Origin: Candidatus Peribacter riflensis | GTDB lineage: Bacteria > Patescibacteriota > Gracilibacteria > Peribacterales > Peribacteraceae | Direction: 5' to 3' | DNA: 32,000 nucleotides | Assembly (NCBI GenBank): GCA_001430755.1 | Contig: CP013062.1 | Span: 180,001-212,000, forward strand | Shown: positions 1 through 32,000 of the stretch, piece after piece | Position numbering within the stretch: the first letter of the stretch is position 1 | Layout: each line of letters starts with the position of its first letter | Translations under genes and position numbers: made by a program | The notes under the pieces: generated by a model | What the model was told of the DNA's origin: nothing | Database searches by the model: none | Seen by the model: the letters and a program-made list of their open reading frames with translations, nothing else

Positions 1-533
1 TCATGCTGGCCAACTGGATGGGCATCTTGCCGGGCGTGGGGAGCATCACGATTCTAGGTGAGCACGACGGGCACATGCTCAATTTGCCGATTTTCCGCTC
101 CATGAATGCGGATGTGAACATGACCCTCGCCGTCGCGCTGATCTCGGTCATCGCCACGCAACTCTTTGGCATCGCGGCCCTCGGCGTGATGCCGTACGCC
201 AACAAATTTTTCGTGGCGCCCTGGCGCGATCCGATCGGGTCCTTCGTGGGGATTCTGGAGCTGATCGCAGAGATGGCGAAGATCATTTCGTTTACCTTCC
301 GTCTCTTCGGCAACATCTTCGCGGGCGAGGTGCTGCTCGTGGTCATCGGCTTCCTCATGCCATACGTCGCTCCCATTCCGTTTCTGGGGCTCGAGCTCTT
401 CGTGGGCTTCGTCCAGGCGCTGGTCTTCTCCATGCTCACCGCTGTCTTCCTCAAGATGGCCGTGACGGCGCATGGCGGGCATGAAGAGCACGGCCATGAA
501 GGGGGGCATGCGGTGGAAATGGCGCACGCGTGA
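1..533 (+). CDS. atpB: F0F1 ATP synthase subunit a, 5' end cut by the window edge
   Basis: ORF 3..533. Hydrophobic C-terminal half of subunit a with the conserved 'FTFRLFGNIFAGE' motif (essential Arg). Followed by the c, b, delta, alpha and gamma genes. Ends in a His/Glu-rich tail (HGGHEEHGHEGGH). Confidence 0.9.
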   Translation, partial: MLANWMGILPGVGSITILGEHDGHMLNLPIFRSMNADVNMTLAVALISVIATQLFGIAALGVMPYANKFFVAPWRDPIGSFVGILELIAEMAKIISFTFRLFGNIFAGEVLLVVIGFLMPYVAPIPFLGLELFVGFVQALVFSMLTAVFLKMAVTAHGGHEEHGHEGGHAVEMAHA

Positions 534-564
534 ACGCGCATGAGGCGATGGGACATGGAGCCCG

Positions 565-972
565 GTGGTTTTGAGGATGTGCGGTAATTCTGCTATCGTT
601 TTCAATATGAACAGCGCCATCAAAATACTCTCGAGTGCAGTGGGATTATCGCTGCTCTGGCTCGTCATGGGAATCGTATTTGTTCCTCTGGATGCAGTTG
701 ATCAGTTCAGCAATTACTTCGTGTTTGCTCTGCTCCACGCACTATTGTTCTTCCTTCCTTTGTCCATTGCACTGTTCTCTACACGCATGCGCTGGAGGAT
801 CTTCTCGGCAGCCATTCTCGTTCTCTATTTCATGATTGTTGCATTTTCCCTTCAGTTTCTCTTTTCTTCCTCGCTACACAAGCCCGTAGTATCGGATCTG
901 TTCACGCTTCTCTACATGGCACCGGGGATGTTTCCGTTTGCGCTCCTCACGGCCTTGGGAGGATCGATGTGA
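565..972 (+). CDS. hypothetical ~4-TM membrane protein inserted between atpB and atpE (AtpI-like size and topology, unproven)
   Basis: ORF 565..972 (GTG; alternative ATGs at 577 and 607). Four hydrophobic segments. GC is clearly lower than the flanks (about 43-47% in the two 60-nt lines I counted). No motif recognised. Confidence 0.5.
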   Translation: MVLRMCGNSAIVFNMNSAIKILSSAVGLSLLWLVMGIVFVPLDAVDQFSNYFVFALLHALLFFLPLSIALFSTRMRWRIFSAAILVLYFMIVAFSLQFLFSSSLHKPVVSDLFTLLYMAPGMFPFALLTALGGSM

Positions 973-1064
973 CGCCATCATGGCCACGTGAAGAGATCTG
1001 AAGATATTGAGTAAGCAATACAAATAATAACAGTCAAATATTGGCGGAGTCGGCTCTTAGACCC

Positions 1065-1093
1065 TTGATTGTCTCTTGCCCCGTCCCTACAAT
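1065..1093 (+). promoter_or_regulatory. sigma70-like internal promoter ahead of atpE
   Basis: TTGATT (1065-1070), a 17-nt spacer, then TACAAT (1088-1093), 40 nt upstream of the atpE ATG. Confidence 0.45.
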
Positions 1094-1133
1094 CCGCGGC
1101 GTTTTCTCATCTCCACTTCTTTCCCACTTTTTT

Positions 1134-1391
1134 ATGCCAGAAGTCGCAGAAGTCGCCCAGACCGCCGTGTCTTCGATCGACAAGAACCTGCTGGTGGCCA
1201 TCACCATGGGATTCGGTGCGCTCGTCCCTGCCTTCTCCATCGGTTGGATGGGGAGCAAGGCCATGGAGGCCATCGGCCGCAATCCCGAGGCCGCGAACCG
1301 CATCCAGACGCCGATGGTTCTCGCCGTCGCGTTCACGGAAGCCATCGCGATCTACTCGCTCGTCGTGGCCCTCATTATCAAGTTCGTCTGA
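1134..1391 (+). CDS. atpE: F0F1 ATP synthase subunit c
   Basis: In-frame ATG at 1134 inside ORF 1041..1391 gives an 85-aa two-helix hairpin protein. Polar loop 'GRNPEA' and carboxylate in 'AFTEAIAIYS'. The longer N-terminal ORF extension is not c-subunit-like. Confidence 0.9.
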   Translation: MPEVAEVAQTAVSSIDKNLLVAITMGFGALVPAFSIGWMGSKAMEAIGRNPEAANRIQTPMVLAVAFTEAIAIYSLVVALIIKFV

Positions 1392-1480
1392 TTTCCAGTG
1401 TTCAGCGTTGAGCGATCAGTGAACAGCATAAGCAGCTGATCGCCTGCCGTTGACCATCGATTCTTCTCCTCCCGCGTTCC

Positions 1481-1987
1481 ATGGAATTGCTCTTAAAACT
1501 CGGCATTAACTGGCAGCTGCTCATCGCGCAGATCGTGAACTTTGCGATCGTGATGGGAGTGCTGGGGTTCTTCCTCTACCGTCCCATCCTGAATTTGCTC
1601 GATGCCCGCGCAGAGCGCATCCGCAAGGCCATGGAAGATGCCAAGCGCGTCGAGAACCAGATGCAGGAGCTGCACAAGCTCCGCGAGGAAGAGATGAAGC
1701 GTCTCGATAAAGAGAGCGGCGAGTATTTCGACCGCATGCGCAAAGAGGCCCAGGCCCTGCACGAAGAGATGATGGCCACTGCCAAGAAAGAGGCGGAAAC
1801 AACGCTCCAGAACGCGCTCAAGCGCATCGATGAGGAGCGCCGGGTCATGATGGAGGATGTCATGAAGACCGTGAATACCGTGATCGTACGCATGACGGAG
1901 AAGCTCCTCGAGCGGGAGTTCACCCCCGCCGACCAGAAGCGTATTCAGGAGAACCTCGTTGCAGAACTTCCCCAGTCGATGCGATGA
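1481..1987 (+). CDS. atpF: F0F1 ATP synthase subunit b
   Basis: 168 aa. One N-terminal TM helix followed by a long charged coiled-coil-like region. Operon position. Its stop overlaps the atpH start (ATGA at 1984-1987). Confidence 0.85.
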   Translation: MELLLKLGINWQLLIAQIVNFAIVMGVLGFFLYRPILNLLDARAERIRKAMEDAKRVENQMQELHKLREEEMKRLDKESGEYFDRMRKEAQALHEEMMATAKKEAETTLQNALKRIDEERRVMMEDVMKTVNTVIVRMTEKLLEREFTPADQKRIQENLVAELPQSMR

Positions 1988-2397
1988 AGGTGTCTGCCGC
2001 TTCCCTTGCCCGGGCGTTCGTAGAGATCGCAAAGACGATTCCGGAAGGGGACGTGGGTGCGCTTGGGGAGGCTGCCGCCCAGATGCTGATTCAGCACGGA
2101 CTGACCAGGCAGTCACATGCCTTTCTGCGTCTCGTGGAGCGCGAGTGGCTCAAGCGCGATGGCGCAGTGCCCGTGCGCATCACGACCGTATCGGGCCATG
2201 CCGGCCCTCTGGCGAAGGAGATTGCGGATACTGTCGAGAAGGCTCTCAAGCGCGCCTGTCATATCGAGGAGCGTGCCGACCCAGCGCTGATGGGGGGCGT
2301 CCTCCTCCAGGTCGGCGATGAGCGGTACGATGCCACCCTTCGTGGTGCCCTCTCGGTGCTCGCAGCCCGCCTCGCCGAGCCCGTCTCTGTTTCCTAA
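1984..2397 (+). CDS. atpH: F0F1 ATP synthase subunit delta (OSCP), short form of 137 aa
   Basis: The C-terminal 'DPALMGGVLLQVGDERYDATLRGAL' matches the OSCP signature. Located between the b and alpha genes. Confidence 0.8.
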   Translation: MKVSAASLARAFVEIAKTIPEGDVGALGEAAAQMLIQHGLTRQSHAFLRLVEREWLKRDGAVPVRITTVSGHAGPLAKEIADTVEKALKRACHIEERADPALMGGVLLQVGDERYDATLRGALSVLAARLAEPVSVS

Positions 2398-2437
2398 CCC
2401 TCCCCCTAACCCTCACCCTATCCCTCCCCCCTAACCC
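2393..2437 (+). repeat. C-rich hexamer tract (CCCTAA/CCCTCA/CCCTCC/CCCTAT) filling the atpH-atpA spacer
   Basis: The sequence 'cctaaccctccccctaaccctcaccctatccctcccccctaaccc' runs directly into the atpA ATG at 2438. It is the complement of the GGGTKA units seen at 5008, 19755 and 23757. Confidence 0.75.
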
Positions 2438-3967
2438 ATGTCCGTCAGCCAGACACTCCTCAAGGCCCTCGAAGATCGCGTCGCATCCTATCGCAAGGAT
2501 GTGAAGCATGAGCACGTCGGCACGGTGCTCTCGGTCGGTGACGGTATCGCCACGGTTTCGGGCCTCTCGAAAGTCGGTGCCGCAGAAATGATCGATTTCG
2601 GCAAGGGCGTGATGGGGGTGGCGTTCAACCTCGAAGAGGATCACGTGGGTGTGATCGTGCTTGGGGATGACAGCAAGATCAAAGAGGGCGATACGGCCAA
2701 ATCGACCGGCCAGATTCTTTCGGTGCCCGTGGGCGAGGCAATGATCGGACGCGTGGTGAATCCGCTGGGCGAGGCCAAAGACGGCGGCTCGGCCCTTGCG
2801 AGCAAGCAGCGCTACCCGATCGAAAAGATCGCCCCCCGCGTTATCGAGCGCAAGTCCGTGACCGTGCCGCTCCAGACCGGTATCAAGGCGATCGATGCAC
2901 TCATCCCCATCGGGCGCGGCCAGCGCGAACTCATCATCGGCGACCGCCAGACGGGCAAGACCGCCGTGGCGCTCGATGCCATCATCAACCAGAAAGAAAC
3001 GCAGAACACGGATCGCCCTGTTATCTGCATCTACGTCGCGATTGGCCAGAAGGAATCCAAAGTCGCCAAGATCGTCTCGGAACTCAAAAAGCACGGTGCC
3101 ATGGAGTACACCATCGTCGTCTCGGCCGGCGCATCAGAGCCCGCGTCGCTCTCGTACATCGCCCCCTTCGCGGGATGCGCCATGGGCGAGTACTTCCTCG
3201 ATCAGGGCAAAGACGTGCTCTGCATCTACGACGATCTCTCGAAGCACGCCTGGGCCTACCGCCAGGTCTCGCTGCTGCTCCGTCGTCCTCCGGGACGCGA
3301 GGCCTACCCGGGCGACGTGTTCTACCTCCACTCCAGGCTCCTCGAGCGTGCGTGCTGCCTGGATGAGAAGCATGGCGGTGGATCGCTCACGGCTCTGCCG
3401 ATCATCGAGACGCAGGCCGGCGACATCTCCGCCTACATCCCCACGAACGTCATTTCGATCACCGACGGACAGATCTACCTCGAATCCGATCTGTTCTACA
3501 AGGGCATCCGTCCCGCGCTCAACATCGGTCTTTCGGTCTCGCGTGTGGGATCCGCCGCACAGCGCAAATCCATGAAGAAAGTTGCGGGGCGCCTCCGCAT
3601 CGACCTGGCCCAGTACCGCGAGCTGGCGGTGTTCGCGCAGTTCGGATCTGACCTCGATGCCGAAACCAAAAAGCAGCTCGACCGGGGAGCGCGCTTAACC
3701 GAGCTCCTCAAGCAGGAGCAGTACGTTCCGGTACCCGTGGCGGAGCAGGTGTCCGTGCTCTACGCCGGTGTGAACAGCCTGCTCGATGACGTGCCCGTGG
3801 ATCAGATCCGTCGCTTTGAACGGGAGTTCGTTTCGTTCCTCCGCAACAAGCATCCGCAGCTCTTAAAGGAGCTCACGGCCGAGATCAAGCCCGAGACGGA
3901 AGAGACGCTGAAGAGGCTTCTTCAAACGTTTAAGGCCGAAGCAGGATTTATTTCTGTTTCCAAGTGA
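2438..3967 (+). CDS. atpA: F0F1 ATP synthase subunit alpha
   Basis: 509 aa. Walker A 'GDRQTGKT' and '[21 protein letters not shown]'. Full-length alpha pattern. Confidence 0.97.
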
Positions 3968-4030
3968 GAATTATGAATGAGGAATTATGAATTAAGTATG
4001 GCGATATCATGCGTTATTCATAATTCTCAC
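3964..4030. repeat. AT-rich inverted repeat (hairpin) in the atpA-atpG spacer
   Basis: GTGAGAATTATGAAT (3964-3978) is the exact reverse complement of ATTCATAATTCTCAC (4016-4030). The left arm includes the atpA stop codon. Tandem GAGGAATTATGAAT units lie inside, and a pyrimidine tract 'ttcttcattcttcattcctttcctc' follows. Confidence 0.85.
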
Positions 4031-4077
4031 TTCTTCATTCTTCATTCCTTTCCTCACTCCAACCACTCGCTCAATAC

Positions 4078-5004
4078 ATGGCTCGCAGTCTCAGAGACTT
4101 ACGGCGCAAAATGAAGGCCATCAAGGCCACCCACCAGGTGACCAAGGCCATGGAGCTCGTGGCGGCTTCCAAGATGCGCCGCGCGGTCTCGAATGCGCAG
4201 AAGCTGCGGCACTACGCCTTCCTCGCGTGGCAGGTATTGCAGAAGCTGGCCGATGTGCATCCCGAATTGCATCCCTACCTGCAGAAACGAGAGCCGAAGA
4301 AGATCCTCGCGATCCTCTTCACACCCGATCGCGGAATGTGCGGCAACCTGAATGCCCAGTTGCTGCGCACGACCACGCAGTACATTCAGGGCCTCAAGAA
4401 GCTCCCCACGTTCGAGTCCGTCGAATTCATTGCGGTCGGCCGCAAGGGCCAGCACTTTCTGCCGCGCATGAACCAGAAGGTGGTTGCAGCCTTCCCGGCC
4501 TTCTCGAGCTACCCCACCTTCAAAGATATCCTGCCCATCGCCCGCATGGCCACCGAGGGCTTTCTTGCGGGAACCTACGACTCCGTCTCGCTCATCTACC
4601 CCGATTTCATCTCGGCCCTGGTCCAGGAATCGACGGTGAAGGTGTTGCTGCCGTTCTCGACGACCGAGCTCAAAGAAATGCTCGAGAGCCTGCTCCCGCG
4701 TAAGTACCGCAAAGAATCGCAGGCCGCCCTCCACGCCGAGGGGGTGGGGGAATACGTCCTGGAGCCTTCGGCCGATGCGATTCTGCAGACCATCCTGCCC
4801 CAACTCACCGAGATCCAGGTCTACCAGGCCATTCTGGAAGCCGGCGCCTCGGAGCACTCTGCGCGGATGGTGGCGATGCGTGCTGCTTCCGACAACGCCA
4901 CGGAGCTCCTGGATGATCTCACTATCGTCTACAACCAGACGCGGCAGGCGAAGATCACCTCAGAGCTCTCGGAGCTGACGGCGGCCAAGGCGGCGCTGGA
5001 GTAG
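4078..5004 (+). CDS. atpG: F0F1 ATP synthase subunit gamma
   Basis: 308 aa. N-terminal 'IKATHQVTKAMELVAASKMRRA' and C-terminal 'NQTRQAKITSELSELTAAKAALE' are typical of gamma. Confidence 0.93.
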   Translation: MARSLRDLRRKMKAIKATHQVTKAMELVAASKMRRAVSNAQKLRHYAFLAWQVLQKLADVHPELHPYLQKREPKKILAILFTPDRGMCGNLNAQLLRTTTQYIQGLKKLPTFESVEFIAVGRKGQHFLPRMNQKVVAAFPAFSSYPTFKDILPIARMATEGFLAGTYDSVSLIYPDFISALVQESTVKVLLPFSTTELKEMLESLLPRKYRKESQAALHAEGVGEYVLEPSADAILQTILPQLTEIQVYQAILEAGASEHSARMVAMRAASDNATELLDDLTIVYNQTRQAKITSELSELTAAKAALE

Positions 5005-5007
5005 GAA

Positions 5008-5028
5008 TAGGGTGAGGGTTAGGGCAGG
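5008..5028. repeat. GGGTKA-type G-tract motif copy
   Basis: 'tagggtgagggttagggcagg' lies immediately after the atpG stop codon, in the convergent spacer before the minus-strand gene ending at 5039. Confidence 0.6.
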
Positions 5029-5038
5029 ATTCCAGTCT

Positions 5039-5956
5039 CTATTTGGCAGCCGGCGCCGTTTTCGTGACGATGCGGATATCCATGCCTTTCGCTGTGTACT
5101 CCTGTGTCTGCTGCCTCAACGCAGTGATGATTTCCTGCGCAATCTGCGGACGGGCAGGATCCGAAAAGACGATGAACGTAAACTGCGGGAGCTTCTCGCC
5201 GTAGGCATGGCTGCCTGAAGCGATCTTGAGGGCCAGGAGGGCCTCTTCGATGGCGTGCGGAACGTTGTGCGGATCAGAGACCGTGAAGGCGTTGATGCCT
5301 GGCAGTCTCTGCAGTCGGCCGTCGGTACAGTCCACTGCTGCCGCAATGCCGGTGTGCGGCCCTTTCGTCATGGGCGCATCGCCGGTGTGCACGGCGTTGA
5401 TGCCGCGGGCTTTGAGTCGTTCGACGATGGTACCGCGCTGGAAGTTTTCTGCTGCCTTGTCGGGGTTGGGGGACTCTCCGAAAGCGATTCCGGCAGCACC
5501 GCAGGCGATGTGTGAGCTTAACTTTACCGTGATGGAATGGAGAGGCCGTTCCTTCCCAAGTGCGGTGACGTAGGTCACGACGGCATCGACGAGTTCATCT
5601 ACGTTCTTCCAGAGCACGCCCGATCCGGCCATGCGGAGCACGCGCTTGCCGGACTGCGTGGTCGCCTGCAGAAGCATGCGCTCGTCGATGCAGACCATCT
5701 CCACTTCGGTGACGGGTGCATTGCTGCAGTCGAAACATTCCTGCCACTGCTTCTCGTGGTCATCGAGCCATTCCTCGGGCTTCTGATTGAAGGGGTGGGC
5801 GAGTTCTTTTGCGAGCAGCGGAACCATATCGGGGTGGTGTCCGTGTTCTGCAGCGTGATCATCGTGTGACTGAGCAGTGGCCATATCGGGGAGGAGGGAA
5901 GTGGTGAGGGCGGCTGTACCCGTCAGGGTTTCTTTCAGGAAATCTCTGCGCGTCAT
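5039..5956 (-). CDS. Tat-signal protein with a beta-carbonic-anhydrase-like Cys/Asp/Arg...His/Cys zinc motif
   Basis: The ATG at 5956 is preceded by AGGAGGA (4-nt spacer). N-terminus 'MTRRDFLKETLTGTAALTTSLLPDMATA' is a twin-arginine signal. It is followed by the His-rich 'HDDHAAEHGHHPD'. 'VCIDERM', 'VLRMAGSG' and 'SSHIACGAAG' follow the beta-CA pattern CxDxR...RxAG...HxxCG. The longer ORF start at 6052 was rejected. Confidence 0.6.
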   Translation of the reverse strand: MTRRDFLKETLTGTAALTTSLLPDMATAQSHDDHAAEHGHHPDMVPLLAKELAHPFNQKPEEWLDDHEKQWQECFDCSNAPVTEVEMVCIDERMLLQATTQSGKRVLRMAGSGVLWKNVDELVDAVVTYVTALGKERPLHSITVKLSSHIACGAAGIAFGESPNPDKAAENFQRGTIVERLKARGINAVHTGDAPMTKGPHTGIAAAVDCTDGRLQRLPGINAFTVSDPHNVPHAIEEALLALKIASGSHAYGEKLPQFTFIVFSDPARPQIAQEIITALRQQTQEYTAKGMDIRIVTKTAPAAK

Positions 5957-6140
5957 GGCATCCTCCTGGGATGTGTGCCCGGTTTTCTGTGGGGGATCTT
6001 CGTCATGATACGGCACTTCAGTCATGGTGATGAGGGAAGAATTTCGAGGCATACTAAGGATTGCAGCAAGACTTTCAAGGCTCTAGGTGCAAAGAAATCC
6101 TAACATTGAATAAAAAAATTGTTCAAACAAGAGGTCGGAG

Positions 6141-6171
6141 AAAAACGGGCCACCACGAGGATCGTGGCCCG
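6141..6171 (-). terminator. rho-independent terminator of copA
   Basis: Read on the minus strand: CGGGCCAC, a 10-nt loop, GTGGCCCG, then TTTTT (plus-strand A-run 6141-6145). It starts 17 nt after the copA stop codon. Confidence 0.75.
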
Positions 6172-6187
6172 TTCCGAAACCGTGTTA

Positions 6188-9100
6188 TCACTTTTGAATC
6201 CTCAGCGTCGCAGGCACGAAATGCAGCTGGTCGAGGATGGTATCCGTCTTCGGGAGGATGCCTGCGATCAGCACACGGTTGCCGAAGAAGCCGTCGATGA
6301 CGTCGCCTGCATTGGTGAAGAGACCGTTTTCGATCATCATCTGCGCCTCGCTCGACCCCACGAAGATGGGGGTGGTGCGCTTGCCGTCGATGATGCGCGG
6401 CTCAAGGGCGAGGAGAGTGATGATCGAACGGAAGGTGGGGGGAATAGAAGCCGGAGTCGTCATGAACGCAAACAGCTTCAGATCGCCTTCATCATTCACG
6501 CCGAGGAGGGTTGCGCCCGAGGCAATGACCTCGAACGAGAGCCGGTTCACGATGTGTGCGAGATCGAGTGCGGTGCCCGTGGGTTTCAGGATGCCGATGA
6601 CCGTGGGAGTGGGCATGCCGAGGAATTCCTGGACCGTGTCGCCGATGCTGGAGTATTCGCCTTCTTCCCGCATGGCTGCCCCCTCCAATGAGCCGAGCAC
6701 CAGTTGCCGGTCACTCAGGGTCGCGGTCGTTCCCTCCTCAGCGGGGAGCGAAGCCGGGAGCGTATCTGTGCCGATGAGGAACTCCGGATCGGATCCCTCG
6801 TAGGCGATCACCGCCGTCTTGGGCGTAATGAGAGCGCTCACCTCCTGTACCGTCTGTGCGGGGATGCCCGTGCCCGGGCCGCTCTTCATGAGCGATGAGC
6901 TGAAGGCCGCAAATTCCAGAAAGAGCGCCGTGAAGGCGATCATCAGCACGAAGGGCGCCAGGAAGGAAATGAAATTGCGCTTGCGGGGCTTGAAGAAACG
7001 GATGAGCAGAGAGTTCGTCACGACGGAGATCGAGCTGAAAGCCATGGCGAGGCCCGCAAGCTCCGGCTGCAGCAGAAGCCCGAAGGTCGTATAGAACGCG
7101 CGGGCGGCGATGGGGATGCCGATCACGTTGTAGAAGAGCGCGAAGAACATGTTCTGCCGGATTTTGGACATGGTTTCCCGGGCGAGTTCGAGGGCGGTCA
7201 CAACGTCATTCAGGTCGTCTTTGATAATCACAATGCCGCCTGTTTCCATCGCCACATCCGTGCCCGAGCCCATGGCTATCCCTACATCGGCTTGTGCGAG
7301 TGCGGGGGCGTCGTTGATGCCGTCACCCACCATGGCGACCTTCTTGCCGCCTTCCTGGAGCTTCTTCACCTCGTTGGCCTTATCTTCGGGCAGCACCTCG
7401 GCGAGCACGGTGGTGATGCCGATCTCGCGGGCGATGGCGTTGGCGGTACGTTCGTTATCGCCCGAGATCATGACGATCTGCAGGCCCATGTTTTTCAGCG
7501 TCTGCACGGCTTCGCGTGATGTTGCTTTGACGGTGTCTGCAACGGCAACGGCGCCGAGAAGCTCTTTTTCCGTTGCGAGGATCATCACGGTTTTACCCTG
7601 CTCCTCCAGCTTGCGAATTTTGCGATCCTCCCGGCTGAAGGGGAGCCCCGCGATCTCGGTCATGAGCAGCCGGTTGCCGAAGTAGTACTTGGTGCCGTGG
7701 ATCACGCCCTCGATGCCGTGACCGGGGATGGCCGCAAATTTTTCAACATCGCCCGTCTCGATTCCTTCTTCTGTGGCATGGTTGGTGATCGCTTCGGCGA
7801 GGGGATGCTCGGAGGAGCGCTCCAGGCTTGCGGCGATTTCCACGATGTCTTCTTCTGCCATCGAACCGAACGTGAGAACATCGGTCACCTCAGGCTTGCC
7901 GTGCGTGAGCGTGCCGGTCTTGTCGAAGATGATGGTCTGGATCCTGCTCGCGGCCTCCAACGGCTCTCCGCCCTTGATGAGAATGCCGCGTTCGGCGCCC
8001 TTGCCGGTGCCCACCATGAGGGCGGTGGGTGTTGCGAGCCCGAGTGCGCAGGGGCAGGCGATGACGAGCACCGACGTGAAGGCCATGAGCGCGAACGAGA
8101 GCGACGCGCCGAAGACGAAGTACCACAGGCCGAAGGTCAGGAGTGCGATCAGGATAACAGCCGGAACGAACCACGCGGATGTGCGGTCGGCGAAGCCCTG
8201 AATGGGGGCCTTGCTGCCCTGTGCCTCCTCGATCAGACGGATGATCTGCGCGAGGGTCGATTCCTCGCCCACGCGTTCTGCCCGGAATTCGAAGCTTCCG
8301 TTCTTGTTGATGGTGGCTCCAATCACTTTATCGCCTGCATTTTTTTCTACAGGAATACTCTCGCCGGTCAGGAGGGATTCATCGACCGACGAATGCCCTT
8401 TGGTGATGGTGCCGTCCACGGGCACGGTCTCACCCGGACGCACGAGGATGATGTCGCCCACGGCCACGTCGTCGACGGGGATATCCACGGTCTTGCCGTT
8501 GCGGACCACGCGTGCGGTCTTGGCCCTGAGGCCCATCAGTTTGCGGATGGCGTCGGAAGTGCGTCCTTTCGCTTTGGTCTCGAGCCACTTGCCGAGCAGC
8601 ACAAACGTGATGAGGAACGCGGAGGTCTCGAAGTAGAGCTCTGGGATTTTGGCTCCCTGCAGCCCCAGAACTGTATTGTGTGCGGAGGCGAACGCGATGA
8701 AGTTGAACACGCTGTACACGTACGCCGCCGATGTGCCGATGGCGATGAGGCTATCCATGGAGAATGTCCACATTCTCAGGCTCGACCAGAATCCCTTGTA
8801 GAAGCCGGCACCCGCGATGAATTGCACCGGCGTGGCAAGTACGAGCGAGACGACACCGACGTACGCCGGAAACACCACGGCTCCCGGCAGCCACGGGAGA
8901 AAATCCAGCAGCATGAAGTAGAGCATCGGCGCACTCAGGACGAAGCTGAAGAGAAACCCGCGGCGGTAGTGGCGGATTTCCGCTTCGCGCTTGCGCCGGT
9001 CAAAATCGCGATCCTTCTCATCAACCAGAGTGGCCGTGTAACCGGCCTTCTGCACTGCCCGAACAAGATGGTCCACATTCGTCTTCGATGCGTCGAAGAG

Positions 9101-9805
9101 GACAGAAGCCTTCTCGGCGGCGAAATTCACGTGCGCCTGATTCACGCCCTGAACTTTCTTGAGTGATCGTTCAATGAGCATGGCACAGGAGGAACAGTGC
9201 ATGCCGCTCAGTGAGAGAGACACCTTCTGCGTTCCGGAGGAAGCGGGGGCATCCATGGCGGTGTCGAGGGGAAGTGTCGCCTGCAGTGTACCAGCGGTCC
9301 CTGCGGGAATGGACCGTTTGTCACCGGCATGGTGGAGCGCGTCCAAGAGGGAGGAGAAATTGGCGGATTGCACGAGGTGCGTGAGAAAATTCTTCGCCGA
9401 CTCGTCTCCTCCGGGAATGCTCAGTTCCGCATGCTTCTTTTGCGAGATTTTGCCTTCGAAGAGCGGTTTTCCGTGTTCATCTTCGACGACTGTTCCCTCG
9501 GCTTCCACGGAGGACGTGAGTTGCATCTTCAGCGGCTTGCCTGCCGCCACTGTCTTGCGCTTGATCGTGATGTCTGCGGGGGCTTCCTGTTCTTCATGCA
9601 ACACCTTGGCGCTATAGCCTGCGCGGCCGATCGCCTCGAGAATGGCATCGAGTGTGAGGGGCGCATCGAAGGCGATGTGTGCAGCACCCGATGTGTCGAT
9701 GGTGACCTCGCGGATCCCTTTCAGATCGTCGAGTTCCCTGCGGATCAGCTTGATGCAGGAATCACAGTGGATACCTGCGATATGGAGAGCAACCGATTGA
9801 GACAT
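6188..9805 (-). CDS. copA: copper-translocating P1B-type ATPase with an unusual 260-aa C-terminal extension
   Basis: 1205 aa. Two HMA domains ('AGIHCDSC', 'SGMHCSSC'), '[13 protein letters not shown]' (CPC), 'DKTGTLT', 'SEHPLA' and 'GDGINDAP'. After the usual end ('[14 protein letters not shown]') there is an extra TM helix and a duplicated soluble module (nt 6191-6970). Confidence 0.95.
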
Positions 9806-9819
9806 AGGAAGAGGGGGTA

Positions 9820-9844
9820 ATACCTATACCTAGGGTATAGGTAT
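9820..9844 (-). promoter_or_regulatory. candidate CsoR operator overlapping the copA promoter
   Basis: ATACCTATACC-TAG-GGTATAGGTAT has perfect 11-bp arms. It lies 15 nt upstream of the copA ATG and downstream of csoR. On the minus strand a TTGACG (-35-like, 9855-9860) sits 10 nt before the palindrome. The TACC...GGTA type matches my recollection of CsoR boxes. Confidence 0.6.
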
Positions 9845-9922
9845 CATCCTGTACCGTCAAGATCTGTTCCGCCACAAAAAACGGTATCAAAGAAGCGAAA
9901 TACATGATCTGTGCTCACTCGC

Positions 9923-10195
9923 TCACTTGTTCGCCATCCTCGTCACCGCCAGGATCTCATCGATCATCTTCTGCTTCTTTGCGGGGCTGCTCGTTTCGAT
10001 CGCACTCTTGAAACAGCTGTTCAGGTGCCCCTCCAACAGGAGAAGATGGGCTGATTTGAGTAGCCCGATGACCGCCAGGTTCTGTTGCAAAATATCGATG
10101 CAGTAGCGGTCTCCCTCCACCATCTCGATGATCTTTCTGAGGAGACTCTGGGCTTTCTTGTATCCGATGAGTGTTTTCTGCTTCTGTTCGGTCAT
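9923..10195 (-). CDS. csoR: CsoR/RcnR-family metal-sensing transcriptional repressor
   Basis: The ATG at 10195 inside ORF 9923..10321 gives 90 aa: 'MTEQKQKTLIGYKKAQSLLRKIIEMVEGDRYCIDILQQ...LLLLEGHLNSC'. This shows the DUF156 helical pattern with the C...H...C ligand arrangement. Confidence 0.85.
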   Translation of the reverse strand: MTEQKQKTLIGYKKAQSLLRKIIEMVEGDRYCIDILQQNLAVIGLLKSAHLLLLEGHLNSCFKSAIETSSPAKKQKMIDEILAVTRMANK

Positions 10196-10273
10196 GATGG
10201 GGAGAGGACGATGCAGAGACCGTACCATGACCTTGGGGGGAGGTAAAGGTGGAAAACAGTTCTTCTGCTTTCC

Positions 10274-10299
10274 GCCCTGCCGGATTTCTCCGGCAGGGC
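10274..10299 (-). other. GC-rich stem-loop between the copZ-like gene and csoR
   Basis: GCCCTGCCGGA (10274-10284), a 4-nt loop, then TCCGGCAGGGC (10289-10299). On the sense (minus) strand the loop reads GAAA (GNRA). No adjacent U-run, so it is not a classical terminator. Confidence 0.4.
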
Positions 10300-10325
10300 A
10301 GGAGGACAGAGCGGTGATCACAGGG

Positions 10326-10559
10326 CTACGACAGGGTCCGGACGTGGTAGGTTTCGTTGAGGTCTTCGACGGCTTTTGTCCATGCCGGAAGGTCGAAGTG
10401 ACGGTCGTGGTCGAGTGTGACCGTTTTCTTGTCTACGTTCACGTCGGTCTGCTGAATGGAAGGAAAGTCCTGGCTCACGTCTTTGATGAGGGCTGCACAG
10501 GATGCGCAGTGGATGCCGGGGATGGAAACAACAGTTTTTATGGGTGAGGGGGGAATCAG
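10326..10559 (-). CDS. copZ: CopZ-like HMA copper chaperone ORF lacking an ATG/GTG/TTG start
   Basis: My hand translation of the minus strand gives 'IKTVVSIPGIHCASCAALIKDVSQDFPSIQQTDVNVDKKTVTLDHDRHFDLPAWTKAVEDLNETYHVRTLS*' (stop TAG at 10326-10328). It is absent from the ORF track because the frame has no canonical start. Candidate starts are CTG at 10559 (overlapping the upstream TGA as CTGA), ATT at 10556 and ATA at 10541. Confidence 0.6.
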   Translation of the reverse strand: MIPPSPIKTVVSIPGIHCASCAALIKDVSQDFPSIQQTDVNVDKKTVTLDHDRHFDLPAWTKAVEDLNETYHVRTLS

Positions 10560-11959
10560 ATGACCGTAAAGGAGCCGCGGACCATGCCCATGGAACAGCT
10601 GAAGGGAATGCGGCCGGGGCTCTGCGGCGTGAATTCGAAGAGGTTGTCTCCGGCTGCCAGCACCTTCTGAATGCCGAGAGAGGGGATCACGAAGCCGCGC
10701 GTGCAGCCTCCTGCCTGTGTGCCGTCGACGTGAAAACGCACGGGAATGCCCGAGCGGATTACGATGTCACTCGGCTCGTAGCCGGAACCCGTGACGACCA
10801 TCGAGACCTCCTGCACGCCGTTCTGCACTGGTGCGGCGGGGGTCGGGACAGGCGCGTTCTGCGTGCCGAATGCGGAGGCGAATGTGCGGGGAACATCGAT
10901 ACCGACGAGGGCGAGACCGCTGTTCAAATTGTAGAGCGAGAGCACAAGGACCAGCGTTCCTGCGAAACGAAGGAACAGGCGTGAGGAGGATCCTCTGGCA
11001 TTTGCCGAAATGTAGCTGATGCCGAGCAGGGCGGGCAGCGTGCCGAGGGCGAAGATGAACATCGTCAGCGCACCCGAGAGAAAGCTTCCTGAGGCGAGTG
11101 CCACGAGTTGCAGCGACTGTGTGAATCCGCAGGGCAGGAAGAACGTGAGCGCTCCCAGGGCGAAGGGCGCTGCGGGATGGTCATTCTCCGAGAGGTTCGC
11201 GATCCAGTGGGCGAAGGCCTTGGGCGGCCGGATCGGAAAGCTCCCCTTCGGGATTACTTTTAAGATCGTGAGGGCGAGGTAGAGCATGATCAGGGCGATT
11301 GCCACGCTCATGTACCCGGTCATCTGCGCATTGAGCGTGATGGACTGGCCCAGCAGTCCCACGAGCCCGCCCAGGACAAAGTACGAGATGAGGCGGCCGG
11401 CATTGAACTGCAGCAGGGGCCGGAGGCGCTGCACGGGCGTTTCGCTGCCGTGCATCTCATTGTGCTTTGCGGCCATGGCAAGGAGCAGGCCGCCCGTGAC
11501 GGCAAGACAGCTGCTCATGCCGGCCACGAGGCCGATGACGAGCACGCCGCCGAATGTAAGGGCTCCTGCGGTCGACGGGGCGAGGGACACCAGGTCGTAC
11601 GCGCTCAGAATCTTGTAGAGGGCGAAGATGATGAGCAGTGCGCCGCCGATCTCCAGCCATTTCTGCTGGTCCGGTGCATCCGGCTCCTGTCGTAAGCGGC
11701 AGTCCTGCCGCGCAGTGACGATTTCCTCTTCTGTGACCACGCGGTACCCGGCATCGCGGATGACGGATTCCAGTTGTGCGAAAGAGGGGAGGTCATGTGC
11801 CGAAGCCGTAATCTCCGCCGTGCCCTTGCGGTGGTGCACTGCAACGTGGAGGACGCCGGACACTGCTTTGAGCTTGCGTTCGAGCAGGAGCTCGCAGCTG
11901 CCGCACGTCATCCCTCCGATGCGGAGGGTGAGTTGCCGTTTTTCAGTGGATGAAGACAT
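10556..11959 (-). CDS. HMA domain / DsbD_2 (TauE-SafE-like) membrane domain / C-terminal cupredoxin-like domain metal-handling protein
   Basis: The ATG at 11959 gives 'MSSSTEKRQLTLRIGGMTCGSCELL' (HMA). The polytopic core carries 'SSCLAVTGG' and 'FFLPCGFTQSL'. The C-terminal beta domain has His/Cys/Met ('RFHVDG', 'GGCTRGF', 'FSCSMGMVRG'). The 39-aa upstream ORF extension was rejected. Confidence 0.8.
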   Translation of the reverse strand: MSSSTEKRQLTLRIGGMTCGSCELLLERKLKAVSGVLHVAVHHRKGTAEITASAHDLPSFAQLESVIRDAGYRVVTEEEIVTARQDCRLRQEPDAPDQQKWLEIGGALLIIFALYKILSAYDLVSLAPSTAGALTFGGVLVIGLVAGMSSCLAVTGGLLLAMAAKHNEMHGSETPVQRLRPLLQFNAGRLISYFVLGGLVGLLGQSITLNAQMTGYMSVAIALIMLYLALTILKVIPKGSFPIRPPKAFAHWIANLSENDHPAAPFALGALTFFLPCGFTQSLQLVALASGSFLSGALTMFIFALGTLPALLGISYISANARGSSSRLFLRFAGTLVLVLSLYNLNSGLALVGIDVPRTFASAFGTQNAPVPTPAAPVQNGVQEVSMVVTGSGYEPSDIVIRSGIPVRFHVDGTQAGGCTRGFVIPSLGIQKVLAAGDNLFEFTPQSPGRIPFSCSMGMVRGSFTVI

Positions 11960-12017
11960 GGGGGAAGAGAGAAAGAAGGAAATGGAAGAGAGTGCGCGCT
12001 TGGCGTCTTCTTCCTTC

Positions 12018-12407
12018 CTACTGTCGCAGAACCACCATGGAGATTGAAGGGGGCGAGAGCGGTGGATGCTCCGCAATGGGAAGAATCAGATCATTTCCCG
12101 CAAAGCACGCGCTGCACGAGGCAGGGGGGGTTGCCGTGGGGGAGGAGGGGATTTCAAGGGGTGACAGGTCCGATGAGCGTTGCGTAGCCTGCGACAGACA
12201 GTGTCCGAGACAGGGCACATCACCGGTTGCCGGTGCGGGGGCCTCTTGGTCGTGCGGCGCACATCCGGCGTGGGATGCGGGCGCGGAGGCAAGGGCGACC
12301 GACATCATGATCTCGGGCAGCGTGTCTTGCGCCGAAGCCGTCTGCACACGGCAGCTCGTTCCGAGGACGATGTGAAAGCCGAAGGCGATGAGGAAGATCG
12401 TACGCAT
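12018..12407 (-). CDS. small secreted Cys/His/Pro-rich protein (possible metal binding)
   Basis: The ATG at 12407 gives the signal-like 'MRTIFLIAFGFHIVLGTSCRVQTASA'. The mature part contains 'SHAGCAPHD', 'PCLGHC' and 'SCSAC'. It is co-oriented with, and packed inside, the copper cluster. No homology recognised. Confidence 0.4.
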   Translation of the reverse strand: MRTIFLIAFGFHIVLGTSCRVQTASAQDTLPEIMMSVALASAPASHAGCAPHDQEAPAPATGDVPCLGHCLSQATQRSSDLSPLEIPSSPTATPPASCSACFAGNDLILPIAEHPPLSPPSISMVVLRQ

Positions 12408-12430
12408 GGGTGAACGATGCAATCGATGGA

Positions 12431-12607
12431 TCACGGCAGGGCTGCGCCACCTCCACACCCGCATCCTCCGCCACCCGTGTGGCAGGATCCCGCGGCTGGC
12501 CTTTGCGCCTCTGCGACCGACCTGTTCCCCGGCAGGGGGGCGCCCATGACGAGGTACAGCAGTGCGATGGCGGCCAGGCTCCAGAAGATCTGCTCTGACT
12601 TTTGCAT
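12431..12607 (-). CDS. 58-aa single-TM peptide with a Cys/Gly-rich C-terminus
   Basis: Below the track's 60-aa limit. My hand translation: 'MQKSEQIFWSLAAIALLYLVMGAPLPGNRSVAEAQRPAAGSCHTGGGGCGCGGGAALP*'. GGAGGT lies 11 nt upstream of the ATG. The stop is 23 nt before the next gene in the cluster. Confidence 0.4.
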   Translation of the reverse strand: MQKSEQIFWSLAAIALLYLVMGAPLPGNRSVAEAQRPAAGSCHTGGGGCGCGGGAALP

Positions 12608-12656
12608 GCCGACATCATACCTCCCCCCTAGGATCAGGGCAAGCGCTCTTCTTCGT

Positions 12657-13163
12657 TTATCGGGGCGGCGTGCGCATCATCTTCTGGGCGGTGTCTATCT
12701 GGATGTCGAAGCAGCGGGCACGGGCACGGCCGTGCTGGACATACATGCAATCCAAACGGCTCTCGCGGATGGCATTCACGTAGGGGAGGCGCTGCGTGTT
12801 CACATCCCTGGTCGGGGTGAACTCGCTGTAGACCTTGCGCGTCTGTTCCCAGTGCTCAGCGAACGCGTCGGCCCGTTCCTGCTGCAGCCGGTCGCGGCGG
12901 TGTTGGCCGCCCAGGTCCATCCAGTCGTAGACTGCGAACGCATTGATGGGGTTGCTCTTGCCCCACTCTGCCTCGGCGCGCTTGAGTTCGCGCACTTCGC
13001 AACGGATGCGCCGGTCGGCGCTCACTTTCTTACACGGCAGCAGGATGCGTTCTTTTTCGCGCTCAGAAAATTCCTTGCGCGGGAGCGGCGCAACCGCCCA
13101 TCCCGGTGTGGCAACCGAGAGCAGCAGGAACGAGAGCACGATGCGGGAAATCCAGGAAGTCAT
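12657..13163 (-). CDS. secreted hypothetical protein (signal peptide, 4 Cys)
   Basis: 168 aa. 'MTSWISRIVLSFLLLSVATPGWAVA' is signal-like. The rest has a mixed charged composition, unlike the Ala/Arg/Pro-rich antisense ORF 12417..13166. Confidence 0.6.
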   Translation of the reverse strand: MTSWISRIVLSFLLLSVATPGWAVAPLPRKEFSEREKERILLPCKKVSADRRIRCEVRELKRAEAEWGKSNPINAFAVYDWMDLGGQHRRDRLQQERADAFAEHWEQTRKVYSEFTPTRDVNTQRLPYVNAIRESRLDCMYVQHGRARARCFDIQIDTAQKMMRTPPR

Positions 13164-13236
13164 TGAAAGTGGGGGTCATCCTAGCAAGATTTCTGCTGCT
13201 GTGAAGGGGTTTTTCAGCAGGGGGGTCTCTCTGCAA

Positions 13237-13266
13237 AAAAGAGCCCCGCACCTGCGAAGCTCTTTT
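13237..13266 (-). terminator. weak terminator-like hairpin after the Zn-ribbon gene
   Basis: AAAAGAGC, a 14-nt loop, then GCTCTTTT. The minus-strand reading is followed by TTTTTT. The stem is short and AU-rich. Confidence 0.3.
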
Positions 13267-13286
13267 GAAGTCGAAAAGGAAGCTGA

Positions 13287-13559
13287 TTACGCTGCCTTCG
13301 AAGCTCGGAAGCACGCCGTGCAGAGCACGGGGCGGCCTCCTTCGGACTCTGGCTTCGGCTTGAAGGGCACCTGGCACTGAGCACCGCACTGGGCGCAGAC
13401 GGCGTCGAACTTTTGGTTCCGCTCGTCCTTACGCTTGTTGCGGCAATCCTTGCACCGCTGGGGGGCATTCAGATTGCGGGAGGCGTAGAACTCTTGTTCG
13501 CCCTCCGTGAACGTGAATGCGGCACCGCAGTCGCGGCAGGTGATCTGCTGATCTGCCAT
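13287..13559 (-). CDS. double zinc-ribbon protein (zf-trcl-like)
   Basis: 90 aa. 'CRDCGAAFTFTEGEQEFYASRNLNAPQRCKDCR' plus 'CAQCGAQCQVPFKPKPESEGGRPVLCTACF', giving two CxxC...CxxC ribbons. Confidence 0.8.
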   Translation of the reverse strand: MADQQITCRDCGAAFTFTEGEQEFYASRNLNAPQRCKDCRNKRKDERNQKFDAVCAQCGAQCQVPFKPKPESEGGRPVLCTACFRASKAA

Positions 13560-13723
13560 ACAGAGAATAGGAAAGAAGGAAGTAAATGACAGTTCCTTCG
13601 ATCAGGTTCTCGTTGACGAGGTCTGGAAGGACGCTGTTGCACCCATCGTACAAAGAGTTGGTACTCCTGTCAAATGGATGCTCGATCCTCCGCCCCTACC
13701 CTGTAGAATGACGCTATGCTGTT

Positions 13724-14815
13724 TTGTCCGTTCCCTTCCCCTCTCTGTTGATGCGTTTCCCCGATGATCTCGCTCCACTCATTCCCGGCTTCGAGCCATC
13801 GGGCATTCATGTCGTGGTGACCGATGCGGATGGCAGGATCGTATATGCCAACAAGGCAGCCGAACGCAATACGGGGTTTACGCTCAGCGAAATGATCGGG
13901 CACAAGCCCGGGGAGGTGTGGGGAGGACGGATGCCCGCCGCCTTCTACCAGGACATGTGGCGGACGATCCGGGATTTTCGGCAGCCGTACGTTGGATTCG
14001 TCGAGAACCATCGCAAGACCGGAGAACTGTATTGGCAGGAACTCCACGTCGTGCCCATCGTCGACCGGCAGCAGACGATCCGCTACTTCGTGGGTCTCGA
14101 GCAGGCGGCCGAGAGGCCGCACCTCCGCGAGGAGCTGATCCACGAAGCGGCAGCAACCACGCGTCCCGAGCCTCTCTTGCAGGTGCGCTGGCCGCTCGAA
14201 TGGCTGTTTGACTCCAGTGATCTTGCGCCGGAGCAACTGGATGAACTCAGGCAGCGCTACGAGGCCAACAAGGGCATTGATACCCTGACAGCCGATCTCA
14301 TGCTGCTCTCGACTGCCCATCAGGCCAGTCTGTCTGCACCCGAGAAGCTGGATCCGTTCACCGTTGTGGAAGAGGTCGTGCGCGAGGTGCAATCACGTTT
14401 CTCCGGGCGGGCGTATACGGTGAGGCGCGAGGGGGGTGCGTGTGCGGTACTCGCGAACCGGGGGTTACTGCACATCGTGCTCGGTGCCGTTGTCACCAAC
14501 GCTGCCGAGTACGCGGCGGCGCAGACGGGTCAGGTGCAGGTGACAGTCGGGCACAGCGGGGACCGGTGCGAGATCGTCTGCACCGACAATGGCATCGGCA
14601 TTTCGGCGGAGGATCGCCCGCGCGTGTTCCGCCAGTTCTTCCGCGGGGTGGCGGCCCGGTCGGTTGAGCCGCGAGGGTCGGGATTGGGGCTTCACATCGC
14701 CAAGCTCATCGCCGACGCGTTCCACTGGACCATCGTGATTGAATCGAAAAAAGGCGCGGGCACGACCTGCACCATCACGATTCCCTGTTTCGGGGGAGGC
14801 GTCACACAGCCCTGA
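13724..14815 (+). CDS. cytoplasmic PAS-domain sensor histidine kinase (orphan; start probably the ATG at 13751)
   Basis: PAS ('VVTDADGRIVYANKAAERNTGFTLSEMIGHKPGEVWGG...GELYWQELHVVPI'). HATPase_c ('NAAEYA', 'DNGIGISAEDRPRVFRQFFRG', 'GSGLGLHIAKLIAD'). The H-box is degenerate ('LIHEAAATTRPEPL'). No TM segment. No response regulator in the window. Confidence 0.8.
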   Translation: MSVPFPSLLMRFPDDLAPLIPGFEPSGIHVVVTDADGRIVYANKAAERNTGFTLSEMIGHKPGEVWGGRMPAAFYQDMWRTIRDFRQPYVGFVENHRKTGELYWQELHVVPIVDRQQTIRYFVGLEQAAERPHLREELIHEAAATTRPEPLLQVRWPLEWLFDSSDLAPEQLDELRQRYEANKGIDTLTADLMLLSTAHQASLSAPEKLDPFTVVEEVVREVQSRFSGRAYTVRREGGACAVLANRGLLHIVLGAVVTNAAEYAAAQTGQVQVTVGHSGDRCEIVCTDNGIGISAEDRPRVFRQFFRGVAARSVEPRGSGLGLHIAKLIADAFHWTIVIESKKGAGTTCTITIPCFGGGVTQP

Positions 14816-15788
14816 TGCCCGGCAGGTCGCACACCTTCGTCGCCGGATGCACCACGTGTTCGGGGGTCTGCCCGGCCTGCCACTGCCGGATCGATTCGAA
14901 GCAGTCGGTGTACATGCTTGCCACGCTCACGTCGGCGTAGAAGGCGATGTGGGGTGTGGTCACGACATTCGGGTGATCGATGAGCTCCTTGTTCTCCGCA
15001 AAGTTTTTCTCATGTTCCAGGACATCCAGGAGCGCGTAGCGGATCTTGCCACCTTTCAGGCCCTGGAGCAGCGCCTTCGAGTCGATGAGCGAGCCACGCG
15101 CGGTATTCACCAGAATCACGCCGCTCTTCATTTGCCTGATCGTCTTGTCATTGATCATGTGCTCCGCCTCGGGGATTGCGGGCAGGTGCAGCGTGATGAT
15201 GTCGCTCTGCTGCAAGAGCTGCTCCAATGAGACGTACTCCACGCCCAGCAGGTCCGCGAGCTCCAGTGTGCGGCACCGGTCGAAGGCGATGATGCGCATG
15301 CCGAATCCGTGTGCGGCTTGTGCAACCCTGCGGCCGATTTTGCCCGTGCCCACGATGCCGATGGTCTTGCCCCGGAGTGTCATCCCTTTGAGCCCGTGAT
15401 AGTCGAAGGTGCCCCCCTCCACGCGTTTCTCGCCTTCGGTGATGTGACGCATGGTCGAGAGAAGCAGGGCGAAGACGTGCTCGGCGATGACGTGCGAGCC
15501 GTAGTCCGGCACGTGGCAGACGACGATCCCGCGCTCTTTGCAGGCTGCAAGATCGATGTGGTCGTACCCCACCGACCGCGTGATGATCAGTTTGAGCTTG
15601 GGGAGCTTTGCCAATTCCGCTTTGGTGAGCTTCGAGTAGATGAAGATGCAGAGAACCTCGGCATCCGCACACTGCCCGGCAACACCCTTCACCGTGAAGG
15701 TTTCTTTGAGGATGAGTGCATCGGGGTAGATGCTCTTCACGAGCGCCGCATCTTCCGGGTCGACTTCCAGAAAGGTGATGGCTGCCAT
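14802..15788 (-). CDS. NAD-dependent D-isomer-specific 2-hydroxyacid dehydrogenase
   Basis: 328 aa. 'GKTIGIVGTGKIGRRVAQAAHGFGMRIIAFD' (GxGxxG Rossmann fold), 'LVNTARG' and 'TPHIAF' with the catalytic His. Confidence 0.9.
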   Translation of the reverse strand: MAAITFLEVDPEDAALVKSIYPDALILKETFTVKGVAGQCADAEVLCIFIYSKLTKAELAKLPKLKLIITRSVGYDHIDLAACKERGIVVCHVPDYGSHVIAEHVFALLLSTMRHITEGEKRVEGGTFDYHGLKGMTLRGKTIGIVGTGKIGRRVAQAAHGFGMRIIAFDRCRTLELADLLGVEYVSLEQLLQQSDIITLHLPAIPEAEHMINDKTIRQMKSGVILVNTARGSLIDSKALLQGLKGGKIRYALLDVLEHEKNFAENKELIDHPNVVTTPHIAFYADVSVASMYTDCFESIRQWQAGQTPEHVVHPATKVCDLPGIRAV

Positions 15789-15823
15789 ACGTCAGTCATT
15801 GTACGTTGTTTGCACGGGGGCGC

Positions 15824-16573
15824 CTAGATGGCGAGGCCGACGAAGTTTCGCAGCACCGCCCCCACGCCGTAGGCCACGGCTGCGCACAGCAGCCCCACGC
15901 TCACGATCTCGAGCGGACCCCTGAAGATGCGCTCGCGGGTGACGGCGCTTCGGGTGACGCCGAGCAGCAGGAGGGCGGCGGTCGTGGAGGCGAGAGCCGC
16001 TTCGAAGCGCAGGGCATCGGGGACGGGGAGGAGGTAAGGGATGAGGGGAATGGCACCAAAGAATGCAAAGGAGCAGAACGTCATGAGGCCCTTGAAGACC
16101 GGACGGTCCTGTTCGGAGCCTGTGATTCCGTGTTCTTCGTGCAGCATGACATCTACCCAGCGTTCCTTGTCGGCCGTGATGGTGGCGACGACATTCTCGA
16201 GCAGTTCGCCGGAAAATCCCTTTGCCCTGAAGGCATGGCGCACCTCCTCCCGTTCGATTTCGGGATCATCTTCGATTTCCTGAGCTTCTTCTTTACGGAC
16301 GCGGAGTGCCCGATCGTGTTCCGATCGCAGCGACAGAAAGACTCCGGCGCCCATCGAGATGCCGTCTGCCAGCAAATTGGCGAGGCCGAGGATGACGACG
16401 ACAACCGACGCGAGGTGCGCGCCGGCCGTGCCCGCTACGACCGCAAAGGTCGTTACGATGCCGTCATTGCCTCCGAGGACGATATCCTGAATGTACTCGC
16501 GCAAGCGCGAGCCGTGGATACCGGCTTCTTCATGCGCAGCCAGTGCCTGCTCAAGATCGGGATGCTGCGTCAT
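15824..16573 (-). CDS. VIT1/CCC1-family Fe/Mn transporter
   Basis: 249 aa. '[21 protein letters not shown]', a central acidic helical region ([16 protein letters not shown]) and C-terminal TM helices. Confidence 0.85.
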
Positions 16574-16585
16574 CGTCCGGAATGG

Positions 16586-16873
16586 CTAGCGGGCCGCAGA
16601 GGAGGCCGAGCCGGCATTCAGAGCTCCGTTGGCACCGGGGCAGCCAAACCAGCCTTTGTCATCTTGACTCATCATCCAGGCGGCACCGGATTTCAGGCTG
16701 CCCATGCGGCGCAGCGGCATACCGAAGGTTCCGCCGAGCAGAGCGCCGATGATACCAATGGCGAGGAACCACGAGATGGCGGATTTCAACTGCTGCTTCG
16801 TTGCGAAGCGCGCGGCCCAGATGACCATGAAGACGAAGCCCATGAGGAGGACAAGACCGAAAATGTGAGGCAT
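16586..16873 (-). CDS. small two-TM membrane protein, hypothetical
   Basis: 95 aa. Two hydrophobic helices. Packed between the synthase gene and the VIT1 gene on the same strand. Confidence 0.5.
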   Translation of the reverse strand: MPHIFGLVLLMGFVFMVIWAARFATKQQLKSAISWFLAIGIIGALLGGTFGMPLRRMGSLKSGAAWMMSQDDKGWFGCPGANGALNAGSASSAAR

Positions 16874-16898
16874 GGAAGAGAAGGGGAAGATTTGCTGG

Positions 16899-18581
16899 CT
16901 ACTTTACTCGCCCGGGGGCACCTACGGAAGTAGCTGATTGCTGTTCCGTAAGAAGAGATGCGAGTTTCGCTTTGTTCACCGCGTCGAACAGGGCACGGAC
17001 TGTCGTCTCTGTGACGTCGGTGCCTTGTGCGGTTCCCTGGCATTCCATTTTTCCGATGCGGATCGTGACGCCGGTTACGCTGCCACTGCGCTCTCCTTGC
17101 GTCTGATCCGATTCCTCCCACTGATCGATGAGCTGGAAGTCGAGTCCGGACTGTTCACGCAGGATGGCGGTTACAGCCTGGAGGACCCCTTGTTTTTCCT
17201 CCGAATGTCCCGTGAGCGTTTGCTCCCCGTTCCGGCCGCTTACGGTCAGATGTACTTCCCACTGACCATTCTTCGCTGCCCGCAGGAATTGTGTTCCTCC
17301 CGTGCTTTCAATTGGAACGCCCACGCCGAAATATTGGAAGAGCAGACTTCGGTATTCGTCGGGCGTGACGATGCGGCACTCCGTTCCGCGTTTCGTTTCC
17401 GCAAATGCTTTTGCAAATGCCGTGAACGGCACCAGATCTGTCTCGGGGATGTGATACCCCAGTTGCCGTGCGTAGACGTCAGCAACGCCTTTGCCCGACG
17501 TCGCGCCAAACTCAATGTTAAAATCATCGAATCCGACATCTTGTGGAACATTATCGCGGTACGCGCCGTTGCGGATGCCGATGCGGTCCTGCGCTGCGAC
17601 GTGGGTTCCCGTGCCCAGCGCATTGATCCCGGTACCAACGAATGGGGTGTTGCGGGGGACCGACACGCGGCTCAGTGCACTGACGATGCGGCTCAGTCGT
17701 ACCAGCATTTCCGCCCTGATGTGATCGAAATTCACCATCGGGAACCTGTCCTTTCGATAACGCGCCGTCATCACAGTCTCTGCAAGGGAGGCGTTGCCTG
17801 CTCTCTCGCCCAATCCGTTGACCGTGAGCTCTGCCTGCTTGAGAGCGTCGCCCATGCCTTTCAGGGCATACAACGTATTGGCCGTTGCCAGCCCGTGGTC
17901 GTCGTGATTGTGTGTGCTCTGCCGCATCCTGTGCTCCCGGATGGCGGGGATATTCTGGGAGAGGTAGGCCATGAGTTCTTCCATTTCCGTCGGCAGCGCT
18001 TGTCCGTAGGTATCTGGGATGTTGAACGTCGTGGCGCCCGCTTCTGCGGCACGTATCCCGATACGCGCGAGGAATTCCCGCGGAGTGTTCGTCGCATCCT
18101 CCGCGCTGTACTCCACATCCGGAACGTATCTCCGTGCCAGTTCAATGTGCGCGGCGATGTCATCCAGGTACTGTTCCTCTCCCATTCCATGGAAAACTTT
18201 ATCCAGGTGCTCGCGCGACGAAGCGCGATAAATGTGAATGCGGGGATGTTCGGCACGTTCCAGCGCTTTCGCAGATGCTTCCACGGATTCGCGTTTGCAG
18301 ATGGCAAGGGAACAGATGACCGGCCTGCGCACTTCTTGGGCGATGCGCGCGATGGATCGCTGATCGAATGTGCCGGAAAAGGCATTACCTGCCTCAATAA
18401 CGTCGACGCCGATATCTTCGAGGGAATGGGCGATGACAACTTTTTGATCTTCATCGAACAGAACACCAGCCTGATCACCGTCACGGAGCGTCGTGTCGAA
18501 GACGATGACCTGTTGTGGTTCTGTGATGGGGGATGATGCGGATTCCATGGGATGTTGAGAAAAGGGAACTACAAAAAACAT
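16899..18581 (-). CDS. 2-isopropylmalate / citramalate / homocitrate synthase family enzyme (alternative start ATG at 18548)
   Basis: 'VFDTTLRDGDQA', 'STHNHDDHGLATANTL' and a C-terminal LeuA-dimer-like region. No leuBCD genes nearby. Confidence 0.85.
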   Translation of the reverse strand: MFFVVPFSQHPMESASSPITEPQQVIVFDTTLRDGDQAGVLFDEDQKVVIAHSLEDIGVDVIEAGNAFSGTFDQRSIARIAQEVRRPVICSLAICKRESVEASAKALERAEHPRIHIYRASSREHLDKVFHGMGEEQYLDDIAAHIELARRYVPDVEYSAEDATNTPREFLARIGIRAAEAGATTFNIPDTYGQALPTEMEELMAYLSQNIPAIREHRMRQSTHNHDDHGLATANTLYALKGMGDALKQAELTVNGLGERAGNASLAETVMTARYRKDRFPMVNFDHIRAEMLVRLSRIVSALSRVSVPRNTPFVGTGINALGTGTHVAAQDRIGIRNGAYRDNVPQDVGFDDFNIEFGATSGKGVADVYARQLGYHIPETDLVPFTAFAKAFAETKRGTECRIVTPDEYRSLLFQYFGVGVPIESTGGTQFLRAAKNGQWEVHLTVSGRNGEQTLTGHSEEKQGVLQAVTAILREQSGLDFQLIDQWEESDQTQGERSGSVTGVTIRIGKMECQGTAQGTDVTETTVRALFDAVNKAKLASLLTEQQSATSVGAPGRVK

Positions 18582-18587
18582 TGCCTC

Positions 18588-18613
18588 GGCACGTCTGACA
18601 TGTCAGACGTGCC
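18588..18613. promoter_or_regulatory. perfect 26-bp palindrome upstream of the synthase gene
   Basis: GGCACGTCTGACA|TGTCAGACGTGCC has 13-bp perfect arms. It lies 7 nt upstream of ATG 18581 and 40 nt upstream of ATG 18548. Confidence 0.5.
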
Positions 18614-18736
18614 TCCGCTCGGAAGGGAGGCTCGTGCTGTTATTCCATTTTCATTCACGCACGCAGCCTGCCTTCCGCCGTAAGGAGGAGGAGAGCCAGG
18701 CCGAGGAAAAGGTTCCTCGAGTGCATGTGCGGGCCA

Positions 18737-19654
18737 TCATAGTCTGGTTCGGTCTTTTGTCAATATGTGCGGATCAGCGTCCTGTTCGTTCCCAGCGAGG
18801 AGCGGGAAATTCTGCTTTGGCTGTGGGAGATCAAGCGATTGCATTATTTCTTCGCCGGGGATGCCGTGCTTCGCCTGCACCAGGAATTTGGAAACGGGAT
18901 TGTTGTACTTCGGTTCTGCAAACGCCGAAATACCGAAACGGGGGATGATGCGCATAGTCACCTTCGATCCGTACTTGCGTGCGAAGGAAGCCAGGCTCCC
19001 GTGCCAGAGCGTCTGTTTCTGATCATCGAAGATGAGAAAGCAGTTTTCCCGCAGTTTGCACGCGCTCATCTGGTGCCATCCCTGATCGAAACGGAGTGCA
19101 GGATCCTCCGGCCAGATCGAGAGGAGGTACATCGGGTAGCCGAGCCGCTCGAGTTTTTGGCAGGTGATATTCGCATGGTCATTGCAGTCGAGTGCCGTGG
19201 GTTCGCTGCGGTCCACCTCCTCTTCTGTCATCCGGTAATCCCGTACGTACCGCACAGAAGCCCGAATATCATCTTTGATTTCCACTGCGGTATCCGAGGG
19301 GCTCGTGCAGAGCTTCTTGCACGTGGACCACACCTTTCCCGCCGCAACCTTCGTCATGCTCCATGGTGCAATGCCGGGATCCGGAGGAAACTCCTCGTCC
19401 GGTGGAGCGAAGCGCTCTTCCAGATCGAGAGTGCCCAATGCCGCACGGCAATCGTAGAGCACTGTATCGATACTGCCTGCCTGCACGCGGGCGGGCGCGT
19501 GATCCGGCGATGGTTGTTTGTCGGCAGCGAGTTCACACAGACCTCCCAGCAGCACGCCGGCGAATGCAATGCGTCGCAGGATCGAAATGTGCGCAATGGA
19601 GGACCGGTGCGGACGCCGGGGGCGATGCTGCACGGGAGCGTGAAGCTTCTCCAT
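18737..19654 (-). CDS. membrane-anchored protein with a transglutaminase-like (BTLCP-like) Cys-His-Asp core
   Basis: 305 aa. N-terminal hydrophobic anchor 'IAFAGVLLGGLCELAA'. 'LDCNDHANITCQKLERLGYPMYLLSIW...QGWHQMSACKL...CFLIFDD' resembles the 'GDCEDYA...G.P...H.V......LDN' pattern. Confidence 0.5.
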   Translation of the reverse strand: MEKLHAPVQHRPRRPHRSSIAHISILRRIAFAGVLLGGLCELAADKQPSPDHAPARVQAGSIDTVLYDCRAALGTLDLEERFAPPDEEFPPDPGIAPWSMTKVAAGKVWSTCKKLCTSPSDTAVEIKDDIRASVRYVRDYRMTEEEVDRSEPTALDCNDHANITCQKLERLGYPMYLLSIWPEDPALRFDQGWHQMSACKLRENCFLIFDDQKQTLWHGSLASFARKYGSKVTMRIIPRFGISAFAEPKYNNPVSKFLVQAKHGIPGEEIMQSLDLPQPKQNFPLLAGNEQDADPHILTKDRTRL

Positions 19655-19754
19655 TGCGGCGAGGGTACGCTCCTCACGCTTGCGAGAACAACGACCCTCA
19701 CTTCACCGCGAAGAATAGGGCATCTTCTTGGATGTTGTGCTTTCCCAAGTGCCA

Positions 19755-19775
19755 CCTCACCCTACCCTCTCCCCC
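19755..19775. repeat. CCCTMA-type motif copy in the purM-downstream spacer
   Basis: 'cctcaccctaccctctccccc'. It is followed by a 7-bp stem, CCTCTCC...GGAGAGG. Confidence 0.5.
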
Positions 19776-19848
19776 GTTGGTGGAGAGGAGAGATGGAAAC
19801 GTATTGAATGAGTGGGAGCCCTCAAGAGCTTCGAGGTCCATGATGTTG

Positions 19849-20919
19849 TTATATTTTAAATGAGAGCGTCTTCCCGTCGAATGCGGTGAGTTCAATCGTG
19901 GGCTCCTTCGTCACCGTTCCCGCACGCTTCGCCTGCAGACCGTTCTTCGTAAGCAGATCGATCGCCTTTGCCGCGTACTGTTCCTCCACGATCGCCAGCA
20001 TGCCGCTGCCCATGTGCCACGTGCGGTACGCCTCCTCTGTGGTAACAGAGCCGGTCTTGATGACATCCAGCAGCGCTTCGTGCGGAGCCCAGAGATCGGT
20101 GAGCGCCGCTCCGTACCCGGATTTTTTCAGTACCCGCTTCAGCTTACTGGGAATGCCGCCGCCCGTGATGTGCGCCAGCCCCTTCACCGGTACCTTCATC
20201 GGTTCACCGAAACGCCCGATCAATTCCAGGATCGCGGCGGAGTAGATGATGCTTGGAGTCAGCAGGATCTCTCCCCATGTGGTGCCGTTCTTCCACTCCT
20301 TCCTGAACCATTCTTTACCGTGGGCATCGGCGAGGATTTTTCGGAGGAGCGAGAAGCCGTTCGATCGCGCGACAGCATCTTTGAGGGCGATGATCGCGTC
20401 GCCCGGCTTGATCGTTTCGGGCTTCAAGACGCGGTCCTTGGCGACGATCCCCACGACGGTGGCGCTCCACACGCCCCGCGTCACGGCTCCGGGCACTTCG
20501 GCGATTTCGCCGGCGGGCACGACGATCTTCTGCGCGGCACACGCTTTGGCCAGACCGCCCATCAGCTGGTCGATCATCGTTGCGTCGATCTTCGGCACGT
20601 CGATGGTGTTGGAGATGGCGAGGGATTCCGCGCCCGTGCACACGGCGTCATCGGCCACCATTGCGGCGAGGTCAAAACCCAGCGTGTCCAATGTTCCCAC
20701 GTCGAAGGCGAGGTCGATCTTGGAACCGGTAGAGTCGTCACTGATGACGAGGTAGTGATCTCCCATATCCAGAAACCCCCCGTAGCCATCTTTCTCCTCC
20801 ACGGGAGCCCCGATCATGTTTTTGCGCGATGCGAAGGTCGAAACGGCGTGTGCGTAGGCGCAGGCAGAGGCGCGGTCCCCCTCGCGGATGTCCACGCCGG
20901 CGTCGCGGTAGGTGGTCAT
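19849..20919 (-). CDS. purM: phosphoribosylformylglycinamidine cyclo-ligase (AIR synthase)
   Basis: 356 aa. N-terminal 'TYRDAGVDI'. Shows the AIR-synthase-family pattern 'DDSTGSKIDLA...GFDLAAMVADDAV'. Confidence 0.9.
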   Translation of the reverse strand: MTTYRDAGVDIREGDRASACAYAHAVSTFASRKNMIGAPVEEKDGYGGFLDMGDHYLVISDDSTGSKIDLAFDVGTLDTLGFDLAAMVADDAVCTGAESLAISNTIDVPKIDATMIDQLMGGLAKACAAQKIVVPAGEIAEVPGAVTRGVWSATVVGIVAKDRVLKPETIKPGDAIIALKDAVARSNGFSLLRKILADAHGKEWFRKEWKNGTTWGEILLTPSIIYSAAILELIGRFGEPMKVPVKGLAHITGGGIPSKLKRVLKKSGYGAALTDLWAPHEALLDVIKTGSVTTEEAYRTWHMGSGMLAIVEEQYAAKAIDLLTKNGLQAKRAGTVTKEPTIELTAFDGKTLSFKI

Positions 20920-20969
20920 AGTCGGCTCACAGCATAGCCGAAGACGGTCCGGGAAGGTACGATGTTCGC

Positions 20970-21413
20970 ATGCAAAATACCCGCAGCCTTCGGGCGGTCC
21001 TCTTCATCGCCTGTGCCATCAATCTTTCTTTCGCCTCCCTCTTCTTCTTTTCACCGTCGCTCGTGGAACGGCTCTACGGAATACCGCTTGCCGACCCGTT
21101 GCACTACTACTTCTCACTGCAGCATGGAGCCTTGTTCTTCGTGCTTGCCGCACTCGCACTGTTGGCTTTTCTTCGCCCCGAAGGATTCCGCCTGCTTTCG
21201 CTCGCGCTCCTGTTGCACTTTTTCGCACTCTTCGTTGCCGATGTCGTGTTGCTTGCACGAGAGATGATGCCGTTCACCACACTGCTGCCGGAGATGGTGT
21301 ACTTCGTGCTGATGAGCGGTGCACTCATCCGTTTCATGTCATTCTCTTCCTCTCCTCCAGTACCACAGAAGGTCAGCGCAGAGAGTCCTACGAGTGAATC
21401 GCCGTTATCTTGA
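20970..21413 (+). CDS. hypothetical 4-TM membrane protein
   Basis: 147 aa with hydrophobic helices. TACGAT lies exactly 6 nt upstream of the ATG (a possible leaderless -10). Confidence 0.6.
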   Translation: MQNTRSLRAVLFIACAINLSFASLFFFSPSLVERLYGIPLADPLHYYFSLQHGALFFVLAALALLAFLRPEGFRLLSLALLLHFFALFVADVVLLAREMMPFTTLLPEMVYFVLMSGALIRFMSFSSSPPVPQKVSAESPTSESPLS

Positions 21414-22173
21414 TTGTGCGTTTCTCGGGGGGTTCGCTGCCCGGAGGGGATTCCTCCGGTGTCTTCGTGAGGATCTCGTGCTTGGCGGCAGGGGGCGGTG
21501 CGGAGGGGTAGCCGCCCGTGGCGTCCTGCACGACTTTTCCGTCTTTCAGCTGTACCACGCGCGTCTGCAGCGAATCGACCAGGTGGCTGTCGTGCGTGGC
21601 GAGCACGACGGTCGTTCCGGCCTGATGGAGCTGCTGGAAAATCCGGAGGATCTGCAGGGACTGTTCGGGGTCCAGATCGCCGGTCGGTTCGTCGGCGAGC
21701 AGGATCATGGGCTCGTGGATGATGGCCCGCGCGATGGCGGTACGGGCGCGCTCGCCGCCCGACAGAGCTGCAGGCAGTGTATTGGCCAGGGCGGAAAGAC
21801 CCAGAAGCTGCAGCACGTCGCCGGTGCGCTCGCGGATTGCGGCGTCGCTCCACCCGCTGGCTTCGAGCGGGAAGGCCGCGTTCTCGGCGACGGTGCGGTG
21901 GGGGATGAGGCGTTCATCCTGAAAAATGAATCCCACTCTGCGCCGGTAGAGTTGGAGCACCGGCGGCGGGACGCCGCGCAGATCGGCTCCATCCACTTCT
22001 ATCCCACCCGTGGTGACCCGTTCCGCGCCGATGAGCAATTTGAGCAGTGTTGATTTACCCGCGCCGCTCGGGCCCACGATGCAGACGAACTCGCCTGGGT
22101 TGATCGTGAGTGAAACCGCATCCAGCACGGTCTTCTTCCCGAAGGTTTTCGTCACTTCCCGAAGGACGATCAT
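21388..22173 (-). CDS. ftsE: FtsE-like ABC ATPase with a Pro/Glu-rich C-terminal tail
   Basis: The ATG at 22173 gives 'MIVLREVTKTFG...'. Walker A 'GPSGAGKST', signature 'LSGGERARTAIARA' and Walker B 'ILLADEPTGDLD'. No adjacent FtsX-like permease gene. Confidence 0.8.
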   Translation of the reverse strand: MIVLREVTKTFGKKTVLDAVSLTINPGEFVCIVGPSGAGKSTLLKLLIGAERVTTGGIEVDGADLRGVPPPVLQLYRRRVGFIFQDERLIPHRTVAENAAFPLEASGWSDAAIRERTGDVLQLLGLSALANTLPAALSGGERARTAIARAIIHEPMILLADEPTGDLDPEQSLQILRIFQQLHQAGTTVVLATHDSHLVDSLQTRVVQLKDGKVVQDATGGYPSAPPPAAKHEILTKTPEESPPGSEPPEKRTIKITAIHS

Positions 22174-22246
22174 GGAGGCCAGTATACAGGACTTATTGAT
22201 CGGCCAGAGTTTCACTTATTCGGAAAAATATTCGAAACAGAAAATT

Positions 22247-22380
22247 TGTCACACTGAGCCATGCCTGCCGGGCGTAGCCTCGGCGAAGCCTGGTCGAAGT
22301 GCGGCAAATTTGTGAGGGTCATGGTTCGACCCAGCCTTCGCTTGCGAGCTACGGCGAGGCAGGCAGAGCTCACCATGACA
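22247..22380. repeat. 134-bp imperfect inverted repeat (REP/MITE-like) between rlmE and ftsE
   Basis: The left arm (22247-22298) and the reverse complement of the right arm (22325-22380) share ordered blocks TGTCA/TGAGC/TGCCTGCC/CGTAGC/GCGAAG/CTGG/TCGAA, about 75% identity by eye. 'aaatttgt' is repeated at the left edge and in the loop. Confidence 0.7.
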
Positions 22381-22394
22381 TATCGCATGTATTC

Positions 22395-22988
22395 TTAAGG
22401 CTTCTTCATCACCAGATACACCTCTTTGCTGCGGTCGCGGCTGGCACGCGGCGAGGCGATCTTCACGTCGCGCCACTGCGCCTTCACTTCGCGCAGGAAG
22501 GCATCGAAGTCCGCTCCCCGAAAAACTTTGACCACACAGTATCCTCCGGATTTCAGCCACCGCTCCGCTGTAGCCAGCACGGCCTGATTGAGTTCGATGC
22601 TCCGCCACTGATCCACATCGCGAATGCCGCTCGTGGAGGGGGCGATATCCGAGAGCACGAGGTCGATTGCGGGCAGGTGTTGTGCTTCGAGCAGCGCATC
22701 CAGCTCCTCCAGGTGCGTGATGTCCTGTTCGTGCGTCCGCACATTGTCCGCAATGGGGGCGATGGGTTTCACATCAAGGCCGATGGCGAGCCCCTTGGAT
22801 CCGATGCGCTTGCTCACGTACTGCAGCCAGCTGCCCGGAGCGGCGGCGAGATCGAGCACCGTCTGTCCCGCTTTGAGCAGGTGAAACCGTTCGTCCAATT
22901 CCATGAGCTTGTAGACCGAGCGGGCGCGGTAGCCTTCTTTGGCTGCTTTCCGGCTCCAGGCGTCATTGGGTGTGTAGGGCTTGGGCAT
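22395..22988 (-). CDS. rlmE: 23S rRNA 2'-O-ribose methyltransferase RlmE/FtsJ
   Basis: 197 aa. 'RARSVYKLMELDERFHLLKAGQTVLDLAAAPGSWLQY' and 'VLSDIAP'. Confidence 0.9.
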   Translation of the reverse strand: MPKPYTPNDAWSRKAAKEGYRARSVYKLMELDERFHLLKAGQTVLDLAAAPGSWLQYVSKRIGSKGLAIGLDVKPIAPIADNVRTHEQDITHLEELDALLEAQHLPAIDLVLSDIAPSTSGIRDVDQWRSIELNQAVLATAERWLKSGGYCVVKVFRGADFDAFLREVKAQWRDVKIASPRASRDRSKEVYLVMKKP

Positions 22989-23012
22989 GCCAAAATTCTA
23001 GCAGAGTCATTA

Positions 23013-23040
23013 TTGACAGAGAGAGTGATATGTTTAGAGT
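23013..23040 (+). promoter_or_regulatory. sigma70-like promoter positioned for a leaderless transcript
   Basis: TTGACA (23013-23018), a 16-nt spacer, TAGAGT (23035-23040), then 6 nt to the ATG at 23047. Confidence 0.5.
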
Positions 23041-23046
23041 ACAACT

Positions 23047-23238
23047 ATGAAGGACGAACCCAATGAAATCGCCGGCAAGTCATTCGAAGAGCTCGTGCGT
23101 GGTCCGGATGGCCGCATCCTCGCCGCTGCCTTCCATGATGGCAAAAAGAAACGATCTCAGGATGGCTTGGGTGTGCCCGGGCTACGCAAGAAATTCGGGC
23201 AGGTCCTTGAGCCGGCGGAAGGCGAAGGCGAGGGGTGA
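23047..23238 (+). CDS. 63-aa hypothetical protein, probably leaderless
   Basis: It exactly fills the gap between rlmE and rsmG. Third codon positions are GC-rich, as in neighbouring genes. A promoter ends 6 nt before its ATG. Confidence 0.5.
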   Translation: MKDEPNEIAGKSFEELVRGPDGRILAAAFHDGKKKRSQDGLGVPGLRKKFGQVLEPAEGEGEG

Positions 23239-23245
23239 ATTTCTG

Positions 23246-24001
23246 TTAGAGGAGTGGTGTTTTCTTCGGTTCCCCGACGGCCCGCGGATACTTCTTGCTC
23301 GTCTTTGCCCGTTTCCTGAAGACTAAGATCTGGCGCTTGCCCCAGGCGCTGCCCAAGTCGTATGCGTAGGGCTGTTCGATCTGACAACTGAGCTCCGAGC
23401 GGGCGAGGAGAGAATCGTGCAACTCCTGGTCAATGGTGAGGCTCTTCCAGCAGAGGATCGTCCCGCCCACGTTCACGAAGGGCGCTGCCAGTTCCAGCAG
23501 CACATTGAGCTCGGCGAGCGCGCGTACGAGTACAACGTCATACTGTTCGCGCTGCGCGCTCTCGCGGGCGAGTTCCTCCGACCGGCCGCAGATCAGGCTG
23601 ACATTCGGGATCTGCAAGGCATCAATGATGCGCTGCACGGCGGCGATTTTTTTCTGCGTGGCATCCATCCCTACGAAAGAGCACTGCGGCAGACAGAGGG
23701 CGAGTGGCAGCAGCGGAAAGCCCCCGCCGGTGCCGAGATCGAGGATGCTCGGAGCAGGGTGAGGGTGAGGGTTAGGGTTAGGGTGAGGGTGAGGGTTAGG
23801 GTTAGGGTTAGGGCTAGGGGAGAGTGTACGCAATGGCTCCGTTTCCAGTGCGGCAAGCGAATCCAGAATATTTCCCGTCCAGCAGGCCTCGGGTGTACGG
23901 AAGGCCGAGAGATTGAGTTTCGCGTTCTCCTGGAGGAAGGCGTCGCGGAGCGCTTCCAGCCGACTGTGCATCTCTTCTGCAATCATGAGATTTGAGGGCA
24001 T
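23246..24001 (-). CDS. rsmG: 16S rRNA m7G methyltransferase RsmG (GidB) with a Pro-Asn/Pro-His repeat insertion
   Basis: 251 aa. 'ILDLGTGGGFPLLPLAL' SAM motif and 'VVLVRALA'. The insert 'SPSPNPNPNPHPHPNPNPHPHPAPS' sits immediately N-terminal of the SAM motif. Confidence 0.9.
   Translation of the reverse strand: MPSNLMIAEEMHSRLEALRDAFLQENAKLNLSAFRTPEACWTGNILDSLAALETEPLRTLSPSPNPNPNPHPHPNPNPHPHPAPSILDLGTGGGFPLLPLALCLPQCSFVGMDATQKKIAAVQRIIDALQIPNVSLICGRSEELARESAQREQYDVVLVRALAELNVLLELAAPFVNVGGTILCWKSLTIDQELHDSLLARSELSCQIEQPYAYDLGSAWGKRQILVFRKRAKTSKKYPRAVGEPKKTPLL
23757..23820. repeat. 10 tandem GGGTKA hexamers (TTAGGG/TGAGGG, telomere-like) plus a terminal GGGG, inside rsmG
   Basis: Direct reading gives GGGTGA x2, GGGTTA x2, GGGTGA x2, GGGTTA x3, GGGCTA, GGGG. 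That is eleven G-tracts on the plus strand, which is the template strand of rsmG. Confidence 0.95.
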
Positions 24002-24044
24002 CGGGCGAACATGGTAGCGTCAGGATACACTTCCCCCTCCTGCC

Positions 24045-24677
24045 TTGCCCCACGGACAGCGCATCGCGGAACTCCTGCTCAACATCGGTGCCGTCAAACT
24101 CTCGGTCGATCCTCCGTTCACCTGGGTCAGTGGCATCAAGTCGCCGGTCTACTGCGACAACCGCATGCTCTACAGCCACCCTGATGCGCGCAAGTTCATC
24201 GTGGATGCGTTCGTCTCGCGCGTGGCATCTCTCTCCGTCCCGCCGGATTGCATCGCGGGAACGGCCACGGCGGCCATCGGCTGGGCGGCGCTCGTGGCCG
24301 ACCGGCTGCATCTGCCCTTCATCTATGTCCGTGCCAAGGCCAAGGATCACGGCACCAAGAAGCTCATCGAAGGGGATCTGAAACCCGAAAAACACGTGGT
24401 GCTCATCGAGGATCTGCTCAGTACGGGCGGCAGCGCCGTCGCCTCCGTCGAGGCGCTGCGCAATGAGGGCAAGGCCACGGTTTCGGATGTCGTGGCCATC
24501 TTCAGCTACGAGCTTCTCGCCGGCATCGAAAAGGCGCAAATCGCGCAGGTGCATCTGCATCCGCTCTCCACATTCTCGATCCTGCTCGATGTCGCGAGTG
24601 AGCAGGGCAGGATCACGGAGGAACATATCGAGACCGCACGTCGGTTCATTCGGGATCCGGAAAATTGGATGTCATGA
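24045..24677 (+). CDS. pyrE: orotate phosphoribosyltransferase
   Basis: 210 aa with a TTG start. 'PFTWVSGIKSPVYCDNR' and the PRPP motif 'VVLIEDLLSTGGS'. Confidence 0.9.
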   Translation: MPHGQRIAELLLNIGAVKLSVDPPFTWVSGIKSPVYCDNRMLYSHPDARKFIVDAFVSRVASLSVPPDCIAGTATAAIGWAALVADRLHLPFIYVRAKAKDHGTKKLIEGDLKPEKHVVLIEDLLSTGGSAVASVEALRNEGKATVSDVVAIFSYELLAGIEKAQIAQVHLHPLSTFSILLDVASEQGRITEEHIETARRFIRDPENWMS

Positions 24678-24716
24678 ATAATTGACATCCGCTCCCCGTT
24701 CCCGTTGAATAGCTCT

Positions 24717-24974
24717 ATGGGAACGTTCCCTCCGCCTCCATCCCCCGAGCCGTCCTTCGGTTCGTTGCGCGATTTCGTGGATGCGTCGGTCGATCACAAG
24801 GTGATGGGATTGAGCGTCACGTTCCAGGAGAGCGTCCTGGCGATCGTCGGGTTCAGTTCCGTGCCGCAGAAGATGACGAGGAAAGTGCGGGAGGCCATCC
24901 AGCATTGGTTTACGCTCAATCAGCGCACGCCCGAGACGGTCATGATCGATATCCGCCGGCCCGAAGAACAGTGA
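24717..24974 (+). CDS. 85-aa hypothetical protein
   Basis: The ATG at 24717 lies within ORF 24705..24974. No motif recognised. The call rests only on ORF length and fit between neighbouring genes. Confidence 0.35.
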   Translation: MGTFPPPPSPEPSFGSLRDFVDASVDHKVMGLSVTFQESVLAIVGFSSVPQKMTRKVREAIQHWFTLNQRTPETVMIDIRRPEEQ

Positions 24975-24976
24975 CG

Positions 24977-25011
24977 GATTTGCGATTTGGAAAAAAATCG
25001 CAAGTCGCAAA
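24977..25011 (+). other. mutually exclusive hairpins in the yhhQ leader
   Basis: TTGCGATTT (24979-24987) pairs with AAATCGCAA (24994-25002). Alternatively, ATTTGCGA (24977-24984) pairs with the second copy TCGCAAAT (25004-25011). An A7 run lies between them. Confidence 0.3.
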
Positions 25012-25065
25012 TCAGAAAATCGTCAATTGTTCCACAAATCTTCGTTCTGTCTCTACACTGAGCCC

Positions 25066-25776
25066 ATGCGTCCCTACCGCTACGTGGATATCGTCATGGC
25101 CGTCTTCGTGGCCGTGCTGCTCATCAGCAATATTGCGTCGTCTGCGAAGATCGTGGATGCGGGTGTTTCCATCTTGGGCCTTCGGCTTTCCTTCGACGGC
25201 GGTACGCTGCTCTTCCCGTTGAGTTACATCTTCGGTGACATCCTCACCGAGGTCTACGGGTACGCGCGCTCACGGCGCGTCATCTGGACTGGATTTGCTG
25301 TTTCGCTCCTCATGAGCCTGAGTCTCTGGATCATCCAAATACTGCCGGGCGAGGAGGCGTGGCTGGGCTACGCGGGTGATCAGGCCTATAGCGTGATTCT
25401 CGGGAGCGTCAGCTCCGGCGCGATCGTTCTGGCCAGTCTGCTCGCGTACCTGTTCGGCGAATTCTCCAATTCCTATGTCCTCGCCAAAATGAAAGTGGCA
25501 ATGTCCGGTCGTCACCTCTGGGTGCGCACGATCGGCTCAACGCTCGTGGGGCAGGGGATTGATACTGTCCTCTTTATCGCGCTCGCCTGCGCGTTCGGCG
25601 TCTTTCCGTGGGCGATTGCCCTGAGTCTCATCGTGAGCAATTACCTGCTCAAAGTGGGGATCGAAGTACTGTTCACCCCTGCAACGTATGGCATTATTGG
25701 TTTTCTCAAGAAGAGGGAGCAGGAGGATTTCTATGACCGGGATACGCGTTTTAATCCATTTCTCCTTAATATTTGA
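25066..25776 (+). CDS. yhhQ: YhhQ/VUT-family (DUF165) queuosine-precursor transporter
   Basis: The ATG at 25066 gives 'MRPYRYVDIVMAVFVAVLLISNIASSAKIV...FDGGTLLFPLSYIFGDILTEVYGY'. A polytopic membrane protein. Confidence 0.85.
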   Translation: MRPYRYVDIVMAVFVAVLLISNIASSAKIVDAGVSILGLRLSFDGGTLLFPLSYIFGDILTEVYGYARSRRVIWTGFAVSLLMSLSLWIIQILPGEEAWLGYAGDQAYSVILGSVSSGAIVLASLLAYLFGEFSNSYVLAKMKVAMSGRHLWVRTIGSTLVGQGIDTVLFIALACAFGVFPWAIALSLIVSNYLLKVGIEVLFTPATYGIIGFLKKREQEDFYDRDTRFNPFLLNI

Positions 25777-25800
25777 CAGTCATTAATTATAGTTTATAAT
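25773..25800 (+). promoter_or_regulatory. consensus sigma70 promoter positioned for a leaderless transcript
   Basis: TTGACA (25773-25778, overlapping the yhhQ stop codon), a 16-nt spacer, TATAAT (25795-25800), then 6 nt to the ATG at 25807. Confidence 0.6.
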
Positions 25801-25806
25801 TTCTTT

Positions 25807-26082
25807 ATGGAAACTACACCCCGTGCAACGAACGAATCACTGCCTGAGGAATTTTTCGTTCGTCTTGGTCAGGGAGAGGAGAGAACGGATCAGATGTTAT
25901 CTGCCACCGTACACGAGGCCTGTCGGGAGATTGCTCAGCACGGTGATCCTCTGAGCGAGATTGCGGAACTGCGCGGGTTCCAGCCAGATCCCGATGAAGT
26001 GACAGAGCCTGAAGATCGTCGTGGTGTGTATCCCTTGTCACCAGACATCCGCGACTACCAGTCGCCAAGACAGCATGGTTAG
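25807..26082 (+). CDS. 91-aa acidic hypothetical protein, probably leaderless
   Basis: The ORF starts at the predicted transcription start of the consensus promoter. It lies in a lower-GC island (about 25777-26340). No motif recognised. Confidence 0.5.
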   Translation: METTPRATNESLPEEFFVRLGQGEERTDQMLSATVHEACREIAQHGDPLSEIAELRGFQPDPDEVTEPEDRRGVYPLSPDIRDYQSPRQHG

Positions 26083-26212
26083 AACTGCCGCATAAACCCT
26101 ACGTCTGCTGCGCCGGAGCCAAAAATGTGCAATTGGCGAAATTGTTATCAGATTGATCAGAAGCAGACGATTTACCGATGGTTCTACTGTCGCACCACGA
26201 GCCTCCAGAGCA

Positions 26213-26240
26213 TTGACTATTTCTAAAATAATGGTAGATT
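26213..26240 (+). promoter_or_regulatory. sigma70-like promoter for the 847-aa gene
   Basis: TTGACT (26213-26218), a 16-nt spacer, then TAGATT (26235-26240), about 100 nt upstream of the ATG at 26341. Confidence 0.4.
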
Positions 26241-26340
26241 GAACAAAGCGTTTCTGGCCGTTCTGCCAAGTGTTTGAACGGCGCTAGCGCGTTGTTCCTT
26301 GGCATTAACGGCTTCTATTTTCAGGAAAGGGTGAGAAACG

Positions 26341-28884
26341 ATGAGTACTGCAAGAAAGAGTCGGAGCAGTCAGGATTGGGGACGAGTGCGCACAGGTCGG
26401 AAGACGCGTTATGAAAATCTGGAGACACGGGAATTGTTGGCCGCCATCACCGCCAAGGTCGCCGTCTTCACATCGAATGTTGGTGACCAAAGCATGGTCA
26501 CGGAGTGGCGTGATACGGCAATAGGCGCCGAAGAAATGGTCGTGACACTGCAGCCGTGGACCCATATCAAGAGCATGAGCTACGGGATCCAGGGGCCGCG
26601 CGGAGGCGTTGATTCCGGAGTGCTGAAGGCCGACCTCACGGGCCGCGATGGCACGTGGGGCGAGCTCGACGGCTACTACGAAACGACGCTCGCGACCGAC
26701 CAGGTCGCGGAGGACGGCAAGTTGTCGTTCAACCTCCCCGGCTGGGGCATGCAGATCCCCGAGCAGGGATTGCCCCTGCAGGTGGAAATGCAATTCCACG
26801 ATACTGCCCCGGTCGGAAAGTACCGCCTGAATGAGCCGGCCTTGTCGGTGAAGAGCAGCTACGGGCGGGTGCAGGTGCTTCAGTTCGGGTACAAGAACCC
26901 GACTATCACAGTTCAGCAGTGCGCTGAGCTGAATGTCGGCATCGATGGGCCGGCGTCGCAGACGATCAGCCCGGATGACGATGATGTAGTGCTCGCGCGC
27001 GTCAACTTCGACGCCAGCGAGGCACTGAATACCTATTCCATCCCCGTGCTCCTCGAAGGGAGCAATGCCGGTGGCCAAACCATCGACGCCGGGGAACTGG
27101 TCACGGACGTTGAATTGCGCAACGTTGTGACGGGTCAAACCATTGACGCAGTGATGGCTCCCGGCGATTACGGGGATTCCCAACTCTACCTCTTCGAGAG
27201 CTTCGTGCTCGACCAGGGGAGGAGCACGTGGGAGATCCGTGTGGACATGACTGGTGGTGAAAGCGGCGATAGGGTCCGCGCCTCCGTTCTGGACGGCGTG
27301 GACATCAACAACCGATGGTGGGGAATCCAAACCAGCCAACTGGATGGAAACGGCCCGGTGGAGACCTCCCCCGGCGGCACCATCTCGGGCAACTGGCAGG
27401 AGATCAGCGTCCCCCACGTCACCGTGACGCCGCGCGCCATGCAGTCTTCTCTGCATGTCGTCGAGAACCAGAAGAACGTCGAGGTCTTCGTCTTCGATGT
27501 CTACGCGGAAGGTGCAAAAGACCTGCTCACCACAGCGTTCGCCTTTGAGGGTGAGCACCTGGTGAATGGGCAGAACTACGCCGTGTGGTTCGACTCCGAC
27601 AAGGATGGGAGTCGGGATGTCATCATCCAGGATGGAATTGTCTCTGTGAACGGGGAAGTCCATGCGGATAACCTCGTGAGCGGTGGCATCGTGGTCCCGG
27701 CCGGCAGCACCGATCGCTTCTGGCTCACGACTGACATCGCGAGCAGCTCGCTGCCCGCCCCCGACAACACGTTGCAGGTGTGGTTCGCGTCGCAAAACCC
27801 CGTCGAAGCGGAAACGCTCGACGACGGCGCGAGTCTCACGAACAATCAGTTCACGATTGCCTCCGGCGTGGGTGTGCCGGTGACGATCTATAAGCACGGA
27901 ACCTTCCGTGCGGAACAGGATTCCATGCTCCTCCAGCCGCGGCTGATGCTGGGCGGGGCGCAGAGTGAGTCGCTGGTGAGTGCGGAGTTCGGTGCCGATC
28001 TCGAGGCCGGCGACGTGTACTATGTCGGCCTGGACGTGGAGGGCGACGCCGGTTCCATTGACCGGTTCGAACTCTTCGTCAACGGCAGCGCGGTCCCGCT
28101 TGCGGTTGCTACCCCGGGCGGAGCCGAGCCGGGCGATGATTTCGGCGCCCGGATGAATGCCCAGCAGCTCATCGTTGGTGCGGGTGAGGAGAAAGATGTT
28201 GCGATCAGCGCGCGGATCAAGTCGGACGTCAATGGCGGCGTGTCGGGAGACACGTTCACCGTTGTGGTCGATACGGTCTACGTGCGGGGAGTCACCTCGT
28301 CCTCACAGTCGACACTGAATGTCGACATCCGCTCCCCGGAGGAGACCGTGGTGATGTCCAAGTTGACCAGCGTCACCAATGCCGGTCCCACCACGGCTGC
28401 GATGCCCTCGGGTGTCGCGGAGATTGGGTCTTTTCAGTTCGTTGCCGCGGCCAACGTCAACACTCGGGACAATTTGAACAGGGTCGATCTGGATCAGCTC
28501 ACGTTTGAGGTCAACACCCTGAACGTCGAGCTGGATACGTTGTCGTTTGCCCTGTACAACAAGGCCAACGCGGCTTTGACTGCCATCCCGTCGACGGTGG
28601 TGGTGCTGTCGCCCGGCTGCTATCGTGTGACGTTCACAGATCTCAGGCATTCTGCGCCCTATGTCGCGATCGGGAGCGGAGCGAGCGCCACGTTCGGGCT
28701 CCGGGTCAACGTGACCAACCCGAACACTGCCGCCGCGAGCGGTGGAGAGTCCAGTCTCAGGACCACCCTTGATCTGCGCGACGACTACTTCTCGTGGTTC
28801 GATGAGGACTTTGGCACGTCTACCCAGATCAACGGGACGGGCCTTGCGGATGACTTCATCCGCGGAATGTTGTTGCAGGGCTAG
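26341..28884 (+). CDS. 847-aa repetitive beta-rich, nearly Cys-free putative surface/secreted protein
   Basis: It is the longest frame. The composition is Thr/Ser/Gly/Val/Asp-rich. The N-terminus is basic and followed by 'ENLETRELLAA'. At least four divergent modules have alternating-hydrophobic strands. The antisense 530-aa ORF is Arg/His/Gly-rich shadow. Confidence 0.8.
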   Translation: MSTARKSRSSQDWGRVRTGRKTRYENLETRELLAAITAKVAVFTSNVGDQSMVTEWRDTAIGAEEMVVTLQPWTHIKSMSYGIQGPRGGVDSGVLKADLTGRDGTWGELDGYYETTLATDQVAEDGKLSFNLPGWGMQIPEQGLPLQVEMQFHDTAPVGKYRLNEPALSVKSSYGRVQVLQFGYKNPTITVQQCAELNVGIDGPASQTISPDDDDVVLARVNFDASEALNTYSIPVLLEGSNAGGQTIDAGELVTDVELRNVVTGQTIDAVMAPGDYGDSQLYLFESFVLDQGRSTWEIRVDMTGGESGDRVRASVLDGVDINNRWWGIQTSQLDGNGPVETSPGGTISGNWQEISVPHVTVTPRAMQSSLHVVENQKNVEVFVFDVYAEGAKDLLTTAFAFEGEHLVNGQNYAVWFDSDKDGSRDVIIQDGIVSVNGEVHADNLVSGGIVVPAGSTDRFWLTTDIASSSLPAPDNTLQVWFASQNPVEAETLDDGASLTNNQFTIASGVGVPVTIYKHGTFRAEQDSMLLQPRLMLGGAQSESLVSAEFGADLEAGDVYYVGLDVEGDAGSIDRFELFVNGSAVPLAVATPGGAEPGDDFGARMNAQQLIVGAGEEKDVAISARIKSDVNGGVSGDTFTVVVDTVYVRGVTSSSQSTLNVDIRSPEETVVMSKLTSVTNAGPTTAAMPSGVAEIGSFQFVAAANVNTRDNLNRVDLDQLTFEVNTLNVELDTLSFALYNKANAALTAIPSTVVVLSPGCYRVTFTDLRHSAPYVAIGSGASATFGLRVNVTNPNTAAASGGESSLRTTLDLRDDYFSWFDEDFGTSTQINGTGLADDFIRGMLLQG

Positions 28885-28951
28885 TCCATAGCCCCAATAG
28901 AAGCCCATTGCCATAGGCAAGCAGCTGCCTGCCCAAGCGCAGGTAGCACTC

Positions 28952-28984
28952 ACCCCCCAGTCCACGTTGGACTGGGGGGTTTTT
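28952..28984 (+). terminator. rho-independent terminator of the 847-aa gene
   Basis: CCCCCCAGTCCA (28953-28964), loop CGT, TGGACTGGGGGG (28968-28979), then TTTTT (28980-28984). Confidence 0.85.
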
Positions 28985-28989
28985 AAGAA

Positions 28990-30009
28990 TCAAAATTGTC
29001 TGAGGAATCGCAGGTCCCCCGCGAAGAACGCCCGTAAGTCGGGGATCTGGTGTTTGATCATGATCATGCGCTCCACCCCGAAGCCGAAGGCGAAGCCCTG
29101 GTACTGTTTCGGATCGATGCCGCAGTTCCTCAGCACATTCGGGTGCACCATGCCGCAGCCCACCACCTCCAGCCACTTGCCCTCGCGGCTGTCTTCCTCG
29201 TCGCCCTGCCAGCGCATGTCCACCTCCAATCCCGGTTCGACGAAGGGAAAGAAGCCCGTCCTGAAGCGGAATTCCGCCTTGGGCGAGATCAGCTCACGGA
29301 TAGCGGTGATCATCACGGCCTTCATGTTTGCCAGTGTCACGTCTCTGCCGATCATCAGTCCCTCGAACTGGTGGAACATGGGGGAGTGCGTGGCGTCGGA
29401 ATCTTTGCGGTACACCTTACCCGGCGCAATCACGCGCAGAGGCGGCTTGTGGCTCTGCATGTAGCGGATCTGCATCGGGGAGGTCTGGGTGCGGAGGAGC
29501 AGGCGGTCCTCAGGATTTTTGGTCTTGATCCAAAACGTATCCTGCGCGTCGCGCGCGGGGTGGTCACGCGGGATATTGAGCAGGTTGAAATTGAATTCCT
29601 CGGTTTCGACCTCCGGGCCGGTGGCGATGTCGAAACCCATCCGGCCGAAGACCTCCTCCACCTGACGGATGAACTCCGGAATCAGGTGCAGGTGGCCGCG
29701 CTCGCGCTGCGGCAATTCCAGCGTGACGTCGATGCGATCCGAAGTTTTCAAAGATTCCTGCGACGGGACTGCCAGTTCTTTCCGGCGTAGCTGAATGAGC
29801 TCCTCGAATGCCCGTTTCCACGTATTGAGTTCCGCAGCGGCTTTCTTGCGATCATCCGCAGGAATTTCGTGCAGGCCTTTGAGGGCAAGGGTCATGGCGC
29901 CTGCCTTGCGTCCGAACAGTTCCTGCTCGACTGCCGCGAGCTCCTCAGCCGTCTTGGCTGCACGGAGGCGTCCGTCGAAGGATTCCCAATCGGTCTTTTG
30001 GTCGGTCAT
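28990..30009 (-). CDS. pheS: phenylalanine--tRNA ligase alpha subunit
   Basis: 339 aa. 'NLLNIPRDHPARDAQDTFWI' and 'FRFRTGFFPFVEPGLEVD', the class II motifs. No pheT downstream. Confidence 0.95.
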   Translation of the reverse strand: MTDQKTDWESFDGRLRAAKTAEELAAVEQELFGRKAGAMTLALKGLHEIPADDRKKAAAELNTWKRAFEELIQLRRKELAVPSQESLKTSDRIDVTLELPQRERGHLHLIPEFIRQVEEVFGRMGFDIATGPEVETEEFNFNLLNIPRDHPARDAQDTFWIKTKNPEDRLLLRTQTSPMQIRYMQSHKPPLRVIAPGKVYRKDSDATHSPMFHQFEGLMIGRDVTLANMKAVMITAIRELISPKAEFRFRTGFFPFVEPGLEVDMRWQGDEEDSREGKWLEVVGCGMVHPNVLRNCGIDPKQYQGFAFGFGVERMIMIKHQIPDLRAFFAGDLRFLRQF

Positions 30010-30034
30010 AGTCGGAGACAGTGTACCTTTGTTC

Positions 30035-30130
30035 GGGAATTTGGGAACTAGGGGACTTGGGAACTAGAGACTCAAAAAAGATGGCACTTCTCAACCGAAT
30101 TCCCTATTTCCCGAGTTCCCTACTTCCCTC
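30035..30130. repeat. inverted repeat built from GGGAAnTn octamers
   Basis: The left arm 'GGGAATTTGGGAACTAGGGGACTTGGGAACT' matches the reverse complement of the right arm 'GGGAAGTAGGGAACTCGGGAAATAGGGAAT' at about 24 of 31 positions. The loop is about 30 nt. Confidence 0.65.
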
Positions 30131-30131
30131 G

Positions 30132-30494
30132 TCACTGGTCCAGTGCCAATTCGATCAACCCAAACACCAGGAAAATCAGCACCGCGATCCACCAAGTGAG
30201 CAGTTGCCAGAGGTGAAAGAGGACGAGTGTGACCATCGCAAGCGCCAGAAAGACGCCCTGCCGCAGCGACACGCTCATGATCTTGCCGGCATCCCAGCTG
30301 TGAGTGGGGAGCAGTCTCCACAGGAGCAGAAAGACCAGGGCGCCGGCCGTGCTCACCGAGAGGAAGAGGCTCAAGAAGAATGCAGGAATCGCCTGTCCGG
30401 GCGCCGTGAGAGGGCTCACCCGGAGCAGGATGATCACGAGGGAGGTGGCAGAGAGGAGTGCCGCCAGCGAGAGACCGAAGAGGAGGGAAGTCAT
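30132..30494 (-). CDS. hypothetical 4-TM membrane protein
   Basis: 120 aa, strongly hydrophobic. Same strand as its neighbours. Confidence 0.6.
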   Translation of the reverse strand: MTSLLFGLSLAALLSATSLVIILLRVSPLTAPGQAIPAFFLSLFLSVSTAGALVFLLLWRLLPTHSWDAGKIMSVSLRQGVFLALAMVTLVLFHLWQLLTWWIAVLIFLVFGLIELALDQ

Positions 30495-30498
30495 GGCA

Positions 30499-30592
30499 AA
30501 GAATGATGAAGGAAGAATTATGAAGTAAGAATGACTTCCTTTTCATCATTCTTAATTCCTAATTCATTATTCTTAATTCCTAATTCATTATT
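30499..30592. repeat. AT-rich hairpin plus a perfect 21-bp tandem duplication, overlapping the UDG 3' end
   Basis: AAGAATGATGAAGGAAG (30499-30515) pairs with CTTCCTTTTCATCATTCTT (30535-30553), leaving a 2-nt bulge. 'tcttaattcctaattcattat' is repeated exactly at 30550-30570 and 30571-30591. It shares the GAATTATGAA word with the 3964-4030 element. Confidence 0.85.
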
Positions 30593-31183
30593 CTTCTTCG
30601 TTGTCTCGAGAAACAGCCCCAGCGCTCGGAAATCCTCAAACAGTGCCTCTCGCAGATTTCCGTTATGCAGCGCAGCGGCGGGGTGGTAGATGGGGAAGAC
30701 CGTGACGTCATCGGTCAGCTTCTGGGGCTTGCCGTGGGCGGCGGTGATGCTGAGCTTCTGGAAGAAGTGCCCCAGGGCATGGCGTCCGAGCGGAACGATC
30801 ACCTTCGGTTTGATGAGAGCCATCTCCATCTTGAGCCACGGCATACACTGCGCCTTCTCATCATCGGTGGGATCCCGATTCGCGGGGGGGCGGTACTTCA
30901 CGACGTTGCTGATGTACACGTCTGCACGCTTGAGCCCGATCGACATGAGGAGCTCATCGAGGAACTTGCCTGCGGGTCCCACGAACGGGCGTCCGAGTTT
31001 GTCTTCCTGTTCGCCCGGCGCTTCGCCGATGAACATGACCTCCGCCTGCGGATTGCCTTCGCCCAGCACGGGGTTAGCCGTTTCGTGCAGCGGACAGCCT
31101 TTCCATGCCTTCAGTTTCTCCTGCAGGAGCGGGAGGGTGAGTTCCATCCCCGCCATGGTAGCACCAGCCACCCCTCTCTTCAT
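30518..31183 (-). CDS. family-4 uracil-DNA glycosylase with a repeat-encoded C-terminal tail
   Basis: 221 aa. 'GEGNPQAEVMFIGEAPGEQEDKLGRPFVGPAGKFLDELL' and 'HPAAAL'. The tail 'NNELGIKNNELGIKNDEKEVILTS' is encoded by the AT-rich repeat. Confidence 0.9.
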   Translation of the reverse strand: MKRGVAGATMAGMELTLPLLQEKLKAWKGCPLHETANPVLGEGNPQAEVMFIGEAPGEQEDKLGRPFVGPAGKFLDELLMSIGLKRADVYISNVVKYRPPANRDPTDDEKAQCMPWLKMEMALIKPKVIVPLGRHALGHFFQKLSITAAHGKPQKLTDDVTVFPIYHPAAALHNGNLREALFEDFRALGLFLETTKKNNELGIKNNELGIKNDEKEVILTS

Positions 31184-31674
31184 TGCCGAAAGTATTTGTC
31201 GATCCGGTTCTGCGTCGCCGGAGAGACCGATCCCCTCATGTCATGCGGAGAGCGTTTTTGCGGTACCGGTGCCCGGGTGTTCCCGGAGAAGTACTGCTCA
31301 ATCCGGTTGGCGGCGGCGTGTTCACGCCGGGGCCAGAAAAGGGCGCTGGCCTGCAGGACCTTGCGAAACTCCTCCAGGAGTCCGTAGCCGATCGGGCGGG
31401 AGCTCGACGGCAGCTGGTTGTATTGATCATGCAGTGTGTCGCGTAGGCGATCCACCTCCCTCTGCAATTCAGGAGTCTGCGGAGATTCCGGGGCCCCTTT
31501 CTCCGACGAACGGTACACGAGTGAGAGCAGGCGCTCGTAGCGGAGTCCAAGATCACGCCGCATCTCCCGGATGTCTCGTCCCTGTGCGTTGTTGCCCGAT
31601 TCGGCTGCGATCATGTTCGTGAGAGCATGCGAGAGATCTTCAACGCCGCGCTGGAGGGCGAGTCTGTGGTACAT
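31180..31674 (-). CDS. 164-aa hypothetical helical protein, translationally coupled to the UDG gene
   Basis: Its stop overlaps the UDG start (ATGA at 31180-31183). Internal repeat 'NRIEQYF' / 'NRIDKYF'. No family recognised. Confidence 0.55.
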   Translation of the reverse strand: MYHRLALQRGVEDLSHALTNMIAAESGNNAQGRDIREMRRDLGLRYERLLSLVYRSSEKGAPESPQTPELQREVDRLRDTLHDQYNQLPSSSRPIGYGLLEEFRKVLQASALFWPRREHAAANRIEQYFSGNTRAPVPQKRSPHDMRGSVSPATQNRIDKYFRQ

Positions 31675-31689
31675 GGCGGAAGGGGTATT

Positions 31690-32000
31690 CTAATAGCCCG
31701 CCTTGATCTTCTCAATGCGCTCGGCCACCTTTTTCTTAAGCTCCGGGTTCCCTTCGGCGAGTATCCGTACGGCTGCCAGAGCGGCATTCTTGGGGTGCAG
31801 CACGGTCATCACCGGCACATCCGATGGCATGCGCAGACTGCTGTGCAGATCCACCTGATACTCCTCCAGATTCTGGGCGGGCGGGCAGGTGAGCACGGGG
31901 TGCACAGAGCTTCCTGCGGCTACACCGCCAAGCCCGTTGCTCATGCCGACCACCGTGATGATGACCTGCGGCTGCGGATCGGCATTCAATTTCGCAATGA
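31690..32000 (-). CDS. purE: PurE, class-II-like (AIR carboxylase type), 5' end beyond the window
   Basis: 'VIITVVGMSNGLGGVAAGSSVHPVLTCPP...LRMPSDVPVMTV' resembles, from my memory, the PAICS AIRc / class II PurE motif '[24 protein letters not shown]' rather than the class I 'AGGAAHLPG'. The frame stays open to position 32000. Confidence 0.75.
   Translation of the reverse strand, partial: IAKLNADPQPQVIITVVGMSNGLGGVAAGSSVHPVLTCPPAQNLEEYQVDLHSSLRMPSDVPVMTVLHPKNAALAAVRILAEGNPELKKKVAERIEKIKAGY

Follow-up and report, generated by a model that had tools for sequence, protein, structure and literature searches.

A CsoR-controlled copper-export cluster of Candidatus Peribacter with a putative outer-face copper-handling layer

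Within a 32,000-nucleotide stretch of the Candidatus Peribacter riflensis genome (the window), a minus-strand gene cluster is on balance best read as a CsoR-controlled Cu(I) export operon combined with an outer-face layer that would receive or hold exported copper. Judged from its sequence, the core is an ordinary CsoR/CopZ/CopA Cu(I)-export module, while four additions are supported by comparison with other genomes: a membrane protein combining HMA, DsbD_2 and cupredoxin domains (the relay protein), an ectodomain on CopA, a 58-aa peptide and a secreted 129-aa protein. All eight reading frames named in a preliminary description of this DNA were recovered at the claimed positions in the ORF list of the window, all on the minus strand and separated along the cluster by 49, 23, 58, 14, 133, 117 and at least 135 nt. 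The cluster and its co-directional layout are therefore confirmed, and its anatomy mostly matches that description. The broader proposal, that copper handling here exceeds the standard efflux module by an extracytoplasmic layer, is partly supported by homology and synteny, but this support does not extend to the 168-aa and RR-signal proteins. The features are as follows, in window coordinates.

12657..13163, minus strand: 168-aa secreted basic protein with a signal peptide and four Cys (ORF list)
12431..12607, minus strand: 58-aa TM peptide ending ...SCHTGGGGCGCGGGAALP, with orthologues in genomes G002 and G006
12018..12407, minus strand: 129-aa secreted Cys/His/Pro-rich protein (ORF list)
10556..11959, minus strand: 467-aa relay protein, HMA + DsbD_2 + Cupredoxin_1 (Pfam 40.7, 126.2 and 37.9 bits)
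10326..10541, minus strand: copZ, 71-aa HMA protein with CASC (HMA 39.5 bits)
10274..10299, minus strand: 11-bp hairpin with GAAA tetraloop, 3' of copZ (-36.8 kcal/mol, z = -5.5)
10223..10245, minus strand: conserved TACCTCCCCCC-AGGT-N-TGGTA box, just 5' of csoR
9923..10192, minus strand: csoR, 89 aa, Cys/His/Cys Cu(I) ligand set (PF02583 58.5 bits)
9820..9844, no strand: 25-bp palindromic operator, overlapping the -10 region of the copA promoter
9805-6188, minus strand: CopA whole, 1205 aa (ORF list)
6974..9805, minus strand: CopA core, P1B-1 Cu(I) ATPase with two HMA domains (TIGR01511 638.6 bits, and Pfam)
6191..6973, minus strand: CopA C-terminal extension, extra TM helix and 242-aa ectodomain
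6144..6173, minus strand: intrinsic terminator 3' of copA, 10-bp perfect stem then T-run (-26.2 kcal/mol, z = -3.9)
5039..5956, minus strand: 305-aa RR-signal protein (TIGR01409 22.1 bits), alternative start 6028

The regulatory and export core

The earlier view of CsoR-CopZ-CopA as a textbook module was borne out by Pfam and NCBIfam matches and by the conserved operator, hairpin and terminator, three elements whose positions before copA, after copZ and after copA, respectively, were also confirmed. Direct reading of the translations identified the motifs YCIDIL and GHLNSC in CsoR, whose ATG start is kept in three genomes, and CPC, YN, MxxSS and DKTGT in the CopA core. In the CsoR family, Cu(I) binding releases the repressor from a palindromic operator and copA is transcribed, and the Cu(I)-bound CsoR of this cluster would leave its operator in the same way. 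The palindrome occurs once in the window, was matched by none of 100 shuffles and is accompanied by a -35 element, TTGACG, at 9860-9855; operator and TTGAC are kept in G002, G006 and G022, the last from another genus, and so in four genomes of two genera. The box 5' of csoR, which is kept in three species of the genus with a pattern match that alone is not significant, is a candidate second CsoR site or promoter element. Hairpins of differing sequence occupy the position 3' of copZ in G002 and G006.

In this family the pump receives its Cu(I) from CopZ and from CopA's own two HMA domains, and here they would deliver it inside the cell. The CopZ-like HMA gene is present as described, but its ordinary start codon is replaced by ATA, with no ATG, GTG or TTG start found in the reading frame. 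The ATA is identical across four independent assemblies, and G002 and G006 carry ATG at the same position. With copZ lacking an ATG in this Candidatus Peribacter species, delivery by the cytoplasmic chaperone may be weak.

The core resembles the csoR-copZ-copA copper efflux operons of B. subtilis and M. tuberculosis (cso) in its Cys/His/Cys repressor, its operator over the pump promoter, its HMA chaperone and its P1B-1 ATPase (CPC, YN, MxxSS). It differs in the order copZ-csoR-copA, the hairpin after copZ, the ATA start, the ninth helix and 242-aa ectodomain of CopA, and the three extra envelope genes upstream.

The CopA ectodomain

The extra, ninth TM helix of CopA (residues 945-963) follows a loop with five K/R (RFFKPRKRN) and bears an acidic, Cys-free, MacB_PCD-like domain of 242 aa that is internally duplicated, its two halves matching each other with E 8e-8. 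The structural model (pLDDT 90.6) returned MacB, YbbP, LolC/E and HrtB as top PDB matches, nearly all of the best matches being type VII ABC ectodomains, and Pfam MacB_PCD was matched by 4 of 20 relatives. In these MacB/FtsX-type transporters too, a single TM helix leads into an alpha/beta ectodomain that shows the common pattern G-x-EA...GD...V-G-[IV]-L...T...D. By contrast, the domain described here lacks both the FtsX three-helix domain and the ABC ATPase, its unit is duplicated, and it is joined to a P-type copper ATPase or encoded next to one; it would be derived from the periplasmic domain of such a transporter.

For the ectodomain family, 169 clusters were found. It is present in about 12 of the 401 sampled Patescibacteria, always fused to CopA, and in Micrarchaeota, Nanoarchaeota and Woesearchaeota (DPANN) it forms a separate TM-anchored protein whose gene lies beside copA in 6/6 contexts, five of which include Cupredoxin_1 genes. 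The ectodomain is thus supported as a distinct family, either fused to copA or encoded adjacent to it. Its distribution within the genus is patchy, with most CopA genes there lacking it, and G006, of the same genus, encodes an 833-aa CopA without it and retains the rest of the cluster, indicating that the ectodomain is not essential to the module.

No Cys or His is invariant in the family; a conserved Met is possibly structural, and some members carry Tyr, Asn or Gln in place of the His. We think that the ectodomain serves as a platform for docking or for mechanically driven hand-off and not as a metal site. It would pass exported Cu(I) to outer partners, the likely ones being the outward CupA-type cupredoxin, the tethered Gly/Cys-tail peptide and the Cys/His(/Met)-rich secreted protein. 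A comparable hand-off from pump to outside chaperone is known from E. coli, in which CopA passes Cu(I) directly to the extracytoplasmic chaperone CusF (reviewed in PMC7558416). The route proposed here differs in that the acceptors would be a CupA-type cupredoxin and Cys tails rather than an OB-fold, the cell lacks an outer membrane and CusCBA, and docking would take place on a dedicated fused domain.

In three sister genera, the same extra CopA helix carries a multicopper-oxidase/NirK-like domain, and the genome encodes two further exported cupredoxins elsewhere, a CuA-motif cupredoxin lipoprotein and a plastocyanin-like protein. Both observations would suit a system that mainly supplies copper to extracytoplasmic copper proteins, a metallation role like that of CopA2/CcoI, instead of removing excess, and P1B ATPases dedicated to cuproprotein assembly are known (PMC8475189). 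Such a role nevertheless seems unlikely: repression by CsoR from an operator that covers the copA promoter is the hallmark of a detoxification response, CopA1-type pumps typically have a pair of N-terminal HMA domains and an accompanying CopZ gene, and the cluster contains no gene for a client protein.

The relay protein and the small envelope proteins

The relay protein, for which public gene calls use the same 467-aa start, consists of a predicted cytoplasmic HMA domain (CGSC), seven predicted TM helices including the DsbD_2 core, and a C-terminal cupredoxin (C...CxMxM). Pfam and the CupA homology confirm this three-domain composition, which is not rare: more than 3400 homologues share the architecture. 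The cupredoxin matches Streptococcus pneumoniae CupA and the CopA N-terminal metal-binding domain (2MRY, 4F2E and 4F2F; E 1e-11) and aligns with their Cys and Cys-x-Met-x-Met binuclear Cu(I) ligands; one archaeal cupredoxin is 40% identical to it. The protein has seven hydrophobic segments whose connecting loops are alternately K/R-rich and uncharged, which under the positive-inside rule gives a predicted location of the cupredoxin outside the cell, whereas the pneumococcal domains lie on the cytoplasmic face. CopA here, unlike that of S. pneumoniae, has ordinary HMA domains.

The core has one Cys in its first helix and another, within an LPCG motif, in its fourth, which is the CcdA/DsbD arrangement. 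Together with the DsbD_2 match of 126 bits and the dependence of all outer partners on cysteines, this makes it possible that the protein moves electrons and not copper, as a CcdA-like thiol reductant conduit that would keep reduced the cysteines which the cupredoxin, the tail peptide and the 129-aa protein expose outside. We lean against this possibility: the N-terminal domain has the ferredoxin fold of an HMA and not that of thioredoxin, the gene is always accompanied by copZ and copA, and relatives in the same clan are metal transporters. In the favoured copper-export reading, the core would offer either a second Cu(I) route across the membrane or reducing power that would keep outer thiols competent for Cu(I) binding.

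The 58-aa peptide starts with a helix or signal that includes an AxA site and ends in a C-terminal SCHTGGGGCGCGG tail, a motif with no other coding occurrence in the genome; its gene is absent from the gene calls of four public assemblies. It was seen in two CPR genera only, the G022 homologue lying between csoR and copA with the same N-terminus and tail. The tail GGGCGCGG also ends DPANN cupredoxins and a 79-aa peptide encoded between copA and the ectodomain gene at archaeal copA loci. Across 60 loci (520 kb, six frames), GCGCGG was present only at C-termini in copper loci, from four CPR genomes (two genera) and four DPANN loci. The peptide would act as a membrane-tethered copper hand-off partner with a flexible Gly/Cys tail. 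In SoxY (C-terminal GGCGG swinging arm) and the Cys/Gly-tailed peptides of MNIO (bufferin-type) systems, too, a small exported or tethered protein ends in a Gly-rich, Cys-bearing stretch, but the tail of the 58-aa peptide has three Cys (C-x7-CGC) and resides in copper loci; no MNIO enzyme was found in the genome and no Sox genes near the cluster.

The 129-aa protein begins at Met20 of a 148-aa ORF, the point at which homologue alignments begin, and Cys19, Cys49, His69-Cys70 and a C-terminal VL (...TVVLRQ) are invariant. A homologue lies directly 5' of the relay gene in 10/10 Peribacteraceae loci. In other genera the family is Met/His-rich, and its members there carry MxM and His runs of a kind typical of Cu(I) binders. 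All of its 34 clusters are named hypothetical.

Flanking proteins and the reading of the cluster

The 168-aa protein is present as described, and was found in 23 of 121 family genomes with C44, C55, C139 and C151 invariant and no conserved His or Met. Of 12 loci examined, seven place it beside the copper module; the remaining five have non-copper contexts, three of them sharing an NDK/peptidase context and two being unassigned, and membership of the copper module is doubtful. Profile searches gave no Pfam domain for this protein or for the 129-aa family (34 clusters), nor any NCBIfam match for the former. Among the small upstream proteins, the 58-aa peptide and the 129-aa protein are conserved in copper loci.

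The 305-aa protein had been described as separately transcribed, Tat-exported and His-rich. A promoter-like site (6078-6051), an RR motif and a His-rich N-terminus agree with this, but use of Tat is unlikely because no TatC or TatA was found in the genome. Its conserved CxDxR and HxxCG motifs have the spacing of the carboxysomal beta-carbonic anhydrase CsoSCA, whose two-lobed fold is the best PDB match (2FGY; prob 1.0, E 2.4e-3) of the likewise two-lobed model (pLDDT 78). It differs from CsoSCA in its RR-type signal peptide, His-rich N-terminus, lack of a Pro_CA Pfam match and TM-score of only 0.43, and no carboxysome genes are present here. Judged from the model, it resembles proteins of the beta-carbonic-anhydrase fold and not copper proteins; its gene adjoins copA only in this genus and G055. 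Neither it nor the 168-aa protein is probably part of the system, both being neighbours.

That these two proteins occur away from copper genes elsewhere also agrees with a plain copper-detoxification operon, in which the small ORFs and the CopA tail would be lineage-specific passengers serving, for example, envelope or S-layer anchoring. The same can be said of the fast evolution of the small proteins (34-50% identity, against 76-86% for neighbouring proteins) and of an ectodomain that has no invariant Cys or His and is missing from most CopA genes of the genus. This explanation appears improbable given that the ectodomain is only copA-fused or copA-adjacent across two domains of life, that among the fetched loci neither the GCGCGG tail nor the 129-aa family occurs outside copper loci, and that the cupredoxin retains all CupA ligands.

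With an outer-face layer added to CsoR-controlled export, as we favour, the outer parts would together stop Cu(I) from re-entering a cell without an outer membrane, and may load the surface cupredoxins of the organism. The presence of these predicted outer-face accessories beside the copper pump of the tiny groundwater bacterium Candidatus Peribacter, and of some of them beside copper pumps of ultra-small archaea, suggests a previously undescribed outer half of copper export.

Cluster anatomy, regulation and the start of copZ

The genome (1.25 Mb, one contig, 98% complete) carries the cluster in a sequence identical to that of NCBI CP013064.1 and three other assemblies, and homologues of the cluster carry the names Candidatus Peribacter or Peribacteraceae (Peregrinibacteria, candidate phyla radiation, CPR). 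The paper on five complete Peribacteria genomes says nothing of copper (PMC4736985). Reading of the open reading frames bore out the anatomy given in the preliminary description, with eight minus-strand genes encoding a 168-aa, a 58-aa and a 129-aa protein, a 467-aa membrane protein with HMA, DsbD_2 and Cupredoxin_1 domains (the relay protein), CopZ, CsoR, CopA and a 305-aa protein. Pfam and NCBIfam recognise five of the eight (the relay protein, the HMA protein, the CsoR-family repressor, CopA and, by its twin-arginine signal, the 305-aa protein) and give no family match for the three small upstream proteins. The core module is already known, and the interpretation of the whole cluster is in part supported. 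Its main features in the window are as follows.

13163-5039, minus strand: eight-gene cluster, from open reading frames
9820-9844: candidate operator palindrome of 25 bp at the copA promoter (0 of 100 shuffles gave a match)
6173-6144, minus strand: copA terminator, stem and T-run, at the 3' end of copA
6078-6051, minus strand: promoter-like site ahead of the 305-aa gene

CsoR matches PF02583 with 58.5 bits (cut-off 22.8) and has the Cys-His-Cys Cu(I) site (YCIDIL and GHLNSC) in its reading frame. The operator, with a TTGAC -35 element nine to ten bases upstream, is kept in four genomes (this one, two congeners and one of another genus). The hairpin after copZ (11 bp, GAAA loop, -36.8 kcal/mol, z = -5.5) has a counterpart of different sequence at the same place in the congeners. 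An TACCTCCCCCC-AGGT box directly before the csoR ATG at 10192 is, like that ATG, common to three species of the genus; taken as a pattern, TACC...GGTA near csoR does not reach significance, and it was retained for its conservation in these three species. Taken together, the hairpin, operator, copA terminator and promoter-like site point to four likely transcription units: the 58-aa, 129-aa, relay and copZ genes, perhaps with the 168-aa gene; csoR; copA; and the 305-aa gene. A 14-nt inverted repeat bordered by runs of A and of T (window 13237-13266), located between the zinc-finger and 168-aa genes, is likely to be a bidirectional terminator parting the cluster from its upstream neighbour.

CopZ has an intact HMA fold and CxxC motif (Pfam), and no ATG, GTG or TTG start was found in its frame. 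The start position (window 10541-10539) reads ATA, and exactly that position is ATG in the two congeners (G002 and G006), which favours plain loss of the start codon over a programmed frameshift or a CTG start, both considered less likely. The ATA is the same in four assemblies of different sources and is thus not a single-read error. In five genomes the copZ leader is rich in pyrimidines and lacks a Shine-Dalgarno sequence. The analysis also corrects public annotation, as the gene calls of four public assemblies miss or miscall copZ and the 58-aa gene and name the relay protein a sulfite exporter: none of the calls in L065 (the CP013064.1 locus), L064, L066 and L067 includes the 58-aa gene, and in place of copZ they have nothing, a 50-aa fragment, a 102-aa frame with a non-canonical start or a 106-aa opposite-strand ORF.

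The CopA pump and its C-terminal ectodomain

CopA (1205 aa) scores 638.6 bits against TIGR01511 (cut-off 397) and has the complete P1B-1 signature (CPC, YN, MxxSS, DKTGT and HMA domains). The canonical pump part stops at RFFKPRKRN, with five positive charges, and is followed by a ninth helix and an acidic, Cys-free ectodomain of 242 aa with which the protein ends. Just 169 clusters of this ectodomain came out of a full HMMER scan over 1.84 billion representatives. A model built from a 20-sequence alignment (pLDDT 90.6) gave best PDB matches that were nearly all type VII ABC transporter ectodomains (MacB, YbbP, LolC/E, HrtB), with each Foldseek match spanning one repeat of the ectodomain only (top matches 5gko, 9ge7, 5lil and 5lj8: probability 0.96-1.0, E ~1e-2, TM-score 0.25-0.33). 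The two halves of the ectodomain are homologous (E 8e-8), and MacB_PCD (PF12704) matches four of 20 relatives (best E 2.2e-5); the window's own ectodomain sequence has no Pfam match, and a PDB sequence search with it gave only a weak hint of YtrF. Unlike type VII ABC transporters, in which an FtsX three-helix domain is combined with an ABC ATPase, CopA has the ectodomain without an FtsX domain after it.

Among 401 sampled Patescibacteria, approximately 12 genomes of at least eight families carry a whole or partial ectodomain, and in every case it ends a CopA-sized frame. Within the genus its distribution is patchy, being present in G002 and absent from G006. Stand-alone relatives, of which there are 70 representatives, are approximately 260 aa long and consist of a single helix and the domain; all four with names are from DPANN archaea. 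Six stand-alone loci had sufficient flanking sequence, and in each of them the gene is either adjacent to copA or separated from it by one small gene; HMA genes are present in all six loci and Cupredoxin_1 genes in five. Fusion of ectodomain and pump in CPR bacteria, set beside their adjacency in DPANN archaea, is evidence for a physical partnership between the two. Since the alignment of relatives has no invariant Cys or His in the ectodomain, we regard a docking or mechanical function as more probable than a metal site. Around copA on a Nanoarchaeota contig (L057:2917-3327) lies a large copper island of archaeal genes, with a PCYCGC-motif protein (PF13798), a gene resembling ferric reductases, and Cupredoxin_1 and HMA genes, several in number.

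The same extra C-terminal helix is present in CopA of three other Peribacteraceae genera (G012, L014:6219-10106; G009, L015:7135-11013; G018, L013:2-3859), where it is followed by a domain of approximately 480 aa that matches Cu-oxidase_3 and Cu-oxidase_2 and is predicted to be a multicopper-oxidase or NirK-like ectodomain in place of the MacB-like one. Because these genomes carry another domain on the same helix, the ninth helix is a general means of putting ectodomains on the CopA pump. Given such Cu-oxidase-type fusions, a copper-supply role for the system is possible. No description of the multicopper-oxidase-like pump-enzyme fusion was found in the literature. The genome of Ca. Peribacter riflensis also encodes two more predicted exported cupredoxins outside the cluster.

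L062:2736-3209 (contig C1 of this genome, at ~654.2 kb): 157-aa lipoprotein-like cupredoxin with a C-x3-C-x3-H-x2-M (CuA-like) motif
L063:2183-3247 (at ~376 kb): 354-aa plastocyanin/azurin-like protein, adjoining cohesin/fn3 and TPR genes

The relay protein and the smaller proteins of the cluster

Translation of the relay gene (11959-10556) from its start at 11959 gives 467 aa, the same length as in the public gene calls. More than 3400 proteins share its HMA, DsbD_2 and Cupredoxin_1 architecture, mostly named sulfite exporter TauE/SafE, and the family is widespread but unstudied. Its DsbD_2 part (PF13386, 126.2 bits) has a six-helix core with one Cys in helix 1 (...MSSCLAV...) and one in helix 4 (...FLPCGF..., an LPCG motif), which is the CcdA/DsbD arrangement. 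The cupredoxin part matches pneumococcal CupA (2mry/4f2e, E 1.3e-11) and the CopA metal-binding domain 4f2f (E 1.8e-11), with its first Cys and Cys-x-Met-x-Met aligned with the ligands of both; these residues make up a binuclear Cu(I) site (PMC7558416). Of the seven helices counted, the loops after helices 2, 4 and 6 have 3-4 Lys/Arg each and the remaining loops none, so the HMA domain should lie inside the cell and the cupredoxin outside. Pneumococcal CupA, in contrast, acts at the cytoplasmic face, where it delivers Cu(I) to the N-terminal cupredoxin of its pump, and CopA here differs from the pump served by CupA in having HMA domains and no cupredoxin domain.

In the two congeners the orthologues of the 58-aa peptide still have the N-terminal helix, the AxA site, SCHT-GG and GGCGCGG, and their glycine run carries an indel. 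A homologue sharing the N-terminus and tail is encoded between csoR and copA in G022, which belongs to another genus. Archaeal cupredoxins in three loci end in ...SCG-x-GGGCGCGG, and in a Woesearchaeota locus a 79-aa helix-plus-tail peptide encoded between copA and the ectodomain gene also ends in GGGCGCGG; six-frame translation of 520 kb of fetched loci gave no further occurrence. Within this genome the motif codes for Cys only once, and a second GGNTGYGGNTGYGGNGG site was rejected as a Cys tail, as it falls within a histidine-kinase gene that reads it on the opposite strand and in a different frame. Reading the 58-aa peptide as an MNIO/RiPP precursor was also rejected because the genome has no match to the MNIO enzyme (DUF692/MbnB, PF05114), whereas bufferin-type MNIO-modified Cys peptides have the enzyme encoded with the precursor. 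The peptide may instead act as a Cu(I)-thiolate arm, either tethered or released.

For the next protein the 129-aa form is correct, its homologues aligning from Met20 of a 148-aa ORF, and in each of the ten Peribacteraceae loci in which the region is available a homologue immediately precedes the relay gene. Invariant in the family are Cys19, Cys49, His69-Cys70 and a C-terminal ...VL(R/Q), and the N-terminal half of its members in three other genera abounds in MxM and His runs, which are typical of extracytoplasmic Cu(I) binders. On a possible lipobox at Cys19 the evidence is divided: the genome has Lgt genes, but the residues preceding the Cys are often not lipobox-like. The 34 clusters returned by a profile search are all hypothetical and have no Pfam domain.

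Of 121 family genomes, 23 encode the 168-aa protein, in which four Cys and many Arg are invariant and no His or Met is conserved. Its gene is flanked by a treble-clef zinc-finger gene and the copper module in seven loci and by NDK and peptidase genes in three; in two more there is no copper gene within 9 kb. With five loci outside a copper context, the proposal that it belongs to the copper cluster was not upheld, and we treat it as a putative neighbour rather than a part of the copper system.

At the other end of the cluster, the 305-aa protein had been described as Tat-exported. Its twin-arginine motif (TRRDFLK; TIGR01409, 22.1 bits, cut-off 16.7) is present and, with a weakly hydrophobic core and an ATA-Q site, is conserved among its homologues, which are confined to Peribacteria-type genomes. 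Tat export is unlikely, as TatC and TatA (PF00902, PF02416) have no match in the complete 1.25-Mb genome, so any export must take a non-Tat route; TatC has no match above the cut-off in 30 relatives either. No Pfam domain matched and PDB sequence searches were empty. The model (pLDDT 78, first 72 residues disordered) has as best PDB match the carboxysomal beta-carbonic anhydrase CsoSCA (2fgy, probability 1.0, E 2.4e-3, TM 0.43), ordinary beta-carbonic anhydrases ranking lower (H. influenzae enzyme, probability 0.3-0.44), and CxDxR and HxxCG are conserved among the homologues with beta-carbonic-anhydrase spacing. The gene adjoins copA only in the genus Candidatus Peribacter and in G055, there at approximately 30% identity; closer homologues (~43-58% identity) in four other genomes have no cluster-gene match in their flanks (~7-8 kb per side). 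In the congener G002 the gene 3' of copA (L009:6151-7098) is 30% identical to that of the window (5039-6052) beside neighbouring genes at 76-86%, and homologues at 58-79% identity are found in other genomes, a pattern that suggests paralogue replacement at a fixed position downstream of copA.

A possible outer half of copper export

The elaborate extracytoplasmic copper-handling layer proposed earlier thus stands in part, with the relay protein, the ectodomain and the 58-aa and 129-aa proteins and without the 168-aa protein. Literature searches gave no description of a CopA-MacB-type fusion, the relay family or the cluster; in the searchable literature, the partnership of CopA with its ectodomain, the 129-aa family and the GGGCGCGG tail all seem to be undescribed. 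For cells without an outer membrane, we know of no account of the handling of Cu(I) once a P-type pump has released it. We infer the functions given to all of the outer parts, and we put forward tentatively, as a rather unlikely but specific proposal, that in ultra-small bacteria and archaea with a single membrane CopA with its ectodomain, the outward cupredoxin and the Gly/Cys arms would form an outer half, so far undescribed, of either copper export or cuproprotein loading. The ninth helix would couple the E1/E2 cycle of the P-type ATPase mechanically to an ectodomain of type VII ABC transporter origin, and this ectodomain would hand each exported Cu(I) to tethered thiol carriers.

Four candidate outer-face parts are gathered around one pump, two of them with conservation across domains: the MacB-like ectodomain, fused to the pump in CPR bacteria and encoded by a separate neighbouring gene in DPANN archaea, and the GGGCGCGG tail, which both groups have in copper loci. 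The proposal is concrete enough to be tested in standard laboratory hosts and, if true, would provide the first case known to us of a P-type ATPase recruiting a type VII ABC ectodomain.

What the first reader, a model, noticed from the sequence alone, without database searches (positions are those of the whole stretch)
6188..6970. CopA copper pump fused to an extra TM helix and a duplicated MacB/FtsX-like ectodomain
The 1205-aa ORF has every P1B-1 hallmark (2 [26 protein letters not shown]). It would normally end near '[14 protein letters not shown]' (about aa 945). Instead the frame runs on for 260 aa (nt 6191-6970). First comes one further hydrophobic helix ([23 protein letters not shown]), which should place the tail outside the cell. 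Then comes a soluble domain with a clear internal duplication: '[32 protein letters not shown]' versus '[31 protein letters not shown]'. The pattern G-D-x-[IV]...[VI]-x-G-[IV]-L-x-[PK]-T-[GD]...D...[IV]-[VP] is the signature I associate with the periplasmic core domain of MacB/LolCE/FtsX-type ABC permeases. I do not know of a described P-type ATPase carrying such an ectodomain. It could act as an exit-side copper hand-off or gating module.
Basis: partly seen in the sequence, partly recalled or inferred. Interest (0 to 1): 0.8.

Follow-up and report, generated by a model that had tools for sequence, protein, structure and literature searches.

The report
Copper pump with tethered outside domain
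A copper-exporting pump from a Peribacter-like candidate-phyla bacterium carries an extra membrane helix and a duplicated outside-facing domain; the same module is a separate gene beside the pump in tiny archaea, so it looks like an undescribed partner of copper pumps.

Summary
ORF 6188..9805 (-) encodes a 1205-aa P1B-1 Cu+-ATPase. After the normal C-terminus it continues in frame through a ninth hydrophobic helix and a 230-aa domain made of two homologous repeats.

It is not an artefact. A Candidatus Peribacter MAG has the same fusion, with 78% identity in the tail and dN/dS 0.20. All 11 complete or nearly complete long homologues scanned from metagenomes are P1B ATPases carrying this tail.

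The tail defines an unannotated family of 167 cluster representatives. About 70 are free-standing proteins of about 260 aa with their own N-terminal membrane anchor. In every locus I could inspect, that gene lies next to, or one gene from, a roughly 720-aa P1B ATPase; the two named ones are DPANN archaea. Fusion plus adjacency argues for a dedicated pump partner.

The MacB reading is only partly supported. High-confidence AlphaFold models find MacB/LolC/LolE periplasmic domains as top Foldseek hits, but weakly (E >= 0.016, TM 0.26-0.56). Pfam MacB_PCD touches a minority of members at threshold. There is no FtsX membrane domain and no ABC partner.

Each repeat conserves E-A-x-M-M and T-x-T-x-L-D-(M-M)-H, and the domain lacks cysteine. 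The most likely role is a tethered exit-side Cu(I) acceptor or docking module. This is inferred, not shown.

The parts
6188..9805 (-). Complete 1205-aa ORF: CopA (P1B-1 Cu+-ATPase) fused to TM9 and a duplicated ectodomain. The stop codon is at 6188-6190.
   Evidence: The same fusion is a 1224-aa ORF in Candidatus Peribacter L010.
9035..9805 (-). N-terminal region with two HMA metal-binding domains (aa 1-70 and 197-257, CxxC each) and an unassigned linker of about 120 aa.
   Evidence: Pfam HMA 2.5e-27, 2 stretches. Motifs were read.
6974..8998 (-). P1B-1 ATPase core, aa 270-944: eight TM helices, [23 protein letters not shown] and MxxSS motifs.
   Evidence: E1-E2_ATPase 2.7e-63, Hydrolase 1.3e-39. 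TIGR01511/TIGR01525. Hydropathy.
6905..6973 (-). Extra ninth TM helix (aa 945-967, [23 protein letters not shown]). It is preceded by only KPRKRN after M6.
   Evidence: Highest hydropathy in the protein, 2.45. Modelled as a helix at tail aa 5-28, pLDDT 92-95. It is equivalent to the N-terminal anchor of free-standing homologues.
6824..6904 (-). Linker between TM9 and the ectodomain (tail aa 23-49). It is partly low confidence, so probably flexible.
   Evidence: Tail residues 28-30 have pLDDT < 50; the block means for tail aa 21-30 and 31-40 are 62 and 77.
6524..6823 (-). Ectodomain repeat 1 (tail aa 50-149), with G-S-L-E-G-A-A-M ... G-D ... [16 protein letters not shown].
6191..6523 (-). Ectodomain repeat 2 (tail aa 150-260), with G-S-S-E-A-Q-M-M ... 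G-D-V-I-D-G-F-F-G ... [18 protein letters not shown].
   Evidence: The single-repeat model has pLDDT 96.1. Its top Foldseek hits are LolE/LolC/MacB domains.
6133..6181 (-). GC-rich hairpin followed by UUUUU just after the stop codon; a terminator-like end of the copA transcript.
   Evidence: strand folding gives dG -27.6 kcal/mol, z -3.0. The consensus scan did not call it.
9923..10321 (-). CsoR-type metal-sensing repressor gene directly upstream of the pump.
   Evidence: Pfam Trns_repr_metal 9e-16
10556..12076 (-). HMA-DsbD_2-Cupredoxin_1 membrane protein (506 aa) in the same gene cluster. Cupredoxin_1 and HMA genes also flank the split systems in other loci.
   Evidence: compare
5039..6052 (-). 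Downstream 337-aa protein with a twin-arginine signal and a His-rich stretch; possibly an exported partner. Its membership in the system is uncertain.
   Evidence: Sequence. No Pfam hit. A syntenic homologue is in Peribacter L010.

Best explanation
The gene encodes a Cu+-exporting P1B-1 ATPase fused to its own extracytoplasmic accessory module.

Architecture: after the eighth helix (M6) a six-residue basic loop leads into a ninth helix that crosses the membrane from inside to outside. A flexible linker then tethers a cysteine-free domain of two homologous alpha/beta repeats on the outer face, close to M6.

Family: the module belongs to an unannotated family. It is either fused to CopA (two of the fused proteins are named Patescibacteria, and the closest genome is a Candidatus Peribacter MAG) or encoded as a single-pass protein of about 260 aa beside a CopA gene (the two named examples are DPANN archaea). 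The repeats are remotely related in fold to the periplasmic core domain of MacB/LolCE-type ABC permeases.

Proposed mechanism (inferred): the tethered domain receives Cu(I) as it leaves the pump, or docks the exported proteins that receive it (cupredoxin-domain protein, multicopper oxidase, DsbA-like protein). Candidate ligands are the conserved Glu/Met-Met helix and the Thr-x-Thr-x-x-Asp-(Met-Met)-His loop of each repeat. It would play the role that soluble CusF plays for E. coli CopA, in cells that lack an outer membrane and a Cus system.

Shown: the architecture, its recurrence, purifying selection, genetic coupling to CopA, and the fold resemblance. Inferred: topology, proximity to the exit, and metal binding or hand-off.
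For: 1. The fusion is real.
- The frame is continuous.
- The identical junction is present in a Peribacter MAG at 78% identity, with conserved synteny.
- dN/dS of the tail is 0.20, against 0.13 for the core.
- All 10 long homologues, plus P0168, P0170 and P0077, are P1B ATPases or C-terminal fragments of them that carry the tail.

2. The module is a dedicated partner.
- There are 167 representatives with E <= 1e-3.
- About 70 are free-standing with their own start codon and TM helix.
- In loci L004/5/6, L007, L008/9, L013, L014, L015 and L016 the gene is adjacent to, overlapping, or one small HMA gene away from a roughly 720-aa ATPase with CPx, DKTGT and GDGxND.
- L001 has HMA and cupredoxin-like neighbours.

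3. Outside location.
- TM9 has the strongest hydropathy, preceded by KPRKRN.
- CopA has eight helices with cytoplasmic ends (PMC7558416).
- The ectodomain family has 0.03% Cys.
- The nearest folds are all extracytoplasmic domains.

4. Fold.
- The models have pLDDT 94.2 and 96.1.
- The top 14 Foldseek hits for the whole model, and the top 7 for a single repeat, are MacB-type domains.
- MacB_PCD profile positions 122-172 match the conserved 50-aa core of the repeats in some members.

5. Tether rather than rigid stalk: there is a low-confidence linker after TM9.

6. Candidate ligands.
- E96/E208 are conserved in 60-62 of 65 sequences, M100/M212 in 61-62, D136/D247 in 64-65, and H139/H250 in 57-60.
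- The consensus reads MM and DMMH.
- The window ectodomain has only two His, both at these positions.
- CusF binds Cu(I) with one His and two Met, and receives it directly from CopA (PMC7558416).

7. Copper context: CsoR and HMA-DsbD_2-Cupredoxin_1 in the window; a multicopper oxidase and DsbA next to the split system in L014.
Against: - There is no direct evidence of metal binding.
- I could not obtain model coordinates, so it is unknown whether the conserved Met, His, Asp and Glu cluster in space.
- In window repeat 1 the first Met of the MM pair is Ala, and the DMMH consensus reads DLAH/DQLH. The window protein is therefore poorer in Met than the family consensus.
- The Foldseek matches are weak (no hit with E <= 1e-3, rmsd 5-9 A).
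- hhalign and hmmsearch against E. coli MacB/LolC/LolE give nothing.
- Topology rests on hydropathy and analogy only.
- MacB-type domains are usually protein-docking or substrate-cavity elements rather than metal sites.
Confidence: 0.45

Rival explanations
1. The module is an accessory subunit or docking platform that does not bind metal. Like the beta subunit of Na,K-ATPase, CDC50 or KdpC, the single-pass module would stabilise or mature the pump. Alternatively, like FtsX, LolC or YbbP ectodomains, it would recruit an exported partner protein. On this reading the conserved residues form an interface rather than a copper site.
For: - Known MacB-type domains act as partner-binding platforms (PMC5985334).
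- Other P-type families have single-pass subunits with outside domains (PMC10654040).
- Exported partners are encoded nearby: cupredoxin, multicopper oxidase, DsbA-like and TAT-signal proteins.
- The window protein lacks several of the consensus Met residues.
Against: - The invariant polar residues and the Met-Met/His motifs, repeated in both halves, are more typical of a ligand site than of a protein interface.
- The identity of the neighbouring exported proteins varies between loci, while the module and CopA stay constant.
Confidence: 0.3
2. The module is a gating or mechanotransmission device. Movements of M6/TM9 during the E1-E2 cycle would be transmitted to the ectodomain, which opens or closes the exit or drives a periplasmic reaction, as in MacB-type transporters.
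For: - The fold resembles MacB periplasmic domains.
- TM9 follows M6 after only six residues.
Against: - MacB mechanotransmission needs two long rigid stalk helices that hold the domain at both ends (PMC5985334).
- Here there is one anchor, followed by a low-confidence linker, and a free C-terminus.
- The module also works as a separate polypeptide.
Confidence: 0.1
3. The extension is an artefact: a missed stop, a frameshift or a chimeric assembly joining copA to a separate downstream gene.
For: - Free-standing versions of the module exist.
- One related contig (L002) lacks CopA upstream.
Against: - The junction is the same in an independent Peribacter MAG, with an intact frame.
- All long homologues scanned, at 25-39% identity and from different samples, carry the fusion.
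- The fused subfamily has no start codon or basic N-terminus of its own before TM9.
- There is purifying selection across the junction and tail.
Confidence: 0.02
4. The tail is cytoplasmic. On this reading the hydrophobic segment does not span the membrane and the domain acts as a C-terminal regulatory or metal-binding domain inside the cell, as in some archaeal and plant P1B pumps.
For: C-terminal cytoplasmic metal-binding domains are known in P1B ATPases (PMC10654040). No experimental topology is available.
Against: - The segment has the strongest TM score in the protein and is flanked by KPRKRN on the M6 side.
- Free-standing members begin with a signal-anchor-like helix.
- The domain has no cysteine, unlike cytoplasmic Cu(I) sites.
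- The nearest folds are extracytoplasmic.
Confidence: 0.03

Closest known systems
CopA / P1B-1 Cu+-ATPases (e.g. Legionella, Archaeoglobus and E. coli CopA)
   Same: The full catalytic core, two N-terminal HMA domains, CPC, YN and MxxSS metal-site motifs, and a CsoR-regulated copper gene cluster.
   Different: Canonical CopA has eight TM helices and a cytoplasmic C-terminus with no accessory subunit. This protein has a ninth helix and a 230-aa outside domain.
Periplasmic core domain of Type VII ABC permeases (MacB, LolC/LolE, YbbP, HrtB; Pfam MacB_PCD PF12704)
   Same: The best and almost only structural matches. There is a shared core pattern of about 50 aa (strand, helix, G-D strand, V-x-G-[IV]-L strand), which matches profile positions 122-172. 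In E. coli MacB that is residues 399-456, probably within the Sabre subdomain by approximate numbering. Both are extracytoplasmic.
   Different: The matches are weak (E >= 0.016). The window tail has no Pfam hit. The unit is duplicated and anchored by a single N-terminal helix instead of being inserted between TM1 and TM2. There is no FtsX TM domain and no ABC ATPase. The E-A-x-M-M and T-x-T-x-x-D-x-x-H motifs are family-specific.
CusF, the periplasmic Cu(I) chaperone that accepts copper from E. coli CopA
   Same: The proposed role: an exit-side acceptor with Met/His chemistry (PMC7558416).
   Different: CusF is a soluble OB-fold protein that works with CusCBA in diderm bacteria. Here the candidate acceptor has a different fold and is membrane-tethered or fused to the pump. 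Metal binding is untested.
Single-pass accessory subunits of other P-type ATPases (Na,K-ATPase beta, CDC50, KdpC)
   Same: A single membrane anchor with an extracytoplasmic domain, obligately associated with one pump family (PMC10654040).
   Different: There is no sequence or fold relationship. No such subunit is listed for P1B ATPases in that review.

Membership tests
P1B-1 Cu+-ATPase (CopA) | E1-E2 ATPase and HAD P-domain with DKTGT | tested here: met
   Pfam E1-E2_ATPase 2.7e-63, Hydrolase 1.3e-39. FDKTGTLT is in the translation.
P1B-1 Cu+-ATPase (CopA) | Cu+ site motifs: CPC in M4, N-x6-YN-x4-P in M5, M-x2-SS-x5-N in M6 | tested here: met
   [24 protein letters not shown] and [11 protein letters not shown] were read. 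TIGR01511 copper subfamily scores 638.6 bits against a cutoff of 397.
P1B-1 Cu+-ATPase (CopA) | N-terminal HMA domain(s) with CxxC | tested here: met
   Two HMA stretches; GIHCDSC and GMHCSSC.
P1B-1 Cu+-ATPase (CopA) | Eight TM helices with a cytoplasmic C-terminus | tested here: not met
   A ninth hydrophobic helix at aa 945-967 follows M6. This is an addition to the family architecture, not a reason to exclude the pump from it.
MacB/FtsX Type VII ABC permease | Four-TM FtsX domain (PF02687) | tested here: not met
   No FtsX hit in the ORF or the tail, even at E <= 10. E. coli MacB, LolC and LolE all hit it.
MacB/FtsX Type VII ABC permease | Periplasmic domain inserted between TM1 and TM2 and held by two stalk helices | tested here: not met
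   There is a single N-terminal anchor, a flexible linker and a free C-terminus.
MacB/FtsX Type VII ABC permease | Pfam MacB_PCD match above the gathering score | tested here: not met
   The window tail has no hit at E <= 10. Among relatives, 10 of 65 have marginal hits; P0163 reaches 27.0 bits against a cutoff of 27.
MacB/FtsX Type VII ABC permease | Porter plus Sabre fold of the periplasmic domain | tested here: inconclusive
MacB/FtsX Type VII ABC permease | Cognate ABC ATPase (fused NBD or FtsE/LolD-like neighbour) | tested here: not met
   No ABC_tran domain in the ORF, nor in genes flanking the module in L004-L009 and L013-L016.
Extracytoplasmic Cu(I) chaperones (CusF-like) | Conserved Met/His ligand set | tested here: inconclusive
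   Conserved M-M and His in each repeat. Spatial clustering and binding could not be tested.
Extracytoplasmic Cu(I) chaperones (CusF-like) | Measured Cu(I)/Ag(I) binding and transfer from CopA | not testable with these tools
   Requires biochemistry.
New family: CopA-associated single-pass duplicated ectodomain | TM anchor plus two repeats with G-x-x-E-A-x-M-M ... G-D ... F-G ... G-[IV]-L-x-x-T-x-T-x-x-D-x-x-H | tested here: met
   Alignments A1 and A2 and column counts. The window residues match the near-invariant columns.
New family: CopA-associated single-pass duplicated ectodomain | Fused to, or encoded next to, a P1B ATPase | tested here: met

The most novel reading that the evidence does not exclude
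This is the first accessory module known for P1B-type heavy-metal pumps. It would be a membrane-tethered, Met/His-based Cu(I) acceptor built from a duplicated unit derived from the periplasmic domain of MacB-type ABC transporters. It is fused to CopA in Patescibacteria and encoded as a separate subunit in DPANN archaea. It would take copper directly from the pump's exit and pass it to exported cuproproteins or oxidases.
Probability: 0.35. Interest if true: 0.75.

Novelty: new variant of a known kind. Interest (0 to 1): 0.62.

Why it matters
How Cu(I) leaves a P1B pump and avoids re-entry or damage is understood mainly for E. coli, where soluble CusF docks on CopA. Nothing comparable is described for cells without an outer membrane, or for the very small CPR bacteria and DPANN archaea.

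A module that is fused to the pump in one lineage and encoded beside it in another is a strong predictor of physical and functional coupling. It offers a defined, small, well-folding domain (pLDDT 94-96) for direct tests of exit-side copper transfer.

It would also add P1B pumps to the P-type families that have an extracytoplasmic subunit. And it would show reuse of a MacB-like ectodomain unit outside ABC transporters.

Tried and rejected
- Pfam and NCBIfam on the tail alone gave no family even at E <= 10.
- A profile of the family against PDB sequences gave only chance-level hits. YtrF permease at E 0.095 is suggestive but not significant.
- hmmsearch of the family profile against E. coli MacB, LolC and LolE found nothing.
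- hhalign of A1 against a three-sequence E. coli alignment gave probability 0.2%. That alignment is poor, so this is weak negative evidence.
The single-protein scan found one genome, Peribacter.
- The word-indexed protein search is insensitive for this family: 4 hits with the single sequence and 19 with the profile. The exhaustive HMMER search found 167.
- The consensus terminator scan did not call the hairpin after the stop. Folding shows it.
- Frameshift or assembly artefact was rejected.
- Membership in FtsX or Type VII ABC transporters was rejected.
- I could not test whether the conserved Met/His/Asp/Glu cluster in three dimensions, because model coordinates are not returned.
- I did not use the metagenome-contig scan or the third word-indexed protein search.
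Full report
**Observation**

The window contains an ORF at 6188..9805 on the minus strand that encodes 1205 aa.
- Pfam finds E1-E2_ATPase (2.7e-63), the HAD hydrolase domain (1.3e-39) and two HMA stretches.
- NCBIfam copper and heavy-metal P1B models cover aa 350-936, and the CopA equivalog model ends at aa 941.
- [17 protein letters not shown] and VGDGINDAP can be read directly in the translation. So can the P1B-1 signatures [14 protein letters not shown] and [11 protein letters not shown].
- After [13 protein letters not shown] the frame continues for 260 aa (nt 6191-6970).
- The first part of that extension, [19 protein letters not shown], has the highest Kyte-Doolittle score in the whole protein (2.45). 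It is separated from M6 only by KPRKRN.
- The two halves of the remaining domain are homologous: 37% identity over 52 aa, E 1e-7.

The start coordinate 6188 includes the stop codon.

**Is the fusion real?**

Four lines of evidence say it is.
- The one related genome found among GTDB species representatives is a MAG of Candidatus Peribacter sp.. It has a 1224-aa ORF with the same junction and the same flanking genes.
- A codon comparison of the two gives dN/dS 0.20 for the 260 tail codons and 0.13 for the ATPase core, so the tail is under purifying selection in this frame.
- An exhaustive HMMER search with the tail found 167 cluster representatives at E <= 1e-3.
- All ten long hits scanned are P1B ATPases, or C-terminal fragments of them, with the tail at the C-terminus at 25-39% identity. 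So are P0168, P0170 and P0077. Two further full-length members are labelled Patescibacteria group bacterium.

A GC-rich hairpin with a U-run follows the stop codon. The consensus scan did not call it.

**The module also exists alone, next to CopA**

About 70 representatives are proteins of about 260 aa with their own start codon, a short N-terminus and a TM helix. I inspected every one I could place on a contig.

| Locus | Position of the module gene relative to the ~720-aa ATPase | Other neighbours |
|---|---|---|
| L004/L005/L006 (one system; the protein is named Candidatus Bilamarchaeum sp.) | starts 5 nt after the ATPase | Cupredoxin_1, HMA, DsbA-like, PadR |
| L007 | overlaps the ATPase end | HMA, Cupredoxin_1, DsbA-like |
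| L008/L009 (the protein is named Nanoarchaeia archaeon) | immediately upstream, overlapping | ArsR-type (HTH_5) regulator, PCYCGC-domain protein |
| L013 | directly downstream | Cupredoxin_1 |
| L014 | directly downstream | multicopper oxidase, DsbA-like |
| L015 | directly downstream | Fic protein |
| L016 | one small HMA gene away | HMA |
| L001 | contig too short to show an ATPase | cupredoxin-like fragment, HMA gene |

All of these neighbouring ATPases carry CPx, DKTGT and GDGxND, and they end with the normal CopA C-terminus. Fusion in one lineage and tight adjacency in another is the classical signature of a dedicated partner.

**Local context in the window**

On the same strand lie three further genes:
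- an HMA-DsbD_2-Cupredoxin_1 protein (10556..12076)
- a CsoR-type repressor (9923..10321)
- downstream, a 337-aa protein with a twin-arginine signal and a His-rich stretch (5039..6052); it has no Pfam family but is conserved at that position in Peribacter

**What is the fold?**

With a 65-sequence alignment, AlphaFold2 gives a model of the tail with mean pLDDT 94.2 and pTM 0.84. It has a helix at residues 5-28, a low-confidence linker (residues 28-30 below 50), and then two similar alpha/beta units. A model of repeat 2 alone has pLDDT 96.1.

Foldseek against the PDB gives these results:
- For the whole model, the top 14 hits are all MacB-type periplasmic domains: MacB 5gko (E 0.016, probability 0.99), YbbP, MacAB-TolC, LolCDE, isolated MacB, a Porphyromonas permease domain and HrtB.
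- For the single repeat, the top seven are LolE, LolC and MacB. TM normalised to the query is 0.39-0.56, and LolC 7arh_C has probability 0.92.
- The scores are weak. No hit has E <= 1e-3, and rmsd is 5-9 A.

At the sequence level:
- The window tail has no Pfam hit.
- 10 of 65 relatives touch MacB_PCD.
- In P0163 both repeats match, for 27.0 bits against a cutoff of 27. The best stretch falls on profile positions 122-172.
- In E. coli MacB those positions correspond to residues about 399-456, AQVVVLD...RVIGV...LRVWLPY.
- By the published boundaries for the Aggregatibacter protein (Sabre 347-465; PMC5985334), that is probably the C-terminal half of the Sabre subdomain. The numbering transfer is approximate.
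- hmmsearch and hhalign against E. coli MacB, LolC and LolE detect nothing.

I conclude that MacB-type periplasmic domains are the nearest known relatives and that the relationship is remote. The protein is not a Type VII ABC permease. It has no FtsX domain, the domain is not inserted between two stalk helices, and there is no ABC ATPase nearby.

**How it probably works**

*Topology.* CopA has eight helices with both ends in the cytoplasm (PMC7558416). A ninth helix after a six-residue basic loop therefore puts the tail outside. Three further points agree with this:
- the free-standing members begin with a signal-anchor-like helix
- the ectodomain family is essentially cysteine-free, at 0.03%
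- the related folds are extracytoplasmic

*Tethering.* The short M6-TM9 loop forces TM9 to sit beside M6. To my knowledge M6 lines the Cu+ release pathway in Legionella CopA; this is not checked here. The soft linker argues for a tethered domain rather than a rigid mechanotransmission stalk.

*Candidate ligands.* Each repeat conserves G-x-x-E-A-x-M-M-[RK]-x-E, G-D, F-F-G, G-[IV]-L, and T-x-T-x-L-D-(M-M)-H-F-x-P.

| Residue pair (repeat 1 / repeat 2) | Conserved in (of 65 sequences) |
|---|---|
| E96 / E208 | 60 / 62 |
| M100 / M212 | 61 / 62 |
| D136 / D247 | 64 / 65 |
| H139 / H250 | 60 / 57 |

The window ectodomain has only two histidines, and both are at these positions. Met/His sites are the usual Cu(I) chemistry outside the cytoplasm: CusF uses one His and two Met, and receives Cu directly from CopA.

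*Proposal.* My best explanation is a tethered exit-side Cu(I) acceptor or hand-off module for cells without a Cus system. The main rival is a metal-free docking or stabilising subunit.

Neither can be separated with these tools. No coordinates were available to check whether the conserved residues cluster. The window copy is also poorer in Met than the consensus: repeat 1 has A-M instead of M-M, and the motifs read DLAH and DQLH.

**Novelty**

- Full-text searches found no paper linking P1B ATPases with a MacB-like or other extracytoplasmic C-terminal domain.
- In the passages a term search retrieved, a 2023 review of P-type ATPases names accessory subunits for other families and none for the heavy-metal (P1B) pumps.
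- The family has no Pfam or NCBIfam model.

I rate it a new variant of a known kind: an ordinary CopA core with an undescribed, recurrent accessory ectodomain family. It is of clear interest to people who study copper export, and it is directly testable.

Noticed in passing
window 5039-6052 (-): A 337-aa protein with a twin-arginine signal (TRRDFLK) and a His-rich stretch (HDDHAAEHGHHPDM). It has no Pfam family. A homologue (31% identity, E 6e-34) sits at the same position downstream of the fusion in Peribacter L010 6945-7976. It may be an exported copper-related partner.
   Followed up: partly
window 10556-12076 (-) and 9923-10321 (-): An HMA-DsbD_2-Cupredoxin_1 membrane protein (506 aa) and a CsoR-type repressor lie upstream on the same strand. 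Cupredoxin_1 and HMA genes also flank the split systems in the archaeal loci.
   Followed up: partly
L002 1-210: In this 59%-identical relative, homology starts only at FLEFAAFSS. The 170 bases upstream are AT-rich with stop codons and no CopA. It is either a truncated remnant or a chimeric metagenome contig.
   Followed up: partly
protein P0170 (1377 aa), residues about 1113-1377: One fused homologue continues for about 265 aa beyond the tail, with HEHP and HTHP motifs and a weak CopC hit (E 0.023, below cutoff). A further outside metal-related domain would fit an extracytoplasmic copper role.
   Followed up: partly
protein P0141 (304 aa): This protein has an HMA domain, the start of a DsbD_2 membrane domain, and then a single repeat of the tail family. 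That would be a second kind of fusion partner, if the gene call is complete.
   Followed up: no
protein cluster P0023 (7 members; six of 504 aa, one of 478 aa; contigs up to 44.8 kb): These gene calls begin inside the ATPase P domain and then carry M5, M6, TM9 and the tail. They could be a split pump gene or a lineage that reads UGA as sense (some CPR groups do).
   Followed up: no
window 6133-6181 (-): A strong hairpin (dG -27.6 kcal/mol, z -3.0) followed by UUUUU lies right after the stop codon. The consensus terminator scan missed it.
   Followed up: yes
window 9218-9595 (-), ORF aa 71-196: A linker of about 125 aa between the two HMA domains has no family match.
   Followed up: no
window 1984-5004 (+): F-type ATP synthase delta, alpha and gamma genes lie next to the copper cluster. 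The same neighbours occur in the Peribacter MAG (308-aa and 509-aa ORFs in L010), which supports a Peribacter-like origin for the window.
   Followed up: partly

Follow-up and report, generated by a model that had tools for sequence, protein, structure and literature searches.

Lineage-specific repetitive DNA that is inserted in frame into protein genes, and thereby gives the protein an additional segment at its surface, is known from Rickettsia palindromic elements and MITE-like repeats, and the human telomeric G3N3 sequence folds into G-quadruplexes in vitro. In ShiLan, a phage DNA methylase carries an in-frame endonuclease insert, which introduces no stop codons and would, by prediction, protrude as a loop from the host fold (PMC11855218). 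We analyzed a 32,000-nucleotide stretch of DNA (hereafter the window) from the groundwater bacterium Candidatus Peribacter riflensis, the genome of which was reported to be circular and closed (PMC4736985), starting from a first-pass annotation that had pointed to a telomere-like hexamer array within rsmG. This array is an ordinary, fast-mutating coding microsatellite, and is telomere-like in appearance only. It very probably represents a small VNTR, a coding microsatellite with a hexanucleotide unit, that arose and expanded in place, within the Peribacteraceae lineage, in a permissive surface-exposed loop of RsmG.

Table 1. Positions of the rsmG gene, its loop, and the hexamer arrays in the window
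Feature	Position	Strand	Basis or context
rsmG/gidB, predicted 16S rRNA m7G527 methyltransferase	23246..23986	(-)	Pfam, PDB search, AlphaFold/Foldseek, published annotation
Hypervariable loop, N-terminal helices to strand β1; residues 54-84 of the 251-residue ORF	23750..23842	(-)	alignment, DSSP, AlphaFold
In-frame hexamer array	23757..23820	(-)	sequence, TRF, ORF translation, G4Hunter 1.68
24-nt super-unit (four hexamers, 8 residues) missing from the k141_418847 allele	23785..23808	(-)	assembly comparison; placement within the repeat arbitrary
C-rich hexamer array, CCTAACCCTCCC, period 12	2393..2437	(+)	whole atpH-atpA spacer
Short array ATAGGGTGAGGGTTAGGG	5007..5024	(+)	between convergent atpG (stop at 5004) and ORF 5039..6052(-)

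A hexamer array in the coding sequence of rsmG

The product of the host gene (246 residues with the ATG of the published annotation, or an ORF of 251 residues with another in-frame ATG farther upstream, at 24001) is, as judged from sequence and model, a member of the RsmG/GidB family with a class I methyltransferase fold, and methylation of G527 is predicted. Its Pfam score for PF02527 was 97.6 bits (threshold of 27; E=7.5e-28), and a sequence search of the PDB retrieved RsmG from T. thermophilus (3g88; E=4e-31) and GidB (1xdz; E=2e-29). The AlphaFold model had a mean pLDDT of 91.1 and a pTM of 0.89, and its core was superposed by Foldseek on 1xdz and T. thermophilus 3g8b with TM values of 0.83/0.87 and 0.78-0.84, respectively. 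DLGTGGGFP, the GxGxG SAM-binding motif after strand β1, was invariant in 29 and in 91 aligned orthologs. A search of genome contigs with the RsmG alignment returned relatives with up to 54% identity together with many unrelated phyla. The assignment of rsmG to an essential class in the first-pass annotation did not hold: E. coli, B. subtilis, M. tuberculosis, and Streptomyces survive loss-of-function mutation of the gene, which makes them resistant to streptomycin at a low level (PMC9456066).

The array occupies about 23756-23820 of the window. Its plus-strand letters are GGGTGAGGGTGAGGGTTAGGGTTAGGGTGAGGGTGAGGGTTAGGGTTAGGGTTAGGGCTAGGGG, and on the coding (minus) strand it is (CCCTAG)(CCCTAA)3(CCCTCA)2(CCCTAA)2(CCCTCA)2. 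Tandem Repeats Finder reported a period of 6 with 10.7 copies at 23756-23819 (93% matches, 0 indels, score of 93), in addition to a 24-nt super-period of 2.4 copies, (TGAGGG)2(TTAGGG)2, at 97% matches. Eleven G3+ tracts with a strict 6-nt spacing were counted on the plus strand which, since the RsmG ORF is on the minus strand, is the template strand of rsmG, as initially described. CCT AAC and CCT CAC codons keep the frame open through the array without a stop, and the encoded peptide is PSPNPNPNPHPHPNPNPHPHP. The minus-strand ORF of 251 residues (23246..24001) renders the array as ...LSPSPNPNPNPHPHPNPNPHPHPAPSILDLGTGGGFP..., and the array peptide SPSPNPNPNPHPHPNPNPHPHPAPS is directly N-terminal of ILDLGTGGGFP. 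The ortholog alignment, Pfam match, and structure model all agreed with the original claim of an in-frame hexamer array just upstream of the SAM-binding motif in an otherwise normal RsmG. Gap-free tandem units, a unit length that is a multiple of 3, and copy-number polymorphism (see below) characterize the array as an in-frame coding microsatellite or VNTR. An antisense ORF (23417..23995, plus strand), in which the array is read as (RV)n, was set aside as a by-product of the repeat.

The hexamer unit was also found, as annotated, at two other sites in the window, both of them intergenic spacers (Table 1). The 12-mer TNAGGGTNAGGG occurred 18 times with at most 1 mismatch versus 1.34 expected (100 shuffles; maximum of 4), and there were 3 arrays with at least 3 G3N3 units, whereas Markov simulations gave 0.45 on average. 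No further arrays were found in the 10 kb added on each side of the window, and the reported dispersal of the unit amounted to ~3 arrays per 52 kb. In the atpH-atpA spacer, the stop codon of atpH (TAA, 2395-2397) is the first unit of the array, and the ATG of atpA (2438) abuts its end. The 18-mer CCCTAACCCTCACCCTAT, which is the reverse complement of the short array next to atpG, is part of the atpH-atpA array.

The RsmG loop and its inserts in related bacteria

Surface exposure of the repeat, a point raised by the first-pass annotation, was consistent with the AlphaFold model, in which the array falls in a low-confidence coil loop of a confidently modeled RsmG fold: residues 61-84 were coil (DSSP) with a pLDDT of 61-65, versus ~91 for the whole model. 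The disordered linker enters β1 on the face of the modeled Rossmann fold away from the SAM pocket. Among 107 Peregrinibacteria orthologs, the loop had a median length of 18 residues and ranged from 14 to >200 residues (≤19 in 64, 20-49 in 30, and ≥150 in 13), and 64 of the 107 were insert-free. The flanks of the loop were almost invariant (GN.LDS... and DLGTGGGFPLLPLA), and RsmG from T. thermophilus and B. subtilis has ~8-10 residues opposite the ~31 found here. The host of the array is, on the evidence of the model, a dispensable, permissive, and apparently surface-exposed loop, and the aligned sequences identify the same loop as a general insertion hot spot in the phylum, which takes up GC-rich hairpins and a DUF559 domain.

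Orthologs down to 56% identity also had arrays, although shorter or mutated, that coincided in loop position and reading frame with the one in the window: AGCCCTAACCCTAATCCTAATCCTTCTCCT in L086 (79% identity), (CCCCCTA)3(CCCTAC)3(CCTAAC)2(CCTAAT)2 in L088, (CCTAAC)3.5 in L209 (56% identity), and (AACCTT)4 in L210. These same-site, same-frame arrays suggest growth in place from a local seed, and the original idea of an intergenic microsatellite that had expanded into the gene was not supported because the array is internal and because these orthologs carry arrays at the identical site. The variant units appeared to be genome-specific and common to the rsmG and intergenic arrays of one genome: CCCTCA in Ca. 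P. riflensis, CCCTAC/CCCCCTA in L088, and CCTAAT in L086.

At least 13 of the 107 orthologs contained, in exactly the same loop of RsmG, an entire DUF559 domain (PF04480; match to positions 4-108 of the 109-position profile). The cassette is flanked by the hairpins CCCCTTCCTC-CACAA-GAGGAAGGGG and CCCCCTCTC-TCGTG-GAGAGGGGG, which are translated in frame as PLPP..EEG and SPSLVERG, respectively. A filled/empty pair (L216 versus L217) placed the boundaries of the cassette at an 8-nt direct repeat (CATCCCCC/CATTCCCC), and many loops of intermediate length resembled solo hairpins, such as PSPVERGLGGEV and PHPPSPSPNGGGGAEG. A free-standing DUF559 gene in L211 is located between direct repeats of ~135 nt that bear the same type of hairpin. 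When the window and 88 loci were searched for DUF559, rsmG-embedded copies were found in L084 and L085 only, and the L211 copy was found later. The loop in the window contains the PN/PH array only, without DUF559, and tblastn with ten DUF559 inserts gave no match in the window; tblastn of the additional ~20 kb from this species was likewise negative. The correlation between the divergence of DUF559 and that of the host core was r=0.13, with identities of 49% and 65%, respectively.

The loop is a natural site of tolerated insertion: across the phylum, it takes from 0 to >200 additional residues, which in some orthologs comprise an entire DUF559 domain with translated hairpin flanks. This pattern, located outside the window, is relevant to selfish DNA inside genes and to the tolerance of proteins to insertion. 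The in-frame hairpins and DUF559 in the RsmG loop of relatives are a more novel finding than the array in the window, and the result for the window itself is modest.

Length alleles, proposed expansion in place, and alternative explanations

The window and ENA contig k141_418847 had 10,845 and 10,960 nt in common (~21.8 kb) with 0 SNPs, and their sole differences were two indels, one of 24 nt in the rsmG array and one of 12 nt in the atpH-atpA array. The short rsmG allele corresponds to an intact ORF of 238 residues (P0122). The atpH-atpA allele with one extra 12-nt unit recurred in a JGI contig and, as judged from coordinates, in the published RIFOXYC2 genome. Variation in repeat length, which had been anticipated, was confirmed by the 24-nt allele in this otherwise identical strain. 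Both length alleles come from assemblies, with arrays shorter than the read length and differences that are exact multiples of the unit. Breaks between the window and L001/L002 at ~29.4 and ~19.8 kb were scaffolding N-runs and not variation. Hexamer arrays are the fastest-changing sites, being the sole differences over ~22 kb between two strains of a CPR bacterium with a genome of 1.25 Mb, and one such array is tolerated within a conserved rRNA-modification enzyme. The rsmG array locus is a ready-made VNTR strain marker for Ca. Peribacter populations.

We propose that a short CCCTAA-type seed (PSPNP) in the loop would have been extended by replication slippage or unequal exchange between units, and that the exchanging unit in Ca. 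P. riflensis would mostly be the 24-nt super-unit (CCCTAA)2(CCCTCA)2. With a unit of 6 nt and a frame free of stops, gains and losses would alter only the number of Pro-Asn/Pro-His dipeptides in the disordered linker entering β1. RsmG probably remains functional, length variants may escape removal by selection, and changes in repeat length would be nearly neutral. The high rate was probably aided by the missing recognizable MutS/MutL mismatch repair and RecQ/Pif1-type helicases: mutL, recQ, and pif1 were absent from the published annotation (one table), and mutS gave only a sub-threshold match of 148 residues. A G-quadruplex on the G-rich template strand may also raise the rate. A hairpin search gave an MFE of 0 for both strands of the array, with no Watson-Crick hairpin, which indicates that it is a plain direct repeat. 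The GC skew of the window was positive, and dnaA is annotated at ~617 kb in the published numbering. The likeness of the array to vertebrate telomeres is coincidental.

A more novel alternative, which we consider unlikely, is that the array is not an isolated result of slippage but one product of a lineage-wide repeat system of Peribacteraceae, comprising CCCTAA-type arrays, GC-rich hairpins, and the hairpin-bounded DUF559 cassette, which would have repeatedly colonized gene boundaries and the RsmG loop (with in-frame translation at the latter), its variant units being homogenized across the loci of each genome via ectopic conversion or a common templated source. The shared genome-specific units and the shared 18-mer hint at such conversion or a common source, and are not obviously predicted by purely local slippage. 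If this were the case, the loop between the α-helix and β1 would serve selfish DNA as a natural "landing pad", and DUF559 would be a homing-type nuclease read through as a part of the host protein.

It is still less probable that the array is the footprint of a mobile element, namely, that the loop is a landing site for the hairpin-bounded in-frame DUF559 cassette and that the array is a remnant of the left arm, expanded by slippage after cassette loss. The shared insertion site, the translated hairpin flanks, the direct repeat in the filled/empty pair, the solo-hairpin-like loops, and the free-standing gene of L211 all agree with this explanation. On the other hand, the array in the window has neither a G-rich partner arm nor a fold, its CCCTAA/CCCTCA unit is unlike the hairpin arms, and its polymorphism consists of exact repeat units; furthermore, the PSPNP seed in cassette-bearing L084 is separate from, and upstream of, the left hairpin, and hexamer arrays are found at intergenic sites without DUF559 nearby. 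An inverted-repeat scan detected only unrelated AT-rich hairpins and none at the array, which differs from a MITE- or RPE-like element.

A similarly low probability was assigned to selection on the array itself, either as a template-strand G-quadruplex or coding-strand i-motif that tunes the transcription of rsmG, the divergent pyrE promoter, or replication, or as a functional Pro-Asn/Pro-His linker (spacer, metal binding), with the repeat number as a tuning knob. The G-rich strand is strong in predicted G-quadruplex potential at the sequence level, in agreement with the first-pass annotation: its G4Hunter score was 1.62-1.68, and it has eleven tracts with 3-nt loops, compared with the sequence criterion of at least 4 G3+ tracts, loops of 1-7 nt, and a G4Hunter score of more than ~1.5. 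ViennaRNA with G-quadruplex energies folded this strand into two tandem quadruplexes (-29 kcal/mol; RNA parameters). The C-rich strand is sense in rsmG, in the atpH-atpA spacer, and in an L088 spacer, which could reflect selection, and pyrE is transcribed divergently with the array ~225 nt upstream. However, the number of G3 tracts at this site varied from 0 (L210) through 1 (L211), 3 (L209 and L086), and 9 (L088) to 11 (window), and, with 64 of the 107 orthologs insert-free, neither G-quadruplex potential nor the peptide is conserved, suggesting that the former is unlikely to be a selected property. A hexamer in an open frame also precludes on/off switching by frameshift, and an Rfam scan of the window, which matched no family, counts against a selected element. 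The Pro/His-rich linker could affect 30S binding or metal binding.

An artifact (a chimera with eukaryotic telomeric reads, or a repeat collapsed or expanded by the assembler) is effectively refuted and retains a negligible probability: although vertebrate telomeres consist of the very same unit and the CCCTAACCCTCACCCT motif is common in unrelated marine contigs (at least 120 short contigs in a metagenome scan, mostly marine by contig prefix, with a median GC of 65%; among the matches listed, none was Peribacter-like outside the repeat itself), the array is in frame with conserved RsmG codons on both sides, is identical in three independent assemblies (GCA_003509365.1, GCA_001787775.1, and GCA_003500185.1), fits the gene length in the published, closed 1.248-Mb genome (246 residues), has shorter homologous arrays in other species, and, at 64 nt, is shorter than a sequencing read.

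Comparison with known systems

The coding microsatellite in rsmG resembles bacterial in-frame VNTRs or SSRs in its short head-to-tail units with a length that is a multiple of three, a copy number that differs between near-identical strains, the low-complexity linker that it encodes within a tolerant protein region, and the slippage or unequal exchange that is presumed. It differs from them in that the unit is a telomeric hexamer, sister arrays form complete intercistronic spacers, and the host gene encodes an rRNA methyltransferase with a housekeeping role in a CPR bacterium with a small genome, and not a surface protein or antigen. Phase-variable contingency loci similarly have a hypermutable simple repeat inside a gene, and rsmG loss would be selectable (streptomycin tolerance) in model bacteria (PMC9456066); however, the 6-nt open-frame unit provides no on/off switch, both alleles are intact ORFs, and the array is located within the gene, ~170-230 nt downstream of the start codon, and not in a promoter.

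The hexamer, its TGAGGG variant, and the G3N3 spacing are the same as those in eukaryotic telomeric and interstitial (TTAGGG)n, whereas the array has only ~10 units and the 1.25-Mb chromosome is circular, without an end. A telomere reading was rejected on these grounds and because the array lies within rsmG, where conserved genes flank it in both directions. Rickettsia palindromic elements are alike in being translated repeats tolerated by an ORF, and this comparison applies well to the GC-hairpin inserts in RsmG of other Peregrinibacteria; the array in the window, in contrast, is a direct tandem repeat with neither a palindrome nor defined ends. The ShiLan-type arrangement, a nuclease segment inside a methyltransferase gene, concerns the DUF559-bearing relatives and not the gene in the window, and differs in that the HNH segment of ShiLan is read out of frame (PMC11855218), whereas DUF559 in these relatives is read in the frame of the host.

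The rsmG array and its length alleles

The telomere-like array lay within the minus-strand ORF 23246..24001, which read it as ...AALETEPLRTLSPSPNPNPNPHPHPNPNPHPHPAPSILDLGTGGGFPLLPL... and was identified as RsmG/GidB (Pfam PF02527, E=7.5e-28), matching T. thermophilus RsmG (3g88) at E=4e-31 and B. subtilis GidB (1xdz) at E=2e-29. Tandem Repeats Finder gave a period of 6 (10.7 copies, 93% matches, no indels, score 93) and a super-period of 24 nt, (TGAGGG)2(TTAGGG)2 (2.4 copies, 97% matches). Of the window's three G3N3/C3N3 arrays this was the longest, and across the window the 12-mer TNAGGGTNAGGG (≤1 mismatch) occurred 18 times versus 1.34 expected from shuffles. The repeat, frame and host gene read in the first-pass annotation were thus all correct by repeat finder, ORF translation and Pfam, as was the assignment of the G-rich plus strand as the rsmG template. 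The 192-aa antisense ORF that renders the array as (RV)n is a side effect of the repeat being open in that frame, and nothing supports gene status.

The annotation published for Ca. Peribacter riflensis RIFOXYC2_FULL_PER-ii_58_32 places gidB/rsmG at 203332..204072(-) (PMC4736985, supplement 2), with ftsJ and pyrE on either side just as they are here. Since the remaining gene order also agreed, the window corresponds to ~180-212 kb of that genome (1.25 Mb, circular, 58.5% GC), whose paper makes no mention of telomere-like repeats (PMC4736985).

Variation in array length, proposed previously, was found in the ENA contig k141_418847, which had exactly one 24-nt super-unit fewer in rsmG. When all of the overlap was compared, including 10 kb fetched past each window end, no SNPs were detected over the 10,845 + 10,960 nt in common, and the only other difference was a 12-nt indel (CCTAACCCTCCC) in the atpH-atpA array. 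The +12 allele was also present in one JGI contig and, judging from its gene coordinates (a spacer of 52 nt versus 40 nt), in the published RIFOXYC2 genome. The protein of the shorter rsmG allele, P0122 (238 aa, a member of the 90%-identity cluster of the window's RsmG), lacked exactly eight residues, NPNPHPHP; the window's rsmG allele was unchanged in three other assemblies. Each array is shorter than one read, and the alleles differ by whole repeat units, which makes real polymorphism appear much more likely than assembly error. The hexamer arrays are a mutational hot spot. A further cluster member, P0123 (JGI, 252 aa), had the same array as the window's and a C-terminus differing past residue ~235, suggestive of a frameshift or an assembly error.

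Array length would change by slippage or unequal exchange between units, in a genome whose published annotation contains only a sub-threshold mutS-like match and no mutL, recQ or pif1. Selection would screen solely for an intact rsmG frame, which a 6-nt unit would guarantee; an array of hexamers is unable to function as an on/off contingency switch. The gene reads the unit as CCT AAC; the frame CCC TAA is closed, so in this orientation the unit can serve as a stop codon at gene ends. Model bacteria can do without rsmG, the loss of which confers low-level streptomycin resistance (PMC9456066), so the gene's earlier description as essential-class overstates the constraint.

Arrays at other loci and evidence for growth in place

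The first-pass annotation had also noted the unit in intergenic spacers, and two such arrays were located in the window (Table). No Shine-Dalgarno-like sequence preceded the atpA ATG in the atpH-atpA array spacer. The 18-mer CCCTAACCCTCACCCTAT was common to this array and the reverse complement of the short one, which hints that the window arrays are not fully independent. An extra ~20 kb of Ca. P. riflensis beyond the window contained no more hexamer arrays, giving a density of ~3 arrays per 52 kb. In L086 and L088 (loci of related species), a CCCTAA-type array filled the stretch between the UDG gene's TAA stop and the GTG start of the following gene, in place of which the orthologous spacer in the window's species had AT-rich repeats. 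These belong to a second intergenic repeat family, whose heptamer-type units (GAATTAT/TTCATAA) make up long imperfect hairpins. In this small sample, variant units appear genome-specific and common across loci (CCCTCA in the window, CCCTAC/CCCCCTA in L088, CCTAAT in L086), a sharing that may reflect chance, ectopic conversion or a common source. Among the matches listed from a metagenome scan, the 16-mer CCCTAACCCTCACCCT was frequent, often in several copies per contig; these contigs (L089-L208) were short, ~65% GC and, judged by their prefixes, mainly of marine metagenomic origin, and were not Peribacter.

Table. Positions of repeats, hairpins and inserted domains
Feature	Locus	Positions	Details
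rsmG array	window	23757-23820	GGGTGAGGGTGAGGGTTAGGGTTAGGGTGAGGGTGAGGGTTAGGGTTAGGGTTAGGGCTAGGGG
Antisense ORF	window	23417-23995 (+)	overlaps rsmG array
C-rich hexamer array	window	2393-2437	whole atpH-atpA spacer; first unit = atpH TAA stop, atpA ATG directly after last
Short array ATAGGGTGAGGGTTAGGG	window	5007-5024	between convergent atpG and ORF 5039..6052(-)
AT-rich hairpin repeats	window	3967-4041	atpA-atpG spacer
AT-rich hairpin repeats	window	30499-30595	UDG/next-gene spacer
CCCTAA-type array	L086	4231-4259	orthologous UDG spacer
CCCTAA-type array	L088	2185-2222	orthologous UDG spacer
rsmG array (79% RsmG identity to window)	L086		AGCCCTAACCCTAATCCTAATCCTTCTCCT; SPNPNPNPSP
rsmG array (71%)	L088		(CCCCCTA)3(CCCTAC)3(CCTAAC)2(CCTAAT)2; PTPYPLPPSPTPTPTPNPNPNPNP
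rsmG array (56%)	L209		(CCTAAC)3.5
rsmG array (70%)	L210		(AACCTT)4; NLNLNLNL
rsmG array (56%)	L211		mixed
In-frame DUF559 in RsmG loop	L084	10196-10648
In-frame DUF559 in RsmG loop	L085
In-frame DUF559 in RsmG loop	L216	210-1328
RsmG proteins with DUF559			P0013, P0016-P0019, P0028, P0032, P0034, P0039, P0049, P0069, P0091, P0113
Free-standing DUF559 gene	L211	5904-6293	129 aa
Direct repeats around it	L211	5700-5845, 6340-6475
C-rich/G-rich-arm hairpins	L084	1240-1335, 6750-6795
C-rich/G-rich-arm hairpins	L009	9835-9875
C-rich/G-rich-arm hairpins	L005	10130-10190

Expansion of an intergenic microsatellite into the gene had been proposed. Against this, rsmG orthologues had related arrays at matching codons, read in an identical frame (Table), and the array sits ~170-230 nt inside the ORF. 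The peptide was always accompanied by DNA periodicity, so the refuting case named in the first-pass annotation, a conserved peptide lacking that periodicity, was not found. In L210 a C>T substitution has propagated to all units. Such a pattern would be expected of a microsatellite with unit turnover, not of a conserved peptide or a spilled-over spacer array, and argues that the rsmG array grew in place.

Strong G-quadruplex potential was predicted, as previously suggested: eleven G3 tracts on the G strand are spaced by 3-nt loops (G4Hunter 1.62-1.68), ViennaRNA with quadruplex energies gave two tandem quadruplexes (-29 kcal/mol, with RNA parameters), and neither strand had Watson-Crick structure (MFE 0). 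The orthologous arrays contained 0 (L210), 1 (L211), 3 (L209 and L086) and 9 (L088) G3 tracts, and most RsmG orthologues lacked the insert altogether. Since this potential is not conserved, quadruplex formation is unlikely to be the reason for the array's existence; it may contribute to instability. The telomere likeness is a coincidence.

The RsmG loop and its insertions

Alignments of 29 and 91 orthologues confirmed the extra segment, which was unalignable between nearly invariant flanks (GN.LDS... and DLGTGGGFPLLPLA). Among the 107 orthologues having both anchors, its median length was 18 aa: ≤19 aa in 64, 20-49 aa in 30 (proline-rich, 16% P versus 5% in short loops) and ≥150 aa in 13. The window protein has ~31 residues here versus ~8-10 in T. 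thermophilus and B. subtilis. In an AlphaFold2 model built from the 91-sequence alignment (mean pLDDT 91.1, pTM 0.89), residues 61-84 formed coil (pLDDT 61-65) that connects a short helix (57-60) to strand beta1 (85-89), on a normal RsmG core superposing on 1xdz (TM 0.83/0.87) and T. thermophilus RsmG (TM 0.78-0.84). Class I methyltransferases bind SAM at the C-terminal end of beta1; because the loop enters this strand N-terminally, it is near the SAM motif in sequence, not in space. The insert is thus modeled as a disordered linker, with the remainder of the protein an ordinary RsmG. The array adds one more case to a familiar type: it is a real, length-polymorphic coding microsatellite, in frame and sited in a permissive loop.

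This loop also held an entire DUF559 nuclease-fold domain, translated in frame with RsmG, in at least 13 of the 107 orthologues (PF04480, profile positions 4-108 of 109, E=1e-24 to 1e-30). Its flanks in L084 were perfect GC hairpins, CCCCTTCCTC-CACAA-GAGGAAGGGG and CCCCCTCTC-TCGTG-GAGAGGGGG, translated as PLPPQEEG and SPSLVERG; those in Peregrinibacteria rsmG, likewise perfect and GC-rich, yielded PLPP..EEG and PPP.EEGLGVEV. Many of the loops in the intermediate length range resemble solo hairpins (e.g. PSPVERGLGGEV). In a filled/empty pair, L216 and L217, the cassette lay between 8-nt direct repeats (CATCCCCC/CATTCCCC) adjoining a hairpin, and the empty allele kept only the hairpin CCCCCCTCTCC-CGTG-GAGAGGGGG, compatible with target-site duplication or microhomology-mediated deletion. 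The free-standing DUF559 gene of L211 had ~135-nt near-identical direct repeats on either side, each with two GC hairpins of the rsmG-internal type. Divergence of DUF559 correlated weakly with that of the host (r=0.13), which therefore fits vertical inheritance with losses and repeated gain alike. A family of hairpins with C-rich and G-rich arms (e.g. CCCTTCCCCC-GGN-GGGGGAAGGG) was intergenic in other Peribacteria; that of L005 was inside the rsmG loop, in G-rich orientation.

A mobile-element origin of the window array is a minor rival to growth in place, since the window's own rsmG contained neither DUF559 nor a hairpin. As a hot spot of insertion across the phylum, the RsmG loop merits attention in its own right. 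The nearest published analogue found for the RsmG-DUF559 insertion of these relatives was that of ShiLan, where a phage methylase carries an insertion in frame that conceals an HNH nuclease (PMC11855218).
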